In this document: positions 1 to 64,000 of the stretch, piece after piece
How the letters are laid out: each line of letters starts with the position of its first letter
Numbering within the stretch: the stretch's first letter is position 1
IMG/VR virus record: IMGVR_UViG_3300017917_002838
Location: 32,001-96,000 of that record
DNA: 64,000 nucleotides
Reading direction: 5' to 3' (one strand)
Source of the DNA: a virus
Translations under genes and position numbers: made by a program
The notes under the pieces: model-generated
Told to the model about the DNA's origin: nothing
The model's database searches: none
The model's input: the letters and a program-made list of their open reading frames with translations, nothing else

Positions 1-848
1 CCACCTCCGGTGTTTGCAGTTCCAGAACCTGCAGCATTTGTATTATATGGAGACGTAGTAACTGTTTCCCAATTTGCTCCATTTCCTCCTCCGCCAATTC
101 CACCGTAAGAAACTGGCCCATTTCCATTTGTACATCCGCCACCGCCTCCACCACGAACTACATAAGTTCCAGAAATATCAGAACCTTTACCCGGACCTCC
201 TTGAGAAACTAATACTGATGTTGAAGCAGAAGTTCTGCGCCCAGATCCATCAACTCCTGAACCACCAGCGCCACCTCCACCGCCGCAATTGGTGTCTCCT
301 CCATAACCCCACGAACTTTGATTAAAAGAATATCCACCCCTGTTACCTTCGCCAGATGTTCCATTTGCGGGAGTAGTACCGCTTGCGCCATTGCCCATTC
401 CACCACCCGAGCCACCTACCTGAGCATTTTTACCTGTACTATAACCAGAACCACCACCAGAACAAGATATTGTTGTAAAACCAGTTCCAATTACTGAAGA
501 ATCAGAACCATTTGTTGGTTGACGATTTGTACCAGCCCCTAAATATTGTCTTCCTTCTAAACCACCACCACCAACTGTTACTGTTAGCGTAGAACCTGGA
601 ATACAAGTTTGATTTTTAAGCTCTCTATATCCACCAGCTCCTCCGCCTCCGCCTTCAGCAATACCTCCACCTCCACCGCCAGCAACAACTAAAACATCAA
701 TTAAATTTACTCCAGATGGTACGGTAAAAGTTCCACTTGAATTAAATGTTTGATAATTTGCTGTTGTTGGTATGTTTACAGAAGTTGCTGGTACCGTAGA
801 CGGCATCCTGTCTGAACGACTTGAATTTGGTATTGAATAACTAGGCAT
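1..848 (-). CDS. Glycine-rich tail fibre/virion protein (partial, runs off the left edge)
   Basis: Read by hand: ATG at 848 after GGAG; MPSYSIPNS...FNSSGTFTVPSGVNLIDVLVVAGGGGGG... stays open to base 1. This is a typical phage Gly-rich domain and is absent from the ORF track. Confidence 0.75.
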   Translation of the reverse strand, partial: MPSYSIPNSSRSDRMPSTVPATSVNIPTTANYQTFNSSGTFTVPSGVNLIDVLVVAGGGGGGIAEGGGGGAGGYRELKNQTCIPGSTLTVTVGGGGLEGRQYLGAGTNRQPTNGSDSSVIGTGFTTISCSGGGSGYSTGKNAQVGGSGGGMGNGASGTTPANGTSGEGNRGGYSFNQSSWGYGGDTNCGGGGGAGGSGVDGSGRRTSASTSVLVSQGGPGKGSDISGTYVVRGGGGGGCTNGNGPVSYGGIGGGGNGANWETVTTSPYNTNAAGSGTANTGG

Positions 849-872
849 CTATTAATTAATCTCCAGTTAAAT

Positions 873-1031
873 TTATTTTTTGTTTAAAAGATCTGAAACT
901 GTACCAGAAGTTGGAACCTTCTTGGGCTTACCACCTTGATAGGCTGATGGTTTAATTACTTCGTTTGAAGTAACTGCACCAGACGGAGTGTTTACCGGTG
1001 GTGTTCCCATTCCAGTTCCATTTTCTGACAT
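873..1031 (-). CDS. Small peptide (52 aa), fourth member of peptide array
   Basis: Hand translation MSENGTGMGTPPVNTPSGAVTSNEVIKPSAYQGGKPKKVPTSGTVSDLLNKK; abuts the upstream stop. Confidence 0.65.
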   Translation of the reverse strand: MSENGTGMGTPPVNTPSGAVTSNEVIKPSAYQGGKPKKVPTSGTVSDLLNKK

Positions 1032-1190
1032 TTACTTCTTATCTCCAACTGCACCAAGAACGTTAATTGAATCTGTACCAGTCATATTAAATGTTGATGG
1101 TTGTCCTTGATTATTTACATCAGAAACTTTTGGATTTGGTACATTTACTCCCATAAAAGCTTCGCTATTGCATCCACACATTGCACACAT
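1032..1190 (-). CDS. Small peptide (52 aa) with N-terminal CxxCxC
   Basis: MCAMCGCNSEAF...SDVNNQGQ...; the ATG at 1190 directly follows the upstream stop. Confidence 0.7.
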   Translation of the reverse strand: MCAMCGCNSEAFMGVNVPNPKVSDVNNQGQPSTFNMTGTDSINVLGAVGDKK

Positions 1191-1191
1191 A

Positions 1192-1344
1192 TTATTTACC
1201 TGCCCCGAAATTTCTTGTTTCTTCAATTGTATGAACCATTTTATCTGTAACCCCAGCTTGTCCTTGAGATGAAACATCTTTAGATGGAAAAGCTGTTGAA
1301 GGTGCTTCCGTATAGTTTACAGCTGGAACATTATTTGTTGTCAT
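1192..1344 (-). CDS. Small peptide (50 aa), paralogue of 1344..1556
   Basis: Hand translation MTTNNVPAVNYTEAPSTAFPSKDVSSQGQAGVTDKMVHTIEETRNFGAGK; TAATG coupling to the upstream gene. Confidence 0.75.
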   Translation of the reverse strand: MTTNNVPAVNYTEAPSTAFPSKDVSSQGQAGVTDKMVHTIEETRNFGAGK

Positions 1345-1556
1345 TACATATTTTCTGATTCTGGGTACATATTAGTTTCTCTGCGATTGCCCATATCATA
1401 TGAACCTTCTGCATTAAATCCTGCATTACCTTGTGTTGACATATCTTTTGCTGGAAATGCCGATGCTGGATTTGCAGCATATTGTACGCCATTCCATACA
1501 GGTGTTGGGTTAATTTTTGGACCTGAGAATCCGTCCATGTTAATTCCGTCTGCCAT
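1344..1556 (-). CDS. Small peptide (70 aa), first member of peptide array
   Basis: AGGAG RBS and an upstream TGcTATAAT; contains AFPAKDMSTQGNAG. Confidence 0.8.
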   Translation of the reverse strand: MADGINMDGFSGPKINPTPVWNGVQYAANPASAFPAKDMSTQGNAGFNAEGSYDMGNRRETNMYPESENM

Positions 1557-1607
1557 TTTATCTCCTAAATATATAGTATCGGCATATAGCCTATACCAAT
1601 TATAGCA

Positions 1608-1700
1608 CTATTCTTGGTCTAGATCGAAATGATCTTCTGGGCCAGCCATTTCTATATCAAATAAATCATCAGGCATTACCTGATTCATTTTGGCTACCAT
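1608..1700 (-). CDS. Tiny acidic hypothetical protein (30 aa)
   Basis: Hand translation MVAKMNQVMPDDLFDIEMAGPEDHFDLDQE fills the gap. Confidence 0.4.
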   Translation of the reverse strand: MVAKMNQVMPDDLFDIEMAGPEDHFDLDQE

Positions 1701-1713
1701 AGATATTATTTTT

Positions 1714-1896
1714 TCAAATACTGTCATTTTCAATTAACCTATATTCCCGAGAAAGACAAATATAGTTATTTTTAATTTCATCAGATATTTCTCTAGAAAG
1801 ACCAGAAAAGTTAATTTCAACTCCATTCGGAGTTGTTTTGTACAGTCTTCCAGTCTGAATCAGATTCTTTAGTTTTGCCTCTATCAATTCTTCCAT
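1714..1896 (-). CDS. Hypothetical protein
   Basis: ORF track; start moved to MEELIE. Confidence 0.55.
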   Translation of the reverse strand: MEELIEAKLKNLIQTGRLYKTTPNGVEINFSGLSREISDEIKNNYICLSREYRLIENDSI

Positions 1897-2215
1897 AATC
1901 ATCCAAATATCTAGTAATGTCGGATTCGTCATAGTCCCCGACTTGTACTTCTATGATTTTGATAGGCCTATCTTTTGAGCTTAATCTGTGGATCTGATTT
2001 TTTTTAATCTTAACCACGTCCCCGACTGACAGGTTTCTATTCTCAACACCTATTATACAGCTTCCCTCTCCAAACACAACAGACCATATTTCTTCTCTAT
2101 TTTTATGTGACTGTAGACTTAGTTGATGATAAGGTTTTATATAAAGTTCTTTTACCTGATATCCATCTCCAGATTGAAGTATTTTAAAATACCCCCAAGG
2201 TCTTTCCTCTATCAA
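1817..2215 (-). CDS. Cupin, mannose-6-phosphate isomerase type II C-terminal-like
   Basis: RPWG, LSLQSHxxRxExW, HRL and IIEVQxG...EsDIxRxxDDYGR motifs. Confidence 0.85.
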   Translation of the reverse strand: MIEERPWGYFKILQSGDGYQVKELYIKPYHQLSLQSHKNREEIWSVVFGEGSCIIGVENRNLSVGDVVKIKKNQIHRLSSKDRPIKIIEVQVGDYDESDITRYLDDYGRIDRGKTKESDSDWKTVQNNSEWS

Positions 2216-2403
2216 TCTTCCTCCTCAAATAATAGATCATCTGGAGTTGGTATTGTAAGAAGAGTACCGCAATGCAAGCAAGATCCATCTAAAAGGTATG
2301 TATCCAGTTCATATGTCTCTGGATCAAATGTAGCAACTATTACAAATAGGTTTGATCCACATGTTGGACATGCTGCACTGGGTATCCCCCTAGAATCTAC
2401 CAC
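2212..2403 (-). CDS. Small zinc-finger protein
   Basis: CPTCG...CLHCG. Confidence 0.7.
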   Translation of the reverse strand: MVDSRGIPSAACPTCGSNLFVIVATFDPETYELDTYLLDGSCLHCGTLLTIPTPDDLLFEEED

Positions 2404-2404
2404 A

Positions 2405-2710
2405 CTACATCCAGCTTTCTAGTTGTTTGACCAGCATGTGCTTAGGAACAGCGCCAGTAATCCTATTTGTTTCAACTCCATTTTTAATTATAATTGTAGT
2501 TGGTATTGTACTAACATTATATTTTTGCGATTGCAATGGATTTTTGTCTACATCAATTTTTGCAATTTTCCAAAAATATTGCTTGTCTACTTCTTCTACT
2601 ATTGGTGAATATCTATGACATGGTACACACCATTCTGCAGAAAAATATAAAACAATTTCTTTATTATCTTCAATATAAATATCTAAATTTTCATCAGTTC
2701 CAATAATCAT
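2405..2710 (-). CDS. trxA: Thioredoxin
   Basis: FSAEWCVPC active site, KIDVD, cis-Pro IPT and GA motifs. Confidence 0.88.
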   Translation of the reverse strand: MIIGTDENLDIYIEDNKEIVLYFSAEWCVPCHRYSPIVEEVDKQYFWKIAKIDVDKNPLQSQKYNVSTIPTTIIIKNGVETNRITGAVPKHMLVKQLESWM

Positions 2711-3177
2711 TTTGACTCCACATGTGTAGGCCAAAAATAGTTACAGGTTGAACAACAGGTATATCCTATATCTCGATAATCTGAAAACTGTTCAAAGAAT
2801 CGATACTCGTCTGGATCTTTTTCATATAACCTGCCACGATGACTATAGTGTACGGCTTCATTACCTAGCCACCAAGGAGTGTTTGATTCTACGCCCCAAA
2901 AATTGTCTAAATAGACAGATTCAAATGTCTTCTGCGTATTGTCTTTATATCCTCTAGCAATTACTTCTTTAATAATTTCTTCATTATAAGCAAGTAGCCA
3001 GTCTTCGTGGCCTTCCCACATTTTAACTGCGGGATGATTAGACCAGGCACCGCTCTCATATAATCCAGCTAAAGACTTTAGTATTTGTAGATTTTCTACA
3101 CGCTGTTTCATAAGTCTTTTACGGTCTAGATTTTGGGCACACTCTGTAAAATTTGCTGATGGTAAAAATGTTTGCAT
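2707..3177 (-). CDS. Pyrimidine-dimer DNA glycosylase / endonuclease V-like (MSMEG_6728-type)
   Basis: MQTFLP...LDxKRLxKQRVE...HPAVKMW.GH...PWWLG...HxSHR...KD signature. Confidence 0.8.
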   Translation of the reverse strand: MQTFLPSANFTECAQNLDRKRLMKQRVENLQILKSLAGLYESGAWSNHPAVKMWEGHEDWLLAYNEEIIKEVIARGYKDNTQKTFESVYLDNFWGVESNTPWWLGNEAVHYSHRGRLYEKDPDEYRFFEQFSDYRDIGYTCCSTCNYFWPTHVESK

Positions 3178-3184
3178 GTGCAAT

Positions 3185-3213
3185 ATCCTATCAAATTATG
3201 TCTGTTTGGTCAA
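3185..3213 (-). promoter_or_regulatory. Sigma-A-type promoter (leaderless)
   Basis: TTGACC-N17-TAGGAT, 7 nt from ATG 3177. Confidence 0.6.
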
Positions 3214-3217
3214 CAGA

Positions 3218-3403
3218 TTATTCTGTTTCCCACTCTCGGTAATACATTTCTAATTGATTTTGTATGTGATAAAACTTTTTTCTATTTTCCTCATATGCAG
3301 TCAGAATAGCTTGAGGAATATCTATCATTAGATCTTCAGACATAGATGAGTCTGGCTCCCAAACATCATATATGTCAACCTTTGATAAACCAACTTTAGG
3401 CAT
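3218..3403 (-). CDS. Hypothetical protein
   Basis: ORF track; coupled to its neighbour. Confidence 0.6.
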   Translation of the reverse strand: MPKVGLSKVDIYDVWEPDSSMSEDLMIDIPQAILTAYEENRKKFYHIQNQLEMYYREWETE

Positions 3404-3608
3404 TCTTTAGTTCCTCTGCTGCTGCATTAAACTTATTCATAAAGTTTTGAACAACAAATAGGGTTATATCAGAAGCATCCTGAGCTAATTGTTTTAGATC
3501 TTCTGGTTTCTGCATATCTTCTGGCATATCTTTTTTTAGATAATAAAAGAGATCATTAGTTACTTCGCCAACAATCTCCTCTAGAACTGTTACTTGTTTT
3601 TCTGACAT
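3396..3608 (-). CDS. Hypothetical protein
   Basis: ORF track; TAATG coupling. Confidence 0.7.
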   Translation of the reverse strand: MSEKQVTVLEEIVGEVTNDLFYYLKKDMPEDMQKPEDLKQLAQDASDITLFVVQNFMNKFNAAAEELKNA

Positions 3609-4540
3609 TATACTAATCCAATCAAGTTAATTTTAATTCCGGTAAAACCTTTAGAACTTTTAACAACAGTTGCATTTGTTTTAATTAAATCAAATATCTG
3701 TTGATAAGTTAATTCTGGTTTGGCTGACTTAATCTTGAGCCATTGACCAGCAGCATATTGTGCAGCAGCAGAAGTTCCGGCAACATTGCTAAAAACTCCA
3801 TTTGGACCAAATACTCTCATATCGCCTAACTCAAATAGATCTGTCTTTGCAGAATCATTATTGCTATATAGATTAATGGAGTCTTGTCTATTTACTGCTC
3901 CAACAGCAATAGCCTCATCAATACATGAAGGCCAATCAATTCTTTTATAGTCATACCCATTTCCCGCTGCCATAAATGTTGGCACACCCAAACTAATTAA
4001 TGATGTTAGTCTTTGCTTTGTGTTGGGCGTGTTAGGGCAATAATTAGGAATATTTGGTAAATTATGATGACCCTGACTCATTGTAACTGCAGCAATATTA
4101 TACTTTTCTTTATTTGCGATAACCCAATCCAGTGCTTGTGTTACAGTTTGTTCATTTGAGACTTGTCTAAATCCAGTAGAAGTATTACCAATAATTCTTA
4201 CAAAAACAATGTTTGCATCTGGATTAGCATTTAGTAATGCTGAAACCATTTTTGTTCCATGATCAAACCCATTTGCAGTTATTAGGTTTGCTGGCATGTT
4301 TGCAGAGCCAACTCCTTCTTGGAAATTCTTTCCATTTGGACAAGAATTCCATTCTAAAATACACACCTCGTAAACAACTTTTCCAGACAATAATGGAAGA
4401 CTAGAATTAATAGCTGTATCCAAAACTGCAATCGTATATCCTGCATTTAAATTATTTAGTTTATTATTAACCTTTGCATGTGCAATATTAGGCACAATAA
4501 GTAGCAGTGCTGTAATTACTGATAGTATTTTTTTATTCAT
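3608..4540 (-). CDS. Secreted subtilisin-like serine protease (S8)
   Basis: Signal peptide ending AHA; catalytic D (VLDTA), H (DHGT), oxyanion N (AAGN) and S (GTSAA). Confidence 0.9.
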   Translation of the reverse strand: MNKKILSVITALLLIVPNIAHAKVNNKLNNLNAGYTIAVLDTAINSSLPLLSGKVVYEVCILEWNSCPNGKNFQEGVGSANMPANLITANGFDHGTKMVSALLNANPDANIVFVRIIGNTSTGFRQVSNEQTVTQALDWVIANKEKYNIAAVTMSQGHHNLPNIPNYCPNTPNTKQRLTSLISLGVPTFMAAGNGYDYKRIDWPSCIDEAIAVGAVNRQDSINLYSNNDSAKTDLFELGDMRVFGPNGVFSNVAGTSAAAQYAAGQWLKIKSAKPELTYQQIFDLIKTNATVVKSSKGFTGIKINLIGLV

Positions 4541-4546
4541 GGGTAC

Positions 4547-4575
4547 ATCTTACTAAAAAGATGCTAGCCTGTCAA
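4547..4575 (-). promoter_or_regulatory. Sigma-A-type promoter (leaderless)
   Basis: TTGACA-N17-TAAGAT, 6 nt from ATG 4540. Confidence 0.7.
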
Positions 4576-4579
4576 TAGG

Positions 4580-5128
4580 CTACAGATCAATAATTGTAAA
4601 GGGTTTACAGACTGCCGTCGAGTATGTTGCAGCAGCTTCTAAGGCCAGCTGAACACGTTTTTTGGGTGCTACAGAGGAACTTGTATAAAGAGACCCCATA
4701 GCAAAATCCATGCCAGCGCCTTCAGCTAAATAAGGCAATTGGTGTTCTCCAACATGGTAATCTTCATCGACATAAAACAACCTGCCAGTACCCTTTACGG
4801 CTACTAAAAATACTCCGCCAGTTTCTTCTGTTCCTGGAGTTGATTCTCCATAGCCATGAAACTTAAATGTATCTTTTACGGAATCAACAAACTTAGTTCT
4901 CATAAATTTGTCAAGATCATTGCTTGGTGTCCATTTTGGTGGAATCCAGTTATATTGTAAAATTTGCCCCATTCTAAAACTATCAACAAAAGCTATGCCA
5001 TATTGACCATTAATAAAAACTTTAGGATCTTTTCTGGCAATAATATATCCACTTTTGTCGTCAACTGCAGAACCATCTGCACCGAGATAAACTTTGTTGT
5101 TATGAACTAATCCAACAACACAAGTCAT
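4580..5128 (-). CDS. HslV/proteasome-beta-like Ntn protease
   Basis: N-terminal M-T-C (Thr nucleophile), GAD, KVF and GAG-like motif. Confidence 0.8.
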   Translation of the reverse strand: MTCVVGLVHNNKVYLGADGSAVDDKSGYIIARKDPKVFINGQYGIAFVDSFRMGQILQYNWIPPKWTPSNDLDKFMRTKFVDSVKDTFKFHGYGESTPGTEETGGVFLVAVKGTGRLFYVDEDYHVGEHQLPYLAEGAGMDFAMGSLYTSSSVAPKKRVQLALEAAATYSTAVCKPFTIIDL

Positions 5129-5358
5129 GCTTTTTGCTTTCTCTTGTATGCTCCTATAAGTTGAGGTTGTCTTAGAATAAGTTCATTTAATTTTCCATCA
5201 ATGTCAAATGATCTCATCCAATTTCTTAGACATAAGTATAGAATAATTGGAACCAAGACATCTTGCCCGTTTTTCCATCTATACCATGTAAGCCAGATGG
5301 TAAAGCCATAAAGAGCAAGGCTTATAAATATCGAAATTAAGCCGAATAATTTATTCAA
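5125..5358 (-). CDS. Small membrane protein (2 TM)
   Basis: Two hydrophobic stretches. Confidence 0.65.
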   Translation of the reverse strand: MNKLFGLISIFISLALYGFTIWLTWYRWKNGQDVLVPIILYLCLRNWMRSFDIDGKLNELILRQPQLIGAYKRKQKA

Positions 5359-5371
5359 TTGAACCCCTATA

Positions 5372-5704
5372 CTATTCTACTATATCTTCTACAGCTTCGT
5401 GCTGTTCCTGCCATAATTGTTCTTCTAACCTTTTAATTACATATAAAGCCTGATCTAATTCATTCTTAATTAGTAAAAACTTTTCTCTGGTTTCATAATA
5501 TTTGTCCTTCCAGATATCTAATTCGTTTTCTACCCTAATTAAATCATCTCTTAATTCTTGCAAATCTGTTCTTAGTACCGAATTGCTTTCTAGTTTTTCT
5601 AATCTTTTTTCTTTCTTTTTTTGTATTCTTAGATCAACCAGCCTAGCGCCAGTTCCACTAAGAACTGCGCCTATAATTCCGGCTAAAATAACAGATATAT
5701 CCAT
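5372..5704 (-). CDS. Membrane-anchored coiled-coil protein
   Basis: N-terminal TM followed by a heptad-rich charged region. Confidence 0.7.
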   Translation of the reverse strand: MDISVILAGIIGAVLSGTGARLVDLRIQKKKEKRLEKLESNSVLRTDLQELRDDLIRVENELDIWKDKYYETREKFLLIKNELDQALYVIKRLEEQLWQEQHEAVEDIVE

Positions 5705-5730
5705 ATTAATCTAATTAAATTATATCATCT

Positions 5731-5967
5731 TTAGACTAATAATTCGTCTGCTAAAATCGCCTCGCCAACATATCTTTTCTTAATAATGTATTCTTTTACA
5801 TGATCTGGGCCATTTTGTCTTCCAGCTAAAATTACAATCCAGCGTGGTTCATATTTAGCTTCAATGCATGTCTCACACATTAAAAGGTTTATTGGCAATA
5901 AACTAGACTTTCTTGGGTTTAGTTTATTTTTTGTTTTATTGCAACTATAGCAAAGTATTTTTTCCAT
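5731..5967 (-). CDS. Zn-binding hypothetical protein
   Basis: CYSC...CETC...EPRW. Confidence 0.7.
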   Translation of the reverse strand: MEKILCYSCNKTKNKLNPRKSSLLPINLLMCETCIEAKYEPRWIVILAGRQNGPDHVKEYIIKKRYVGEAILADELLV

Positions 5968-6161
5968 TATTCTTCCTCAATATGATGTATAACAAAACTA
6001 TCTACAATTGTAAAATCACTATTCTCTACCATTACTTCGTACTCGATCCCGTCTTTTTCGTAATGAACCATAGATGCAAACGCTCCCAGGCTTTGTATTT
6101 CTCCATAGATTCTTTCATCATGCAAGAAAACTATAATAAATTCGTCATAGTACTCTTCCAC
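5967..6161 (-). CDS. Hypothetical protein
   Basis: ORF track; coupled. Confidence 0.65.
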   Translation of the reverse strand: MEEYYDEFIIVFLHDERIYGEIQSLGAFASMVHYEKDGIEYEVMVENSDFTIVDSFVIHHIEEE

Positions 6162-6450
6162 CAGGTCTGCCCTCCAATTCGCATCTTACACCATAAGATT
6201 CAATTATTTTTTTAACCATTTCAATGTAATCAATTATCTTCATTCTTTGAGAATCATTATACTGTTTAAAATTATCTTCATATAGTCTAATAGCGAGAAA
6301 TTCAGGAAACTTTACTATGTTCATTTCTAAGCCCCTTACGGGTTGCTTTATTTCTCTAATCTTTAATGCCATTTCTTTATTATAAAAAACTGGTTTATAT
6401 GGCTCTCCAGTCCAAGGATTTATATTATCTGCCGGATCTAATCTATCCAT
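6145..6450 (-). CDS. Hypothetical protein
   Basis: ORF track; coupled to whiB. Confidence 0.7.
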   Translation of the reverse strand: MDRLDPADNINPWTGEPYKPVFYNKEMALKIREIKQPVRGLEMNIVKFPEFLAIRLYEDNFKQYNDSQRMKIIDYIEMVKKIIESYGVRCELEGRPGGRVL

Positions 6451-6751
6451 GCTTTTTCCTTAACTGTTTCCATACTACTTCTGTTTTGTGGGTATTTCTA
6501 GCATTGTCTACTGATCCAGAGTTTAAATATACTCCGCCCCAAACTCCGTACTCGTCATTTTCTACTCCAGAGCTATAGCAATTTTTAATTACTGGACAAG
6601 ATAGGCAGCATTGATCTATATTTTTTGCAATATTTATATCAGCTTCATATTTGTCATAAAAAAGATTTGTTTCCATGCCATTACAAATAGCAAGATTCCA
6701 CCAATTAAAATCTTCTGGGTCAAGGCCTAGTTCTTGTAATATAGTCGACAT
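6443..6751 (-). CDS. whiB: WhiB-family Fe-S transcription factor
   Basis: W..AIC...F...CxxCPVxxxC...GVWGG. Confidence 0.92.
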   Translation of the reverse strand: MSTILQELGLDPEDFNWWNLAICNGMETNLFYDKYEADINIAKNIDQCCLSCPVIKNCYSSGVENDEYGVWGGVYLNSGSVDNARNTHKTEVVWKQLRKKHG

Positions 6752-6968
6752 ATTTTTGCGGTATCTCCCACAATCCTTGATCATTTACAGGAATGCTTTT
6801 TGCAATCCCCCAGTGATTATTTCTAAACATTCCATGAATATCAAAAAAGCCTAGAGGAGTTTTTCTCCATATTATTAGAGAATACCCGTCCCAAAATGCC
6901 TCTTGTTGATAAGTTTTAAAATTTTTTATAAACTTATCAACTTCATGTTCAGTTATATTTATAGACAT
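6720..6968 (-). CDS. Hypothetical protein
   Basis: ORF track; first gene after the promoter at 6996-7025. Confidence 0.7.
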   Translation of the reverse strand: MSINITEHEVDKFIKNFKTYQQEAFWDGYSLIIWRKTPLGFFDIHGMFRNNHWGIAKSIPVNDQGLWEIPQKYVDYITRTRP

Positions 6969-6995
6969 TTGCTTATAACAAAAGCCTAGATAAGT

Positions 6996-7025
6996 ATTAT
7001 ACTACTTTAACCTAGGCTTTGTCAA
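6996..7025 (-). promoter_or_regulatory. Consensus sigma-A promoter of the whiB operon
   Basis: TTGACA-N18-TATAAT; inverted repeat AAAGCCTAG (6981-6989) / CTAGGCTTT (7012-7020) straddles the -10. Confidence 0.75.
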
Positions 7026-7027
7026 CA

Positions 7028-8071
7028 CTATTTCCAGTTATCTGGAATCATGTCAGATGCGCCAAGAGCCTTTGCTCTGCGCTTAATATGCTCTTTAACC
7101 TTTGGATCTGCTCCGCCTCTACCCCAAGACCTAATTGCATTCATTAAATCTGTGCGATTAGCTATTGGATATGACCCATCTGGCATTGCTTTTCCTTCTT
7201 CTGCCAATTTCTTTCTTTGAGCAGTAGAATAATTTCTTTTTACTAAATCATATGGATCAAATTTTTCAGCAAATAACGACTTGTCTACCTTCTCTACTGG
7301 TACACAATTTGGAACCATTCGTCCACCCTTTTCTTTCATACCTCTTTGTGTATATCCAGTCCAGCATTTTTGTAAAGTATTATCCCATTTATCTTCTTCT
7401 TCATTTTCTGAATCATATCTTTCAGAATTATCAGATTTAGCAACTGGCCAATTTATGTCATTTTTTTCTGGATCTCCAATTGGAGCTGGATTTTCAGACT
7501 CAGTTTCTGTTTCCATTTCTGTTTCAGAATTATCAGACTCTTCTTCTGGCTCTTCAATTAAAGCTTCAATTGCTTCCATCAAATGCTCTACAACCATTCC
7601 TAGTTGTTCTTTTGTAACTTCAGCACGTAATGCTTTTGATATTTCTTCATCATCTTCAATTTCAACAACTGTATCAAATTGTCCAAATTCTTCTGCAATA
7701 GCGTCCTTTAATTCTTCTAATAAATCTTGAGTAGATAAGTCTTTTTTCATATTTTTTTCTCTATTTACTATTTTTCTACTCCAAGAAAATCCTGCATCTC
7801 CGCCCCATGCATCCCACATAATTCTACCATTTGAAGGATTTGACGTATTATAAAAATCTTTTCCTTTTTTATCTACTTCATGTCTTGAAAAAAAAGAATA
7901 CATTCTTTTAACTGTAGAAAGACTTAGTGTTTCTCCTCTAGCTAACTGACCTGCTCTAGTCCAACCAACTTGTGTTCCAGCTCCAGTTGCCTTTCCTTCT
8001 TCTTTCCATCTAAGAGCACGTTTAGCAGCTGCCTTCATGCCAGATGTTGGTTTGTATCCTTCTTTTGCCAT
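7028..8071 (-). CDS. Modular head-associated protein (basic N-domain, acidic linker, CWxGY..VPNCVP module, C-terminal AMPDGSYPI domain)
   Basis: Small domains I recognise from phage head-morphogenesis proteins; GGAG RBS. Confidence 0.65.
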   Translation of the reverse strand: MAKEGYKPTSGMKAAAKRALRWKEEGKATGAGTQVGWTRAGQLARGETLSLSTVKRMYSFFSRHEVDKKGKDFYNTSNPSNGRIMWDAWGGDAGFSWSRKIVNREKNMKKDLSTQDLLEELKDAIAEEFGQFDTVVEIEDDEEISKALRAEVTKEQLGMVVEHLMEAIEALIEEPEEESDNSETEMETETESENPAPIGDPEKNDINWPVAKSDNSERYDSENEEEDKWDNTLQKCWTGYTQRGMKEKGGRMVPNCVPVEKVDKSLFAEKFDPYDLVKRNYSTAQRKKLAEEGKAMPDGSYPIANRTDLMNAIRSWGRGGADPKVKEHIKRRAKALGASDMIPDNWK

Positions 8072-8078
8072 TTTGCTC

Positions 8079-8225
8079 CTATTTTATTTCTTTTATCTCT
8101 TGGACGAAAACTGAAATAACTTCATCGTCAATAAATATTATATCATTTAAATAATCCATGGCATCCTCTGCCGAGAATGCCTGGATCATAACTTCTGCAT
8201 CAACCTTTATTTTATAGGTTTTCAT
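8079..8225 (-). CDS. Small hypothetical protein (48 aa), leaderless
   Basis: Hand translation MKTYKIKVDAEVMIQAFSAEDAMDYLNDII...; TATAAT lies 6 nt upstream. Confidence 0.7.
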   Translation of the reverse strand: MKTYKIKVDAEVMIQAFSAEDAMDYLNDIIFIDDEVISVFVQEIKEIK

Positions 8226-8246
8226 ATAGCTATTATACTATTTTAA

Positions 8247-8501
8247 CTATTTCTTTGCGGATATGCCCTTTTTATCAACAGCATTAAATGCTTCATTAAT
8301 TTCTTCAACCGAGAGCTTGCCGTCGTCAAGAAAGGATCGGGCTAATTTTTCTACAACTGTAGCCACACCTAGCCCACCGGCTAGCATTACTGCCTTCATA
8401 GTATCAATTCCAACTACGGCTCCGGCTCCAATTACTGAAAGACCAGATGCCGCAAAAACTGCTACTATACGAGCAACTATATTTCCTAGACCACTCAACA
8501 T
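8247..8501 (-). CDS. Small membrane protein with DDGKLSxEE motif
   Basis: GGAGG RBS, TAATG coupling and two hydrophobic segments. Confidence 0.75.
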   Translation of the reverse strand: MLSGLGNIVARIVAVFAASGLSVIGAGAVVGIDTMKAVMLAGGLGVATVVEKLARSFLDDGKLSVEEINEAFNAVDKKGISAKK

Positions 8502-8713
8502 TATTCCTCCTTTTTGTTTCTTATTCTTAAAGTAACTATCCAAACAATTGTTGACCAAACTATTGCCCAACCAACTATTGTTCTGGCCATGCCAGTCAAA
8601 GTTAACCATGCTATAAAGAATCCAAGCAAAGTAAATGTTTGATTCATTATTTCAATGGTAGAATCCTTGACCCATGAAAGAAAACCTTTTATCATTTTCA
8701 TTACTAGTTTCAT
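8501..8713 (-). CDS. Small membrane protein (2 TM, basic C-terminus)
   Basis: TFTLLGFFIAWLTLTG..IVGWAIV; TAATG coupled at both ends. Confidence 0.75.
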   Translation of the reverse strand: MKLVMKMIKGFLSWVKDSTIEIMNQTFTLLGFFIAWLTLTGMARTIVGWAIVWSTIVWIVTLRIRNKKEE

Positions 8714-11172
8714 TAGATCCTCCTTGCTGACAATATGTTTGCTACTGCATTCATTACCTGAGATACAATAATCACAGGAATAATTACTTCTTGTGCTTTT
8801 TCTCTTTGATCGTCTGTCATGTCTGAACCGAGACTTGCCAATGCCTCTCCTGGATTAGACAATAGATCTCCTGCAAAATTTGCTAATTCTGTAAAACTTT
8901 CTGCTGCTCCAGCAAAAGCTGCTCCGGGATCAGTAAATACTTCTGCAATTGCTGTTGCTACTTGCTCCGCTTGTATTTCAGTCGCAACATCAGCAAGTGT
9001 ATATGGCATAGGGGCATTTTGATTTGCCTCCGCTCTCTGGCTAAATTGTTCTACAGCTTGCGCTATAACTTCATCTGTTTTAATTAATTCAGCCAATTGT
9101 TTTATTTCTGATTCAGATAAATTTGTTGATTTTATTACATCCATTAAATTTTCAGTTTCTTTTTCAGAAAGACCACTATCTTCTAATATATTTGCTATAA
9201 TTAATTCATCTTTAGAAAGGTTGTCATTTGGAAGAGTTTTTTCCTCGTCATCAATTATGGTCTCTTCAGGACTTGGAGAGTCTATATTTTCTTCAACGGG
9301 ATCTTCTTGCACAGGAGTCTGGTCTTCAATCGAATCTTCTTCTGCTGGAACAGGTTCTGGATTTGATTCATTATCGTCTACGGGATTCTGTTCATCAACT
9401 GGAGTTTGATCAATTGGTTCAGTTGGTTCAACAGGAACTTCTGAATCCGGATTTGGATTTGGATCTGGTTCCGGCTCTTCAGTGGGCTCGACAACAGGAT
9501 CGGGATTTGGAATTACTGGTGGAGGACTTGGTATCACAACAGGAGGTTCTGGTGCGGGAGGAGGAGCAGGTGGAACATATGGTTCCGGTGCAGGAGTTGG
9601 GGTCGGAGTTGGCTCGACAGGTGCGGGAGAAGTTGGAGTGGGCGAAGGCTCCGTGGGAGTTGGAGATGGACTCTGGGTGGGTTCTGGACTCTGGGTGGGC
9701 TCAGGACTTGGGGAAGGTGGAGGAGTAGGAGCATCTTTATAGGTAACAGAAACTATAAGAACTTTTACAACTCCTGGTACTGGATCTCCAAAAATAGTAT
9801 TCGTGGCTGATAGGTTTGCGCTAGACATATTTGTAAATTGTTGAGTTAATTGCGATGAAACATTTGATCCAAAATTTCCATCATTTGGATCTCCATACCA
9901 AGCATTTATTGAATTTATTACTTTGTTTTCTGGAGCAGTAATTGTTAGCGTATCATTTTCATTAATTGTATATTGTGGAGTAAAGGGAAGTGGTGCTGGA
10001 ACATATACTGGTGTAACATTTATAGAAGCATATAGATTAACTTCTCCGCTCCAGTTAGCAACCTTTATTTCATATTGACATCCATTTTGCAGATTATTTA
10101 TTACAAATGACGTTGGGTGCCCATCCGTATTTAAAGTTTGTCCCGCATAAGAATTTGAACATCCTTGAGGAGCATTTACCTGATAAAACCAAGTATTTGC
10201 ATTTGGGTGAGACGCAGATATTGTTGCTGACTCGTTTCCTGCTAAAGCAGATATTGTAGGCGCAATATCTGGTATATATGTAGAAACTATATTTGAGTCC
10301 GGAGAATAAACACTAAGACTATCGTTATCAGCTCTTATCTTAAACTGATATTGTTTTCCTCTACCATCTTGTGCAATTGTTGTGTATGGAATTGATATTG
10401 ATGTATTTAATGCAGTTGGACTTCCAACATTACCAGTTGCTATACCCCAACCATTTGTTGTAAAGTTTGATGTAGACCAACTTATAGCATATCTTTCTAC
10501 TGCAGTATTAGCTTCAGTTGGAGATGGAGCAGTCCATGATAATGTTACATTAGTTCCATCATGTGTTGCAGTTAATACACTTGGTGCATTTAATGATGGG
10601 GTTGGTGGAGGTGGAGCTACCTCTGTTGAAAAAGCAGAATTTGGAACTATTACAATTGAAGAATTTGGAAGTTGCCAAAATAATCTTGCTGTTGCACCTC
10701 CGCCAGTTTCATGATGAAGAATTTCTATTGTATATGATTGTCCTGCAACCATGTTAATCGATCCGGCTGAATTATAAAATCTTGGACCTTGTTCTACCCA
10801 GTTATATATAACATTAGTATTATTTATTCTTAATATAAAACCATCATCGCTGGAGTTTCTAAATATAATATTACCAGTAACTGGTGAAACTATTGTGCCA
10901 ATCCAAAGATTTGTAAAAAAATCTGGTTGACTGGGCAAGCATTGTGTTGCTCCGCCACCCCAATTATAATCTAAGTTTGAAGAAATACCACAATTTGTTG
11001 TAAAATTTGAAGGATCGAATGTTATTTGGGTATTTGGGGTGCTTGTTTGTTCTGCTTTTGAATACCAGCTAAGACCGGATGTAGGAATTCCGCTGGCAGA
11101 TTCGGCAAAGCCGAAGAAGGATGACCCTATAATCATCCCTAATGCGCCTAAAATTCTTAACCATTTGCCCAA
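8713..11172 (-). CDS. Secreted/surface protein: PA14 + FN3 + lectin-like + Pro/acidic stalk + C-terminal hydrophobic anchor
   Basis: Signal peptide; PA14 (NWGGG, SDDG, ETGGGA, LFW); FN3 (LSWTAP, YQFKIRA); FGDPxPGxxK lectin-like motif; PT/PE repeats; terminal hydrophobic stretch plus RR. Confidence 0.82.
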   Translation of the reverse strand: MGKWLRILGALGMIIGSSFFGFAESASGIPTSGLSWYSKAEQTSTPNTQITFDPSNFTTNCGISSNLDYNWGGGATQCLPSQPDFFTNLWIGTIVSPVTGNIIFRNSSDDGFILRINNTNVIYNWVEQGPRFYNSAGSINMVAGQSYTIEILHHETGGGATARLFWQLPNSSIVIVPNSAFSTEVAPPPPTPSLNAPSVLTATHDGTNVTLSWTAPSPTEANTAVERYAISWSTSNFTTNGWGIATGNVGSPTALNTSISIPYTTIAQDGRGKQYQFKIRADNDSLSVYSPDSNIVSTYIPDIAPTISALAGNESATISASHPNANTWFYQVNAPQGCSNSYAGQTLNTDGHPTSFVINNLQNGCQYEIKVANWSGEVNLYASINVTPVYVPAPLPFTPQYTINENDTLTITAPENKVINSINAWYGDPNDGNFGSNVSSQLTQQFTNMSSANLSATNTIFGDPVPGVVKVLIVSVTYKDAPTPPPSPSPEPTQSPEPTQSPSPTPTEPSPTPTSPAPVEPTPTPTPAPEPYVPPAPPPAPEPPVVIPSPPPVIPNPDPVVEPTEEPEPDPNPNPDSEVPVEPTEPIDQTPVDEQNPVDDNESNPEPVPAEEDSIEDQTPVQEDPVEENIDSPSPEETIIDDEEKTLPNDNLSKDELIIANILEDSGLSEKETENLMDVIKSTNLSESEIKQLAELIKTDEVIAQAVEQFSQRAEANQNAPMPYTLADVATEIQAEQVATAIAEVFTDPGAAFAGAAESFTELANFAGDLLSNPGEALASLGSDMTDDQREKAQEVIIPVIIVSQVMNAVANILSARRI
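9668..9706. repeat. 18-bp tandem repeat (PEPTQS x2) in Pro-rich stalk
   Basis: GGACTCTGGGTGGGTTCT / GGACTCTGGGTGGGCTCA. Confidence 0.8.
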
Positions 11173-11253
11173 TTAAGACTACTCCAAGTATGAGTTTTGT
11201 ACCCATACACTAAAGATTATACCATCTTAACTAGTTTAAACTATTTTAGTTAA

Positions 11254-11436
11254 CTACTTTTTATTATCTGTTTTATAAAATCCTGGACCTTTAAACTGGA
11301 CGCCAATAGATTTATATGATCTAATCATTTTATATCCGCATTTTTCACATAAAGGAAAAACTTCTTCATCAGATATTTTTCTTTCAATTTCTTTATATTC
11401 ATCACAATTCATGCAAGTATATTCATATCTTGGCAT
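11254..11436 (-). CDS. FmdB-family zinc-ribbon protein
   Basis: MPxYEYxCxxC...CxxCG...FKGxGFYxTD. Confidence 0.9.
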   Translation of the reverse strand: MPRYEYTCMNCDEYKEIERKISDEEVFPLCEKCGYKMIRSYKSIGVQFKGPGFYKTDNKK

Positions 11437-11448
11437 ACTTTATCCTAT

Positions 11449-11481
11449 AAATAAAAATGGGGGCAGTTTACCTGCCCCCAT
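11449..11481 (-). terminator. Rho-independent terminator
   Basis: ATGGGGGCAG-loop-CTGCCCCCAT followed by a T-rich tract. Confidence 0.8.
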
Positions 11482-11492
11482 AGTTTATCGCT

Positions 11493-12506
11493 TTACTTTT
11501 TGATTTTCTTTAGGAGAGCTGCATACTTCTTTTGCAAAGCTGTTAAATCAGCCTTGGCTTTTGCTAACTCTGCTTCTAGTGTTGCTTTTGTATTTGCAGC
11601 GGTCTTTTGTACAAGATCTACTGTTCCTAGAGCTTGTGCTAAATCTGCTTTTGTTTTAGCATGTGCAACTTTTTCAGCAGCAAGTTCTTCGGCAGCCTTA
11701 GCAGCCACCGCTTTAAGATTTGTTACTTCAGAAGCTAAATCTGATACAGTAACAAACTTTACTGTTGATTTCTTTGCTGCATCTAGTCCATCTACATCAG
11801 TAACTGCTCCTGGAAGAGCAATGCTTACAGCAGCCTGTCCAGCAGTTGCAGCATACTTTGTGCTGAATTTTGAAAGACCAGTTGTTGCATCTGATGCTGT
11901 GGCAGCAACTTCAATTGTTGCTCCAATAACAGTAACAGCTGGTGTTACTCCACCAACTACGTTACCAAAAATATCAGTTACCTTTACTGTATTTTCTACA
12001 ATACTTGCAGTGCTTACATCAGACTTAACTGTAGCATCAATATTATATGCTCCACCTGCTGTACCTTTCACATAATATGTAAGTGTATTTGAACCATTAA
12101 CAATTGTTACAGTTCCAACTTCAGTTGTTGTTGTATAAACAAAAAACTCTGCCGTATTTCCTGTACCAACATTAATTGTTAGGCTGGCAGCACCAGACTT
12201 TGAGGTTACTGGTGTTGTTGAAGTATGAAGAGCAGAAACTACAAAAGCTTTTGCTGTAGTAACAGCAACGCTGGTTCCTGGAACAATGTTTGATAGAGCA
12301 AACCTTACTGCATCTGTTGCTTCTACCTTATTGTCTGCAGGAACTGCTGCAATTGCAGCTCCAGCAATTGTATTTGCATCTGTGTCAGCAACTGAATTTA
12401 CAGTAACCACAACAGTTGGAAGATTTGCATGTGCCGGAGCAACTGCAATTAAAGAGCCTAAAATTGCCAAAGGCAATGCTAGAGCAATGTTCTTAACTTT
12501 TTTCAT
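11493..12506 (-). CDS. Secreted Ig-like/S-layer-like protein with C-terminal coiled coil
   Basis: Signal peptide (PAHA); T/A/V-rich beta domains with DIFGN; Ala/Lys coiled coil ending KYAALLKKIKK. Confidence 0.75.
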   Translation of the reverse strand: MKKVKNIALALPLAILGSLIAVAPAHANLPTVVVTVNSVADTDANTIAGAAIAAVPADNKVEATDAVRFALSNIVPGTSVAVTTAKAFVVSALHTSTTPVTSKSGAASLTINVGTGNTAEFFVYTTTTEVGTVTIVNGSNTLTYYVKGTAGGAYNIDATVKSDVSTASIVENTVKVTDIFGNVVGGVTPAVTVIGATIEVAATASDATTGLSKFSTKYAATAGQAAVSIALPGAVTDVDGLDAAKKSTVKFVTVSDLASEVTNLKAVAAKAAEELAAEKVAHAKTKADLAQALGTVDLVQKTAANTKATLEAELAKAKADLTALQKKYAALLKKIKK

Positions 12507-12513
12507 TTATCTC

Positions 12514-12963
12514 CTAATTAATTTCTTTCAATGAATTGATTGTAATTACCCTTGGCTTTTTATCTTCTGGGATTTCTTTTACAATCTTAATAGAAAGTAT
12601 ACCATTCTCCATGTCTGCAGATACTACCTTGCAATGTTCTGCTAGAGCAAAGACTCTTGTAAACTTTCGTTTTGCAATACCGTGATGAACATAAGTTTCT
12701 TCTGTACTTTCTTGTCCACCCTCGATCTTGAGATTTCCATTCTCTTCTACCACTACGATGTCATCCTTAGAAAATCCTGCGAGAGCCATGTCAATAACAT
12801 GTGTATCGTCAGAAATTTTTCTGATGTTATATGGTGGGAAGGTCCCAGAATTAATATGTTTTACGTTTTCTAGTCTTGGCCATAGGTCATTGAATCCAAT
12901 AAAAAATGGATCAGACCAAAAATTAGATGGCAATAGGGAATTGAATTTATCGTATGTAATCAT
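12514..12963 (-). CDS. Small heat-shock protein Hsp20 (IbpA-like)
   Basis: FPPYNI, ALAGF, HHGIAxRxFxRxFxL and ENGIL motifs. Confidence 0.93.
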   Translation of the reverse strand: MITYDKFNSLLPSNFWSDPFFIGFNDLWPRLENVKHINSGTFPPYNIRKISDDTHVIDMALAGFSKDDIVVVEENGNLKIEGGQESTEETYVHHGIAKRKFTRVFALAEHCKVVSADMENGILSIKIVKEIPEDKKPRVITINSLKEIN

Positions 12964-13026
12964 TTATTTCTCCTTTTAAGCGAGTATAGTTGATACCCCC
13001 ATTAGGCGGGTACCAACTATATTATA
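12964..13026 (-). promoter_or_regulatory. hsp20 promoter and ROSE-like 5' UTR
   Basis: TGaTATAAT, a 13-bp inverted repeat (12986-13020), then CUCGCU-UAAA-AGGAG covering the SD. Confidence 0.6.
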
Positions 13027-13033
13027 TCAAATG

Positions 13034-13642
13034 TTACTTCTTTTTAGTAGCTGGCTTTTTAGCTGCTGGCTTTGCTGCTGGCTTTGCAGCAGCTTTTGTA
13101 GTAACTTCTTTCTTCTTTACTGGTGTACCAAATGCTGGTCTTCCAAATCCTACAATTGCTACTGGCTTGCTAGGCATAACCTTAGAGCCGTTCTTTTTCT
13201 TGTAGGCACGACGTTGAAGGCAAACTTCTCCGCCGTTTCTTTGATCTCCAGCCTTAGCTTTTGTTGTATTTCCTTCAATTACCATAACGGTTCCGTCCCC
13301 GTTATCCTTTACAACAATTCCAACGTGAGAAATTCTATCTACGCCGTCTGCTGGAAAGTCAAAGTAGGCAATATCTCCTGGCTGTGGACTCGCTTCTTCC
13401 GCCTTTTGCCAGGTTCCGGCTTTCATAAATGCTTGTGCTCCAGCTGGGGTATACACCGTATTTGGCATCTTTACCTGAGCCTCATTAGCACACCACATAA
13501 CAAAACTTCCACACCATGGTTGGAAATTTGAACCGGTAAATGCACCATATTTTGTTTCGTTATCTTTAGGACCTTCAATAGTTCCTTCTTCTGCAAGCGC
13601 AACTTCTACTAGTCGTGCTGCCGAACCTTGTACTGCTGCCAT
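13034..13642 (-). CDS. CHAP-domain endolysin with Lys/Ala/Pro-rich tail
   Basis: QPWCGSFV, PQPGD, SHVGIV and IEGNT motifs; C-terminal AAKP repeats. Confidence 0.85.
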   Translation of the reverse strand: MAAVQGSAARLVEVALAEEGTIEGPKDNETKYGAFTGSNFQPWCGSFVMWCANEAQVKMPNTVYTPAGAQAFMKAGTWQKAEEASPQPGDIAYFDFPADGVDRISHVGIVVKDNGDGTVMVIEGNTTKAKAGDQRNGGEVCLQRRAYKKKNGSKVMPSKPVAIVGFGRPAFGTPVKKKEVTTKAAAKPAAKPAAKKPATKKK

Positions 13643-13650
13643 TATTCTCC

Positions 13651-14109
13651 TTAGTTACCGTTGATCATAGTCGTTAGAGATGAAGTCATTTTCCATCTCC
13701 ACTTTTCGTGAGCAGTTATTCTATCTGCAAAAAAATTTGCAACGCCTTGCTCTTGAGCATCATTTGCAAGAATAAATGCTTGCTTTAGGTCGTTAATAAT
13801 AATGTCGTTAGAAACAACCAAAGATCTTAACATTTCGATTGGATTATTATCATTCATCGAAAGATCGTATTTTATAGTTGCTGTTCCGGAAATTTTATTG
13901 ACATCAAACTCTGCAAATTGTCTGAATATTCTAATCCATTCAGCGTATTGATCTATAGAATCCCACGCATCATTATAAATATCCGAGAACATTTCATGGA
14001 ATTGATCAAATAAAATTCCTTCTACATTCCAATGATATCCGTGAGCTTTTGTATAATAGACAAATACATTTGCTTGTAAAAGTCTTAATTGTTGCAATAA
14101 AGCTTCCAT
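13651..14109 (-). CDS. dps: Dps/ferritin-like DNA-protection protein
   Basis: KAHGYHWNVEG..F.QFHEMF..IY...D..AE.IR ... HEK..W. Confidence 0.92.
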   Translation of the reverse strand: MEALLQQLRLLQANVFVYYTKAHGYHWNVEGILFDQFHEMFSDIYNDAWDSIDQYAEWIRIFRQFAEFDVNKISGTATIKYDLSMNDNNPIEMLRSLVVSNDIIINDLKQAFILANDAQEQGVANFFADRITAHEKWRWKMTSSLTTMINGN

Positions 14110-14153
14110 TATTAACTCCTAATTAATTTATTATCAAGTATACCATTTGCTTG

Positions 14154-14226
14154 CGCCCTAGGCAAGATTCGAACTTGCGACCAACGGATTAGAAGTCCGC
14201 TACTCTATCCACTGAGCTACTAAGGC
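14154..14226 (-). tRNA. tRNA-Arg(UCU)
   Basis: Cloverleaf with GCCTTAG/CTAGGGC acceptor, anticodon loop CTTCTAA and TTCGAAT T-loop. Confidence 0.93.
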
Positions 14227-14227
14227 G

Positions 14228-14300
14228 TACTTCCAACGGGGTTCGAACCCGCGTTACCGCCGTGAAAGGGCGGCGTCCTAGGCCACTAGACGATGGAAGC
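14228..14300 (-). tRNA. tRNA-Glu(UUC)
   Basis: GCTTCCA/TGGAAGT acceptor, loop CTTTCAC, GGTTCGAAC. Confidence 0.93.
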
Positions 14301-14301
14301 G

Positions 14302-14375
14302 TGGGGCGTGTAGGGCTCGAACCTACGACTACCGGATTATGAGTCCGGGGCTCTAACCAACTGAGCTAACGCCCC
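14302..14375 (-). tRNA. tRNA with CAU anticodon, probably Ile2 (alternatively elongator Met)
   Basis: GGGGCGT/ACGCCCC-A acceptor and loop CTCATAA; G1-C72 is paired, so it is not an initiator. Confidence 0.85.
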
Positions 14376-14380
14376 CAACA

Positions 14381-14475
14381 ACAAAGGCTATCATTTCTGA
14401 TAGCCTTTGTCTATAACTATAACATCCCAAGGTAGCGAGCCCGAATGTAGTAGGTGTTTTGGGGACCCTACTACT
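14381..14475 (-). ncRNA. Putative small RNA: 5' hairpin, core antisense to 23S rRNA H69/H70, 3' GAAA hairpin
   Basis: TAATAT -10 at 14482-14487; 8-bp stem 14447-14474; core 14414-14447; perfect 13-bp stem with GAAA loop at 14381-14410. Confidence 0.6.
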
Positions 14476-14502
14476 TAAAGTATATTACATAAATATTCTA
14501 AA

Positions 14503-14664
14503 TTATTTAGTTTTATTGTTTTTTTCTTCTGAAGCATATAAAGCTTTTAAATGCGCTATAGCTGCACTTCTAGTTGGGTGACATCCGACAAGCTTGCCGT
14601 CTCCCTCTTTAACTACAGCATATCCGCTGCATCCTGCAGCATTTTGTTTGATTTGCCAAGGCAT
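14503..14664 (-). CDS. Small protein (53 aa), MPW..C.GYAVVK..G..VGCH.T...A..L.ALYA domain
   Basis: Hand translation; AAGGAG RBS; a small domain I recognise from phage head-related proteins. Confidence 0.75.
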   Translation of the reverse strand: MPWQIKQNAAGCSGYAVVKEGDGKLVGCHPTRSAAIAHLKALYASEEKNNKTK

Positions 14665-14673
14665 TTTTTCTCC

Positions 14674-15003
14674 TTAATTATTTGGTAATTCTTTAGAGTC
14701 CATAGGAATTATTCCATACTCTCTAGCAACATTTAGACCTTCCTGTGTCATTCTAAAAGATGCCTCTAGATTTTCATCATATTCTATTTCTACATAACCT
14801 TCTTCATACAAGTTTTGTAGAACATTGTCTATGTGATCCATATGTGCACTCCACAATTCTGGGGCCACATCCTTTGCTTTATTTGTTATTCCATAAATAA
14901 ATTGACCATCATCATCAATTCCACTAAGCTCTATGGCACCTATTTCAATATAGTGATTTAATCTTTCATATTCATATTCATCGCCAAGATCTTCATCAAA
15001 CAT
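14674..15003 (-). CDS. Acidic hypothetical protein
   Basis: ORF track; coupled. Confidence 0.7.
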   Translation of the reverse strand: MFDEDLGDEYEYERLNHYIEIGAIELSGIDDDGQFIYGITNKAKDVAPELWSAHMDHIDNVLQNLYEEGYVEIEYDENLEASFRMTQEGLNVAREYGIIPMDSKELPNN

Positions 15004-15232
15004 TTTCTCTCATCGCTTCCTCTACTATTTGTTGAACAAACTCAGAAAAGTGTTTTCTGATGCTTCCGGCTGGTCTGCCATTTAACTCTTTCCATAATCT
15101 AGTATACTCTATTACGTTTGCATATGTAGTTGGGCATAGCATAATTTCATTATATTGTCTTAAAACGGTAGGAAGCGGGACGTGTTTACCACAACATTTA
15201 CATTCTTTTGCAAGTATTTGATATTTATTCAT
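14996..15232 (-). CDS. Hypothetical Cys-rich protein
   Basis: CKCCGKH...CPTT; ATGA overlap with terL. Confidence 0.7.
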   Translation of the reverse strand: MNKYQILAKECKCCGKHVPLPTVLRQYNEIMLCPTTYANVIEYTRLWKELNGRPAGSIRKHFSEFVQQIVEEAMRENV

Positions 15233-17019
15233 AGCATCTTCATTCTATCCAATGCTGTTGCTAAATCGCTAGGCATTGACTTTGGTGGTCTAATTAAATT
15301 TATAGAGTCTTTCTTTCCTTCAAAATATTCATCCATAGTCATGGATTCATAAGTATGTACTCTAATTTCTTTTTCTACTCCAGCATTAGATTTTGAAATA
15401 GCATTATAAATTGATCCACAAACTGCGTCCGCCAAATCTTTTGAACCTTTTCTAGGGTGATCAACTCGATCTCTCATAATTCTAAGCTGTAATAATTCAT
15501 CAATTAATAATGGTATATATGGTCCATGAAGTCTTTCTTCTAAAACAACCATAGCGAAATCGTCATAATGTTTTTTTGCAACCGACAAAAGTTCCGTATA
15601 TATGCTATATTGATTTAACTGTTGCATCATATCGTGAGAGTTCCATCTGTCAAAGGAACATGATCTTATCTTAAATCCCCGAGATTTTAAAGAAATTATA
15701 TAATCTTTTACTTCTGTAAAATCTACAGACTTATCTGCTGTTGGAGTCCAATATCTAATAGCATCTACGTGAACTATTGGTGCTGGTTGGGAATATTCAT
15801 TTGTTATTTTTACATTTACCCACTCTGACACATGAGACATTGCAACAGCGCAATGGTCGTGTTTTTGAGCTAAGTCTACGTGTATAAAATAGTCGACATC
15901 TTCTTTTGGCTTAAACCACTCTTCAAATCTTCCAAACTGATCTACAGCTATATTTGTATTACTGAAAGCTTTTTCTATTTTTTCTCTAGACTTAAAGAAA
16001 GCGTCTACAGCATCAGATGGCATGCATGCAAATCTTGCTAAGGCATCCGGCATATTTTTATAAAATTCAATTTTAAAATTTTCTATTTTTTTGGTTGGAT
16101 TTATATCCCATGTAGGTCTTTTAATTGCATATACTTTTGGTATTGTATATGAAATAATATGATCTTCTTCCCACTCAACAGTTATTTCATTTCCGTCAAT
16201 TCCGTCTGGAAGGTCTTCGTCCATCTTAAGTGTCTTACTTTGAATAATTGTTTCTTTTTCTGCTATTACTGAATTATAAAATTTTTGTATTGGATCATTT
16301 TTAAAACGAGGAAATGAAAGAAGTATAATCTTACCGAAATCTGGAAAACGAGAAACTACAGAACCTCTATACATATCATAAATAGCATCAGCGGTTTTAG
16401 CCTGATCGTGTCCTGTAGTATTTTCTGTAGCAAAACCAGAAATTTCATCAAGGATTACTGCTATTACGTTATAACCTTCCCAAGCTTCTCTTTCTGAGTG
16501 ACCTGAATGAACTGTAATATTTTTATCAAATTTTATCTCAGAAGCTTTTGGATCATATTTTCCAACAAACCAAGGAGATCTTTCTATTCTGGTCTTAAAT
16601 CCTTTAAAGAAAACATTGTTTGCTTGTTGTGCGTTAATAGCAATATTAAGAATATCTATAGAGTCTCCAGGTGGCTTACCATAGTATGTTGCAGGATCTT
16701 TAAGACACAACAATAGATACACCATGTATGAAACAGCTATAGTAGAACAATAGTCTTTGCCAGAACCTTTTCCGAGCTGTGCAATAATTTCGGTACAAGT
16801 TTGTTTGTATCTTATAGAACCTTCTTCTTTTCCAAATAACTTAATTAAAGTTGACTCTTTATATATCTGAGAAGACTTTTCAATAAGTGTATATTGATAT
16901 TCTGATAATGGTGGTAGACCTAAATAATCTGGGCTAGTTACAAAAGTTTTTAAATCTACTGGCTTTTCGTCAAACTCTTCGCCATCTAAAATATCTATAA
17001 TATCTGTAAAATCAAACAC
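15229..17019 (-). CDS. terL: Terminase large subunit
   Basis: Walker A GKGSGKD, Walker B VILDE, LLSFP coupling motif, nuclease HVDLA...FDRWNS...KDLADA. Confidence 0.9.
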   Translation of the reverse strand: MFDFTDIIDILDGEEFDEKPVDLKTFVTSPDYLGLPPLSEYQYTLIEKSSQIYKESTLIKLFGKEEGSIRYKQTCTEIIAQLGKGSGKDYCSTIAVSYMVYLLLCLKDPATYYGKPPGDSIDILNIAINAQQANNVFFKGFKTRIERSPWFVGKYDPKASEIKFDKNITVHSGHSEREAWEGYNVIAVILDEISGFATENTTGHDQAKTADAIYDMYRGSVVSRFPDFGKIILLSFPRFKNDPIQKFYNSVIAEKETIIQSKTLKMDEDLPDGIDGNEITVEWEEDHIISYTIPKVYAIKRPTWDINPTKKIENFKIEFYKNMPDALARFACMPSDAVDAFFKSREKIEKAFSNTNIAVDQFGRFEEWFKPKEDVDYFIHVDLAQKHDHCAVAMSHVSEWVNVKITNEYSQPAPIVHVDAIRYWTPTADKSVDFTEVKDYIISLKSRGFKIRSCSFDRWNSHDMMQQLNQYSIYTELLSVAKKHYDDFAMVVLEERLHGPYIPLLIDELLQLRIMRDRVDHPRKGSKDLADAVCGSIYNAISKSNAGVEKEIRVHTYESMTMDEYFEGKKDSINLIRPPKSMPSDLATALDRMKML

Positions 17020-17021
17020 GG

Positions 17022-17549
17022 CTATTCTGCCTCAATAACTATTGGCTCCGGCTTGCCTACAACTTGTGCAAGCTTCTTCATAATGTCTTCTCTAATTTCT
17101 GGATATTTTGAAGAAACATCTTTTAATATACCAACTAATATTTCTTGCTTTCTTTCTGTTTCAGCTATTTGAGCAGCAAGGTCTTGGTTATCCAATAAAC
17201 CTACAGATTGAAGCATGTTAATTCTTTTTTGCTCTATGTCTGATATAAGTTTTAAAGCATTTGCCTTAACGTTTAGCTGTCCTGCCTGATCTGCATCGTC
17301 TACGGTCTTCCAGGCCTCTTTAATGAGCATTGCGTAGTGCTTGTCTGCTCCAGAAATAGCCTCTTTTGCCCTGTCCTTAGAAGACCTATCATTACTAATT
17401 ATGTCTTTCCAGCTATCAATTAGCTCCAAGACTTCTTTTCTTTGAAATCCAGTAATTGTGGCAATTTGAGTCGGGTTATTGCCTTTGAGCAATTCCTCGA
17501 CAACTTTATTCATGCGGTCAAAATGTTCCGCTAACTCTATTTCTGCCAT
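17022..17549 (-). CDS. HTH protein, probable terminase small subunit
   Basis: N-terminal HTH (NPTQIATITGFQRKEV), helical body, immediately upstream of terL. Confidence 0.65.
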   Translation of the reverse strand: MAEIELAEHFDRMNKVVEELLKGNNPTQIATITGFQRKEVLELIDSWKDIISNDRSSKDRAKEAISGADKHYAMLIKEAWKTVDDADQAGQLNVKANALKLISDIEQKRINMLQSVGLLDNQDLAAQIAETERKQEILVGILKDVSSKYPEIREDIMKKLAQVVGKPEPIVIEAE

Positions 17550-17555
17550 TTATAT

Positions 17556-17584
17556 ATTATACTTTTAGTCAACTAAAATGTCAA
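17556..17584 (-). promoter_or_regulatory. Consensus promoter with palindromic spacer
   Basis: TTGACA-N17-TATAAT; the spacer holds TTTTAGT-NN-ACTAAAA; ATG is 6 nt downstream. Confidence 0.8.
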
Positions 17585-17931
17585 TTTTGACTGGCTATTT
17601 TCAACAATATTAAATAACCAATTAGATCATCAATATCGTTATCTCCAGGAAAACCTTGAGCATTTTTTATCCTATTTAACTTATCATCAATACGAACTTT
17701 TAATTGTTCGGTAGCATCTGATTGTGCAAATAGTCTCATTGGGCTTAGTGCTGAGTCTCCATAAGAAATATTCTTTTTAACAAGATTGTGTGCTATTTCA
17801 TGGCACATATTAACTATCTTTAATCCGGACGGTGCCGTACATGCTTTTGTGACTAAATCATCACATCTAAAATATTCTCTATCTGGATATACTGGATCCA
17901 ACATTTTCCACCTATTCTTTAGTATTTTCAA
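17581..17931 (-). CDS. DUF1599-like (nucleotide-modification-associated) helical protein
   Basis: KNxxYGDS...RIDDKLxRI...DLIGYLIL. Confidence 0.75.
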   Translation of the reverse strand: MKILKNRWKMLDPVYPDREYFRCDDLVTKACTAPSGLKIVNMCHEIAHNLVKKNISYGDSALSPMRLFAQSDATEQLKVRIDDKLNRIKNAQGFPGDNDIDDLIGYLILLKIASQN

Positions 17932-18637
17932 TTTTTTTATGAACCTCAGCTATCCACTGCACATAACCGTCCGTCCAATTTTGACTGCCATAAATATTTC
18001 TTGCAGCTATGTGATGGAATAGTCTCCAGTTTTCTCCACCATAGCAAAAGAATTTCAAGTCTTTAGATTTTTCTAAATTATTGTATTCTTCATAGTCCTT
18101 AATTAAATCATATTTTTTAGAAAACGTCAAGGACTTAGTTATTCCTGCTGTCCAAATTGTTGGTCCAGTCATGGCATGCACAAAATGTGGATTAGAATAG
18201 TCTGGATCTTTAAATGCTTCTTTAATTAAATCTAAAACATTTTTAATTATTTGATTTCCTGGTGTTGCAGCAAATAACCATTGACAAAAATCTATTTCAT
18301 GTTCTGGGCAAACAATTAGGGAATACTCGTCATTTATCCATGTATCTATTGGTTTTAAACATATGCAATCTAGATCTGCATATATTCCACCATATTTATA
18401 AATAACCATGTATCTCCATATATCACCTCTCATTACGCCAATAGGTGCAGTTATAAATATATTATGCCATTCTTCACCAAATTCTTTTAAAACAAACTCG
18501 GCGGCCTGAGTATCGTCCATATATACGTATTTATATTCAGGATTTAAACTCTTCCATGTTTCTGTTGTTTCTTTAATATAGTCTGGTAGAACATCATAAG
18601 GGTCTTTGTATGTTTGCCAAATTATTCTAGGAATCAA
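17912..18637 (-). CDS. Glycosyltransferase, GT32/OCH1-like
   Basis: IPRIIWQT, DIWRY..IYKYGGIYADLD (DxD) and TGP motifs. Confidence 0.9.
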   Translation of the reverse strand: MIPRIIWQTYKDPYDVLPDYIKETTETWKSLNPEYKYVYMDDTQAAEFVLKEFGEEWHNIFITAPIGVMRGDIWRYMVIYKYGGIYADLDCICLKPIDTWINDEYSLIVCPEHEIDFCQWLFAATPGNQIIKNVLDLIKEAFKDPDYSNPHFVHAMTGPTIWTAGITKSLTFSKKYDLIKDYEEYNNLEKSKDLKFFCYGGENWRLFHHIAARNIYGSQNWTDGYVQWIAEVHKKIENTKE

Positions 18638-19196
18638 TTTTAAAATCCTTTACTACTCTTGGGTCTATCCACCAATCTTCAAACATCCTATTTGGATCTC
18701 CATCATTAATATTTTCAGCAATCAATTCATATCCAAGCAATTTAAATATACCATGAGATTCAGCCTTGATTAAAGAGTTATCTGGGCTTGCATATAAATC
18801 ATGTTCATATGTTATAGTTGAAAATCTATACTCGAGTAAAGGTAGCTTATATAAAGCTTTAAGAGTTTGTTCGGCAGGCTCTATATCTAATTGCAGATAA
18901 TCAATTTGTTTTGGAAAATTATTATCTTTAAAATATTTTAAATAATTAAAATCTGTTGCGTCTGTAGCAATACATTTATTTTTTCTAGAATTATTATATA
19001 TCTCAACCAATTCTGAATTTATCTCAAAACCTACTCCAGACCAACCATATTCTTCTTCTAACAATAAAGTATTATTCCATGCGACTGGATCGTTAGATCC
19101 TATTTCTACATAGAATCCATTTCTTTTTTCTTTTAAAGCATTTAATACAAAAGATTCCTGGTGTGCTTGGCTTTGGCTCTTTTCAAATATCCTCAT
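18627..19196 (-). CDS. FkbM/Methyltransf_21-like SAM methyltransferase
   Basis: SQ..QE.FV, YVEIG, NT..LE...GWSG, IDYLQLDIE and EDWW motifs. Confidence 0.8.
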   Translation of the reverse strand: MRIFEKSQSQAHQESFVLNALKEKRNGFYVEIGSNDPVAWNNTLLLEEEYGWSGVGFEINSELVEIYNNSRKNKCIATDATDFNYLKYFKDNNFPKQIDYLQLDIEPAEQTLKALYKLPLLEYRFSTITYEHDLYASPDNSLIKAESHGIFKLLGYELIAENINDGDPNRMFEDWWIDPRVVKDFKIDS

Positions 19197-19339
19197 CTTT
19201 TTTTAATCAATCCAAACTTTTCTAAATATCTCTGTATGGTCATTGCAGAGACTCCACACTCATCAGCTATTTCTATAACTGTTTTCTTTTGAACAACGTA
19301 CCTTCTGTATAACCAAACCTCGCTTTGATATAGTTTCAT
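19193..19339 (-). CDS. Small HTH DNA-binding protein (48 aa)
   Basis: Hand translation MKLYQSEVWLYRRYVVQKKTVIEIADECGVSAMTIQRYLEKFGLIKKR; ATGA overlaps on both sides. Confidence 0.85.
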   Translation of the reverse strand: MKLYQSEVWLYRRYVVQKKTVIEIADECGVSAMTIQRYLEKFGLIKKR

Positions 19340-20082
19340 GATTTTCTCTTTAAAATTATATTAAAAACTTTTCTTGGAATATTGTTAATATCAAATCTAT
19401 CTCCATTTAAATAAAAAATATCATAATCAATATATATTTTTTGTAAAAATTTATTATCATTATGTCCAACTTCCATCATAATTAGTTTACATTTTTTTGT
19501 ATTATTATGCATTCCATCAAATACTTTTTCCTCATGTCCTTCTACATCAATTTTAATAAAATCTGGAGTTTCATCATAAATGCTATCCAATCTTATTGCT
19601 TTTACCTTTTCTACTGTATATTTATCATTGGGCTCATTATTATAAAAATCTAATTTTATGATTGTTGATGCTCCTATATTTTCAAAAGGGATAAGCATTG
19701 TGGCTTCGTAATTTTTATTAGAAAGAGCATATTGATACATTGTTATTTTGCCTGCATGATCATAATTGTTTAATTTTGTAGAAATTTGATAATTATCATT
19801 TAAATGTTTTAATGGTTCAAATGCTATTACTTCTCCGGTTTTTCCAACAATTCGTGCCATAACTTCTGTAAAGTATCCATTATTAGCTCCAATATCTAGA
19901 CATTTCCAACCAGGTTGTATATTTTTTATCATCCATTCAGTTTCTTCTTGCTCCCATATTCCTAATTTTTTGCAACATGCTTGTACTGCATTATCACTTT
20001 CATCTCCCGTATAAACAAAAAATGAGTTTAAAACTTTTGAAAATCCTCCAAGATTTACAATTTCTCTATTTTGTGTATTCAT
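19336..20082 (-). CDS. FkbM-family methyltransferase
   Basis: LDIGANxGYF, AFEP and IKIDVEGHE motifs. Confidence 0.9.
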   Translation of the reverse strand: MNTQNREIVNLGGFSKVLNSFFVYTGDESDNAVQACCKKLGIWEQEETEWMIKNIQPGWKCLDIGANNGYFTEVMARIVGKTGEVIAFEPLKHLNDNYQISTKLNNYDHAGKITMYQYALSNKNYEATMLIPFENIGASTIIKLDFYNNEPNDKYTVEKVKAIRLDSIYDETPDFIKIDVEGHEEKVFDGMHNNTKKCKLIMMEVGHNDNKFLQKIYIDYDIFYLNGDRFDINNIPRKVFNIILKRKS

Positions 20083-20648
20083 TATCTTTCCGTAAGTTGT
20101 TTATATCCATAAAATGCTATGCCAACCGAATCAGCAACATCAAAATCATCCAAGTTAATATTAAAGTTTGTATTTGCCCAGTTTACAGTTCTTTGCTTTC
20201 TTATCTCTCTCATTTTTGCTTTATACCAAGATTCAGTTTTACCTGGATTTTCAAACTTTAATTTGTCTTTTTCCATCTTTGTTGGATTTTTATTTCCAAT
20301 GTGTGATTGCCAAGCTGTTGGAGATATTGTAATTACTTTAGCCCCGCTAGACATTAGCTCGGCAATAACAACTCCATATACATAAGATAATTTAATAACA
20401 GCATCTGGAGACTTTACAAAAACAGCTCCTTCTACAACAATATAATCTGATTCCAATTGCGGAAGCATTGCCTTCATTTTTATTTTTGCGTCATATATTT
20501 TTTCATATATGTCTGCACCTACAAATTCTATTTTACCCCAACGAACCGGTTTATTGTTTTCTATCAGACAAAAAGCAACTGAATTTGTAGAAGCATCTAT
20601 GCCCAATACACGTTGCGCTTTTACTTTATGTAAACTAGCTAATGTCAT
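20082..20648 (-). CDS. ruvC: RuvC-like Holliday junction resolvase
   Basis: VLGIDAS, VVE, P..W and D..ADS.GIA motifs. Confidence 0.85.
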   Translation of the reverse strand: MTLASLHKVKAQRVLGIDASTNSVAFCLIENNKPVRWGKIEFVGADIYEKIYDAKIKMKAMLPQLESDYIVVEGAVFVKSPDAVIKLSYVYGVVIAELMSSGAKVITISPTAWQSHIGNKNPTKMEKDKLKFENPGKTESWYKAKMREIRKQRTVNWANTNFNINLDDFDVADSVGIAFYGYKQLTER

Positions 20649-20910
20649 TTAGCAACCTCTTTATGTGCTCTCTGTCTTTAGTTTTATTTTTTTGTTGACA
20701 CTTAGTACATTTGTTGCCCTCGTTATATCTGCTTAACTTAGCACCACACTTACATTTTCTAACGGCACCATTTCTAATTGCTTTTTTTTCATAATACTTT
20801 TCCATAATTCTGCGATTAGTGGCAACACGGCAACACTCATCACAGCAATATTTTTGATTATGTGTTTTAGGATTAAAATCTTTTTTGCAATCTGAGTTAG
20901 CGCATATCAT
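20635..20910 (-). CDS. Cys-rich Zn-finger protein
   Basis: CxxxxC..F.P....QKYC...C; LSRYN...CxxC. Confidence 0.7.
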   Translation of the reverse strand: MICANSDCKKDFNPKTHNQKYCCDECCRVATNRRIMEKYYEKKAIRNGAVRKCKCGAKLSRYNEGNKCTKCQQKNKTKDREHIKRLLNDIS

Positions 20911-21683
20911 AATTTTGGAGCTTCAAATTTATCTATCTCAATAATGCCATTTTCTTTAGAATAGCATTCACTTCTGACAGGACACCCCTTGCAAACAGTA
21001 GAAGATTTTGTGAACGATCTAGTAGGCAAGGTATCCTCTTTATATGCCGACCATACAGTAGACATCCACTCAAAAGCTTCGTCAACAATTTGTTTATTTG
21101 CTTTATTCATCTCAATCGGTATTACTACAACTTCTTGCGTATTTTTATTCTCATATATAAAGAATCCCTCATCGGAATTGTTAATCTTCATATATATAAG
21201 TAGTTGTATTAAATGGTTTCCTGAAGGCTTAAGACTTGATTGCTTATGCAAAAATACTTCTTCTTTGGCCGTCTTTATTTCACCAATAATTTCTTTATTG
21301 TCAATTTCAAATATTAAATCGGCAAACCCTCTGATTGGTGGGTCCTGATTTAACATCTCCCGCTCTTCTTCTTTAAACCAGTCCATGTCTTTTATAAGGT
21401 CTTGAAGTCTTTCATGTGCTTGAGTACCATTCATCATGTTTGCAATTGCTACAGAGTCTTGTTGTTCCTCAAAAATTGCGCCGTTAAAAGCAATATACCA
21501 ATATCTAGCACAATTACCATGACCGTAACCTATTGTGCTTGGAGAAAAGGACTCTTTTTTAGTAAATTTATTTTCTCTTTTTTTAGAAAGGTATGCCTTG
21601 TTTAGCTTTTCGGAAAACTCCTCTAAGTTAAAAGACCCTTTGGACTTTTTGAACTTTAACTGGGATACTATTTCCCTTGACAA
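20907..21683 (-). CDS. Cas4-like PD-(D/E)xK exonuclease
   Basis: C.R.W, GT..HE, G.AD, EIKT, QL.IY and C-terminal CxxCP...C. Confidence 0.85.
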   Translation of the reverse strand: MSREIVSQLKFKKSKGSFNLEEFSEKLNKAYLSKKRENKFTKKESFSPSTIGYGHGNCARYWYIAFNGAIFEEQQDSVAIANMMNGTQAHERLQDLIKDMDWFKEEEREMLNQDPPIRGFADLIFEIDNKEIIGEIKTAKEEVFLHKQSSLKPSGNHLIQLLIYMKINNSDEGFFIYENKNTQEVVVIPIEMNKANKQIVDEAFEWMSTVWSAYKEDTLPTRSFTKSSTVCKGCPVRSECYSKENGIIEIDKFEAPKL

Positions 21684-21691
21684 TTTTCCTC

Positions 21692-22030
21692 TTAACTATA
21701 TCGTGCAGAATACTTTAGTGCATCTACAAGCCGATCTATGGCTTCTTTAGCTGAGTAATAAATATTTTTTTTATAATTATTTATTGTTCCAGCTTTATCT
21801 TTACCAATTGTAGCATAATACGAAGCAAGTATGGCCAGTTTTGCAGATATTGCTTGTAATTCTACAATTAAAACTGGAGCTTTTGCAGATGGAACATCAG
21901 GGTTCATTACTAATTTAATTATTACTGACAAAGCCCTGTCCAGTTGTTCATCTTGCATATGCTCATGAAGATCATTAAATTCTGTAACTTCACTAATAAG
22001 TTCTAGTATGCTTTTAGCCTCTGTTGCCAT
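21692..22030 (-). CDS. Hypothetical helical protein
   Basis: ORF track; lies in the recombination operon. Confidence 0.7.
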   Translation of the reverse strand: MATEAKSILELISEVTEFNDLHEHMQDEQLDRALSVIIKLVMNPDVPSAKAPVLIVELQAISAKLAILASYYATIGKDKAGTINNYKKNIYYSAKEAIDRLVDALKYSARYS

Positions 22031-22172
22031 TATTTCTTACTTTCCAATGATTAACAATATAAGGTCCTAAATCGGACTTTATTCTGCCACTCTTTTCTAC
22101 CCTAACAATTCTACCATTTTGAATAATAGTTTTATTGTGTGGATGTTTTTTAATTCTTTGACCGTTAGACAT
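22014..22172 (-). CDS. Small basic protein (52 aa)
   Basis: Hand translation MSNGQRIKKHPHNKTIIQNGRIVRVEKSGRIKSDLGPY... Confidence 0.6.
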   Translation of the reverse strand: MSNGQRIKKHPHNKTIIQNGRIVRVEKSGRIKSDLGPYIVNHWKVRNNGNRG

Positions 22173-22473
22173 CTTTTTTCTCCCACTCTTCTATAAGCTG
22201 CTCCAGTAATGACCATTCAATTACTGCGAGTCTTGTTTTGCTGTTATCTTTTCCAAGAATAAGTTTAAGTACAGGGTACTTGTCACGGCTAACTTTAAAT
22301 GTATCTGTACAAACTTTTGCCCAAATTTTTTGGGAAATAGAAATACTTGACTCATACTCTTTATAATCAACTACGAAATCCTTCCACTGAGCATCTCCTT
22401 TTTGATAGTTACCACGTCCACTATTTTTTTGCTGTTTTGCTCCATCACGTTTAGCTTCAGATCTTTCAGACAT
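22165..22473 (-). CDS. Hjc-like PD-(D/E)xK resolvase/endonuclease
   Basis: E..EAKR.GA...NSGRG..KGD...VDYKE. Confidence 0.65.
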   Translation of the reverse strand: MSERSEAKRDGAKQQKNSGRGNYQKGDAQWKDFVVDYKEYESSISISQKIWAKVCTDTFKVSRDKYPVLKLILGKDNSKTRLAVIEWSLLEQLIEEWEKKDV

Positions 22474-22667
22474 TACAGTTTAAATCCAGTAGAGGATATA
22501 TGTCCATTTGGACATTTCCAAAATATAATCTGTTTTTCTCTAACATATTCTGCTTCGTCTGCAACTTCCTGGCATTCCTGACAAGAAAATGATCCTTCAA
22601 CAATTGTCTTTGGCTTTTCTACATTTTCATATTCTGGTTCAGAAAAAATGTCATTAAAGTTTGGCAT
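22473..22667 (-). CDS. Small zinc-ribbon protein
   Basis: CQEC...WKCPNGH. Confidence 0.7.
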   Translation of the reverse strand: MPNFNDIFSEPEYENVEKPKTIVEGSFSCQECQEVADEAEYVREKQIIFWKCPNGHISSTGFKL

Positions 22668-23652
22668 CTATTTGTTTCCTTAGTTCGGTAACAACTTTAG
22701 GGTTTTCTTTAAGATATTGAACTGCTTTCTGCCTACCTTGTAGTCTTTCTCCCAATACCGTATACCAAGCTCCGCCCTTTTCAATAATTCCACACATCTC
22801 AGCAACATCTAGAGTTTCACCTATACTGTCCACTCCAAGCGACTCGCCCTGATAGTAGAAATCATATTGTCCAGACAAATTAGGTGGTCCAAGTTTGTTA
22901 TAGTCTATAATCCAGTTTACTGGTCTTCCAACCTTCTGTTCTATAATCTTGTCTCCAACCTGAACTCCAGCTTTAATAGCATTTGCTTCAGCCTCCGAAG
23001 ACCATAATTTAATAACAGTAGATGAGAAAAATTTTACTGCCATTCCACCCGTAGGGATATGGCTAGCATGCATAGAGCCAAATTGATTTCTTTGCTGTGA
23101 TATAAGAACCAGTAAAGTATTTTTGTTTGCATAATTTAACATTTTTACAGCATGAGTCATGTCTTTAGCCTCAGCACCAATTTGTTTTGTATCCTGCAAA
23201 TCCTTTAGTTCATTTCCATCTTTTTCAAAGTAGATTGCTGGTAGTAAAGCAGATATAGAATCTACAACTATTAAATCTACTCCTGCTTCCATAAGCCCAG
23301 TTGCAACATCAACCATATCGTTTACAGTTTTTGCTGGAGAATAAATTAATTTTTCCGAATCAACACCCAAACTTTCTGCCCACTTAGGATCATATGAAGA
23401 TTCAGAGTCTATCCAAGCACAAGTTTTTCCTTCTTGTTGAGCCAAACCAATCATTTGCAGGCAAAAAGATGACTTGCCAGCTGATTTGTTTCCCCATACC
23501 AAAACCTGTCTTCCATATCCTAATCCACCCTTAAGGGCAAGATTGAGACCAATGCTTGGCGTAGGCTGTTTTTCAATAGTAACGTCTATTGCAGATTGAA
23601 CTCGTTGTCTTGTTTTTGCATCTAATTGTGATAATACTTCTGTTATATCCAT
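22654..23652 (-). CDS. recA: RecA/UvsX-like recombinase
   Basis: GNKSAGKS Walker A, WIDSE, VVDSI, TGG.A.KF and KGGAWY motifs. Confidence 0.93.
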   Translation of the reverse strand: MDITEVLSQLDAKTRQRVQSAIDVTIEKQPTPSIGLNLALKGGLGYGRQVLVWGNKSAGKSSFCLQMIGLAQQEGKTCAWIDSESSYDPKWAESLGVDSEKLIYSPAKTVNDMVDVATGLMEAGVDLIVVDSISALLPAIYFEKDGNELKDLQDTKQIGAEAKDMTHAVKMLNYANKNTLLVLISQQRNQFGSMHASHIPTGGMAVKFFSSTVIKLWSSEAEANAIKAGVQVGDKIIEQKVGRPVNWIIDYNKLGPPNLSGQYDFYYQGESLGVDSIGETLDVAEMCGIIEKGGAWYTVLGERLQGRQKAVQYLKENPKVVTELRKQIDAKL

Positions 23653-23682
23653 AAACTTCTTTCTGTTTGATTTATTATAGCA

Positions 23683-24096
23683 TTAAAATAAATTGCCGTG
23701 AAGTCTTGGACGAGCTCTATTTTTATCCATCTTAGAGTCTAAAACTTCATCTAGTGATTCCGAAACAATCTGTGCATTTTTAAGGGCAGCATAAAGATCT
23801 AATATCCTAATTAATACGTCTGCCATCTCTTCAACTATTTGGTAGCCACCCTTTTCTTTTCTTATTGCTTCTAAAACTTCAGTTACCTCAGAGTGTACTA
23901 ATGCTAGCTTATTTCCAATCTTGTCATAGCTTGTTTCGCCTTCCCAAAAACCTTTTTCAATAGCCGACTCATGTAGCACTGCTGCAAGGGCATCTAGACC
24001 GAACTCCGTTACAATTGAATGTGCTGTAGTTGTAACAGTAGGCTTATCTGGATTATTTGGATTTACTCTAAAATCTCCTATTTTAATTGTTCCCAT
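23683..24096 (-). CDS. MazG-like NTP pyrophosphohydrolase
   Basis: LALVHSEVTEVLEA.RK...EEMADVLIRILD...KM.KN..RP..HG. Confidence 0.85.
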   Translation of the reverse strand: MGTIKIGDFRVNPNNPDKPTVTTTAHSIVTEFGLDALAAVLHESAIEKGFWEGETSYDKIGNKLALVHSEVTEVLEAIRKEKGGYQIVEEMADVLIRILDLYAALKNAQIVSESLDEVLDSKMDKNRARPRLHGNLF

Positions 24097-24283
24097 TTTT
24101 ATCTCCTAGTTTAATAATAAAAGATGAATTATCTTCACTATAATCTAAAACTAATTGTTTTTCTTCTGTATTTCCTTTTAATACTGAATCAATTGTAACC
24201 TCAACAGATCCAATTTTTTCTAGTATTGCATATAATACATTTCCTATTTTTATTTGCGAGCTGATATCATTAATTTCGGACAT
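24083..24283 (-). CDS. Hypothetical protein
   Basis: ORF track; coupled. Confidence 0.65.
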   Translation of the reverse strand: MSEINDISSQIKIGNVLYAILEKIGSVEVTIDSVLKGNTEEKQLVLDYSEDNSSFIIKLGDKNGNN

Positions 24284-24500
24284 AAACGTCTACCCCTTTA
24301 AATTTTTTTAACCAGTCGAAGGTTGACATAAGATTTTCTCTAGTAACACAGGTATCGCAACCACAAAATAATTCGTATGGCTCCCAACCTTCAGGAACGC
24401 CTTCATCTTCATAAATACTGTTTAGGCAAGTATTGATATGATCTGTTACAAAATTTTGTAAAGACTCCGCTTCTTCTGTAGTTAACTCAACTGAGGTCAT
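24270..24500 (-). CDS. Hypothetical protein (FCGCxTC motif)
   Basis: ATGA overlap with the dnaE stop. Confidence 0.7.
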   Translation of the reverse strand: MTSVELTTEEAESLQNFVTDHINTCLNSIYEDEGVPEGWEPYELFCGCDTCVTRENLMSTFDWLKKFKGVDVYVRN

Positions 24501-27500
24501 TTTATTTCCTTTACCATCAGTGTCCCATCTTCCAATTTTGAAAGGACTACATTGCATATCATTCCTTCTCTCATTTTTGCTAAAGCTAATTTATACATAC
24601 TAGTAAATACGATACATCTTGTCAACTCTTTATTATTATTTACAAGCACTATATGTGCCATTGTTTTACCAGCTTTAGTCTTATATGGAATAAAAGTTAA
24701 TACTCTATATTTATCTTCTGGAATATCTTTATACTCAGATCTATATAAATAGTCTACAAATATGTCATCTGTGTCTTCTTTAATCTCGTTTATATTTACA
24801 TATCTTGCAATTCGATTATCTCCAACTAATATAAAGTACATCTGTCCAGATTCTATTTGAGTATTTTCATTATGGAAAAGTCCTATAGATCCAGTCTCAT
24901 CAACTAATTCTATTCGAGCCCAGCCAGTACCTCTTTTAATTCCTTTAACCATTCCAAACATAACAAAACATCCAAGCTCATCAAAGTCTTCAATTGGTCT
25001 TGCTTGTGCTTTAATTTTTGGAGGAATAGTATTTAAATTAAACTGAGGTATTCCTAAGTATTCGTAGAAGTTTTCTTGTTCTTTTCCGCTTCTTGGATTG
25101 TCCTTAAAAGCAGCCCCGCCAATGGTATTAAGAGCGCTAACAGCCCTAGAGTTAATACCACTCCCTTTTGCTGACGCTTTTCCAGAAAAGTCTTTATAGT
25201 CTTCATATGGCCTCTTTTCAATTATTTTATTTGCTATGCTATCTGAAATATATTTAATATTTGCTAATCCAAATCTTATTGAATTATCTTGTAAAGAAAA
25301 ATCTATTTGTGATTCGTTTACATGTGGAAGTAATATCTTCAACCCAAGTCTTTTAGCCTCAATTAAATATTCAGTTCTTGCATCCTTGTCGCCTTCATTT
25401 TTAAGTATGGCGAACATAAACTCTAATGGATAATAATGCTTTAGCCACGCAGTCCAATAAGAAAGCATACTGTAAGCAACAGCGTGAGACCTATTGAAAG
25501 AGTAGCCAGCATGAGCTTCAAAATCATGCCATAGCGCTTCTGCCGTTTCTTTTGTAATGTGCTTTGAAGCTCCAGAAACAAATTTTTCTTTGAATTGATC
25601 AAACTCTCTTGCATCCTTTTTCTTACCAATAATCTTTCTTACTTTATCTGCTTCAGACCAGGACATGCCACCCAAATAAACGCAAGCTTGCATAACCTGT
25701 TCTTGATAAATAATAACACCATAAGTATTTTTTGTAAAAGGCTGCATAATTTGATGAACATATTCTACGGCTTCTCTACCATTTTTTCTGGCAATATATG
25801 AGGCACCGACAGTATTCATTGCTCCCGGGCGAACCAAAGCGTTTGATGCAGCTAAATCTTCAAAAGAGCTGACTCCCATTTTTATTAGAAGATTTGTATA
25901 TGGAGTTGCCTCAGCTTGAAAAACTCCTTTAGTATATCCAGAACTTAGATCAAAATATACTTTTGAATCATCTAAAGGAATTTGTGATGTAATTATATCT
26001 TTATTATATCTTTGTTTGATTGATTGAATTGTGTCTGAAATAACTGATAATGTTTTTAATCCTAAAGCATCTAGCTTGATTAGCCCAATGTCTGCTACTG
26101 TATCCATGTCATAGGCTACAACAGGAACCCGTCCAGATACCTTGTCTTGTGGATCTTCTCTAGTTTCAATTGGAGCATAGTTTCTAACATCATCTTTAGC
26201 AACAACTACACCGGCTGCATGTACTCCAACATTTCTAATTCTTCCACGTAATTTTTCTGCTAAGTTTGTAACTTCTGGATATTTATTTCTAAAATCTAAT
26301 GTGTTTGGCGAATCCATATAATCTTCAAATGTGTCTACAGATTTTAGTGCCTTGTTTACTTCACCAAGTGGCACCATGAATACTCGGGCAGCATCACGTA
26401 CTACACCCTTGTCTTTAAAATATGTAAATGTAGAAATAGATGCAACGTGCTTAAACTTTTTCTTTAGATAATCTTTAACTTCTTTACGACGGCGGTCTTC
26501 AAAATCTGTGTCAATATCCGGAAAGTCGTTACGCTCTGGATTAATGAATCGAAAAAATAGAAGATCATATTCTACTGGATCAACATCTGTAATTCCAAGG
26601 GTATAGCAAACCAAAGATCCGGCTGCAGAACCACGTCCTGGTCCAACCATAATGTTCTGAGACTTTGCCCAGTTAATCATATCTGCTACAACCAAGAAAT
26701 AAGAAGCAAATTTTTTATCCTTAATAATATTTAATTCTTCTGTTAATCTCTGTTCGTATACATCATTACCCAGTAAGGATGGTGTCAGGCCTAGCCTTTC
26801 TAGGCCCTGGAAGGCCATCTCAGCCAGTTTCTCGTCGGCATTGGTCTTGGGTACTGGAAGTAGGTCTAATCCCTGCTTAAAGTCGTACTCCTCGACCTTA
26901 TTTGCTATTTCAACTGTATTATCTAAAATGTCTGCCCTATTTATACCATTTAGTTTAAATGCTTCTTCTATTTCTTTTCTGGTCATTAAATATAAATCTA
27001 AATGTTCAAAGGATATCCTGCGCTCTGGCCATAGGTAATTATATCTTTCAAACATATTGTTTATTTTTCTAGACTTTTCAAAATCTAATTCTTTATTAGC
27101 TTTTGGAGAAGTAGAAAGGATTAGCATGGCCTCCTCTAATTCTCTTTCTGATTCTTTAGAGAAATGTGCATCACCAGTTGCAACTGGTTTAATTCCTAGT
27201 TCGTCTGCTAAATTTAATAAGGCTGTATTTATTTCTATTGGATTATGTGGCTGAACCTCAACATAAAAATCATCGCCAAATGTTTTTTTAAAATCTTTTA
27301 ATAATAATTTTGCGGTAGAAAAATCTTGCTTTTCAATTGCCTTGCTAATTAAACCGTTAAGACATCCGCTTAAAACAATAATGCCATCTGAGTATTCGTT
27401 TAAAACTTCTCTGTCAATTCTAGGCTTGTGATAAAAACCTTCTGTCCAGGCAATTTCTTGAAGTCTATTTATATTAGTAAGACCCTTTTGATTTTTTGCT

Positions 27501-27784
27501 AATAAAATTACGTGATTATAAGATTGAATAGATTTATCGGTAGCTGAAGATTTATCAAACCTATCTGTTGGAGATATGTACGCTTCTACTCCAAGGATGG
27601 GTTTAACTCCATGATCTTTTGCTGCAGCTTGAATTTCTCTGTGAGACGAAAGAGTTCCATGATCTGTTATTGCCATAGCTGGCTGACCAATTTCTTTTAC
27701 AGTTTTTATAAGCTCTTCTGGAGAATTTAATCCGTCCATGAGGCTATAATAACTATGAACATGTAAATGAACAAAACTATCCAT
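24497..27784 (-). CDS. dnaE: DNA polymerase III alpha subunit
   Basis: PHP domain (HLHVHS.YS..DG, ITDHG, GVEAY, DAH); GRGSAAGS; PDIDTD; HAAG; KLD.LGL; YSFN.SHA; no intein seen. Confidence 0.96.
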   Translation of the reverse strand: MDSFVHLHVHSYYSLMDGLNSPEELIKTVKEIGQPAMAITDHGTLSSHREIQAAAKDHGVKPILGVEAYISPTDRFDKSSATDKSIQSYNHVILLAKNQKGLTNINRLQEIAWTEGFYHKPRIDREVLNEYSDGIIVLSGCLNGLISKAIEKQDFSTAKLLLKDFKKTFGDDFYVEVQPHNPIEINTALLNLADELGIKPVATGDAHFSKESERELEEAMLILSTSPKANKELDFEKSRKINNMFERYNYLWPERRISFEHLDLYLMTRKEIEEAFKLNGINRADILDNTVEIANKVEEYDFKQGLDLLPVPKTNADEKLAEMAFQGLERLGLTPSLLGNDVYEQRLTEELNIIKDKKFASYFLVVADMINWAKSQNIMVGPGRGSAAGSLVCYTLGITDVDPVEYDLLFFRFINPERNDFPDIDTDFEDRRRKEVKDYLKKKFKHVASISTFTYFKDKGVVRDAARVFMVPLGEVNKALKSVDTFEDYMDSPNTLDFRNKYPEVTNLAEKLRGRIRNVGVHAAGVVVAKDDVRNYAPIETREDPQDKVSGRVPVVAYDMDTVADIGLIKLDALGLKTLSVISDTIQSIKQRYNKDIITSQIPLDDSKVYFDLSSGYTKGVFQAEATPYTNLLIKMGVSSFEDLAASNALVRPGAMNTVGASYIARKNGREAVEYVHQIMQPFTKNTYGVIIYQEQVMQACVYLGGMSWSEADKVRKIIGKKKDAREFDQFKEKFVSGASKHITKETAEALWHDFEAHAGYSFNRSHAVAYSMLSYWTAWLKHYYPLEFMFAILKNEGDKDARTEYLIEAKRLGLKILLPHVNESQIDFSLQDNSIRFGLANIKYISDSIANKIIEKRPYEDYKDFSGKASAKGSGINSRAVSALNTIGGAAFKDNPRSGKEQENFYEYLGIPQFNLNTIPPKIKAQARPIEDFDELGCFVMFGMVKGIKRGTGWARIELVDETGSIGLFHNENTQIESGQMYFILVGDNRIARYVNINEIKEDTDDIFVDYLYRSEYKDIPEDKYRVLTFIPYKTKAGKTMAHIVLVNNNKELTRCIVFTSMYKLALAKMREGMICNVVLSKLEDGTLMVKEIK

Positions 27785-27986
27785 CCCGCCTCCAATGTAT
27801 AAACGATTTAATATAAACTATCATATATGCGATAGCTGCAACTATAAAACCATATTGTTTTGTAACGATAGCATATGCTATCCATAAGCATTCATTGACA
27901 ACAAGTATGAGCCAACCCCAGATTGTTTTTTTACCAACAAAAAATATTCCGGTTACTCCAACCGCTGCTAATATCCATGACCACAT
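27777..27986 (-). CDS. Small 3-TM PnuC-like membrane protein
   Basis: G....G.K..WGW...NE.LW..Y....QYG...W pattern. Confidence 0.6.
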   Translation of the reverse strand: MWSWILAAVGVTGIFFVGKKTIWGWLILVVNECLWIAYAIVTKQYGFIVAAIAYMIVYIKSFIHWRRDG

Positions 27987-28014
27987 TTTAATAATAGGGG
28001 GCTTTCGCCCCCTA
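27987..28014 (-). terminator. Terminator-like hairpin after ssb
   Basis: TAGGGGGC-GAAA-GCCCCCTA. Confidence 0.7.
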
Positions 28015-28017
28015 CCT

Positions 28018-28689
28018 TTACCAGTCTAAACTGCTGCTTGTTGAGGAATCTTCTGATTTTTCTGACTCATTGTTGAGATAGAATGATTCCTGCTCTGCAT
28101 ATGGAAGATCTCTAACGGCAACCGTTTCTAGATCGAATAATTCAAGTGCTGACTTATCAAAAGCACCCTCATCTTTTGCTAATGGAATTGCTGTGTAACT
28201 GGTATCTGTCTTAGAGCCAGTTCTCTTTACACGCCACATTAAATTAGAAATGCTACCCATTTCATTTGCATACTCAATGAGTGTTGGTGTAATTGTTTTT
28301 CCGCTATGACCTTGAGACAAGATTGCTACGTATGGATCTTCCTTGCCATCATCAACTAGAACGTTGATATAAAGTCTTTGTCGGCCTTTCCATCCAGCCT
28401 TATAGTCTTTCTTATGCTGTTCGCATCCCCAACACTTGCCTTGATCGTCAATTGTGCATAGGGCTTTTCGTCTGTAATCTTTAGGATTTGTATGTTCTAC
28501 TGCAATAAATCCAAGACCGTATTTAACATCGTAATGCGGTGAATCTGGGTCTAGCTCTTGTAAAAATCTAATCTTTAAGCTTTCGCCGTCTTCAATCTTT
28601 AGCCAACGGCCTTTTGGTCCGCCTTCTCCACTTGATTGTGGTTTGTCTAGTGCTTTGTTTAGGTCTTTTAGACCTTTTACTATTCCCAT
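28018..28689 (-). CDS. Single-stranded DNA-binding protein (gp32-like)
   Basis: KIRFL, Zn ligands H..C..CxxC, acidic tail ending DW; located between primase and polymerase. Confidence 0.75.
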   Translation of the reverse strand: MGIVKGLKDLNKALDKPQSSGEGGPKGRWLKIEDGESLKIRFLQELDPDSPHYDVKYGLGFIAVEHTNPKDYRRKALCTIDDQGKCWGCEQHKKDYKAGWKGRQRLYINVLVDDGKEDPYVAILSQGHSGKTITPTLIEYANEMGSISNLMWRVKRTGSKTDTSYTAIPLAKDEGAFDKSALELFDLETVAVRDLPYAEQESFYLNNESEKSEDSSTSSSLDW

Positions 28690-28745
28690 ATATATTCCTT
28701 ATCTGTATAGTTGGCAGTATAGATCTGCCTGTATATTCTATTATA

Positions 28746-29738
28746 TCATTGCCATAAAACATATTCAATATGAGAAACTGCATTTCTGATACAATCTTTT
28801 ATCTCAGAATCTGTCATGTCTCCCGCATCTTTTGCATCATGTGGGTATATCTTACCATAAGAATGCGAAGCCCACAAGATGTCTTTATTCTTTAATCTAC
28901 TTACAATTGAATTACCAAGTTCTCTACCTGCTAAATCTGCATCTGTCATAATTATTATTTTGTTAAAATATCTATTTAATAAATTAATATTTGTAGAAGA
29001 TAGATGTCCTCCCAGTGTTGCTACTACGTTTGGAAATCCAGCCTGATGAACCCTCATTGCATCAAAGGATGATTCTGTAATAATACAAATACCGCCAACA
29101 AGTTTAGCCCTGTGAATATTAAAAAGGGTACTACTGCGAGGTAGTCCCGTAGAGTTTTTGAACGTTTTACTATCAATCCCACGCCCAACAATCCCAACGC
29201 AAGTCCCGTCAGGGCTATGTACAGGAACAGTAACCATCCTGCGATTATAAGAATATCCAACATTAAAGTACTCCAATGTTTCATCTGTAAATCCACGACC
29301 ATGCATGTATGCACGTCCGTCATCATATTTTTTCATCTCTTCTGAAAGTTTTAATAATGTTTCTGAATCAAACTCTATAAACTCTGGTTTATCTTCTAGC
29401 GTTTCTGCTAACATTTCATCAAAGTTTGATAAAGATTCTGTTTCTTTACTAGAAATAAATCTTATTGCTTCAAAGTAATTCTTGCCACCTACTCTTTTTA
29501 TTAGATCAATAAGTGTTCCAGTTTCTCCGCAAGCTGGGTTGAAACACAACCATGCTCCAGAACTTTTGCTAACAGAAAAACTTGTTGTATGCCTATTACT
29601 ATGAAATGGACAATATAATAAAAAGTCGTTACCGGTTTCTCCAGCTACATCTAAACCTAAAGACTTTAGAACTGATTTAATGTGCGAGGAGGAATACGTC
29701 TGATCAGTTTGCTTTGCGAAATTCCCTCTAATTGCCAT
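28746..29738 (-). CDS. dnaG: DNA primase
   Basis: CPFH...C...C zinc finger; TOPRIM ESSFDA, ATLG, D.D.AG and KDAGD. Confidence 0.9.
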   Translation of the reverse strand: MAIRGNFAKQTDQTYSSSHIKSVLKSLGLDVAGETGNDFLLYCPFHSNRHTTSFSVSKSSGAWLCFNPACGETGTLIDLIKRVGGKNYFEAIRFISSKETESLSNFDEMLAETLEDKPEFIEFDSETLLKLSEEMKKYDDGRAYMHGRGFTDETLEYFNVGYSYNRRMVTVPVHSPDGTCVGIVGRGIDSKTFKNSTGLPRSSTLFNIHRAKLVGGICIITESSFDAMRVHQAGFPNVVATLGGHLSSTNINLLNRYFNKIIIMTDADLAGRELGNSIVSRLKNKDILWASHSYGKIYPHDAKDAGDMTDSEIKDCIRNAVSHIEYVLWQ

Positions 29739-29965
29739 GCCTGACTCTTTCCTACATGCACTCCGTGGATAGTTATTAGGAACTTCCACTTTTCACCATC
29801 ATATTCTACAGAAAAGGCGGGGTCTATGTCAAGTGTTCTTACATAGCCCATGTCTCTCATATTATGTATCAGTAAAGATTCGTACTGGGCTCTGATTCTA
29901 ACCATGTCAGAATCATCTAGGAACTCGCCCTTAATTTGAAATCTTCTTAATTGTTGATGAGTCAT
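29666..29965 (-). CDS. Hypothetical protein
   Basis: ORF track; ATGA overlap with the helicase. Confidence 0.7.
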   Translation of the reverse strand: MTHQQLRRFQIKGEFLDDSDMVRIRAQYESLLIHNMRDMGYVRTLDIDPAFSVEYDGEKWKFLITIHGVHVGKSQAWQLEGISQSKLIRRIPPRTLNQF

Positions 29966-31188
29966 TGCACCGGATTTTCATACACTTCCTTAATTATACC
30001 TCTATTGATATCCCAGTCCAGATAGAATGAAAATTCTTTTCCATGTCTATTTTTTCTAGAAACAATCTCAATAAGATTTGAATCGGAAATTCTATGAATG
30101 GCTAGTGCCATATCTGCATCATATTCAATTGCTTTTGACCAGGCTACCTGAGAAAGCATTGGTGGATTATCTTGGTCTGAGATATCATCCATTGTTGCAG
30201 CAGTAATATCAATAATTGGAATATTATTTGTCATTGCAAGCATTTTAAATTCACGAGAAATATTCATATTACGCTCTGTAGCACCAGAACTTTTTCTAGT
30301 ATCTACGAACAACTGGTGATAATCTAAAATAACTAGATCTGGCTTATGCTGGTCAATCTTTGCCTGAATAGTATTAGCGTTGACTTCTCCAACACCCTCA
30401 TTAGACACCAAAATAAATCCACGCTTATCTGCAAACTTCTTTTTACTCCAAGACTTGAAGTCGTCCATGTTTATATCACCACGAGAAATGTCGCTATTTT
30501 TAAATATACCGGAACCCATAATTGTATATATACGATCACGCATGTTTTCTGGAGACATTTCAAGGGATACAATCATTGGTTTAAAACCTTGCTCCCAAGC
30601 TTTGCATGCTAGATAAGAAGTAAACCAGGTCTTACCTTTACCCGGCCATCCTATAGCAACTATAAGATGTCCTGGAGCCATTCCTGTGGCATAAGCAGCA
30701 TCAATTGCTTCAAACCCCGTTGGTATTCCTGGACTTCCACCCATCATGGCAGACCTTAGTTTAACATTCTCAAAATGTTTTTCTGCTAATTCGATGTCTG
30801 TAACATCTACGTCTCGAATATTATTTGTAAACTTATTTAAAACAGAAAGCTCTTTTTGCATTTGATCTAGCACTCTTGCTGGAGTATCTTCTTTTAAACT
30901 ACTTCCGCTTTTCAAAATAATATTCTTGATTTTATTAGAAAGATATTCATTCTTTAATTCGTCTAGATAATATCCAGTTTCTGCTGTTACCTTTACTGGT
31001 TCAAAATCTTTAAACCGATCCTGAAGAATTCCAACTTCTGGTACCGACTTAAATTTTTGATAATAAGATTTTAAACTTTCCCAAATGTCTTTATGCGAAA
31101 CAAATAGGTCATCTACATTTTGTGCCAGCAGTACGCTTATGTCTTTATTCTGACATACTGCCGAGATTAGAGTTGCCTCCGTGTTCAA
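29962..31188 (-). CDS. dnaB: DnaB-like replicative helicase
   Basis: GWPGKGKT, SLEM, ILDY, IEYDAD and KNRHG motifs. Confidence 0.93.
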   Translation of the reverse strand: MNTEATLISAVCQNKDISVLLAQNVDDLFVSHKDIWESLKSYYQKFKSVPEVGILQDRFKDFEPVKVTAETGYYLDELKNEYLSNKIKNIILKSGSSLKEDTPARVLDQMQKELSVLNKFTNNIRDVDVTDIELAEKHFENVKLRSAMMGGSPGIPTGFEAIDAAYATGMAPGHLIVAIGWPGKGKTWFTSYLACKAWEQGFKPMIVSLEMSPENMRDRIYTIMGSGIFKNSDISRGDINMDDFKSWSKKKFADKRGFILVSNEGVGEVNANTIQAKIDQHKPDLVILDYHQLFVDTRKSSGATERNMNISREFKMLAMTNNIPIIDITAATMDDISDQDNPPMLSQVAWSKAIEYDADMALAIHRISDSNLIEIVSRKNRHGKEFSFYLDWDINRGIIKEVYENPVQ

Positions 31189-31513
31189 TGTTCCGCCTCT
31201 CTTCTACCATGCTCTTAGTCTCATATCTTAACATATCTCTATGATGTTTGTCACTTTCTATATCTCTTTTTAACTTATCTATTTTATCAAAGTTGTATAG
31301 GAACCAGGATATAGGATGTCCAGACTTATCTAAAGTAAAATAATAAGAAATTAATTCTTTAGCTTTTTCATAGCCAACAGAATCTATTACGTCCTGCATA
31401 CCCCACTTTTCACGATACCTATTAATTGAAGGATTTTTTCCGCCATACTTTTCTTTGTATAAATTTGTATAAAGTGTTAAAAGGGCATGTGGTAAATTAT
31501 TTTTATTTTCCAT
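31145..31513 (-). CDS. Hypothetical protein (possible helicase loader/initiator)
   Basis: ORF track; position upstream of dnaB. Confidence 0.6.
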   Translation of the reverse strand: MENKNNLPHALLTLYTNLYKEKYGGKNPSINRYREKWGMQDVIDSVGYEKAKELISYYFTLDKSGHPISWFLYNFDKIDKLKRDIESDKHHRDMLRYETKSMVEERRNIEHGGNSNLGSMSE

Positions 31514-31709
31514 TCTTTAGCTCTTCTTCAACCTCTTCTGTTTTTTGAACAAGTTTCTTTTCTACAAATGCGTAAACTCTATCTGTGGCCGAGTCGACAG
31601 TCTCCCCGTCTCTAACCCAATCCTCTACGCCAATGCCAATTTTAATGCTCTCATAATTACCTAAATTTCTGGTAAATGAAAGATCAACCTTAACTTTTGT
31701 TTCGGACAT
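31503..31709 (-). CDS. Hypothetical protein (TRNLGNYES motif)
   Basis: Common small phage protein motif. Confidence 0.7.
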   Translation of the reverse strand: MSETKVKVDLSFTRNLGNYESIKIGIGVEDWVRDGETVDSATDRVYAFVEKKLVQKTEEVEEELKNGK

Positions 31710-31711
31710 AA

Positions 31712-31867
31712 TCACCACCAATATATCACAAAGTAGAAAAATAATAGATCTACTGATAAGCTTCTTTTATTTATTTGTATGCCAACTGCCAAAGTCTTAA
31801 ATGAATAAGACCATTCTAAAGAAAGTCTAAATTTTTTACGTCCGGAAGAATATACTCTATTCCTCAT
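31712..31867 (-). CDS. Small hypothetical protein (51 aa)
   Basis: Hand translation MRNRVYSSGRKKFRLSLEWSYSF...; TAATG coupling; fills the gap exactly. Confidence 0.55.
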   Translation of the reverse strand: MRNRVYSSGRKKFRLSLEWSYSFKTLAVGIQINKRSLSVDLLFFYFVIYWW

Positions 31868-32352
31868 TAGTCCGCCTTCCAAACTGGTATAAATTTTCCG
31901 TCTTCTGTTTTCGTATACAGAATGATATTATTTTTTAAAAGAGCTGTCAACTCCCTTTTATTAGGAAGATCTTCTATATTTCTTCCTGAAGATAAAATAA
32001 ATTCATATATTTCAATAATGTCATCTTCGCTAAAAATATATTTCCACCACCCTGAATCTGGTTTTCCTATAGGAATAGCTTTTTGTGGAGCCCGAACCTT
32101 GCCCTCTATTATATAATCTTGTATAGTTACTCTATGTTTATTTAAAATAGTACTTACTTCTGTTAGTGTAAAAGCATTTTGCATATATTTAACGACATCA
32201 GAGTATATAAATATCATTCTTTTTTGATCTGAATATGACCAGGCAATTATCTGATCTTTAGCCCTGGAAGATCTTAGAACACGGTAAAGTTTTTTATCTA
32301 AATAAAAATACTTAAACTTTTTGCTTGTTCTATTTCTTTTTGTTGTAGCCAT
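31867..32352 (-). CDS. HTH DNA-binding protein
   Basis: FTLTEVSTILNKHRVTIQDYI..G (MerR/Xis-like HTH). Confidence 0.75.
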   Translation of the reverse strand: MATTKRNRTSKKFKYFYLDKKLYRVLRSSRAKDQIIAWSYSDQKRMIFIYSDVVKYMQNAFTLTEVSTILNKHRVTIQDYIIEGKVRAPQKAIPIGKPDSGWWKYIFSEDDIIEIYEFILSSGRNIEDLPNKRELTALLKNNIILYTKTEDGKFIPVWKAD

Positions 32353-32486
32353 ACAGCAAGTACCGATTTCTCTTTATGAAGCATCCACCGCTTACCGCAC
32401 ATAATACAAAATAGTTCTACGTGCAACTTTTGAGAAAATACTCTGTCTATAAAAACTCGACCATTGCATTTTCTGCAGGTAAACAT
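32298..32486 (-). CDS. Small zinc-ribbon protein
   Basis: CRKCNGR...CIMCG. Confidence 0.75.
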   Translation of the reverse strand: MFTCRKCNGRVFIDRVFSQKLHVELFCIMCGKRWMLHKEKSVLAVWLQQKEIEQAKSLSIFI

Positions 32487-33293
32487 TTATATCGAAAAGA
32501 CCTTTCCATCTACCACACATGTATAGTCTGGAGATATTTCAATTATTTGAACATGTGGCCATTCGCCATTTTCTATATGAGCAATTGCAAAACCTTTTTG
32601 CCAATCATGATGTTGAGTATATTTCATTCCTTCGCTTTTTTCATCGCACATGTGTCCGATTTCATATCCACGAATTGTTTCGCCCTTACCATCATTTCTT
32701 AACTCATATGTTTGAAAGTGTGAGGCTATTCTATGAGAATGACCTCGAATTAATGACACCTGAAGATCATTCATGTCTTTTCTCACAGCTCCAGTGTCTG
32801 CCACCGAAAGTCCGTGATGAACGTGAATATCTCCATATCTTTTTTTAGGAAGTTCATTATAATAAATATAATCGTAACCATATGAGTCAAGTCCCCATAG
32901 CGATTCTGGTGTTACTAATTTAATATAATCTGGAAGTTTTGCATCTACATAATTAAAAATTCTTACATCATGATTTCCAAGTGCTGTAAATAGCTCTGCT
33001 TTTTTACCAGCAACATCCCGATTCATTTTATAAAATTCTCTAGCGTCTTTAGCCTCATGCTCCATTAACGGAATAATAGCTTCACCATTTTCTGCCTTAT
33101 GCATTTTTAAGAATTCGGCAGATCTTCCTTCTGTATATTTACTATAACAGGCTTGATCGTCTGTATCACCCAAAATGTCTACTACGTCCGGCTTCCACCA
33201 CTTCATTACCTTAAACCAAAGCTCAATAGCTTTGTTGTCTTGATAAGGAAATTGCTGGTCAGAAGACAGCATCCATTTTAAATCATTAGACAT
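32487..33293 (-). CDS. Calcineurin-like metallophosphoesterase
   Basis: SDxQ, LGDxDD, GNHD, HHG and GHSHR motifs. Confidence 0.88.
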   Translation of the reverse strand: MSNDLKWMLSSDQQFPYQDNKAIELWFKVMKWWKPDVVDILGDTDDQACYSKYTEGRSAEFLKMHKAENGEAIIPLMEHEAKDAREFYKMNRDVAGKKAELFTALGNHDVRIFNYVDAKLPDYIKLVTPESLWGLDSYGYDYIYYNELPKKRYGDIHVHHGLSVADTGAVRKDMNDLQVSLIRGHSHRIASHFQTYELRNDGKGETIRGYEIGHMCDEKSEGMKYTQHHDWQKGFAIAHIENGEWPHVQIIEISPDYTCVVDGKVFSI

Positions 33294-33309
33294 TTTTCTC
33301 CCTATATGT

Positions 33310-33373
33310 AAAAAGTCACGAAACCGTGACTTTAGGTACTACAAATTGTAGCATTATGAATTGATATCGTCAA
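33310..33373 (-). promoter_or_regulatory. Promoter of the replication operon plus 5' hairpin
   Basis: TTGACG-N17-TACAAT (33345-33373), then AAAGTCACG-GTTT-CGTGACTTT. Confidence 0.65.
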
Positions 33374-33793
33374 TTATCCGTGCAAGACTGCCATGAAATA
33401 AATATTTACCATGTATTCTTTTTTGTCACCAGTTTTATAATAAACGTAAACATCTGCCGAGTCTACTCTAATTTCACCAATTGTTACAGACATTTGCTCG
33501 TTTGCCAATCCACCTTCTGGGCTGCTAACATTTGCAATAACAGATTGTGGTGCCATTGAGAAAAATCCTTCAAAATTAGCAATAAATTTTGTTGCCTTGC
33601 CAGCTACCACTTTTTGTTTTCCGGTTAATCCACCAAATATTTGTGGCTGAATACTATTTTCTAAAGAACTTTGACCAGGTCTTCTTCCTACAATTGGAAT
33701 AGATGATCTTACCGCATAAAAATCTTGAGCTAAACTATTTAGAGTGGAAGCATCTAATGGTGTTCCATCTGGAAAGTTATATGCCTGAGCCAT
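33374..33793 (-). CDS. Small virion/tail-tip protein
   Basis: F.DG.PLDA..LN N-terminus and beta-rich C-terminus; last gene of the tail operon. Confidence 0.6.
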   Translation of the reverse strand: MAQAYNFPDGTPLDASTLNSLAQDFYAVRSSIPIVGRRPGQSSLENSIQPQIFGGLTGKQKVVAGKATKFIANFEGFFSMAPQSVIANVSSPEGGLANEQMSVTIGEIRVDSADVYVYYKTGDKKEYMVNIYFMAVLHG

Positions 33794-33801
33794 TTTTCTC
33801 C

Positions 33802-33981
33802 TTAGTTATCTAAGCTATCTAGATGTAGCTGATACTCTTTTTCTGCTTTTTCTTTTTCTTCTTTTTCATTAAGCATCTGTGTTATTTCTGATCTTAAAAT
33901 TGCAATTTGTGTTTCATAATTAGCTGCCATCTCACCAATTTTTTGCTGAAGAGCTGTAATTATTAATTCTGATTTATTCAT
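33802..33981 (-). CDS. Small coiled-coil protein (59 aa)
   Basis: Hand translation MNKSELIITALQQKIGEMAANYETQIAILRSEITQ...; TAATG coupled. Confidence 0.75.
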   Translation of the reverse strand: MNKSELIITALQQKIGEMAANYETQIAILRSEITQMLNEKEEKEKAEKEYQLHLDSLDN

Positions 33982-34286
33982 TATTGTCCTGTAATATGTG
34001 GAAAAGCATTTACATTGTTCATGTATAAATATTGTCCAGGTGCAGCATATTCAAAAAGGGAATTTACTAAGTCTGGTGAAACCTCTAAAGAATTTAATTC
34101 TTCTTGTAGAGCTAGAACCTTTAAATTTATTTTTTCTATTTCAGAATTTGTAACACTTATGATTCCAGAATTTTCTTCTGAATTAACATTATATTCAATT
34201 AATGCTAATTCAAAATTATATTTTTGTGCAGATAAATTTTTTAATTTACCAACCACAATAGAAGCTTTTTCGTTATTTGAAAGCAT
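33981..34286 (-). CDS. Coiled-coil hypothetical protein
   Basis: AAGGAG RBS; ORF track. Confidence 0.7.
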   Translation of the reverse strand: MLSNNEKASIVVGKLKNLSAQKYNFELALIEYNVNSEENSGIISVTNSEIEKINLKVLALQEELNSLEVSPDLVNSLFEYAAPGQYLYMNNVNAFPHITGQ

Positions 34287-34323
34287 TTTTCTCCTTTATT
34301 TATATTATTATACCATAACAGCA

Positions 34324-35853
34324 TTAAGTTGTTACATCTCCAATTATATAATATGGTTTATAAGATAAAAAATAATCAGATGCACCGTCGAATACCCAGT
34401 AAATTGCTTGTGCTGATAATCTATACTTAAAACCAGACTCTAAAGCAAGAGTTTGAGATACTTGCAAGGCTGATGACCCATATGGGTCGTCTAACCAAAT
34501 TCCGGACGAACTAGAATTCGGAGTAGTGTTTCCGTATACAGAATATCCATTTATATAAATAAATCTTGTGCTTCCATTACCAGAAAGAGGAAAAACAGAT
34601 ATAAATGCATTTGTAAATTTATTTAATTTGTGTGCATATATTTGAACATAGTGTGGCAAAGATGTGTAACTTCCACCTGGGGCTTTTAATTTAACTACGT
34701 ACTGTGCAGTATTTGGCACTGGACCACTTTGAAAATAAGATGACGAATCTATTGTGCTTGAAGTTGTTATTGTATTAACAGTTGCTAAATTATATAATGA
34801 TTTTAAATAATTAAATTTTATATAATTAGAATAAAAGTAATAATCAGACCCTTGATATCTTCCAATTGTGTAGTTCCATACATAGCAATCATGTATTTTT
34901 CCTTCATTTGCATAAAAAGTCCAATATCCAGGTACAGAAGTATCATAAGATTGTAATGCATTTGTTGTTCTATACCATGAGCCTGAACTCCAATATTCTG
35001 GATCTGAATGTACATTATTATATCTATTAGCTTGTATGTATTCTCCGTGTCCGGATCCACCAGAACTTCCAACCAAAAAATAACCAATATTAGCTGAATC
35101 TATATACGCATTTCTAAATATTGATGTTTTTGCAATTGGGCTTGGTCCACATAAATAATTAATTGACGACGTTGCACTATCGTTATACCCAGAAGCTTTT
35201 GCTTTTATTGATATTGTAAGAGATTTTCCCATTAAATTGTTTAAATCATTGAAAAACCAAGTTGTTCTAAAAATTTTTCCATTCGATGTAACTGTTCCAG
35301 TTGCTGTTGAAGAAATTGTATAGGTATATGTTTGCTGATATAGAGGCGGAACAAGAGCATTTGTTACCTTTGTTGCAATTCTTCCATTTATATTAAATTG
35401 AGTAGGTGTAGCATTTCTAATATAAACTTTATCATTAATATCTAAATTTAATGTACTAGTTAGCGTTACTGTAGATCCATTTCCAGAAAGACTAATTATG
35501 CTTGCTTGATAAAAAGATGAATCTAAAATTGTTGCATTTTGTGCAATATAGGTGCTTGTTGTATTATTATAAATTGAATATTCATACGAAGTTGCATTAT
35601 CTACTGGTCTAAATTCAATTCCAAAATTTGTATCTCCGGCGGATGGATTAAATGGAGAATAATAATATACATTTAAATCTTGTACGGCATCTAAAGTTGG
35701 AGTAGGAGCAGCTGTTGAAAAAAATTGTTTCCATGTTCCCGAAACATTAACATATCCAGATTTTATTGTTTTCCATGTTCCAGAAACTAATACTTTTGCT
35801 GATGTTATATTTCTCCATGTACCAGAGACTAAAACTTTCATCTGTTTTGCCAT
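34324..35853 (-). CDS. Tail fibre / receptor-binding protein
   Basis: N-terminal 3x KVLVSGTW repeats, FN3-like segment, S/T/Y/N-rich. Confidence 0.7.
   Translation of the reverse strand: MAKQMKVLVSGTWRNITSAKVLVSGTWKTIKSGYVNVSGTWKQFFSTAAPTPTLDAVQDLNVYYYSPFNPSAGDTNFGIEFRPVDNATSYEYSIYNNTTSTYIAQNATILDSSFYQASIISLSGNGSTVTLTSTLNLDINDKVYIRNATPTQFNINGRIATKVTNALVPPLYQQTYTYTISSTATGTVTSNGKIFRTTWFFNDLNNLMGKSLTISIKAKASGYNDSATSSINYLCGPSPIAKTSIFRNAYIDSANIGYFLVGSSGGSGHGEYIQANRYNNVHSDPEYWSSGSWYRTTNALQSYDTSVPGYWTFYANEGKIHDCYVWNYTIGRYQGSDYYFYSNYIKFNYLKSLYNLATVNTITTSSTIDSSSYFQSGPVPNTAQYVVKLKAPGGSYTSLPHYVQIYAHKLNKFTNAFISVFPLSGNGSTRFIYINGYSVYGNTTPNSSSSGIWLDDPYGSSALQVSQTLALESGFKYRLSAQAIYWVFDGASDYFLSYKPYYIIGDVTT
35726..35841 (-). 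repeat. Three 14-aa (42-bp) repeats KVxVSGTWK
   Basis: KVLVSGTWRNITSA KVLVSGTWKTIKSG YVNVSGTWKQFF. Confidence 0.8.
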
Positions 35854-35864
35854 AGCACACCTAT

Positions 35865-37340
35865 TTATTCATAAACAAATACTATGTCGCCATCGACATA
35901 ATTTTTAACTAACAATGGATTGTTAATTGAATCATATTGCGTTTGATATGTACTTGGCATTGTTGTGCTAGTTTGAACAGTAATATTTCTAAGACCATGC
36001 CTGCTAGAAGAGTTAGATTGATTTAGTCTAACATCGCTTCCCCATAAAACAAAGGTGTAGTTAGTCCTTAACTGTATTCCTATTGTATTGTCATTATTAG
36101 TAATTCTAATATCATCTAATGCAGTAGCAGGATATATATATGGATTTGAAGCGGATATAAAAAGCTGGCCAATTTTTCCGCCCCCAGTAACTTCTAAAGG
36201 ACCCTTTATGTCTAACGCGGATCCAGTCCATTTAATATAATTTGTAGAGCTTCCTATATTGATAACTGGATTTGAACTATACCAACCAATATACCAACCA
36301 GTTGTTGTATCTGTATAAGAAGTCTTTGAAGAATATATAGATCCACTACTATTCATAATTATTCCAGCATTAATATTTCCACTGGTATCAAACTTTTGAG
36401 CCCTACTATTTGCTGTACTTGCAGTTGAACTTGCAGAACTTGCAGTACTTGAAATTGATCCAATGTCTGTTGGAGTATATCCACCTATTGCAACATATCC
36501 TGCTAGATCTGCTCTAAATTTAACATCGTTTGCTGAATCATATACTGCTAATCCTGGAAGTACTGGATATGTTAATGATATTGGAGATCCCGTAATGGGA
36601 TCAGGATAACTTGTAATATTTGTTGTAGAACTAGATAATTCTATTCTTGCACCAGTTGCATTTCCGGCTCTCAAAAATGAGGTTGCGTCTATGGTTCCAG
36701 CTTTAATATTATTAAATACCAAAACGTCGCCTTTAAGTTTGCTTATTGTTACTGCTCCGGGACCAAGGTCTACATCAGATGCTCTAGTAGCTCCGCCAGA
36801 AACTGTAGCAACTAGAGCTTTTGATGATTCGTCTCCATTTGCATTTACTGCAGAAGCGAATATATAAACTGGTTCTGAATATCTTACATATGTACCATCA
36901 ACAGAAAGTGTAATTGTATTTTCAATTAGATCAGAATACAAAACTCCAGCTAATTTTGCAGTAGTATTAGAATATGTATTTTCGTAACCAGCATAAACAT
37001 TAATACATTTAAAACCATCGAAAGATTCTTCTGGATCGTCTCCTTGGTATGTTCCATCCCAAGTAATTAAAATTGATGCGAACTCGCTACTAGCGGTAAA
37101 TCCAGTTGGAACTTTGGGAGGATCAGCTTCGGTATCTATTAAATAAGATGGAGACCAGTTGGATACAGACCCATCATTATAAACCCACTGAAACTGTAGT
37201 GCATATTCACTATCTGAATTTAAATCATCTACAACGATATCAAAATAGTCTCTTGGAATATTTTTTTGTTTAGGTGTGATGGCAAGATCTTCTGGTAGAT
37301 TTGGATTTACCTTAATATCAAGCACATCTTTGTAGCTCAT
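35865..37340 (-). CDS. Minor tail protein (FN3 domains, fibre-like C-terminus)
   Basis: FN3-like W/Y pattern; ends DGDIVFVYE. Confidence 0.75.
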   Translation of the reverse strand: MSYKDVLDIKVNPNLPEDLAITPKQKNIPRDYFDIVVDDLNSDSEYALQFQWVYNDGSVSNWSPSYLIDTEADPPKVPTGFTASSEFASILITWDGTYQGDDPEESFDGFKCINVYAGYENTYSNTTAKLAGVLYSDLIENTITLSVDGTYVRYSEPVYIFASAVNANGDESSKALVATVSGGATRASDVDLGPGAVTISKLKGDVLVFNNIKAGTIDATSFLRAGNATGARIELSSSTTNITSYPDPITGSPISLTYPVLPGLAVYDSANDVKFRADLAGYVAIGGYTPTDIGSISSTASSASSTASTANSRAQKFDTSGNINAGIIMNSSGSIYSSKTSYTDTTTGWYIGWYSSNPVINIGSSTNYIKWTGSALDIKGPLEVTGGGKIGQLFISASNPYIYPATALDDIRITNNDNTIGIQLRTNYTFVLWGSDVRLNQSNSSSRHGLRNITVQTSTTMPSTYQTQYDSINNPLLVKNYVDGDIVFVYE

Positions 37341-38515
37341 TAGAAGCTTAACTCCAGTCTATACTCGATATCTACCTGTCTTCCTGCAACTTTGGTTAGT
37401 GGTGATGCTAAAACTGCTCTGCTAATAAGACCAAAAATTGGATCAAACGTGTCTTCATCATTTATTCTTAGCCCATCAAAATATACAGTTGCTGGTGATG
37501 CTGCGCTAGAACAATTTACTACAATTCCAACTTTAGATATTGTTGTTGGGTCTGGAGTTCCAGTTGTGTTTCCAAATAAACTAGATAAGGATATTGATTG
37601 AATTTTATTTCCAGTACCAGAAGTCGGAGTAAATGTAGCAGTATAATAATCTGATGCTGAACTATACAGCTTAACATCTATTGAAGAAAGGTTTGTGTCT
37701 GCTCTGTTATAACATAATGTTAGTGTATCATTTACGCTATATCCTGAAATATCTGTTTTAACAATTTCATTTAAATATTCAATGCTTGTAGTTGCACCAT
37801 CATTTGACACTTCTAATAAATATGAACCAATTCTTGGAGTGGGTGTTGTTACCAAAGTGGGGTTTCCATCAGTTGTGCTATTTACCCAATTAAATTTATT
37901 TTCAAAAGTTGTGACGAATTTGCTATCAAAATTATTATTCGATGCTCTGGTTCCTGGATACAAACCAATTTCAGAAATTACTCCGGCAACATCTTGTGGA
38001 ATTGATGTTTTATAAACAGTTTCATATGTATTTACTGTAGCAGTTCCACCGCTTACATATGCAGCAGTATTTGTTCCAGAAATTGTAAATTGAGTAGCTG
38101 TTGCCGATGCTATAGTTGCTCCATACTGAATATATGAAGATGGACTAACTCCAGTTATGTCAACAGATTGTCCAGCTGTAAATGAATTATTTGCCGTAAA
38201 TGTTATTACTGATCCATTTCCTGCAATATTTGTTATTGTTGCTTCAGACAAATTAATATTTAAACTTCCATATTGAATTGGAAGTCTATAGAACTCAAAG
38301 TCCAGTCTGGTGTCTATTGGTTTTTCTGAAGTTGTTCCAGCAGCCGTAGAATCTGTTGCGGAACCACCTACACCCATTGCTATATCTTTTTTATCAAATA
38401 CAACATTACCGGCCAAGAAATTTGTTAAAAATCTTTTTCCAAACCTGGTTATAACGTTAGACTGTCGAGCTACTTCTTTGCCATTTTCATAAAATACATA
38501 AGTACCTTTAATCAT
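37340..38515 (-). CDS. Minor tail/baseplate protein
   Basis: N.IT..GK, L.FEF.R, I.EIGL and IEYRL patterns. Confidence 0.75.
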   Translation of the reverse strand: MIKGTYVFYENGKEVARQSNVITRFGKRFLTNFLAGNVVFDKKDIAMGVGGSATDSTAAGTTSEKPIDTRLDFEFYRLPIQYGSLNINLSEATITNIAGNGSVITFTANNSFTAGQSVDITGVSPSSYIQYGATIASATATQFTISGTNTAAYVSGGTATVNTYETVYKTSIPQDVAGVISEIGLYPGTRASNNNFDSKFVTTFENKFNWVNSTTDGNPTLVTTPTPRIGSYLLEVSNDGATTSIEYLNEIVKTDISGYSVNDTLTLCYNRADTNLSSIDVKLYSSASDYYTATFTPTSGTGNKIQSISLSSLFGNTTGTPDPTTISKVGIVVNCSSAASPATVYFDGLRINDEDTFDPIFGLISRAVLASPLTKVAGRQVDIEYRLELSF

Positions 38516-38895
38516 ACTATCGACTTCCTCACGTTTACCCCTTTAACACTTAAACCTTTTGAATTTGTAACTCTTACTGTAATTTTAAATTTTTTGCTAT
38601 TACCAACGTAGTATGGTGTTGGTCCAGATATTTTTTTAACTTCTTCTAAATCTACTATATCGCCAGGTTCAGTTAAAACCGTTCCTTCTAACGATTTGTC
38701 TTCTTTAATATATGCAGAAGTAAATTGTGAATCTAGACCGCTAAGAACTGGTGATAATTCTGCATAAATATCTCCTGAAGGAATTATTCTATAAAGACTT
38801 GGATCTAAATCTCTAGCCTCTGGAGAATTCTCATAAATTGCTATTTTAGGAACTCTAACAATTTGAGAGCTTGTTATTCCTTTTTTATTTTTCAT
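38512..38895 (-). CDS. Tail-region hypothetical protein (leaderless)
   Basis: ORF track; TGaTATAAT lies 6 nt upstream. Confidence 0.65.
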   Translation of the reverse strand: MKNKKGITSSQIVRVPKIAIYENSPEARDLDPSLYRIIPSGDIYAELSPVLSGLDSQFTSAYIKEDKSLEGTVLTEPGDIVDLEEVKKISGPTPYYVGNSKKFKITVRVTNSKGLSVKGVNVRKSIV

Positions 38896-38914
38896 TTTAA
38901 TATTATATCATTTA

Positions 38915-40990
38915 TCAGCTGTAAATTGCACGACAAACGATATCGGTCTCCAATCCTTGATTATAGTTTAGCGTTACATCTGTTACCAAAAATCTCATTG
39001 AATCTGTTAAACCTGGTCTAGAATAATTAATCTTAACAATATCACCTGGAGATATTAGTGGGTTTCCAAATACAGACATTCTAACAATAATTTGTTTTTT
39101 AGACCATTGTGTTTTAATCCAGTCTGCTAATTTTTTAGCATCTTCTTCTTTTTGAATCCAGGTTGAATCAAAGATAATTGGTTCTAGTCCTGCTGCATCT
39201 GATGGAGTATCTGTTTTATATTCTAATTGTCCAGCATTATAAACCTGAGTTCCAACTATTTGAAATGATAATGAATTTCCATCACTTGCAGGAACTTGAC
39301 CACCTGTATTATTCATTAAAAACATTTCAAATCCAAAATTATTTGTTTTCGTTCCCAATATTTCTATATGAGGATTTATTCCTTTGCTTGCATATTTTGC
39401 ATATCCAGGATTTCCACTTTCATATTTTGTTTTAATTTGTTTAATTTCTTTAGCGGTGGTTCCAAATTCTAGCATGGTTCCGATATGCTCTTCAGATGTA
39501 GAATCAAATACTCTGTTCCCAAATAGGAAGGACATTGCCTGATCTTCAATTTTTCCATTTTTATTTAAAATCTTTTTAGGATTGTTAAATTCTTCTTCAG
39601 TCAGCGGATAGGCATAAACATAGTCATAATTTGCTGTTCCAGTTTGAGCCATAAGACCCACATAAGTTGTAACTGGCAAATCTTCTGGCTCGGGATCTGT
39701 TGCTACAAATTTTTTACCATTTACATAAATAGTTATTTTTCTTTCAGCAGATGTTGAGTTATTTACTAATGCAGTTATATTATAAGTTTCACCACCATAA
39801 ATAGCAGTAACTCTTTTATCGCTGGAATTTTGAGTATCTTTTAAAATTGTTTTAGATCCTCCAACAACTTTAGCAACATATATGTCACGTTTATCTCCCG
39901 TACTATATCTTGCTGTTGATCTTGTAAATATAAAATATCCATCTGTTCCGGTATCGTTTGTAAAAAATCCAAGCCCTCCGGCTTGCTCTGGTTTTTTTTC
40001 ATTAAAATCTAAAAACATGGTTGTGCCAAATGCAAAATATTTATATGGTATTTGTTCATAAATATATGTTGCTAAATTTAATGCAGAATATGTTGTTGGG
40101 AAATTCATATTTTTTATTGCTATAGAAACTTTATCTGAATTTTTAGAATTATTTGTAATTGATAAAACAGAATTTTGTATATCAGGAATTGTTGTTTTTA
40201 ATATTGGAATAATTGGTTTTTTGGGAGCTGATTGAGATTCAGTTTTTGCTATTTCAACTTGTTCTTGAGGTTTTGGTGCGGCAACTGATTGTACAGTAGT
40301 TGTAGTAGTTTTCTTTTTTGTTCCAACTGTTGAAGATTTTGATGTACTTGAACTTTTAGGAACTGTTTTTTTAGTTTGAGTTACAGTTTTTTGAGGAGCT
40401 TTAAGGCCATCCATATGAGCTCCATGTGGAATCACAACAGATTTTGCCTGTGGTTTTTGAACAGAAACTTTTGTAGACTTTGGCGTTGTAAATGTAATTT
40501 TTACTGTATCAGAATCATATGAGTTTATTACTTGTGAACTTGAATTTTGCAAAACAGTTGTTAATTGTATTTCTAATCTATATTTTGTATTTGAAATTAA
40601 TGCTGGCATTGGGTCATTAGTAGAAAGTATTGATATTTCATCAACATTTCCAACTAAAGGAACTGTGTTGTTTTGATTTAAAACATTATATACAGTAGTT
40701 GTGTCTCCAGTTAATAATAATTCTTTAATTTTTACTATTAATGGAGGATTATATGGGGTATAAAAATAATTTACATAAAAGTCATTTACTAGTGATGAGT
40801 TACTAACCTTATAAAGTTTTACTGTAAAATTAAAACGATATTTATTTGTTCCTAATTGTGCTGGAGAAAAATATTTTGGAGTTAACTCAAAGCTGGCTGA
40901 ACAGGAAGTACTTTTTAAATTTAATATTTTAAGTTTATTAACAGATCCATTGTTATTAGTATTTCCAGAGTATATTGGTTCTCTTGCCAT
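38915..40990 (-). CDS. Minor tail protein (hub C-terminal part; lectin-like domain)
   Basis: C-terminal WIQ...A..LA.W...FGNP.I..GD.V hub motif. Confidence 0.75.
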   Translation of the reverse strand: MAREPIYSGNTNNNGSVNKLKILNLKSTSCSASFELTPKYFSPAQLGTNKYRFNFTVKLYKVSNSSLVNDFYVNYFYTPYNPPLIVKIKELLLTGDTTTVYNVLNQNNTVPLVGNVDEISILSTNDPMPALISNTKYRLEIQLTTVLQNSSSQVINSYDSDTVKITFTTPKSTKVSVQKPQAKSVVIPHGAHMDGLKAPQKTVTQTKKTVPKSSSTSKSSTVGTKKKTTTTTVQSVAAPKPQEQVEIAKTESQSAPKKPIIPILKTTIPDIQNSVLSITNNSKNSDKVSIAIKNMNFPTTYSALNLATYIYEQIPYKYFAFGTTMFLDFNEKKPEQAGGLGFFTNDTGTDGYFIFTRSTARYSTGDKRDIYVAKVVGGSKTILKDTQNSSDKRVTAIYGGETYNITALVNNSTSAERKITIYVNGKKFVATDPEPEDLPVTTYVGLMAQTGTANYDYVYAYPLTEEEFNNPKKILNKNGKIEDQAMSFLFGNRVFDSTSEEHIGTMLEFGTTAKEIKQIKTKYESGNPGYAKYASKGINPHIEILGTKTNNFGFEMFLMNNTGGQVPASDGNSLSFQIVGTQVYNAGQLEYKTDTPSDAAGLEPIIFDSTWIQKEEDAKKLADWIKTQWSKKQIIVRMSVFGNPLISPGDIVKINYSRPGLTDSMRFLVTDVTLNYNQGLETDIVCRAIYS

Positions 40991-42918
40991 TATGACCAGT
41001 CCACCTCCCACTCAATTAAACCATTAGCAAATGCTAGATTAGAATATGCCTCTCCGGTTCCAACATGAGCTTTGGCAGTTGTACCTAAAGCGCCTCTTGT
41101 TTTTATTTTAAATCTATTTGTTGGAAATATAGTTCCTGCTTTAGATAAAGATTTTAATTGTTCTAATTCGCTCTTAGATTTGACAATTACTGGTGTTTGA
41201 TCAATTCCATCTGAATTTTTATAACGATATTCAGCGCCTTCAAATTCTATAATTTCATCATCTACAGAAAAATAGCCACTTAAAGATGTGGTTGCAACTA
41301 CATCTTTTTGAAGTTTGTTTGGAAGTATTGGAGAAAGCTCTATATAGTCAGTTTCTGAATTATCTAAACTTTTAATTAAAGCTCCTCCTCCTAAAAACAT
41401 TTCTCCGCTTGATTGCCATAGGAGTTGGCTATTTTGCAAATCAAATTCAGATGTTACTGCTGGCTGCCATACAATTTTAACATAACTACTTGATGGAGTT
41501 TCTTCCTTTTCTAAAGATATAATATTAGAAGAATATCCATTTCCAGTAGTATCTCTAAATTCCCACGGTGACGAAACTCTGGTTGCGTCAAACAAATAAT
41601 CTCTTGTGTAGAACTGCAATATATTATTTTCGTCAAACACCGCTGTCATTTGTGAATCTCTGCATATTTCTTGTAGTGCATCCCAAACTGTTTGATCATC
41701 TTTTGACCACCAATAAATCGGTGTGATGATTGAGGTGTCTTGAGCTGTTCCAGATTTTAAATTTATATTATAATTTGTAAATCCAATAGAGTCCAACATA
41801 TATCTTATAATTGCTGGTGAAGTATATCCGTTACACAATAAGTTTGGAGAAACTGTTTCTTGTAATATTTTAGACGAATCTAAAGCTGTTATTGATAAAT
41901 CTCCATATTCAGAAAGAGTATAGCTATGTAAATAATATGTACCCTGTTTAATTTTTTCATATGTAGATGAAGTTGGACTTTCATAAACTTTTATATATGG
42001 CCTAATAATAAGATTTTTAAATAAATAAATATCAGATGACGATAATGATGTTAAAGATTTTTCAAATGTTTTAAATTTTATGGAAGACTCAAACGAAATT
42101 AATTCTGATCTTAATGAGTTTGCTGTGATTTTTCCCACTGGCAAAAGATCTTCTGCTGAAGATGAAGACTCTTTACTTATTGAAAATGATTTAAGATATT
42201 GTGTAGCATCTAATTCCCATCTGGGAGACAATTCAATAATTCCCAAATATTTGTCTACGACTCCATCAACTGTTAACCTTAATGTTGTAATACTTACTGG
42301 TGATGCAGGTGTAGTTGGTTCAGCTACAGACCACAAGCTACCATCATAATAAATAGTAACAGTGCCAGCATTTGGACTTCCCCAAGGTGCCACGTTTGAA
42401 GCATTTCCGGAAAAAATTGTTCCTGCTTGAGTTCTTATAGTAAAAGATTCTGGTATTGAGTGACCAAGCTCAAAACGAACAACTATTTTGTTTGCTAAAA
42501 TTGTTTTAGGATAGGTCATTGAAATATCTACTGCTTGACCTTTGCCATAAAGCCAGTATTTATATACGTTATCTTGACCCGGATAATATGTTCTGTATTG
42601 TAAAGAATATTGACTATTACGAGGATCTTTATAACTACCCGTCAAAACATCTCCGACAATAGCATATTTAATTCCGGCACTTTCTGGCCTAAATGGTTTT
42701 TTAATTGTATCTATTGGAAAAAGTTTTTTAAATGGAGATCCAGGAACAACAGTTTGCGGATAATTTTCTACTCCACCAGCAAAATTATTAATTGTAATAA
42801 AACTTGTTTCTGTTTCTCCCATATAATTCATATTATATTCAAAGGTCATGCCAGCAATAGCTTTTACAGAATTGCCAGTTTTAATTGCTGCCAATGTAGC
42901 TGAATTTGCAGAAATCAT
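40990..42918 (-). CDS. Minor tail protein (baseplate hub/Tal-like)
   Basis: LPVG..TAN, TVW..LQE....Q....FDE...LQF; follows the Dit-like gene. Confidence 0.75.
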   Translation of the reverse strand: MISANSATLAAIKTGNSVKAIAGMTFEYNMNYMGETETSFITINNFAGGVENYPQTVVPGSPFKKLFPIDTIKKPFRPESAGIKYAIVGDVLTGSYKDPRNSQYSLQYRTYYPGQDNVYKYWLYGKGQAVDISMTYPKTILANKIVVRFELGHSIPESFTIRTQAGTIFSGNASNVAPWGSPNAGTVTIYYDGSLWSVAEPTTPASPVSITTLRLTVDGVVDKYLGIIELSPRWELDATQYLKSFSISKESSSSAEDLLPVGKITANSLRSELISFESSIKFKTFEKSLTSLSSSDIYLFKNLIIRPYIKVYESPTSSTYEKIKQGTYYLHSYTLSEYGDLSITALDSSKILQETVSPNLLCNGYTSPAIIRYMLDSIGFTNYNINLKSGTAQDTSIITPIYWWSKDDQTVWDALQEICRDSQMTAVFDENNILQFYTRDYLFDATRVSSPWEFRDTTGNGYSSNIISLEKEETPSSSYVKIVWQPAVTSEFDLQNSQLLWQSSGEMFLGGGALIKSLDNSETDYIELSPILPNKLQKDVVATTSLSGYFSVDDEIIEFEGAEYRYKNSDGIDQTPVIVKSKSELEQLKSLSKAGTIFPTNRFKIKTRGALGTTAKAHVGTGEAYSNLAFANGLIEWEVDWS

Positions 42919-43376
42919 ACTTCTTCCAGAGAGATAGATACTTCCCAAAATTCTTGTGCGGGATCAGTTGATCTAGATTTTACATTTCTTTTAGATAACG
43001 TACAGCTAAATGAAGATATAAACATTGTCAAAGATTCCGTTCTTGTTGGACTATAATATATAGTCAGTGTTACTGGAGAAAGGCCAGAAGTTTCGTATAA
43101 ATATCTTAGGTCTAGTGCTCCGTAACCAGTGTCTAATGTCATTGTACTATATGATGGCAAAACTGACCAGGAGGTAGAAACTGTTTTTTTATTGGCTACA
43201 ATAAATTTTCTCATGGAGCCATCTGCCATTCTATCTGATTTTTCTATTCGATTATAGCCAATATCAATTGGCGCTCTATTGTGTTCACTTAATTTATTTG
43301 AATTAATATATAAAGCTGATCCAGCTGGCAAAGTAATCTTGCTGGCACTAGAGGTTACTGGTGTTTCGTAGCTCAT
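42915..43376 (-). CDS. Distal tail-like protein
   Basis: RMADG.MRK...K...SW..LP...SLEEV; directly after the tape measure. Confidence 0.75.
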   Translation of the reverse strand: MSYETPVTSSASKITLPAGSALYINSNKLSEHNRAPIDIGYNRIEKSDRMADGSMRKFIVANKKTVSTSWSVLPSYSTMTLDTGYGALDLRYLYETSGLSPVTLTIYYSPTRTESLTMFISSFSCTLSKRNVKSRSTDPAQEFWEVSISLEEV

Positions 43377-46300
43377 GATTTAAACCTTCTATCTGAACCA
43401 ATCTTTATATTTGAAAGTTTGGTGTTACTATTTATAATACCAACTATATCATTCTTTAGCTTATCTTCCATATATGGCGACAACTCTCCTTGGAATATAA
43501 AGTTTAATGTTGTAGCTCCATAAGAATCTGATTCTACCATTCCGCCATAAGCATATCCTATTCTATTTGTAGGGACTTTATATACTGCACCGCCAACACG
43601 ATATGAAGGCATTGACATATTAGATGACATTGATGGGTTTACGTATCCGCCCATTCCCATTCTGTTAATATTATTTAAGAATGGAACACCAACTGCTGCC
43701 GTTGCTCTAGCATTAACAACAAATTCTCCATTTGAGAGCAAGGCTGGAATTGAATCTGATGTTCCAGTTCCTGGACCATAAATAGGTCCGCCCATGGCTG
43801 ATCCTTTTGGTCTTCCTCCGGTTCCAACATCTCCAACACCAGGTCTATTGGTATATGCTCCTTTTCCTCCACTTTGATATTCTGGTCTTTCAACAGCTTT
43901 AACAGATTTACCATTAACAGTTGCACCTTCTGGAATTTTTCCAGTTGTAATTATGGTTGCTGCTGTTACAAAATCTGTTGCAGCAGCTTTAATGTCTGAA
44001 GCACCTTGAGTAAAATTCTTTTGAGCTTCTACACTTAATTCAGAAGATGCCCTATTTCCTAGCGCTGCTATCTTAGATTGAAGATCCGTTGAAACTGTTA
44101 ACTTTCCTCCGCCTCTTGCAGCCATTCTATTTTCTTCAGTATTAGCAATAACGCCAGTTCCCAAAATTGATTCTACTGCGGCGTTTAGATCTTTATCTTT
44201 AAGTGATTGAACACCTTTAATTGCTGTTTCCATCTGACCCATAAATGCTTTTTGATCAATTTGCCCTAGTTGTCTTGCTGTGAGTGCTTGAGATATAAGA
44301 CCCATATACATTTGAGCCTGAGAAGATTTTTGCTGATTATTTGCAGCAGATTGTTGCATGGCAACAATTTCTTTTTCTTGCTTCATCTTTTTTTCATTAA
44401 GCTTATCAATTTTTGCTTGTTGTTCTTCTAGTTTGCGTTGTCTCTCATCTTCAATTGCTTGTAGAGCAAGTTGTTCCTGACGCTCCCTAGCAGCATCTTG
44501 AATCCTTATTTGAGCTGATGCAGCAGCCTCTTCATTTCCATTTGCTATAGCATTTCTATATTCAATATCTAGTAAAGATATTTCAGTCTTGAAATCACGT
44601 TCTGCTTTTTGTAGCTCAAGTGCTTTCTTTCTGGCATCCGCCTCTTTATTAATTTTGTCAATAATTTTTTGAATAGCGTCTGCTTGTTTTTTATAAGCTT
44701 CTTCGCTACTTTGAGCGGCTTTTTGTATAGATTTAGACGAATTAGACCATTTCTTTGAATAGTTATCAATTGCTGTATTTAAAGGACCAAATGATCCTGT
44801 TTTTAATATTGATGCTGATGCTGTTTCTACGCTTGATTGATATTTTGCTAAAGAAATTGCAGTAGCTGCATCTAATTTAGATACCTCATCGCCCATTCCA
44901 GCAAGTAGTAATTTAGATTTAGCATAAACGCTTGCTAGGTTGTCAGAAGTATTAAGTACCTGACCAAGTTCTTTATTTTGAGCTTGTATTGCTAAAAGTT
45001 GTTCATTAGTTAAATTTTTATTTGCGCCTTGTGTATTGGCAATTGTTTGAAGTTGTGTATTAACTGCCTCTTGTGCGGTAACAATTTTTCCTGTAGCATC
45101 TTTTGTACCAATTGAAGCTTTTTCTGCTTCTAATAAAGCATTAACCATAGACATAATTCCGGTTGCAGCTTCTTCAGAATTGGAATTTACAGAAGACATT
45201 TCTGTGGCAGTTATTCTAACTTTTGCTGCAGCAGCAGTTGCCTTATCTGTAATATCTGCAAAACCCTTATTTCCTATAGCACCTACAGCCATGGTAGCTT
45301 TTTCAGAAGCTTTAATAATTGCAAATACTTTATTTGTTGCTTCTTCTGCGCTCATTCCACCGGCAATAAAATCGGCTTTCATAGATTGAGCTAATTGATT
45401 AACGTTAGAAGGATCTATGTTATTAAATAAGTTAACAAGATCTGGCATATTTTTCTTTGCATCTTCTATTGCAGTTTTTAATTCTTTTATGCTTAGTGTT
45501 AATCCTCTAAATCCAGTTTTAGTATTTTCGTTATAAGCTGCTAAACCTGATGCCTTAAATGCATCTGCTGCATCTTTGGCAGACTTTAATCTATCGGAAA
45601 GAGAAACAATTTCTATTCCAGCCTTTTTAGCTTGTTCTCCGGTAAGTCCAAAAGAAGCTCTGTTTGCTTTTCCAACCTCTTCTGCATGTTTTTTCATGTC
45701 TAAGAATTTTTTGCCTAACCATACTACTGCAGTAAGTATGGCTCCTGGCAAGGATAACATTTTTAATAACCTTATAACTTTAAAAACTACAACACTCATG
45801 CTTGTCATTCCTTTTAGTGCTGTTCCTAATTGTGGTAAAAATGCTGGAGCCATACTTAATGCCATTCCACCAGCCATCATAGCTGTTCCACCGGCACCAC
45901 CCATTTGACTTCCAGCTGTCATCATTCCCATTCCAGCCATTCCAGCCAGCATTCCACCATTATCTTTTCCATAATTTTGCATTCTTTTTGCAAGTGCTTC
46001 TCTTCTGGATCCAGCTGCTGGAGGAGGTGGTAAAAATCCTGCTCTTGTTGTTAAAAGTTTTTTCCATTCTGTTTTAGTTTGAACAACTGTTCCGAGAGGA
46101 CCTTCAAATGTTTCTCCTGCTGCCATTGGTCTATCTCGCAGTCTAGAAAGATCTTTAAATCCAGCTAAATAATCTTTTGTTTTTGAAGCAGCTAACTTTG
46201 CAGATTCTCCAGACTTTAGTATAGCTGCTCTACTTTTATCTATTGCATTAGATATTGCTTTACTAGAAGACTCATATGATTTTTTAATTGAATCATTTAT

Positions 46301-49300
46301 TGCTGCTATTCTATCTTTTGTAGAATTTGCAGCTTGTAATAATCCAGTGTAAGCAGTTGTTGTAAGCTGGTTTCCCATTCCACTTGTTCCAGTAAGTGCT
46401 CCCATAGAATAATCTGGCATAGGTGTAAAAGTGACTTGTGATCCTCTTACTTGTAAATCTGAAGGTCCCGCTCCTCTAGTGCCATAACCTCTAGTTTTTC
46501 CTGGAATAACTTCTCCTGCTGCCATTGCTGCAGCTTCTTGTCTTGCATTAAATTCTGCTTCCTGCATAGCACGTTTTGCTGGATTTCCAGAAAGACCTTG
46601 TCTCTTTTTTCTTACTTGACCAGCTTTAGCATATTTTTGAACACCAGGAATTATTGTTCCAGAAGTATTTGGTACAAACATCTCTGGTCCGTTTTCTCCA
46701 ACTACATATGCTCCTCCAGCGCTAACTCCACCACCCATTGCTCTATTGCCAGACATAGGTCCAGAAATAGTTTCAATTCTTAATCCGGTTGAATCGGCTG
46801 CAGTAATTCTAAACTTTCCACCAAAATAAGACTCTTGTTCATTTACAGCAACTTTTCCTTGAGGTGTGCCAAATTCTAAGTCTGGAACTATTTTAGAAAT
46901 AGGAGTCATACCTCTATTTTTAACATCTGCCATTAAATAGAAATCGCCAAATCCTCTTGCTACTTGTGGATCAGAACTCCATGAAGACCTTCTCATGATG
47001 AATTCTTTTCCTATCAACTTTGAAAAATTTCCAGTAGCTTTTGCCATTTTAATTTCATTCATTAGCCACTCGGGAAGTGGTTTCATTGCAGTTGATGAAG
47101 CTAAACTTATTCCTCTAAAGAATGTTCCAGAACCTTTAGTTCTTGCTGCAAGCAGAGCGGCAACATGGGAAGGTTCTCTCATTATGTCATATGCGCCCTT
47201 TGCATACATCTCTGCAGCATATCTTGCTCTTTCTTCTGCAGAACCAGTTGCCCCAGCCATTACGTTAATTGTTGATTTTTGTCTAAATGGATTCCAACTT
47301 GGTCCATATTGTATAGCAGCAGGATATGCTCTATTCCTAACTGTTACTGGGGTCATGTATTTTCCAATATTTAATGGTCCATGTAATGGGTCTTGATTAC
47401 TACTGTCTACTCCACGAACTTTACCCCATTTTGACATTATCTTGGCTAATCTTGATGCAGCAATTCCTGGAATTCCTCCACCACCCATGTAATTATTTAA
47501 TGGAATCATTCCGCCGAGATTGCTCTTTCTAATTACATTTCTTGTTTTTAAAGATTTTATTCTACTTTTCTTTGCCCCATTAGATATCATTACCTCATCA
47601 ATAAATGGTATAAAATTTTCAAATTGTATATCTCCGCCAAAATCTCCAATTAGCAGGTCGTCTTTGTCTGATAAATATTTTTTTATCTGTTTGTCTATTT
47701 CTTTTTCTGCTTTAGCAAATTTACTTTGATCGACTCCTGCCATCCTAAATAAATTATCATATTTGCCATATCTTCCTAAATTTCTTGCAATAAAATCTGA
47801 AACAAGTAAATTGTTTTGATTTGCTTGTTTGTTTGATCGTTCATCATAGTCAACAGTATATTTACTTACATATCTTTTATTTCCAACAATTCTTGCTTTA
47901 GTTAGATGAGTTGCATTTGTTGGAGTAGTTCCAGAATAACTAAGTCTTGGAAACCCATTTGATTCTAGTATTGAAGAAAGTTCTCCTCTAGAATCTAGAT
48001 GACCCCATTCTAAAGTTTTTGTGCTTCTAGCCCTAGACCTATCTAAATTAAATCCATAATTTTGAATAACTTCAGCAGCCTTTGATCTTTGATTTAATGG
48101 TAAAGACTCTAAATAATTTTGTATAGCATTTCCAGTATTATTTCCTCTAGTAAGAATTGGATACTTATTACCAAAAAGATATCTAAGAGAAGTAGCATCT
48201 CTTCCTCTCCCGGCAAATCTAGATGCAACAATTCCTCTAAGAATCCTAGCGATACCACCTACATTCATTCCTGATCCTGGAGCCTGCTTGTTATCATTTA
48301 TTGCCATTAAAAGTGGAAGATTTTCTGCTGTTGCTTTTCTGTTTACAACAAATTCTCCTGGAGTAAGCATCGCAGGAACTACGTCAGCATTTATATTTGG
48401 ACCTGGAACAACAGAAGGACTTTGATAAATTTGTCCTCCTTTATTTCTATATTGGAATCCTGAAGCTTCTCCTGCTATTCCAAGATTTTCAGAAAAAGGA
48501 CCATAAAATCTTCCAGCTCTATCTTTTCTCAACAAAGACTTGCCGTTAAATGTTACTTTGCCAGAAGGAGATCTTGAAATAATTTGTTGGTTTGTTCCAG
48601 GAACCATTCTTAATCTAGAAACATTTATTCCACGAGAAACAGCCATAGACTCTAATTCTGCTAGCAGTGCTCTGTTTGCCGCTTCTATTTGAACCTGAGC
48701 CTGTTCTGCAGTAATGATTCCTTGCTGTGCTTGAGTAGCTATTGTTTTTGCAGCATTTGCAGCATTTGTTGCAATTGCTCTTATTCCAGGAAGAATGTCA
48801 TCAAACTCTTGTAAGAATTGAGTTGGAAGCCTTCCAGTCATATTTAAAACATTTAAAGCATTTTCTAATTCGGCTTTTGTTTTTGTTGCCATAGTTGTAA
48901 GCAATGCTTGGTATCTTGCATATTGCTCTGTTGAAATTGATGCTGATGCACCTTTTAATGCGGTAACTCCTTCCACCATTGGAGTTCCTGTGGTTCCTAA
49001 AGGTTGTGGTCTAGTTCCCCAACCTTGATTTATTCCTCCGACAAAAGGAACTGACGCATAGAATGTTTGTTTTTCTAATTCTTCTGGAGTCATTCTTGCT
49101 TGTGCAAGTAAATGAGCTATATTGGATTCTGGAATTACACTTCCAGATTCGCCCATTATATTAGCTCTTCCAGTAGCTCCTGATGTTCTTGTAATTGTTG
49201 ATGGAACAACTTGATTCAATGCAGCTAAAGATGCTCTTAAATTATCTACAGCAGATTTTAATGCTGTAGCTGCTGCTGCATCAGAATATAAAGTTTGTCC

Positions 49301-51097
49301 AAAACTTTCTGCTGCAGCTTCTGCTGCAACCATGTCTGGAGTTAATAATTTAAATCCTTTTGCGCCAGAGAAAAATGCTCTTAAGTGTGAAAGACCTTTA
49401 AATACATATCCAAGGAAGTTAGCAAAAACACCTGTAAGCATAATTATTGGACCAGTTACTGCAGTAACACCACCTAAAATACTTAAAAACTTTTTAACTG
49501 GCTCTGGTAATTTATTAAAGAAATTAATAACTTTGTCTGCAACATTAATTAGTTTTGTTGCAATATCTAAAAATGATTCTCCTACTGTTGCTAAATCTGC
49601 CCTTAATCCTTCAATTGCTCTTCTATATCTACCAGAAGCAGATTCAGTTACCATCGCTAATTCTCGATCAGCAATAGCACCTATTTGTTGAGTGCTTGCT
49701 TTCATTAGATCTAGAACTTGTAAAGTTTGGCTGCCTTGTCTTCCAAGATTATCAAACAAAGCACCCATTCTTGCAAATTGATATTTACCAAATAGTTGTT
49801 CTAACGCCTGCTGTTTTTGTAATGGATTTAATGTATCTAAAGCACTTTGTAATGCTAAAATTGTGTCTGTTAAATTTCCTGCATTTTTTGTAACTAGTGC
49901 TTCTAAATCTATGCCAAATCCTTCAAACATATCCTTGGCTCTATTTGTTGGATTAATTAATGAACCAAGTGCTGATTTCAAACCGTTAGCAGCTGAAGCT
50001 GCATCAATTCCGCCTTCACGCATAGCTGTTAGATAAAGAGCCAAATCTTGAACGCTTCCGCCAAGACCTCTGATAATTGGTCCAGCTTTTGGAATTGCAT
50101 CTACTAAGTCATTTAGAGTTGTTGAGGTTTGGTTTTCAACTGCGTTAAGAAAGTTAATTGAATCTGCTAACTCAGTTGTATTTTGCTTAAAAGCATTCTG
50201 AATTGCAAGAGTTGCTTTCATTGCTTCTTGTCTATCTACTTCACCAAGAACTGAAAGTCTTGTTGTTTCTTGTAATGATTTTAATAGGTCATTACCTTGT
50301 TGACCAGTTGCTGCAATATCTGCTGCCAAGGCAATGGTATCTTTGAATGATACTCCATATGCAGATGACAAATCCTTGGCAGTTTTAGATACATCGTCTC
50401 TTACTTTACTTAGTTCCTGTGAAGAAGTAGCTGCAAGTCCGCCGTAAACTTTTGTTAATCTTGTTAGTTCACGATCTGCTTGATTGAATGCTTCTGCTGC
50501 AGCTTTACCAAATGCTGCTATAGGAACAGTAAGACCAACCGTTAGCTGTCTACCGGCCCATTGTGTATTTTTACCCCAGTTGATGAGCTGTAGAGATCCA
50601 TCTTGCATAACTTTATTCATAATAGACAGCTCTTTATTTGCTATAGCTGTTTTATTTTTTAATTCGTCTATGCCAGTAGGAATATTAACTGCAAACTGCA
50701 TCTGTCCTCTAGCATTTTTTCCTAGTGGTTGCAGTATTGCTTGTTGTAGAGCTATTTGTTGTCTGGCAAGCTCTTTAACCATACTATTAGAACTTCTATG
50801 ATATTCCTGCCAAGTTCTATAGTAATCTCTTAACTTTAATCTTCCGGCATCAAGATTCTTTCCAAATTTATCTATGTCTCTAGATACCGCTACAAATTGT
50901 GTACTAAATTGACCGCTATTACTTAAGATTGAAGAAAAATTAGCATTTGCAGTTTTAATGTTTCTAGTTAATGCTGCATCTGTTAAACTAAATTGTTTTT
51001 GTAAAGCAGAAAGCTGAGTTATTGCAGACTTTACCTGGCTTAACAAACCAGAGAAATCTGCATTAGCAGTAATTTGCGTATTAATTATTTCGGCCAC
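43373..51097 (-). CDS. Tape measure protein (2574 aa) with inserted cargo domains
   Basis: NWGKNTQWAGRQL, TP901-type core, TM segments and GPGTGTSDSIPA.LSNGEFV motif; follows the chaperones. Confidence 0.93.
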   Translation of the reverse strand: MAEIINTQITANADFSGLLSQVKSAITQLSALQKQFSLTDAALTRNIKTANANFSSILSNSGQFSTQFVAVSRDIDKFGKNLDAGRLKLRDYYRTWQEYHRSSNSMVKELARQQIALQQAILQPLGKNARGQMQFAVNIPTGIDELKNKTAIANKELSIMNKVMQDGSLQLINWGKNTQWAGRQLTVGLTVPIAAFGKAAAEAFNQADRELTRLTKVYGGLAATSSQELSKVRDDVSKTAKDLSSAYGVSFKDTIALAADIAATGQQGNDLLKSLQETTRLSVLGEVDRQEAMKATLAIQNAFKQNTTELADSINFLNAVENQTSTTLNDLVDAIPKAGPIIRGLGGSVQDLALYLTAMREGGIDAASAANGLKSALGSLINPTNRAKDMFEGFGIDLEALVTKNAGNLTDTILALQSALDTLNPLQKQQALEQLFGKYQFARMGALFDNLGRQGSQTLQVLDLMKASTQQIGAIADRELAMVTESASGRYRRAIEGLRADLATVGESFLDIATKLINVADKVINFFNKLPEPVKKFLSILGGVTAVTGPIIMLTGVFANFLGYVFKGLSHLRAFFSGAKGFKLLTPDMVAAEAAAESFGQTLYSDAAAATALKSAVDNLRASLAALNQVVPSTITRTSGATGRANIMGESGSVIPESNIAHLLAQARMTPEELEKQTFYASVPFVGGINQGWGTRPQPLGTTGTPMVEGVTALKGASASISTEQYARYQALLTTMATKTKAELENALNVLNMTGRLPTQFLQEFDDILPGIRAIATNAANAAKTIATQAQQGIITAEQAQVQIEAANRALLAELESMAVSRGINVSRLRMVPGTNQQIISRSPSGKVTFNGKSLLRKDRAGRFYGPFSENLGIAGEASGFQYRNKGGQIYQSPSVVPGPNINADVVPAMLTPGEFVVNRKATAENLPLLMAINDNKQAPGSGMNVGGIARILRGIVASRFAGRGRDATSLRYLFGNKYPILTRGNNTGNAIQNYLESLPLNQRSKAAEVIQNYGFNLDRSRARSTKTLEWGHLDSRGELSSILESNGFPRLSYSGTTPTNATHLTKARIVGNKRYVSKYTVDYDERSNKQANQNNLLVSDFIARNLGRYGKYDNLFRMAGVDQSKFAKAEKEIDKQIKKYLSDKDDLLIGDFGGDIQFENFIPFIDEVMISNGAKKSRIKSLKTRNVIRKSNLGGMIPLNNYMGGGGIPGIAASRLAKIMSKWGKVRGVDSSNQDPLHGPLNIGKYMTPVTVRNRAYPAAIQYGPSWNPFRQKSTINVMAGATGSAEERARYAAEMYAKGAYDIMREPSHVAALLAARTKGSGTFFRGISLASSTAMKPLPEWLMNEIKMAKATGNFSKLIGKEFIMRRSSWSSDPQVARGFGDFYLMADVKNRGMTPISKIVPDLEFGTPQGKVAVNEQESYFGGKFRITAADSTGLRIETISGPMSGNRAMGGGVSAGGAYVVGENGPEMFVPNTSGTIIPGVQKYAKAGQVRKKRQGLSGNPAKRAMQEAEFNARQEAAAMAAGEVIPGKTRGYGTRGAGPSDLQVRGSQVTFTPMPDYSMGALTGTSGMGNQLTTTAYTGLLQAANSTKDRIAAINDSIKKSYESSSKAISNAIDKSRAAILKSGESAKLAASKTKDYLAGFKDLSRLRDRPMAAGETFEGPLGTVVQTKTEWKKLLTTRAGFLPPPPAAGSRREALAKRMQNYGKDNGGMLAGMAGMGMMTAGSQMGGAGGTAMMAGGMALSMAPAFLPQLGTALKGMTSMSVVVFKVIRLLKMLSLPGAILTAVVWLGKKFLDMKKHAEEVGKANRASFGLTGEQAKKAGIEIVSLSDRLKSAKDAADAFKASGLAAYNENTKTGFRGLTLSIKELKTAIEDAKKNMPDLVNLFNNIDPSNVNQLAQSMKADFIAGGMSAEEATNKVFAIIKASEKATMAVGAIGNKGFADITDKATAAAAKVRITATEMSSVNSNSEEAATGIMSMVNALLEAEKASIGTKDATGKIVTAQEAVNTQLQTIANTQGANKNLTNEQLLAIQAQNKELGQVLNTSDNLASVYAKSKLLLAGMGDEVSKLDAATAISLAKYQSSVETASASILKTGSFGPLNTAIDNYSKKWSNSSKSIQKAAQSSEEAYKKQADAIQKIIDKINKEADARKKALELQKAERDFKTEISLLDIEYRNAIANGNEEAAASAQIRIQDAARERQEQLALQAIEDERQRKLEEQQAKIDKLNEKKMKQEKEIVAMQQSAANNQQKSSQAQMYMGLISQALTARQLGQIDQKAFMGQMETAIKGVQSLKDKDLNAAVESILGTGVIANTEENRMAARGGGKLTVSTDLQSKIAALGNRASSELSVEAQKNFTQGASDIKAAATDFVTAATIITTGKIPEGATVNGKSVKAVERPEYQSGGKGAYTNRPGVGDVGTGGRPKGSAMGGPIYGPGTGTSDSIPALLSNGEFVVNARATAAVGVPFLNNINRMGMGGYVNPSMSSNMSMPSYRVGGAVYKVPTNRIGYAYGGMVESDSYGATTLNFIFQGELSPYMEDKLKNDIVGIINSNTKLSNIKIGSDRRFKS

Positions 51098-51106
51098 TGC
51101 TTTTAA

Positions 51107-51768
51107 TTATTCCTGAGCGTATCCTAATCCTTGATTTATTCCAAATCCTTTGCTTGAAGCACTTTCACCTTGTAATCCAACAACGTCGTTTTTTATTCCA
51201 GTGTCTATACCCAGAGCTCTCATTTGGACATCTTCAAATGTTAGAACGTCTCCTGACTCTTCCTCCTTTAGATTAACCCCTTGCAATGAAGCAAAGAATT
51301 TTCTTTCTTCGTCTTCTTCTTTATGCATACTTTCTAGGGTATGCAAAAGCTCTGGCATAGATAAGCTTTCTTCTAGTTCTTCGTAGTTTTTCCAAAAACC
51401 TAGAAGAAAAACTTTACCTTCAAGGGCGGCTAGATCTAGTTCTGACCAGCTAGAACTGCCGCTGCTAGTAAATTTGGGTCATCCATTTTGATGCCACCAC
51501 AAACTTCTAGAATTCTATTAATGGTTGGAATGTCTAATGCATCTTCTAGTGCATCTTTATCTTTAACAAGTTCTGGAAGTTGTTTTTCTAGGGCAACGCC
51601 ACATGCATCAATTAGAAGATCAAGTGTTTCTTCTTCGCCTGTTACCTCTGAAGTTTTTTGCATAACTTCCATAAATTTTCTTAGTTCTTTAATACTCAAT
51701 GGCTTGAGTTTTACTTTTGCTCCATTTTGAAGCTCAATTTCTTCTACGCTATAAACGGTAGTAGCCAA
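51107..51768 (-). CDS. Tail assembly chaperone, long -1 frameshift form (G-T)
   Basis: The -1 frame is open from the slippery site through WSELDLAALEGKVFLLGFWKNYEELEESLS into ORF 51107..51358. Confidence 0.8.
51436..51768 (-). CDS. Tail assembly chaperone, short form (G)
   Basis: Between major tail and TMP; ends DDPNLLAAAVLAGQN. Confidence 0.85.
   Translation of the reverse strand: MATTVYSVEEIELQNGAKVKLKPLSIKELRKFMEVMQKTSEVTGEEETLDLLIDACGVALEKQLPELVKDKDALEDALDIPTINRILEVCGGIKMDDPNLLAAAVLAGQN
51469..51478 (-). other. Programmed -1 frameshift slippery site
   Basis: C CCA AAT TTA contains two overlapping X XXY YYZ heptamers. Confidence 0.75.
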
Positions 51769-51820
51769 TTTATTCTCCTTTATACTTTAATATAATTATA
51801 CCAAAATGAGTGTATAATGA

Positions 51821-51843
51821 CAAACCCCCGTTTCCGGGGGTGT
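51821..51843 (-). terminator. Terminator after major tail gene
   Basis: CCCCCG-GAAA-CGGGGG then TTTGT. Confidence 0.7.
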
Positions 51844-51868
51844 GCCTAATTATTTAATTATTATTAAA

Positions 51869-52516
51869 TTATGCTTCGATCACACGATCAATAATCTTAC
51901 CGTACTCAGCGCCTGCGTAAGCAGAGTCTGGAAGTAGACGGAAGGTTACTGGAAATGTGGTTGCAGCGTTACGAGCTAGAGAGAATTGTGACTGTTGTAC
52001 TGAAAGTACACGACGTGCATAATATACACGCTCACGCTTCTTATTTGATGCGTTTCTTGGTGCTAGACCAATAGCGATCAATTGACGCTCTGTTGGTTCT
52101 GCGCCGAGAGCTCCTGCTTCGATTGACAAAACATCAGATGCGAGAGAAGATGCTTTTTGTCCGAAAACTCGAACAACGTTAGCTAGTGTTGCTTCAGTAA
52201 ATTCTGTAGCAAGCATAACTTCCATTGCTTCCTTGAAAAGCTTTGCTGTATCGAGAAGTTGATCAACAGTTACTGAACCATATGTTGGGTTGTAAGTAAT
52301 CTGAAGACCGTTATTTGTATAACCTACGTTAGAATAAGCTGAACCAAGTGCTCCCTTGAGTTCTTTTGTTGACTCATCATAAAGAGAATTGGTTGAATAA
52401 GCTGCAACGTTAGTTCCTTCTGGAATTACTGCTGTGTAGGATGCGTCTGTTGAATCTAGATTTGATAGAAACATAGGTGCTGCACCTACAAGAATATTTT
52501 TAGCTTCAAATGCCAT
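51869..52516 (-). CDS. Major tail (tube) protein
   Basis: NILVGAA, GYT.NG, VDQLLD, EATL.N and FPVTFRLLPD; strong SD and downstream terminator. Confidence 0.88.
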   Translation of the reverse strand: MAFEAKNILVGAAPMFLSNLDSTDASYTAVIPEGTNVAAYSTNSLYDESTKELKGALGSAYSNVGYTNNGLQITYNPTYGSVTVDQLLDTAKLFKEAMEVMLATEFTEATLANVVRVFGQKASSLASDVLSIEAGALGAEPTERQLIAIGLAPRNASNKKRERVYYARRVLSVQQSQFSLARNAATTFPVTFRLLPDSAYAGAEYGKIIDRVIEA

Positions 52517-52575
52517 TTAATTTCCACCTCCTGGAATATTTACTTAGTGGCTGGCTAGGCTCTTTCCTCGTATTA

Positions 52576-52604
52576 ATAGTAACCCAAAATGGTTAAAAAG
52601 GCAA
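52576..52604 (-). promoter_or_regulatory. Candidate late promoter
   Basis: TTGCCT(TTTTA)-N17-TACTAT; the same 11-mer occurs at 58288-58298. Confidence 0.55.
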
Positions 52605-52606
52605 GA

Positions 52607-53122
52607 TCAGATGTATCTGCCGTTGCCAGAGGTAAGTCTTGAATATTTAACCTCTAAAATTATATCTGTAGACAAGAAACCGGCCATTTCTTCTGATGGG
52701 GCTGTTGCGGACATATCTGATATATAAATGCTGTGGAAAATAAATTTGCTATTTTGTCCAGTATAAAGATTAACGTCTTTTGCAGACTCATCCATTCTTC
52801 TAAATAGGTCTATAAAGAAATTTCTCATTTCATTAATATCTGATATATTGGTAGCAAATAGGGTAAACATTACTTCTTCGTTACATATCATCCAAATATC
52901 GTCTTCGTAGGTCATCCCAGTTTTGTCATAAACAATAAACTTTTTACCAGAGAAAAATTGATCCATTTCTGGAACTTCTTGAACTGGTATTACGGGAACT
53001 ACATAATCCATTATTGTATCGCTATAATAGTTATTCTCGTCAAAAATACCAGCCAGTAATAGCTTGTCCCAGATAAACTTTCTAAGTTCGTTTACTGCGT
53101 CTATTTTATAATTTACAGTCAT
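52607..53122 (-). CDS. Tail terminator/completion protein
   Basis: Position upstream of the major tail gene; size. Confidence 0.65.
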   Translation of the reverse strand: MTVNYKIDAVNELRKFIWDKLLLAGIFDENNYYSDTIMDYVVPVIPVQEVPEMDQFFSGKKFIVYDKTGMTYEDDIWMICNEEVMFTLFATNISDINEMRNFFIDLFRRMDESAKDVNLYTGQNSKFIFHSIYISDMSATAPSEEMAGFLSTDIILEVKYSRLTSGNGRYI

Positions 53123-53907
53123 TAGAATCCTACCCCTCCATTTACTGCAGCCCTAGCAGAATTTTTAACTGCAGACGGTGAGTATGAATATGAATCAATC
53201 CTGATTATTGAAGGAACTCTCATGGCTTTATAAACAATGTTCCTCATCATTTTATCTGCTCCAGACTTGTCCATAGATGCTTTTAACATTCCACCGGAAA
53301 CAAATTTTTTATAATGTTTAACAACCGATCCTGCTACCATTTTACCGCCAGGTTTTGCAACCCTAACAGATCTTCCAATTCCCATAAATATAACTTTTCC
53401 ACCTATTTCAAAAACAAGTCTTTCGGCCTGTCTTGGTGAAATTGTCACGGGCTTTCCAGACTCCATTACAAAAGCTTTGTTTTTAAATATATATTTTTTA
53501 CCATAAGCATTTGGAACTGAGGTTTTTGATTGTCTTAATTCTAATCCAAATGTTAACCCGTACCCGTCCGAATTTGTTTTATTTATTTTAAATAATCTTG
53601 ATATCGGAACTCCGACTCTTTTCCATTCATAAACATGATGTAATTCTTTTGGCTTACTTCTTGCCTGCATATCAATATATGCTCCGAGGTCTTTACCAAT
53701 TTGATTAAATAATAAGTCTACATATTTTGTTTTTAATTTGCTAGATTTTGATATTTCAGATATTACAGAAGATTGATAGTAAATTACTGCAGCTATTTTT
53801 GCTACAGTACCCCCGTCATCTAGTCCACCCTTTGGCTTTGTGCCCGCCATGAGCTTCCCAGCGCCTCCTAGAGCCATTTCTAGGCCAACTTCATCATACC
53901 TCGCCAA
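53122..53907 (-). CDS. Neck/tail-completion protein
   Basis: Basic; LHHVYEW, F..KA.VME.G; synteny. Start uncertain. Confidence 0.6.
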   Translation of the reverse strand: MARYDEVGLEMALGGAGKLMAGTKPKGGLDDGGTVAKIAAVIYYQSSVISEISKSSKLKTKYVDLLFNQIGKDLGAYIDMQARSKPKELHHVYEWKRVGVPISRLFKINKTNSDGYGLTFGLELRQSKTSVPNAYGKKYIFKNKAFVMESGKPVTISPRQAERLVFEIGGKVIFMGIGRSVRVAKPGGKMVAGSVVKHYKKFVSGGMLKASMDKSGADKMMRNIVYKAMRVPSIIRIDSYSYSPSAVKNSARAAVNGGVGF

Positions 53908-54331
53908 GTCTCTGATTCTCCGATCTTGCAGCAATTAAATTCCAGGCAATTTCTCTTCCATATGGGTCTAATATTGGAGTTGATCCGGTTATATCAAATA
54001 TAGTGGGAGTATTATTTGGAGAATCAATTTCTGTCCATATTGGCTTACCATCTTGCTGTCTAATATTTCCAACTTTATCTCTAAATGAAATATAATGTTC
54101 TGTTCTTATTTGAATTTCATTTAAATTCTTATAATCTTGTCCAAATTTAGTTCTTTGATTTGATCCTCTAGCGCTAGAACTATTGCTAATATTACCTTTT
54201 GCAGAACAATTAATAGTTTTATGTAATTGCCAAACTCTATTTAATGCTCCGGTATCAGGATCTTGTATAACAGATTGCCGGTATATGTCTAGCATCAGTG
54301 GTAGCATAGAGCCAACAAGATCGTTTTTCAT
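53894..54331 (-). CDS. Head-closure (stopper) protein
   Basis: Synteny; QD..TG...R.W pattern. Confidence 0.65.
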   Translation of the reverse strand: MKNDLVGSMLPLMLDIYRQSVIQDPDTGALNRVWQLHKTINCSAKGNISNSSSARGSNQRTKFGQDYKNLNEIQIRTEHYISFRDKVGNIRQQDGKPIWTEIDSPNNTPTIFDITGSTPILDPYGREIAWNLIAARSENQRLGEV

Positions 54332-55299
54332 TATACAACAATCATTCCTGTCAAGACATAAGGTTGTAGCAATTGGTCAGCATAAAGGTTTCCGGTTCCC
54401 CTGTGTGCATCTTCTGCAAACTCGAAACTCCAGTCGAATGTTTGTATTTTAGAAACGTATCTATTTCTCCAGGCTTTATCCTGATTAAAGAAATCATTTA
54501 TTAATATAATACATGCTTCTTCAACATTATCTGGAACATATGTCCATCCAAATTTTCCAGTAACGACATATCTATAATCTTTTTTAAATGCTCCAGAATA
54601 TCCTTGGTCATAAATAGTTGGTGGAACCAATCCATTTGAAGTATATATCATATTGTCTAATTGATTTTGCCTATTTACTCTTAGTCCAAATCCGCTTTCT
54701 GCTATCATTGGAACATAATTCCAATTTAATTCAGTACCATCTATTTCATATAATAAATTATCATTTTCATATAACGATGTTAATTCATTAATTTTAAATG
54801 GCAGCGGCAAAATATCGCTTCCGTATCCGTATGCAACATGTGTGTCTTTATATGGATAAAAAAATTGTGTTGTGTATGCTTCAATTAATTTTCTAGCATA
54901 TTTTTCTGCCATTTGTATATCATGATAAGATTTAAAATTGGGATCTGAAGGATCTGTTCCAAAATTTAAATCTTCAAATACGTCAGAAATATTAGCATAG
55001 GGAGCTACGACATCAAAAAAATCTGTGTGTGCTCCTTCATCTCCATTTACCTCATACTCCCAAATTACTTTGTATCTTTTTAATTCTGTACAAAATTCAT
55101 ATGGAAGAACTACTTGATATGTTCCTAGATCTGTTTCATCTTTTGTTGCAGTAAAAATTGCTATTACTGAATTACTATTAAGATCTTCTGTAATATCATA
55201 AATTTTTGCAGAAACATCATCGTCTGCATCTGTTATGTTGCCAGACCAAAAAATTTTAGTTTTTATTGGTGAAGTTCTATTTATATATATTTCTGCCAT
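54331..55299 (-). CDS. Head-to-tail adaptor
   Basis: A...IE.YT.Q.F, G.FGW..VP..V..A and TGN..AD.LL.PY motifs. Confidence 0.8.
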   Translation of the reverse strand: MAEIYINRTSPIKTKIFWSGNITDADDDVSAKIYDITEDLNSNSVIAIFTATKDETDLGTYQVVLPYEFCTELKRYKVIWEYEVNGDEGAHTDFFDVVAPYANISDVFEDLNFGTDPSDPNFKSYHDIQMAEKYARKLIEAYTTQFFYPYKDTHVAYGYGSDILPLPFKINELTSLYENDNLLYEIDGTELNWNYVPMIAESGFGLRVNRQNQLDNMIYTSNGLVPPTIYDQGYSGAFKKDYRYVVTGKFGWTYVPDNVEEACIILINDFFNQDKAWRNRYVSKIQTFDWSFEFAEDAHRGTGNLYADQLLQPYVLTGMIVV

Positions 55300-55311
55300 T
55301 TAAAGTTTTAG

Positions 55312-55719
55312 TTAGCGATAGAAGTCTTGAACCTCTGTTGCATTCGCTAGCCTAAAGCCCTCCTCTTTATTAAAAATTGCTTCGGCTTTTTCAGATGGCA
55401 TTGCTACAAATGGATGTTCTCTTGTAAATGTATATCCCATAGTATCGTATCTGAAGTTTGCTCTTGTCATTCTTACCAAAACTGTATTCTCCGGTTGTGC
55501 TGCCTTTGGGTCAAACTTTGGTAATACCTCTACTGCATCTTCATCTTCTTCTGATGAATCTTCATTTTTTTTAATTGTTTTGTTATAGACTTCCCAGGTA
55601 ACGCCTTCTTCAGCCAGGGCAGCAATAACCTCTTTTTTATTTTTGATACCTTCTAGGTCAACTCCGAAATCTTCGGCAACCTTTTTTAATTCATTAAGTT
55701 TTAATGTCTCAAAAGACAT
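55312..55719 (-). CDS. Head-associated protein with HeH/Rho-N-like N-terminus
   Basis: LKLNELKKVAEDFGVD...KKEVI. Confidence 0.65.
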   Translation of the reverse strand: MSFETLKLNELKKVAEDFGVDLEGIKNKKEVIAALAEEGVTWEVYNKTIKKNEDSSEEDEDAVEVLPKFDPKAAQPENTVLVRMTRANFRYDTMGYTFTREHPFVAMPSEKAEAIFNKEEGFRLANATEVQDFYR

Positions 55720-55767
55720 GGCATCTCCTTTGTTATTTTTTAATTATATCATTTTAGCATATTAAAG

Positions 55768-55799
55768 TAAAGACCCCCGAATTTCTCCGGGGGTCTTTA
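55768..55799 (-). terminator. Terminator after capsid gene
   Basis: AAAGACCCCCG-loop-CGGGGGTCTTT. Confidence 0.8.
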
Positions 55800-55817
55800 T
55801 TGGTCTAAATTCCTAAA

Positions 55818-56867
55818 TTAGGATGCGACCTTGACGTTCTTAACGACTACCCAAGCATCTGCTTGCTCGATTTGGACACCAACGCGAGTATAAAGTGTAT
55901 ACTCGATTGAATCCTTACGTGGCCAGAAGAAGCGATAGACTGTTACATCACGCTTAATACCAATTACGACGTTATTTGGGAATGTAAGGTGGATGTCACC
56001 ATGATCTCCCGATGCGCCGGAATGTGTACCTGTTTGTGTTTCTTTAAGAAGTGGAACTTCAACAATTGGAATTCCAAATGCATAAGGTGCTACGTAACCA
56101 GCTGGTCCTCCAAGAGGAGCAACATCGCCACGGATAATGCTTGAAGCAATATCTTGTGGGATTGTCTGGTTTGTACCAATGCTATTTGCATATAGGAAGT
56201 CCTGGATCAAGTTCGAACCTGCGAGGAAGCGAAGGTCAGTACGACGTTGCTTGTACTTACGTGGAAGAGCCTTAAGAGCACTGTTAAATACAGCACGGCT
56301 AATATTAGCACCTGCTGCATCAACAACGTGACCGTAAGCCTTTGACTTAACAACTACACCATCAAATGCCTTATAAAGGTTATCTGAGGTTAGTGCTGTA
56401 TTACCATTAAGAACAACATCTTCGATGTCATTTCCTGCTTGTGTTGCCATGAGACGAGCGATATGATCCTCAAGGTCTGGACCCTCAATGTTGTCTTCAA
56501 GAGACTCTGTTGAAAGTTCCCAGTCAAGGCGAAGCTTCTTTGTTGTAAGATTAATCTTGGAGAATGTAACACCGGCATTGCTTGAAGTATCATCTGCTTC
56601 AGATGCAACCTTCATAAGCTTCTCACCGACGCCAATTCGATCAATCTCAGTCGTGTCTGCTCTCATTCTTACAGTACGTGCGACTTTACCAATTACGGTT
56701 GCATCGAATACGTAGTCCAAGAAACGTGCGGACTGTTCTGGGTTCAAAAGACCACCATCACCAGTTGATCCAATATGGATACCTGTTGTGCTAGTAGCTG
56801 AACCTGTCATGCTATCAGTTACAGTAGTATTTGATGCTACTGTCTTTTCTAGAATTTCATTACTCAT
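55818..56867 (-). CDS. Major capsid protein (HK97 fold)
   Basis: GGLL.PEQ..RF, LEDNIEG, D.E....NG; AGGTG SD; follows protease/scaffold. Confidence 0.92.
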   Translation of the reverse strand: MSNEILEKTVASNTTVTDSMTGSATSTTGIHIGSTGDGGLLNPEQSARFLDYVFDATVIGKVARTVRMRADTTEIDRIGVGEKLMKVASEADDTSSNAGVTFSKINLTTKKLRLDWELSTESLEDNIEGPDLEDHIARLMATQAGNDIEDVVLNGNTALTSDNLYKAFDGVVVKSKAYGHVVDAAGANISRAVFNSALKALPRKYKQRRTDLRFLAGSNLIQDFLYANSIGTNQTIPQDIASSIIRGDVAPLGGPAGYVAPYAFGIPIVEVPLLKETQTGTHSGASGDHGDIHLTFPNNVVIGIKRDVTVYRFFWPRKDSIEYTLYTRVGVQIEQADAWVVVKNVKVAS

Positions 56868-56886
56868 TATTTCTTTCACCTGCCTT

Positions 56887-58260
56887 TTATTTTAGTATGT
56901 CACTAACGGAACCGAGGAAAGCGCCGCTCCATTTTGATTTTTTGATTGTTGTTACTTCCTGAGACCCGCCAAGGTCTGAGGACTTCTTTACCGCAGTGTC
57001 ATTCTCCACTGCGTTAATTCTTTTTTCTACCATGCCGATTTGTTCTCTGATGGTACGCACTGATTCGCTCAATGCTGTGTGTTGTTCTGCTAATTCGCCA
57101 ATTCTTGTTTCTACACTCTTTGTAAATGTTTCCACTGTTGCTTTAACTTCTGCAACTTGCTCGGCACTCTTTTCGCTTGCCTTGCTAAGAGTATCTGAGA
57201 AGAATCCCTTAAGGTCGCCCAACATCTTTGCAAAGTCTGGTTCCTCTACCTGGACTTCTGACACATCTGCGGACTTCTCTACGGTTTCGGCTTCCTTAGC
57301 GTCTTCAGCTACTTCTGTAGCCATAGCTGCTGTATCTTCAGCTGCTTGTTCTGCAACTGTTTCTACTTCTGGGGCTGGTGTTTCTTCAACTACAGCCTCT
57401 GAAGTAGTATCTTCAATTTTTGCTTCTGACACTATAGAACCTCCTTCGTTGATCTGTGTGTTTGCCTGCTTTGCAAGTTGATTATTAAAATCAGGCAACT
57501 TTATATTTTCACGCTCTTTTGCAGAACGAGAAACCTTATTGATATATTGTTCATAAATATATCTTACTGTATCCGCCTTATTTACTTCTGAGTTTTCAAC
57601 CCAGCCAATATTTTTCATTTCATTTGAACATACTGAGCAAATTCTTTTTTCTGAAGAATCTGAAACAACAAAATTATCTGTTTCGCAATAAAAAACATTT
57701 GCTGCTACTACATCTGCAGCAAGTCCCTTATAAACTAGTTGACCATTTACCTTTTCAATAGAAAGAATATTGCAAAGCTCATTTGCTGGTGAATCTACTA
57801 GTGATAGTTCTACAAGATCGTAGTCTTTAATAAATCGAACTGTTGTTCCATCTGCCTTATTAACTTCATTATCCGATTCATTAATTCTTCCGCCAATTGA
57901 AAATCCACTCAAAGTTCCATCGAGAACTTTTTCCCAAGTATCCTGTGCGCCTTTTGAAATATAGGATGTAACCCAAACTCCGTCATAGAAAGCTTTTGAT
58001 TCTGGATCAAAAAAAGTTTCTGGTTTAAAAGAAACAACTTTGCCAACTGCAATTGGTTGATGCATTTCTCTAAGGTTGCCTCTAAATCTTTCAAATGCCT
58101 TTAGGCTTGCTTCTGCAGTAACAACATCACCGGTTTGATCTAGGTTGTTTAGAGTGGCAAAACCTGAAACGGTTCTTTTCTCTTTATTAACTTTAGCAAA
58201 GGGTACGGCAATATTGAGCCGGGTACCCTGGCTAGACCAATGAGTTTTTTCTATGTTCAT
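56887..58260 (-). CDS. Prohead protease fused to scaffold
   Basis: R.V.GFA...D..GD, REMH, GFSIGG and ELSLVD.PAN; acidic coiled-coil C-terminus. Confidence 0.92.
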   Translation of the reverse strand: MNIEKTHWSSQGTRLNIAVPFAKVNKEKRTVSGFATLNNLDQTGDVVTAEASLKAFERFRGNLREMHQPIAVGKVVSFKPETFFDPESKAFYDGVWVTSYISKGAQDTWEKVLDGTLSGFSIGGRINESDNEVNKADGTTVRFIKDYDLVELSLVDSPANELCNILSIEKVNGQLVYKGLAADVVAANVFYCETDNFVVSDSSEKRICSVCSNEMKNIGWVENSEVNKADTVRYIYEQYINKVSRSAKERENIKLPDFNNQLAKQANTQINEGGSIVSEAKIEDTTSEAVVEETPAPEVETVAEQAAEDTAAMATEVAEDAKEAETVEKSADVSEVQVEEPDFAKMLGDLKGFFSDTLSKASEKSAEQVAEVKATVETFTKSVETRIGELAEQHTALSESVRTIREQIGMVEKRINAVENDTAVKKSSDLGGSQEVTTIKKSKWSGAFLGSVSDILK

Positions 58261-58269
58261 ACTATATAA

Positions 58270-58298
58270 ATTTTAGCAATGTAGATATAAAAAGGCAA
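58270..58298 (-). promoter_or_regulatory. Candidate late promoter
   Basis: TTGCCT(TTTTA)-N17-TAAAAT. Confidence 0.55.
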
Positions 58299-58318
58299 AT
58301 ATTGATCGACCAGAAGAA

Positions 58319-59905
58319 TTATTCTACCTGGCGACCTGCACCTTGTTCATTTCTTCCTTCTCCAGAAATATCCGGAGAATTTGCTGTCCTTTCCTGATCT
58401 CTTCTTCTAGAATCCATAGCCTGAGAACGCTGTTCTGCCTGTTGTTGTGGCTTTAATTCAATAACCTTATCTCCATTGTCTAAAGGAATATATCCTTTTC
58501 TAATTCTGACCTCATTTGGAGTTATAACCTGCATTCTTAAATATCTTTCGTCAATCTTAGATTGAGTATCTTCATCTGTTAGGGTCATTTCATTGAATTT
58601 AATTTCTAAAGCATCAGTCTTTTCTTTAATTAATTTAGATAGTTTTTTCTCTAATAACATTTGAGAAGGTCGGCAAACCTGCTCTTTAAATGTTTTATCG
58701 GCATCTCTTGCAACTGCTAAATTAACACCTTCTGGAGTTCCCACCTTGTTTACAGGCACTCTATGAGCCATTAATATTTCATCACGATTTGATTTTCTAT
58801 AAACATTAAATGAAGATTCTTGTGTTCCAGCCTCAACCGGCTCCATCTTAAATTCTACCTTTTGATCTGGAGAATCTGCTGGAAGCGGAATATAAAGAGA
58901 TCTATGATTTCTCCCCTTAAGTCCAACCTGGAAAAATTCTAAAAGTTTTCTTTCTGATTCTGGTGAGAGTTTCGCACCCTTTACGGTAATAATATATCTT
59001 GGAACTGCTTTGTTCTCAAAATAGTCTAGGTTATACTTACCTGCAAATTCATTACCTGCTAAAGCATTCTGTGCAGAGATAATATCTGGTATTCCATAAT
59101 ATTGATTTACCGGTGTATATTTCTTAATATGAATAATTTCGTTTGGACGATCTTCTCCGCCAAGAATTGGGTTTGGAGTTTCCATATCTCCAAAGTTTCT
59201 AAAAAATACAATCTTGCCATAAAGAAGCTGTACGAATCCGTCTCTCATTCTTCTTACACGCATAGTTTTTGCTGGGATATGTCCAATGTATCCAATGTCT
59301 CCACGAACAGTTCTACCTATTTCTAGATATCCATTTCCTGTTGCTTCATAATCTGTCCAAACTTTAATAAGAGTTTCTGTAAAGGTTTCATTATCATTAC
59401 ATTCATCAAGCCAGTTAAAAAGTTGTTGTTTCATTCTTTCAATTTTTCTTCTAGCTCTTTCTAGCTGTGGACCCTCTTCTAGTTGATCAAGGGCATCCTT
59501 CATCTTTCTGCTTTCTTCAAATGAGTAGCCCAAACTTACAATATTTGCAACCTTAGCATTAATTGCAGCATAGTTATATGTAGAAATTTCATAAATTCTT
59601 GAAAGATATTCCATATTGTATGTTGGTTCTATCAAGTCTAGTAATGCATATCCGCTTACTGCTTGAGCCATTAAAACTTGTTGTGTCTTTGCGCCATCTT
59701 CTCCAGTAAAAGATTTTGTCATTTCTCTAGAAATTTTTCTTCTAAATGCTGGAGATAGCCCCGACATCTTTTTAATATCTTCTGCGCTTACCGCGAATGG
59801 GTCTATAGAATTACTTTCTTTTTCAAACTTAAAACGGTCATCGTATGAAACAACACTTACTGTGTTTTCCATATCTGGCTTATCTTCTTCAAATGAAACT
59901 CTCAT
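58319..59905 (-). CDS. Portal protein
   Basis: GNGYLE, EIIH, YYG.P, YF.N.A.P and TPNEVR motifs. Confidence 0.93.
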   Translation of the reverse strand: MRVSFEEDKPDMENTVSVVSYDDRFKFEKESNSIDPFAVSAEDIKKMSGLSPAFRRKISREMTKSFTGEDGAKTQQVLMAQAVSGYALLDLIEPTYNMEYLSRIYEISTYNYAAINAKVANIVSLGYSFEESRKMKDALDQLEEGPQLERARRKIERMKQQLFNWLDECNDNETFTETLIKVWTDYEATGNGYLEIGRTVRGDIGYIGHIPAKTMRVRRMRDGFVQLLYGKIVFFRNFGDMETPNPILGGEDRPNEIIHIKKYTPVNQYYGIPDIISAQNALAGNEFAGKYNLDYFENKAVPRYIITVKGAKLSPESERKLLEFFQVGLKGRNHRSLYIPLPADSPDQKVEFKMEPVEAGTQESSFNVYRKSNRDEILMAHRVPVNKVGTPEGVNLAVARDADKTFKEQVCRPSQMLLEKKLSKLIKEKTDALEIKFNEMTLTDEDTQSKIDERYLRMQVITPNEVRIRKGYIPLDNGDKVIELKPQQQAEQRSQAMDSRRRDQERTANSPDISGEGRNEQGAGRQVE

Positions 59906-60237
59906 TTTTTCTTCGCCTTTGCTACTTCTTCTTTATATACACCAATATCCAATGGATCTGGTACCAATCCCCACTCTAGTCTTTGTCTTTGGTATTCAAA
60001 CTCTTCATCATCTATTTTTCTTCTACCGGACAAAAATTTAGGTTGACCAACATAAATTCCATAACCTTTAACTTCTCTGGCAATTATATCCATTTTTACC
60101 TTATCGCCTTTTCTGGCAGCAATACTTAGAAAATTTCCTTCATCGTCACCTATCCAGCGACCATCTGGCATTTCCCAGACATATATTCCGAGGTTAGTTT
60201 CCTCTATAATTTGATGAGATTTCTTTTTTAGTTCCAT
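59902..60237 (-). CDS. Hypothetical protein upstream of portal
   Basis: GIYVW.MPDG..IGD...; ATGA overlap with portal. Confidence 0.75.
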   Translation of the reverse strand: MELKKKSHQIIEETNLGIYVWEMPDGRWIGDDEGNFLSIAARKGDKVKMDIIAREVKGYGIYVGQPKFLSGRRKIDDEEFEYQRQRLEWGLVPDPLDIGVYKEEVAKAKKK

Positions 60238-60298
60238 AGACTATTATTTTACCATTAACCCGGCTTTATGTCCAAAAAATGTCAACTAGATGGACACT

Positions 60299-62686
60299 TT
60301 ATATGCTTGAAACCACTACCCAGTCATTGTTGTAGTACTTAGGGTCATTTTCAACAATTTTTATGACAGAATCTTTTACTGAAGCTGAGGCTTTTGCTGT
60401 ATATAAATTATAATGATCTAATGCCATAGCTCCAGAAATATTTTCTTCATATAAGGTTATATTTTGATAAAGCCCTTTTAAGGCAAAATATGGGTTTCCT
60501 TGAAATAAATGCATGTCGTGTAAAAGTATATTTCCTGTTACAGTATTGGTAAAATTAATAATTACGTGTTGTATATTTTTAACACTAAATACATTATCTA
60601 TAAGTGCAGTTTCAGTTGTTTTATTTATTCCATTAACATAAATAGAGTCTATATTTTTTTTACGAATTTCGGATCCAACCACTGTATAAGGCTGAGTTGA
60701 TTGTACCCATGAATATTCTGTTTGATATCCTTGAATTGAAAATGAATTATTGGATGCATCTAGCCAAGAATATCCGCTCACTGATCCGTCAAAGTATGGT
60801 GTTGTTGATGACCCTTCTTCTAATTGTGTACAATCAATATATGTATTATATGAACCGCTGGGAAATTGTAAATATGGTACTAAAAGTGGTGCAGTATTCT
60901 CTGCTGATACAGTTACATCATATCTATGCCAATTTGTATCAGTTGGATAAAATGTTTCAGCACCAGTTCCGCCTTGAACCGCAAGACTAAATTGTGTGGA
61001 TTCTGTTTTTACATACGCAGAAAACGTAAAATTTTTTCCTCTCTGATCTTCTCTTAAATATGCACTTGGCCCAGAAACATAGTACCAAGATCCTGAAGTT
61101 GATACCTTCAAGCTTTTTGATCCGGCATTAGAAATTGATGGAACGTCAGAAGATAAAGATTTTGTTATTTGAGATTGATTTCCACCAGATATATTCCAGT
61201 TATCATAATTTATTTCAAAAGATGGGTTGGAGATGTAATTATATTTTGTTGCTGGAGAAAATAGTATAGAATATCTTGATGTTTGTAAAGGATATAAATT
61301 TTCTGGAGTATAAAAAAATTCAATAGCTTTGATTTCTTTATCTGTTGAAATCTTAAATGGACCAGATATTGATTTAATTCCATTGTTCTTATGTCTTGAT
61401 AACAAAGGATAATTAAGTGTTCCTACATAATAATCTTGACCTGCGCTAGATATGAATTCTGAAGAGTTTTCAAATGGTACCTCTTTGTTATTATACATAC
61501 TTATAGCAAAAAATGAAAACGATGGATTCATTTTTTGTACATCTGGTGTGCTAATTGTTATTTTTATATAAAGAGTTCCATCTGCTTGAGTAGCATTACC
61601 ATTATATGTTCCTGCTTGAATAATTGGAATTACACCACCATTTTCACATGGATAATAGTTATACTGATCCCCATCTGTACTTACTTCTACAGATATTCCA
61701 GCATCTCCCCGCCATTCTATTTTAGATGAAGTTGCTGATGATGGAGGAGTATAAATAATATCGTTTAAAACAACAGACTGTGCGCCAGTTAGCGTACTCA
61801 AGAATTTTAAAGATTCTGTTGCATCATCGTACTCTAATTTTTGAGAAGTTATTGAGTCTAAAAATGAATAAAAATCTTTATTTTGTGGATAAGTATATGA
61901 AAGAGTTTTAAAAAGCTTAGTATCATTAACTTGATTAATTAATCCACCGTCTGGATAGGCTACTTGAATTGGTTCTATTTGAATATGTCCATCTGAAAGA
62001 TGTGTTAATATAGATTCATATGAAAGTGCATATCTGTATATTGCTACTGCATCAATTAAAAACTTATCACCAGATGCTGAATCCGTACTAGGAATTTTTA
62101 TTGTAGGATTTGAAGAGCCTTGTGGAAATTTAAATGTAGATGGAAGGGTAAGGGTTTCTGACTGTAAACCTTCTATATACATCGTGATGCCAGTTCCAGA
62201 ATATACTGCAACTACATGGAAAGACTTGCTATCAAAATCTAAATACTTAGATATTTTATACGTAGTCGAGTCATCTCCATATACCTCAAAAAATAATGTA
62301 CTTTTTTCTATATATATGGAAAAAAATCCTTGACCTTCGATTAGTTTCATTTGAGTATTATATTTTGGAGAACTTCCTCCAGAAATTGGATAAAACCAAA
62401 ACTCTACAGAAAAATCATTGTCTGAACTATAATATGTGCCAAACGGATTAGTTTGTGGAACACCATAATAATTATTATTAATTGTAAATTCTAAACTTGT
62501 TAAGTCCGATATTTCTGTTGCATTATTCCCACCAGAAACTAAAGGAAGAAGTCCAGCTGTAAATGTTCCATTATAAGTTCCATTATTTCCACAGCCTGAA
62601 ATATCATAGGCAACCGAGCCTGAAGTCTCATCCAGGGGCCAGAAGGCTATTGGATAGTCTCTAAGGACTTTTAATTGATAGGACAT
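60299..62686 (-). CDS. LamG/concanavalin-A plus carbohydrate-binding-module virion protein
   Basis: P.AFWPLDE, FSVEFW, HVVAVY, ID.VAIY; NPSFE...QLE.G...TPYFDG module. Confidence 0.8.
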   Translation of the reverse strand: MSYQLKVLRDYPIAFWPLDETSGSVAYDISGCGNNGTYNGTFTAGLLPLVSGGNNATEISDLTSLEFTINNNYYGVPQTNPFGTYYSSDNDFSVEFWFYPISGGSSPKYNTQMKLIEGQGFFSIYIEKSTLFFEVYGDDSTTYKISKYLDFDSKSFHVVAVYSGTGITMYIEGLQSETLTLPSTFKFPQGSSNPTIKIPSTDSASGDKFLIDAVAIYRYALSYESILTHLSDGHIQIEPIQVAYPDGGLINQVNDTKLFKTLSYTYPQNKDFYSFLDSITSQKLEYDDATESLKFLSTLTGAQSVVLNDIIYTPPSSATSSKIEWRGDAGISVEVSTDGDQYNYYPCENGGVIPIIQAGTYNGNATQADGTLYIKITISTPDVQKMNPSFSFFAISMYNNKEVPFENSSEFISSAGQDYYVGTLNYPLLSRHKNNGIKSISGPFKISTDKEIKAIEFFYTPENLYPLQTSRYSILFSPATKYNYISNPSFEINYDNWNISGGNQSQITKSLSSDVPSISNAGSKSLKVSTSGSWYYVSGPSAYLREDQRGKNFTFSAYVKTESTQFSLAVQGGTGAETFYPTDTNWHRYDVTVSAENTAPLLVPYLQFPSGSYNTYIDCTQLEEGSSTTPYFDGSVSGYSWLDASNNSFSIQGYQTEYSWVQSTQPYTVVGSEIRKKNIDSIYVNGINKTTETALIDNVFSVKNIQHVIINFTNTVTGNILLHDMHLFQGNPYFALKGLYQNITLYEENISGAMALDHYNLYTAKASASVKDSVIKIVENDPKYYNNDWVVVSSI

Positions 62687-62713
62687 ATTACCTATTATAC
62701 CTTAAAATTAATA

Positions 62714-63394
62714 CTAATTTTCAGACGACAGCGCTCTTGTTAGGTAAGTTAAAAAGTCTCCCTTTATATTGATCTTTGATATATGGCCAATATTTGCGGA
62801 CGGATCAACATATACCTTGTTTCCAAGTTCCTTCCATTTATGACACATAATGTAGTCTTCTGAATATAGTTCGCCATCCTTTATTTGAATCTCAAAAACG
62901 CTGGCTATTTGATCTTCTTTTATATTATTAAAGGAATATGTTGGCGAACTATTAATAAGATCTGATATTGCTTTTTTGCTCATTTTTAAAAATCCGGTTC
63001 CAACTGAATCTACTTCAATAAGTCCAGATTTTGTCATATTAATTTGTCCGTTATTAATTCTAACATTAAAGCTTTCTGTAAATGGATCTCTTCTTCTAGC
63101 AACTCCGCCAACAATATCTTCTTCATGATTCATTAATCTTATTGCATCTAGTGGATCCCAAAACATGTCTGCATCTATAAACAATATACAATCTAAATCT
63201 TTCATACTATTTGCTAATTTCAATAATTCATTTCTAGCTTTTTGAATTAAAGACTCACCCGGCAAAAATGTAAATGATATATTTATTCCTAGCTTTTGTC
63301 CATGATAAATGGTTTCTACTAATGAATTAACATATTCAGTGGCAAGTTTTCCCTCATAGCATGGAGTTAATATTGCACAATTTTTAATCGACAT
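62714..63394 (-). CDS. GT-A fold glycosyltransferase
   Basis: TPCY, ESLI.KARN, FIDAD, GTGF, SEDY..C..W...G and GH motifs. Confidence 0.85.
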   Translation of the reverse strand: MSIKNCAILTPCYEGKLATEYVNSLVETIYHGQKLGINISFTFLPGESLIQKARNELLKLANSMKDLDCILFIDADMFWDPLDAIRLMNHEEDIVGGVARRRDPFTESFNVRINNGQINMTKSGLIEVDSVGTGFLKMSKKAISDLINSSPTYSFNNIKEDQIASVFEIQIKDGELYSEDYIMCHKWKELGNKVYVDPSANIGHISKINIKGDFLTYLTRALSSEN

Positions 63395-64000
63395 TTTCCA
63401 TCTCTTTCATTTTCCAATACATCTTATAATATTCTTCATCAAAATAAAATCTTTTAACATGTTTTGCAATTGCTCCCGTATAAGCATGCAATTTAATTCC
63501 AGTCTCTTTTAATTTTTTAAAAAACATTATGTCTTCTCCAATAAACTTATCATTAAGTCCTGGATACTCCATAAACAAAGACTGATCTGGGAACTTGTCT
63601 TTAATTTTTTGCAAAACTGATTTATGCATTAAAAGCAAACCAAATCCGGCATATTCACATTCTATTACTGAATTTTCTGGAAGTGGATGAATATAAACTA
63701 GTTTGCCTTCTTCATTTTCAAAATAAATTGTTGGAAGTGGACATGGTAATGGAATTTCTCCTTCTGGAGATGTAAAATATACACCAGAAATAATTGGCAT
63801 TGTTTCTTTATCTGCTAATTGCCATAATGAACTAAGAATTTCTGATGTTAAAAATATGTCTGAGTCTACCCATAAAATCCAGTCTACATTATCAAAAGAT
63901 AGCAGACCTTCAACTAAAACATCTCGTTGTCTTCCAATTTGATTTCCATGAATCCTAGAAATTCTTGAAATTTTTATTCCTAATGAAGGAGCTTGAGCTG
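63384..64000 (-). CDS. GT-A fold glycosyltransferase (partial, starts beyond the right edge)
   Basis: Frame is open to base 64000 (..WILWVDSD..); GFG..LMH, GEDI.F and H motifs. Confidence 0.82.
   Translation of the reverse strand, partial: AQAPSLGIKISRISRIHGNQIGRQRDVLVEGLLSFDNVDWILWVDSDIFLTSEILSSLWQLADKETMPIISGVYFTSPEGEIPLPCPLPTIYFENEEGKLVYIHPLPENSVIECEYAGFGLLLMHKSVLQKIKDKFPDQSLFMEYPGLNDKFIGEDIMFFKKLKETGIKLHAYTGAIAKHVKRFYFDEEYYKMYWKMKEMENVD

What the first reader, a model, noticed from the sequence alone, without database searches (positions are those of the whole stretch)
14381..14487. Phage small RNA antisense to the host 23S rRNA H69/H70 intersubunit bridge
Seen: a non-coding unit on the transcribed strand, made of a -10 box (TAATAT), an 8-bp 5' hairpin, an unpaired core and a perfect 13-bp GAAA-capped hairpin, directly upstream of the tRNAs. 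On the plus strand the core reads TAACTATAAC-ATCCCAAGGTAGCGA (14414-14438). Established (recalled sequence): 23S rRNA at E. coli positions ~1911-1936 is TAACTATAACGGTCCTAAGGTAGCGA, and the actinobacterial variant is TAACTATAACCATCCTAAGGTAGCGA. The phage differs from the latter by one deleted C and one T>C change. In the antisense RNA that change becomes a G-U wobble, which favours the minus strand as functional. The duplex would be 25 bp with one bulge and would cover the H69 loop (bridge B2a, site of the pseudouridines and of RRF/release-factor contacts). Inference: a ribosome-targeting phage RNA that blocks 50S maturation or subunit joining, guides or shields an rRNA cleavage/modification, or protects this site from a host abortive-infection nuclease. 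I know of no described system like this.
Basis: partly seen in the sequence, partly recalled or inferred. Interest (0 to 1): 0.92.

Follow-up and report, generated by a model that had tools for sequence, protein, structure and literature searches.

The report
Phage RNA antisense to 23S rRNA
A lake phage of actinobacteria carries, just upstream of its tRNA genes, a conserved non-coding RNA of about 100 bases whose middle can base-pair with about 35 bases of the helix 69-70 region of bacterial 23S ribosomal RNA, so the phage may act on host ribosomes with an RNA; I found no description of this and it is untested.

Summary
On the minus strand at 14376-14487 lie a -10 box, an 8-bp 5' hairpin, a middle of about 39 nt, a 13-bp GAAA hairpin and, 5 nt later, tRNA-Met/Glu/Arg.

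The same architecture occurs in about 26 related viral contigs. The hairpins differ in sequence but keep pairing, with compensatory changes and G.U pairs possible only on the minus strand. A 25-nt core is 100% identical.

The middle complements real 23S rRNA in two blocks, 1910-1936 and 1964-1972, with helix 71 looped out. It is the only notable rRNA match in the 104.5-kb genome (E 0.009). Predicted duplex energy is -46 to -48 kcal/mol (z about -5). All five variable positions stay paired through wobble.

The phage encodes WhiB, so its host is probably actinobacterial.

No Rfam family or paper matches. Expression could not be tested, the element is missing from two complete close relatives, and sequence diversity is small.

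Best reading: a trans-acting RNA that pairs with host 23S rRNA (about 0.45 for a blocking role, about 0.6 for pairing of any kind).

This scan has already noted more than ten other phage RNAs antisense to the same 23S region on other DNA. My own scan found at least one further family.

The parts
14482..14487 (-). -10 promoter box (TAATAT; TATAAT in the related contigs)
   Evidence: Sequence. The box sits at the same distance from the 5' hairpin in all 15 distinct upstream sequences, while the DNA further upstream differs. The simple sigma-70 scan did not list it because there is no -35 match.
14447..14474 (-). 5' hairpin: 8 bp (GUAGUAGG / CCUACUAC) with a 12-nt loop
   Evidence: Sequence. The related contigs have a shorter hairpin (GUAGG / CCUAC) of different sequence at the same place. 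Identity to the L083 type in this segment is only 13/31.
14423..14447 (-). 25-nt invariant core, complementary to 23S 1921-1936 and 1964-1972
   Evidence: Identical (25/25) between the window type and the L083 type, while the flanks are 42-67% identical.
14439..14447 (-). Block 2: 9 nt complementary to 23S 1964-1972 (8 of 9 pairs)
   Evidence: RNAduplex places it opposite the strand just 3' of helix 71. The chance of a 9-mer matching this well within 60 nt is 0.005.
14414..14438 (-). Block 1: 25 nt complementary to 23S 1911-1936 (H69 loop and 3' strand, start of H70), with one bulged rRNA base near C1920 and one G.U pair
   Evidence: blastn-short against rRNA locus L107: 26 columns, 1 mismatch, 1 gap, E 0.006. 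Duplex shown.
14409..14422 (-). Spacer facing the H69 loop; predicted mostly unpaired (possible seed)
   Evidence: Mean unpaired probability 0.64 here and 0.68-0.79 in two related contigs.
14381..14410 (-). 3' hairpin, 13 bp, GAAA loop
   Evidence: 98.7% of cells are paired across 13 sequences, and 4 pairs have compensatory changes. Covariation score is 0.214 against 0.116 in shuffles (0 of 500 reach it). The three G.U cells in the related contigs are possible only on this strand.
14376..14380 (-). 5-nt spacer to the tRNA; the expected RNase P cut would set the RNA's 3' end here (inference)
   Evidence: A 5-nt spacer is also present before tRNA-Arg in the related contigs.
14153..14375 (-). tRNA-Met(CAT), tRNA-Glu(TTC) and tRNA-Arg(TCT), directly downstream on the same strand
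   Evidence: ARAGORN and Rfam tRNA at 59-73 bits.

Best explanation
The element is a small non-coding RNA of about 95-100 nt.

How it is made: it is transcribed from its own -10 promoter on the minus strand, together with the phage tRNAs. It is probably set free when RNase P cuts at the 5' end of the first tRNA (inference).

Shape: two hairpins protect its ends and frame a middle of about 39 nt. Part of that middle is predicted to pair within the RNA; the spacer facing the H69 loop is mostly free.

Target: the middle pairs with host 23S rRNA in two adjoining blocks. Block 1 covers 1910/1911-1936, that is the loop and 3' strand of helix 69 and the start of helix 70. Block 2 covers 1964-1972, the returning strand of helix 70. 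Helix 71 is looped out between them.

Proposed course (inference): pairing starts at the exposed H69 loop, through the mostly unpaired spacer, and spreads into the stems. H69/H70 then cannot form, or are pulled apart, in nascent 23S or in free 50S subunits. Such subunits would fail to mature or to join 30S through bridge B2a.

Shown here: the conserved RNA architecture, the transcribed strand, the complementarity and its conservation. Inferred: transcription, processing, binding and the effect on ribosomes.
For: RNA gene and strand:
- About 26 viral contigs keep the same architecture, always 5 nt before a tRNA.
- The 3' hairpin is 98.7% paired with 4 compensatory pairs.
- G.U pairs in the L084 and L095 types would be A.C mismatches on the other strand.
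- The -10 box is conserved while the DNA upstream of it diverges.

Selection on the middle:
- The core is 25/25 identical between the window type and the L083 type, against 13/31, 8/14 and 22/33 in the flanking segments.

Complementarity:
- It is the only notable match to an rRNA operon in the window and in the whole genome (E 0.006 and 0.009).
- The diverged type hits the same site as its top match: 27 nt, no gap, E 0.004.
- RNAduplex against a 3.1-kb 23S gives -45.3 to -48.0 kcal/mol for four variants, all with the same two-block shape. In 200 shuffles the mean is -33 to -35, none reaches the observed value, and z is -5.1 to -5.3.
- Cofolding of the full RNA with a 120-nt rRNA piece gains -29 to -32 kcal/mol over the separate folds.
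- The chance probability of block 2 is 0.005.

Wobble pattern:
- The five variable positions inside the duplex lie opposite G1910, U1915, U1917, U1926 and G1929. Each switches only between a Watson-Crick and a G.U pair (read).
- Five random sites among 27 would all fall on such positions with p about 0.006 (my hand calculation).

Accessibility: the spacer facing the H69 loop is 64-79% unpaired in the predicted ensemble.

Host: WhiB is present, E 1.4e-11. WhiB is used as a marker of actinophages (PMC10202952, PMC10914622).

The target can be reached by antisense:
- The HGC69a FISH probe binds the same helix (PMC4070681).
- A PNA directed at H69 stops E. coli growth (PMC7038079).

Recurrence: my own scan for the complement of 1923-1940 found other RNA-like elements outside rRNA genes in viral contigs.
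Against:
- Only 13 distinct sequences of two types exist, so all the statistics rest on few independent events.
- Two of the five wobble-compatible changes are also explained by an alternative pairing of the L-type 5' end with the core.
- The core is itself partly paired in the predicted folds.
- The element is absent from two complete close relatives and from 76 other related loci, so it is dispensable.
- In mature ribosomes this region is folded and partly covered, and rRNA is far more abundant than a typical small RNA (established knowledge).
- The energy preference for the Actinomycetes-type H69 is small, and the host's own 23S is unknown.
Confidence: 0.45

Rival explanations
1. The RNA does pair with 23S rRNA, but as a shield or a guide rather than a block. 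It might hide or present the H69/H70 region to an enzyme. Candidates are a host abortive-infection nuclease of the MazF type, which cuts UUCCU in the H70 loop, or an H69 modification enzyme such as TlyA at C1920. It might also make a long duplex that RNase III cuts.
For: - It rests on the same complementarity evidence as the best explanation.
- The looped-out piece, 1937-1963, contains the UUCCU site that MazF-mt6 and MazF-mt3 cut in free 50S subunits of Mycobacterium (PMC5408214).
- The one position that is never paired lies opposite C1920. It is an A.C mismatch in the L type. In the window one rRNA base near C1920 is left bulged; the gap could equally be placed opposite C1921.
- By my recollection C1920 is the TlyA 2'-O-methylation site (TlyA paper: PMC12805891).
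- A duplex of 25-27 bp is long enough for RNase III (established knowledge).
Against: - Looping out UUCCU should expose it rather than protect it.
- No MazF-like, methyltransferase or RNase gene is linked to the element. Its neighbours are small ORFs of unknown family (no Pfam or PHROG match), ferritin/Dps, an endolysin and Hsp20.
- No guide-RNA motifs such as C/D boxes are present in the sequence (read).
Confidence: 0.15
2. The element is only a cis-acting leader of the tRNA transcript: a promoter, structural hairpins for processing or partial termination, and a protein-binding core. The likeness to the rRNA complement would then be a relic or have no function.
For: - It always lies 5 nt upstream of a tRNA, and tRNA-Arg is missing from the fetched flanks of relatives that lack the element (L013, L019).
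- The 3' hairpin is followed by a short U-rich tail.
- The element is dispensable in close relatives.
Against: - A leader role does not explain why the best-conserved 25 nt and the diverged spacer both keep complementarity to one rRNA site in two blocks.
- It does not explain why all five substitutions there are wobble-compatible.
- Other phage tRNAs in related loci have no such leader.
- The terminator scan does not list the hairpin.
Confidence: 0.2
3. The element is a decaying piece of host 23S DNA captured in inverted orientation, or a chance match, with no selection for pairing.
For: - The single-genome E-value is modest (0.006-0.009).
- The window type and the L type descend from one ancestor, so their matches to rRNA are not independent.
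Against: - The core is 25/25 identical while the flanks are 42-67% identical, so it is under selection.
- The 27 nt around helix 71 (1937-1963) are missing, yet both flanking blocks are kept.
- Substitutions are restricted to wobble-compatible sites.
- No other 23S-like sequence is in the genome.
Confidence: 0.07
4. The plus strand or the double-stranded DNA is the active form. It could be an RNA mimic (decoy) of H69/H70, or a DNA site copying the 23S gene target of a homing endonuclease (the I-CeuI site lies here, by my recollection) or of an integrase.
For: The plus strand reads like 23S 1910-1936 followed by 1964-1972.
Against: - The hairpin G.U pairs become A.C mismatches on the plus strand.
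- All neighbouring genes, the tRNAs and the conserved -10 box are on the minus strand.
- The plus-strand copy lacks the 5' strand of H69 and half of H70, so it cannot fold like the original.
- No endonuclease gene was found among the ORFs annotated next to it; integrase genes elsewhere in the genome were not searched for.
Confidence: 0.04

Closest known systems
Trans-acting base-pairing small RNAs of bacteria and phages (seed region plus 3' stem-loop; own knowledge)
   Same: A short stand-alone transcript with its own promoter, a partly unpaired recognition stretch and a stable 3' hairpin. It is presumed to act by Watson-Crick pairing with another RNA.
   Different: The best target is ribosomal RNA, not an mRNA. 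The pairing is about 35 nt in two blocks across a looped-out helix, far longer than a usual seed. The 3' end is probably made by tRNA processing. Actinobacteria have no Hfq (own knowledge).
RNAC and RNAD of phage T4 (PMC3014915)
   Same: Small RNAs encoded in a phage tRNA gene region and made with the tRNAs; their roles are unknown.
   Different: I did not test for sequence or structure relatedness, and no rRNA complementarity is reported for them. The phage and host are different.
Artificial antisense agents against helix 69: the HGC69a FISH probe (PMC4070681) and an anti-H69 PNA (Kulik et al. 2017, cited in PMC7038079)
   Same: They bind the same helix by base pairing. The probe's target overlaps the phage RNA's target by 9 nt (1910-1918). 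The PNA inhibits growth.
   Different: They are man-made, 10-18 nt long and single-block. This element is natural, viral and longer, and reaches into helix 70.
Protein toxins that attack this part of the ribosome: MazF-mt6 and MazF-mt3 at the H70 loop (PMC5408214), Ribocin at H69 (PMC13189344)
   Same: The same small region of the large-subunit rRNA is the point of attack for stopping translation. MazF-mt6 acts on free 50S, not on 70S.
   Different: These are nucleases, not RNAs. No cleavage activity is implied here.
snoRNAs and archaeal guide sRNAs that pair with pre-rRNA (own knowledge)
   Same: A small RNA pairs with rRNA around a functional centre, possibly during ribosome assembly.
   Different: No C/D or H/ACA motifs are present. 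The element is viral, not cellular, and no partner protein is known.
Other phage RNAs antisense to 23S H69/H70 noted by this scan on other DNA, and the L262/L263/L267/L268 elements I found
   Same: A short, RNA-like element in a phage contig that carries the complement of 23S around 1910-1945.
   Different: The architectures differ (5' seed plus terminator, or loop-presented) and the phage groups differ. None has the two-hairpin, tRNA-linked, two-block form seen here. The earlier notes are unpublished AI notes that I did not check one by one.

Membership tests
Any Rfam family (release 15) | Score at or above the family's gathering threshold | tested here: not met
   Only the three tRNAs pass the threshold. 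With a permissive E-value, the best hit over the element is Ysr49 at 15 bits against a threshold of 95.
23S rRNA gene or pseudogene fragment | Match to the LSU rRNA covariance model, or similarity extending beyond a short stretch | tested here: not met
   RF02541 finds nothing in the whole genome. Similarity is limited to 25-27 nt plus 9 nt, and it is on the antisense strand.
Trans-acting base-pairing small RNA | Independent transcript with its own promoter | tested here: inconclusive
   The -10 box is conserved in all 15 distinct upstream sequences. There is no -35 match and no RNA data.
Trans-acting base-pairing small RNA | Accessible recognition stretch whose complementarity to the target is kept in homologues | tested here: met
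   The spacer is 64-79% unpaired. The same 23S site is the top hit in both types. All five variable sites are wobble-compatible.
Trans-acting base-pairing small RNA | Demonstrated pairing with the target and an effect on it | not testable with these tools
   This needs binding and translation assays.
Rho-independent terminator | G+C-rich hairpin followed by a run of at least 5 T in 8 | tested here: not met
   The scan lists no terminator at 14376-14410. The tail has only 3-4 U before the tRNA.
T4 RNAC/RNAD-type small stable RNA | Encoded within a phage tRNA cluster and released by tRNA processing | tested here: inconclusive
   The position is met: 5 nt before tRNA-Met, or before tRNA-Arg in relatives. 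Processing cannot be tested here, and homology to the T4 RNAs was not tested.
C/D-box guide RNA | C box (RUGAUGA) and D box (CUGA) flanking the guide | tested here: not met
   Neither motif pair is present in the window sequence or in the L-type sequences (read).

The most novel reading that the evidence does not exclude
Phages of several unrelated groups have repeatedly evolved small RNAs that base-pair with the helix 69-70 region of host 23S rRNA and so disable or reprogram large ribosomal subunits. This tRNA-linked, two-block form in lake actinophages would be one family of that class.
Probability: 0.4. Interest if true: 0.93.

Novelty: new variant of a known kind. Interest (0 to 1): 0.8.

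Why it matters
Phages are known to take over translation with proteins and with their own tRNAs. I found no description of a natural viral RNA that targets ribosomal RNA by base pairing.

If the pairing is real, it would be a new mode of host takeover. It would be a natural counterpart of the synthetic anti-H69 oligomers now being explored as antibacterials. It would also offer a possible role for small RNAs found in phage tRNA clusters, such as T4 RNAC and RNAD, whose functions are still unknown.

The sequence is short and well defined, so the idea can be tested directly with binding and in vitro translation assays.

Tried and rejected
- Rfam at gathering and at permissive thresholds gave nothing but the tRNAs.
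- A search of cultured phage records with the surrounding 3 kb found only tRNA and terminase similarity, and no close relative.
- A search of phage records with a 126-nt 23S piece returned only rRNA contamination and one weak hit. The 11-nt word size is too coarse for elements like this one.
- A covariance model of the element found no further copy in 76 related loci or in five related genomes. The one hit, L233, is an ordinary terminator hairpin.
- A 16-mer scan of viral contigs added six unrelated chance hits.
- The metagenome scan added only the same L-type variants plus chance hits.
- Exact complements of the Actinomycetes-type H69 (20-mer and 17-mer) are in no viral contig.
- The genome search with 126 nt of DNA was too insensitive: it missed even the element itself.
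There were 0 of 301 matches, so the host-lineage 23S variant stays unknown.
- I looked for a homing endonuclease next to the element. Among the ORFs annotated beside it in three loci there is none.
- A long-range helix between the L-type 5' end and the core is predicted by RNAalifold. It is not kept in the window type, so I do not treat it as part of the conserved structure.

Full report
**What is there.**
The window is part of a complete 104.5-kb uncultured virus with direct terminal repeats and about 35% G+C. Nearly all long ORFs around the finding are on the minus strand. Three tRNA genes, Met, Glu and Arg, lie at 14153-14375 on that strand.

Read on the minus strand, the finding is laid out as follows:
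- TAATAT at 14482-14487.
- An 8-bp hairpin with arms at 14467-14474 and 14447-14454.
- A middle of about 39 nt at 14409-14447.
- A perfect 13-bp hairpin with a GAAA loop at 14381-14410.
- Five bases later, tRNA-Met.

**It is a conserved RNA unit, and the minus strand is the RNA strand.**
The terminase next door has more than 590 relatives in viral contigs at about 80% amino-acid identity. A short-word BLAST of the element against 80 of those loci found a 25-nt stretch kept in three of them. A pattern scan then found 26 viral contigs with it.

All of these have the same layout: a TATAAT box, a short 5' hairpin of different sequence, the core, a 12-15-nt spacer, a 3' hairpin with variable loops, 5 nt, and then tRNA-Arg.

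Between the window type and the L083 type, identity by segment is:
- 5' hairpin: 13/31.
- Core: 25/25.
- Spacer: 8/14.
- 3' hairpin and tail: 22/33.

The 3' hairpin is 98.7% paired across 13 distinct sequences. Four of its pairs changed on both sides. Its covariation score is 0.214 against 0.116 in shuffles, and 0 of 500 shuffles reach it. Its G.U pairs in the L084 and L095 types would be A.C mismatches on the plus strand, so the minus strand is the one that folds.

The -10 box is conserved although the DNA upstream of it differs between lineages. No Rfam family matches.

**The complementarity to 23S rRNA is real.**
That gave me real 23S sequence to work with.
- Against one such rRNA locus (L107), the element is the best match in the window (E 0.006; next best 3.6) and in the whole phage genome (E 0.009).
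- In the diverged L type the same rRNA site is again the top hit, now 27 nt without a gap (E 0.004).
- RNAduplex of the 39-nt middle against the 3.1-kb 23S gives -45.3 to -48.0 kcal/mol for four variants.
- All four give the same structure. Block 1 lies on 1910/1911-1936, block 2 on 1964-1972, and the 27 nt holding helix 71 are looped out.
- In 200 shuffles the mean is -33 to -35 and none reaches the observed value (z -5.1 to -5.3).
- Cofolding the whole RNA with a 120-nt rRNA piece gains 29-32 kcal/mol over the two separate folds.
- Block 2 alone has a chance probability of 0.005.

**The pattern of change.**
Comparing the 13 distinct sequences with the rRNA, five positions inside the duplex vary. 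They lie opposite G1910, U1915, U1917, U1926 and G1929. Each alternates only between a Watson-Crick pair and a G.U pair.
- By my hand calculation, five random sites among 27 would all fall on positions where that is possible with p about 0.006.
- Two of the five (opposite U1926 and G1929) always change together and occur in three different flank lineages.
- Those two are also compatible with an alternative intramolecular helix that RNAalifold predicts for the L type, so they are weaker evidence.
- The one position that never pairs lies opposite C1920. It is an A.C mismatch in the L type. In the window one rRNA base near C1920 is left bulged; the gap could equally be placed opposite C1921.
- The spacer facing the H69 loop is predicted 64-79% unpaired. 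It would be a natural place for pairing to start.

**Host.**
The genome encodes a WhiB protein (E 1.4e-11). Among the 14 control genomes the model matches only Corynebacterium. WhiB is used as a marker for phages of Actinobacteria (PMC10202952, PMC10914622).

The element matches the CCAUCC form of H69 slightly better than the GGUCC form, but the energy difference is only 0.4-1.8 kcal/mol. CCAUCC is not phylum-wide: in a sample of 301 Actinomycetota genomes, 125 showed the site and GGUCC was the commoner form. That tally includes two unpublished genomes, G056 and G096, and no claim here rests on them. The classic FISH probe for Actinobacteria, HGC69a, targets this same helix (PMC4070681). I could not establish the 23S sequence of the actual host.

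**Distribution.**
The element is accessory.
- A covariance model built from it finds no copy in 76 other related loci.
- It finds none in the two complete close relatives of 113 and 107 kb.
- A direct search of those two genomes against the rRNA locus shows no other anti-H69 sequence.
- Gene order around it is conserved: terminase, small ORFs, element, tRNAs, ferritin/Dps, CHAP endolysin, Hsp20.
- No nuclease was found among the annotated neighbouring ORFs.

**Mechanism.**
The most economical reading is a trans-acting RNA that pairs with host 23S rRNA. I think the most likely consequence is that H69 and H70 cannot form, or are opened, in nascent 23S or free 50S, so that subunits fail to mature or to join 30S.
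- H69 is reachable by antisense agents, and blocking it stops growth (PMC4070681, PMC7038079).
- The same region is attacked by protein toxins (PMC5408214, PMC13189344).

A shield or guide role is a sub-variant I cannot exclude. A pure cis-leader role fits the position next to tRNAs, but it does not explain the two-block complementarity or the wobble pattern. A plus-strand or DNA-level role is contradicted by the strand evidence.

Nothing about transcription, binding or effect has been shown.

**Relation to what is known.**
Full-text searches found no description of a phage RNA complementary to 23S rRNA. The nearest described things are:
- ordinary base-pairing small RNAs;
- the T4 RNAC and RNAD RNAs from the tRNA region, whose roles are unknown (PMC3014915);
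- synthetic anti-H69 oligomers.

This scan has, however, already noted more than ten phage RNAs antisense to the same 23S region on other DNA. Those are unchecked AI notes.

As a partial check of my own, I scanned viral contigs for the exact complement of 1923-1940 and found nine contigs:
- Two are true rRNA gene fragments.
- Four (L262, L263, L267, L268) share a different small-RNA-like design: the antisense stretch, then a covarying hairpin with a T-run.
- One presents a 21-nt antisense run between inverted repeats.
- One carries about 36 nt of antisense in a context otherwise unrelated to rRNA.
- One (L264) has a 19-nt run that looks as if it lies in coding sequence.

So the phenomenon recurs in other architectures, which raises my odds that pairing with 23S is the selected function.

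**Verdict.**
I rate the element as a new variant of a known kind: a base-pairing small RNA with an unprecedented target. If the pairing proves functional, the class as a whole would be new biology.

Noticed in passing
L262:997-1014, L263:1360-1377, L267 (minus strand, about 6958), L268:832-849: A different small-RNA-like family in viral contigs. It has an 18-19-nt exact complement of 23S 1923-1940, then about 25 nt, then a G+C-rich hairpin whose arms covary, and a T-run (intrinsic terminator).
   Followed up: partly
L269:1998-2015 and L266 (minus strand, about 4923): L269 has a 21-nt complement of 23S flanked by a short inverted repeat, so the antisense run would sit in a loop. L266 has about 36 nt complementary to 1919-1955, including helix 71, in flanks unrelated to rRNA.
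   Followed up: no
window 14423-14447 and its counterparts in L082-L106: The core exists as two alleles that differ at two positions 3 nt apart (C..G versus T..A). Both alleles occur in three different flank lineages, which suggests recurrent change or recombination.
   Followed up: partly
window 6530-6703, minus strand (G000:38530-38703): A WhiB-family gene (E 1.4e-11) marks the phage as an actinophage. A second, weak WhiB-like match lies at G000:52961-53020.
   Followed up: partly
window 12514-14109, minus strand: Directly after the tRNAs come three host-like genes: a ferritin/Dps-like protein (13651-14109), a CHAP endolysin (13034-13642) and an Hsp20 (12514-12963). The same set follows the element in related contigs.
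   Followed up: partly
G007 (genome of L166): C9:173339-173407 and C12:332745-332813: One Acidimicrobiaceae metagenome-assembled genome holds both the CCATCC and the GGTCC forms of the 23S site on different contigs. This may be bin contamination or two divergent operons.
   Followed up: no
L233 (G001:56397-56432, minus strand): The only covariance-model hit in a complete relative is a plain terminator hairpin after a gene, with no anti-23S sequence.
   Followed up: yes
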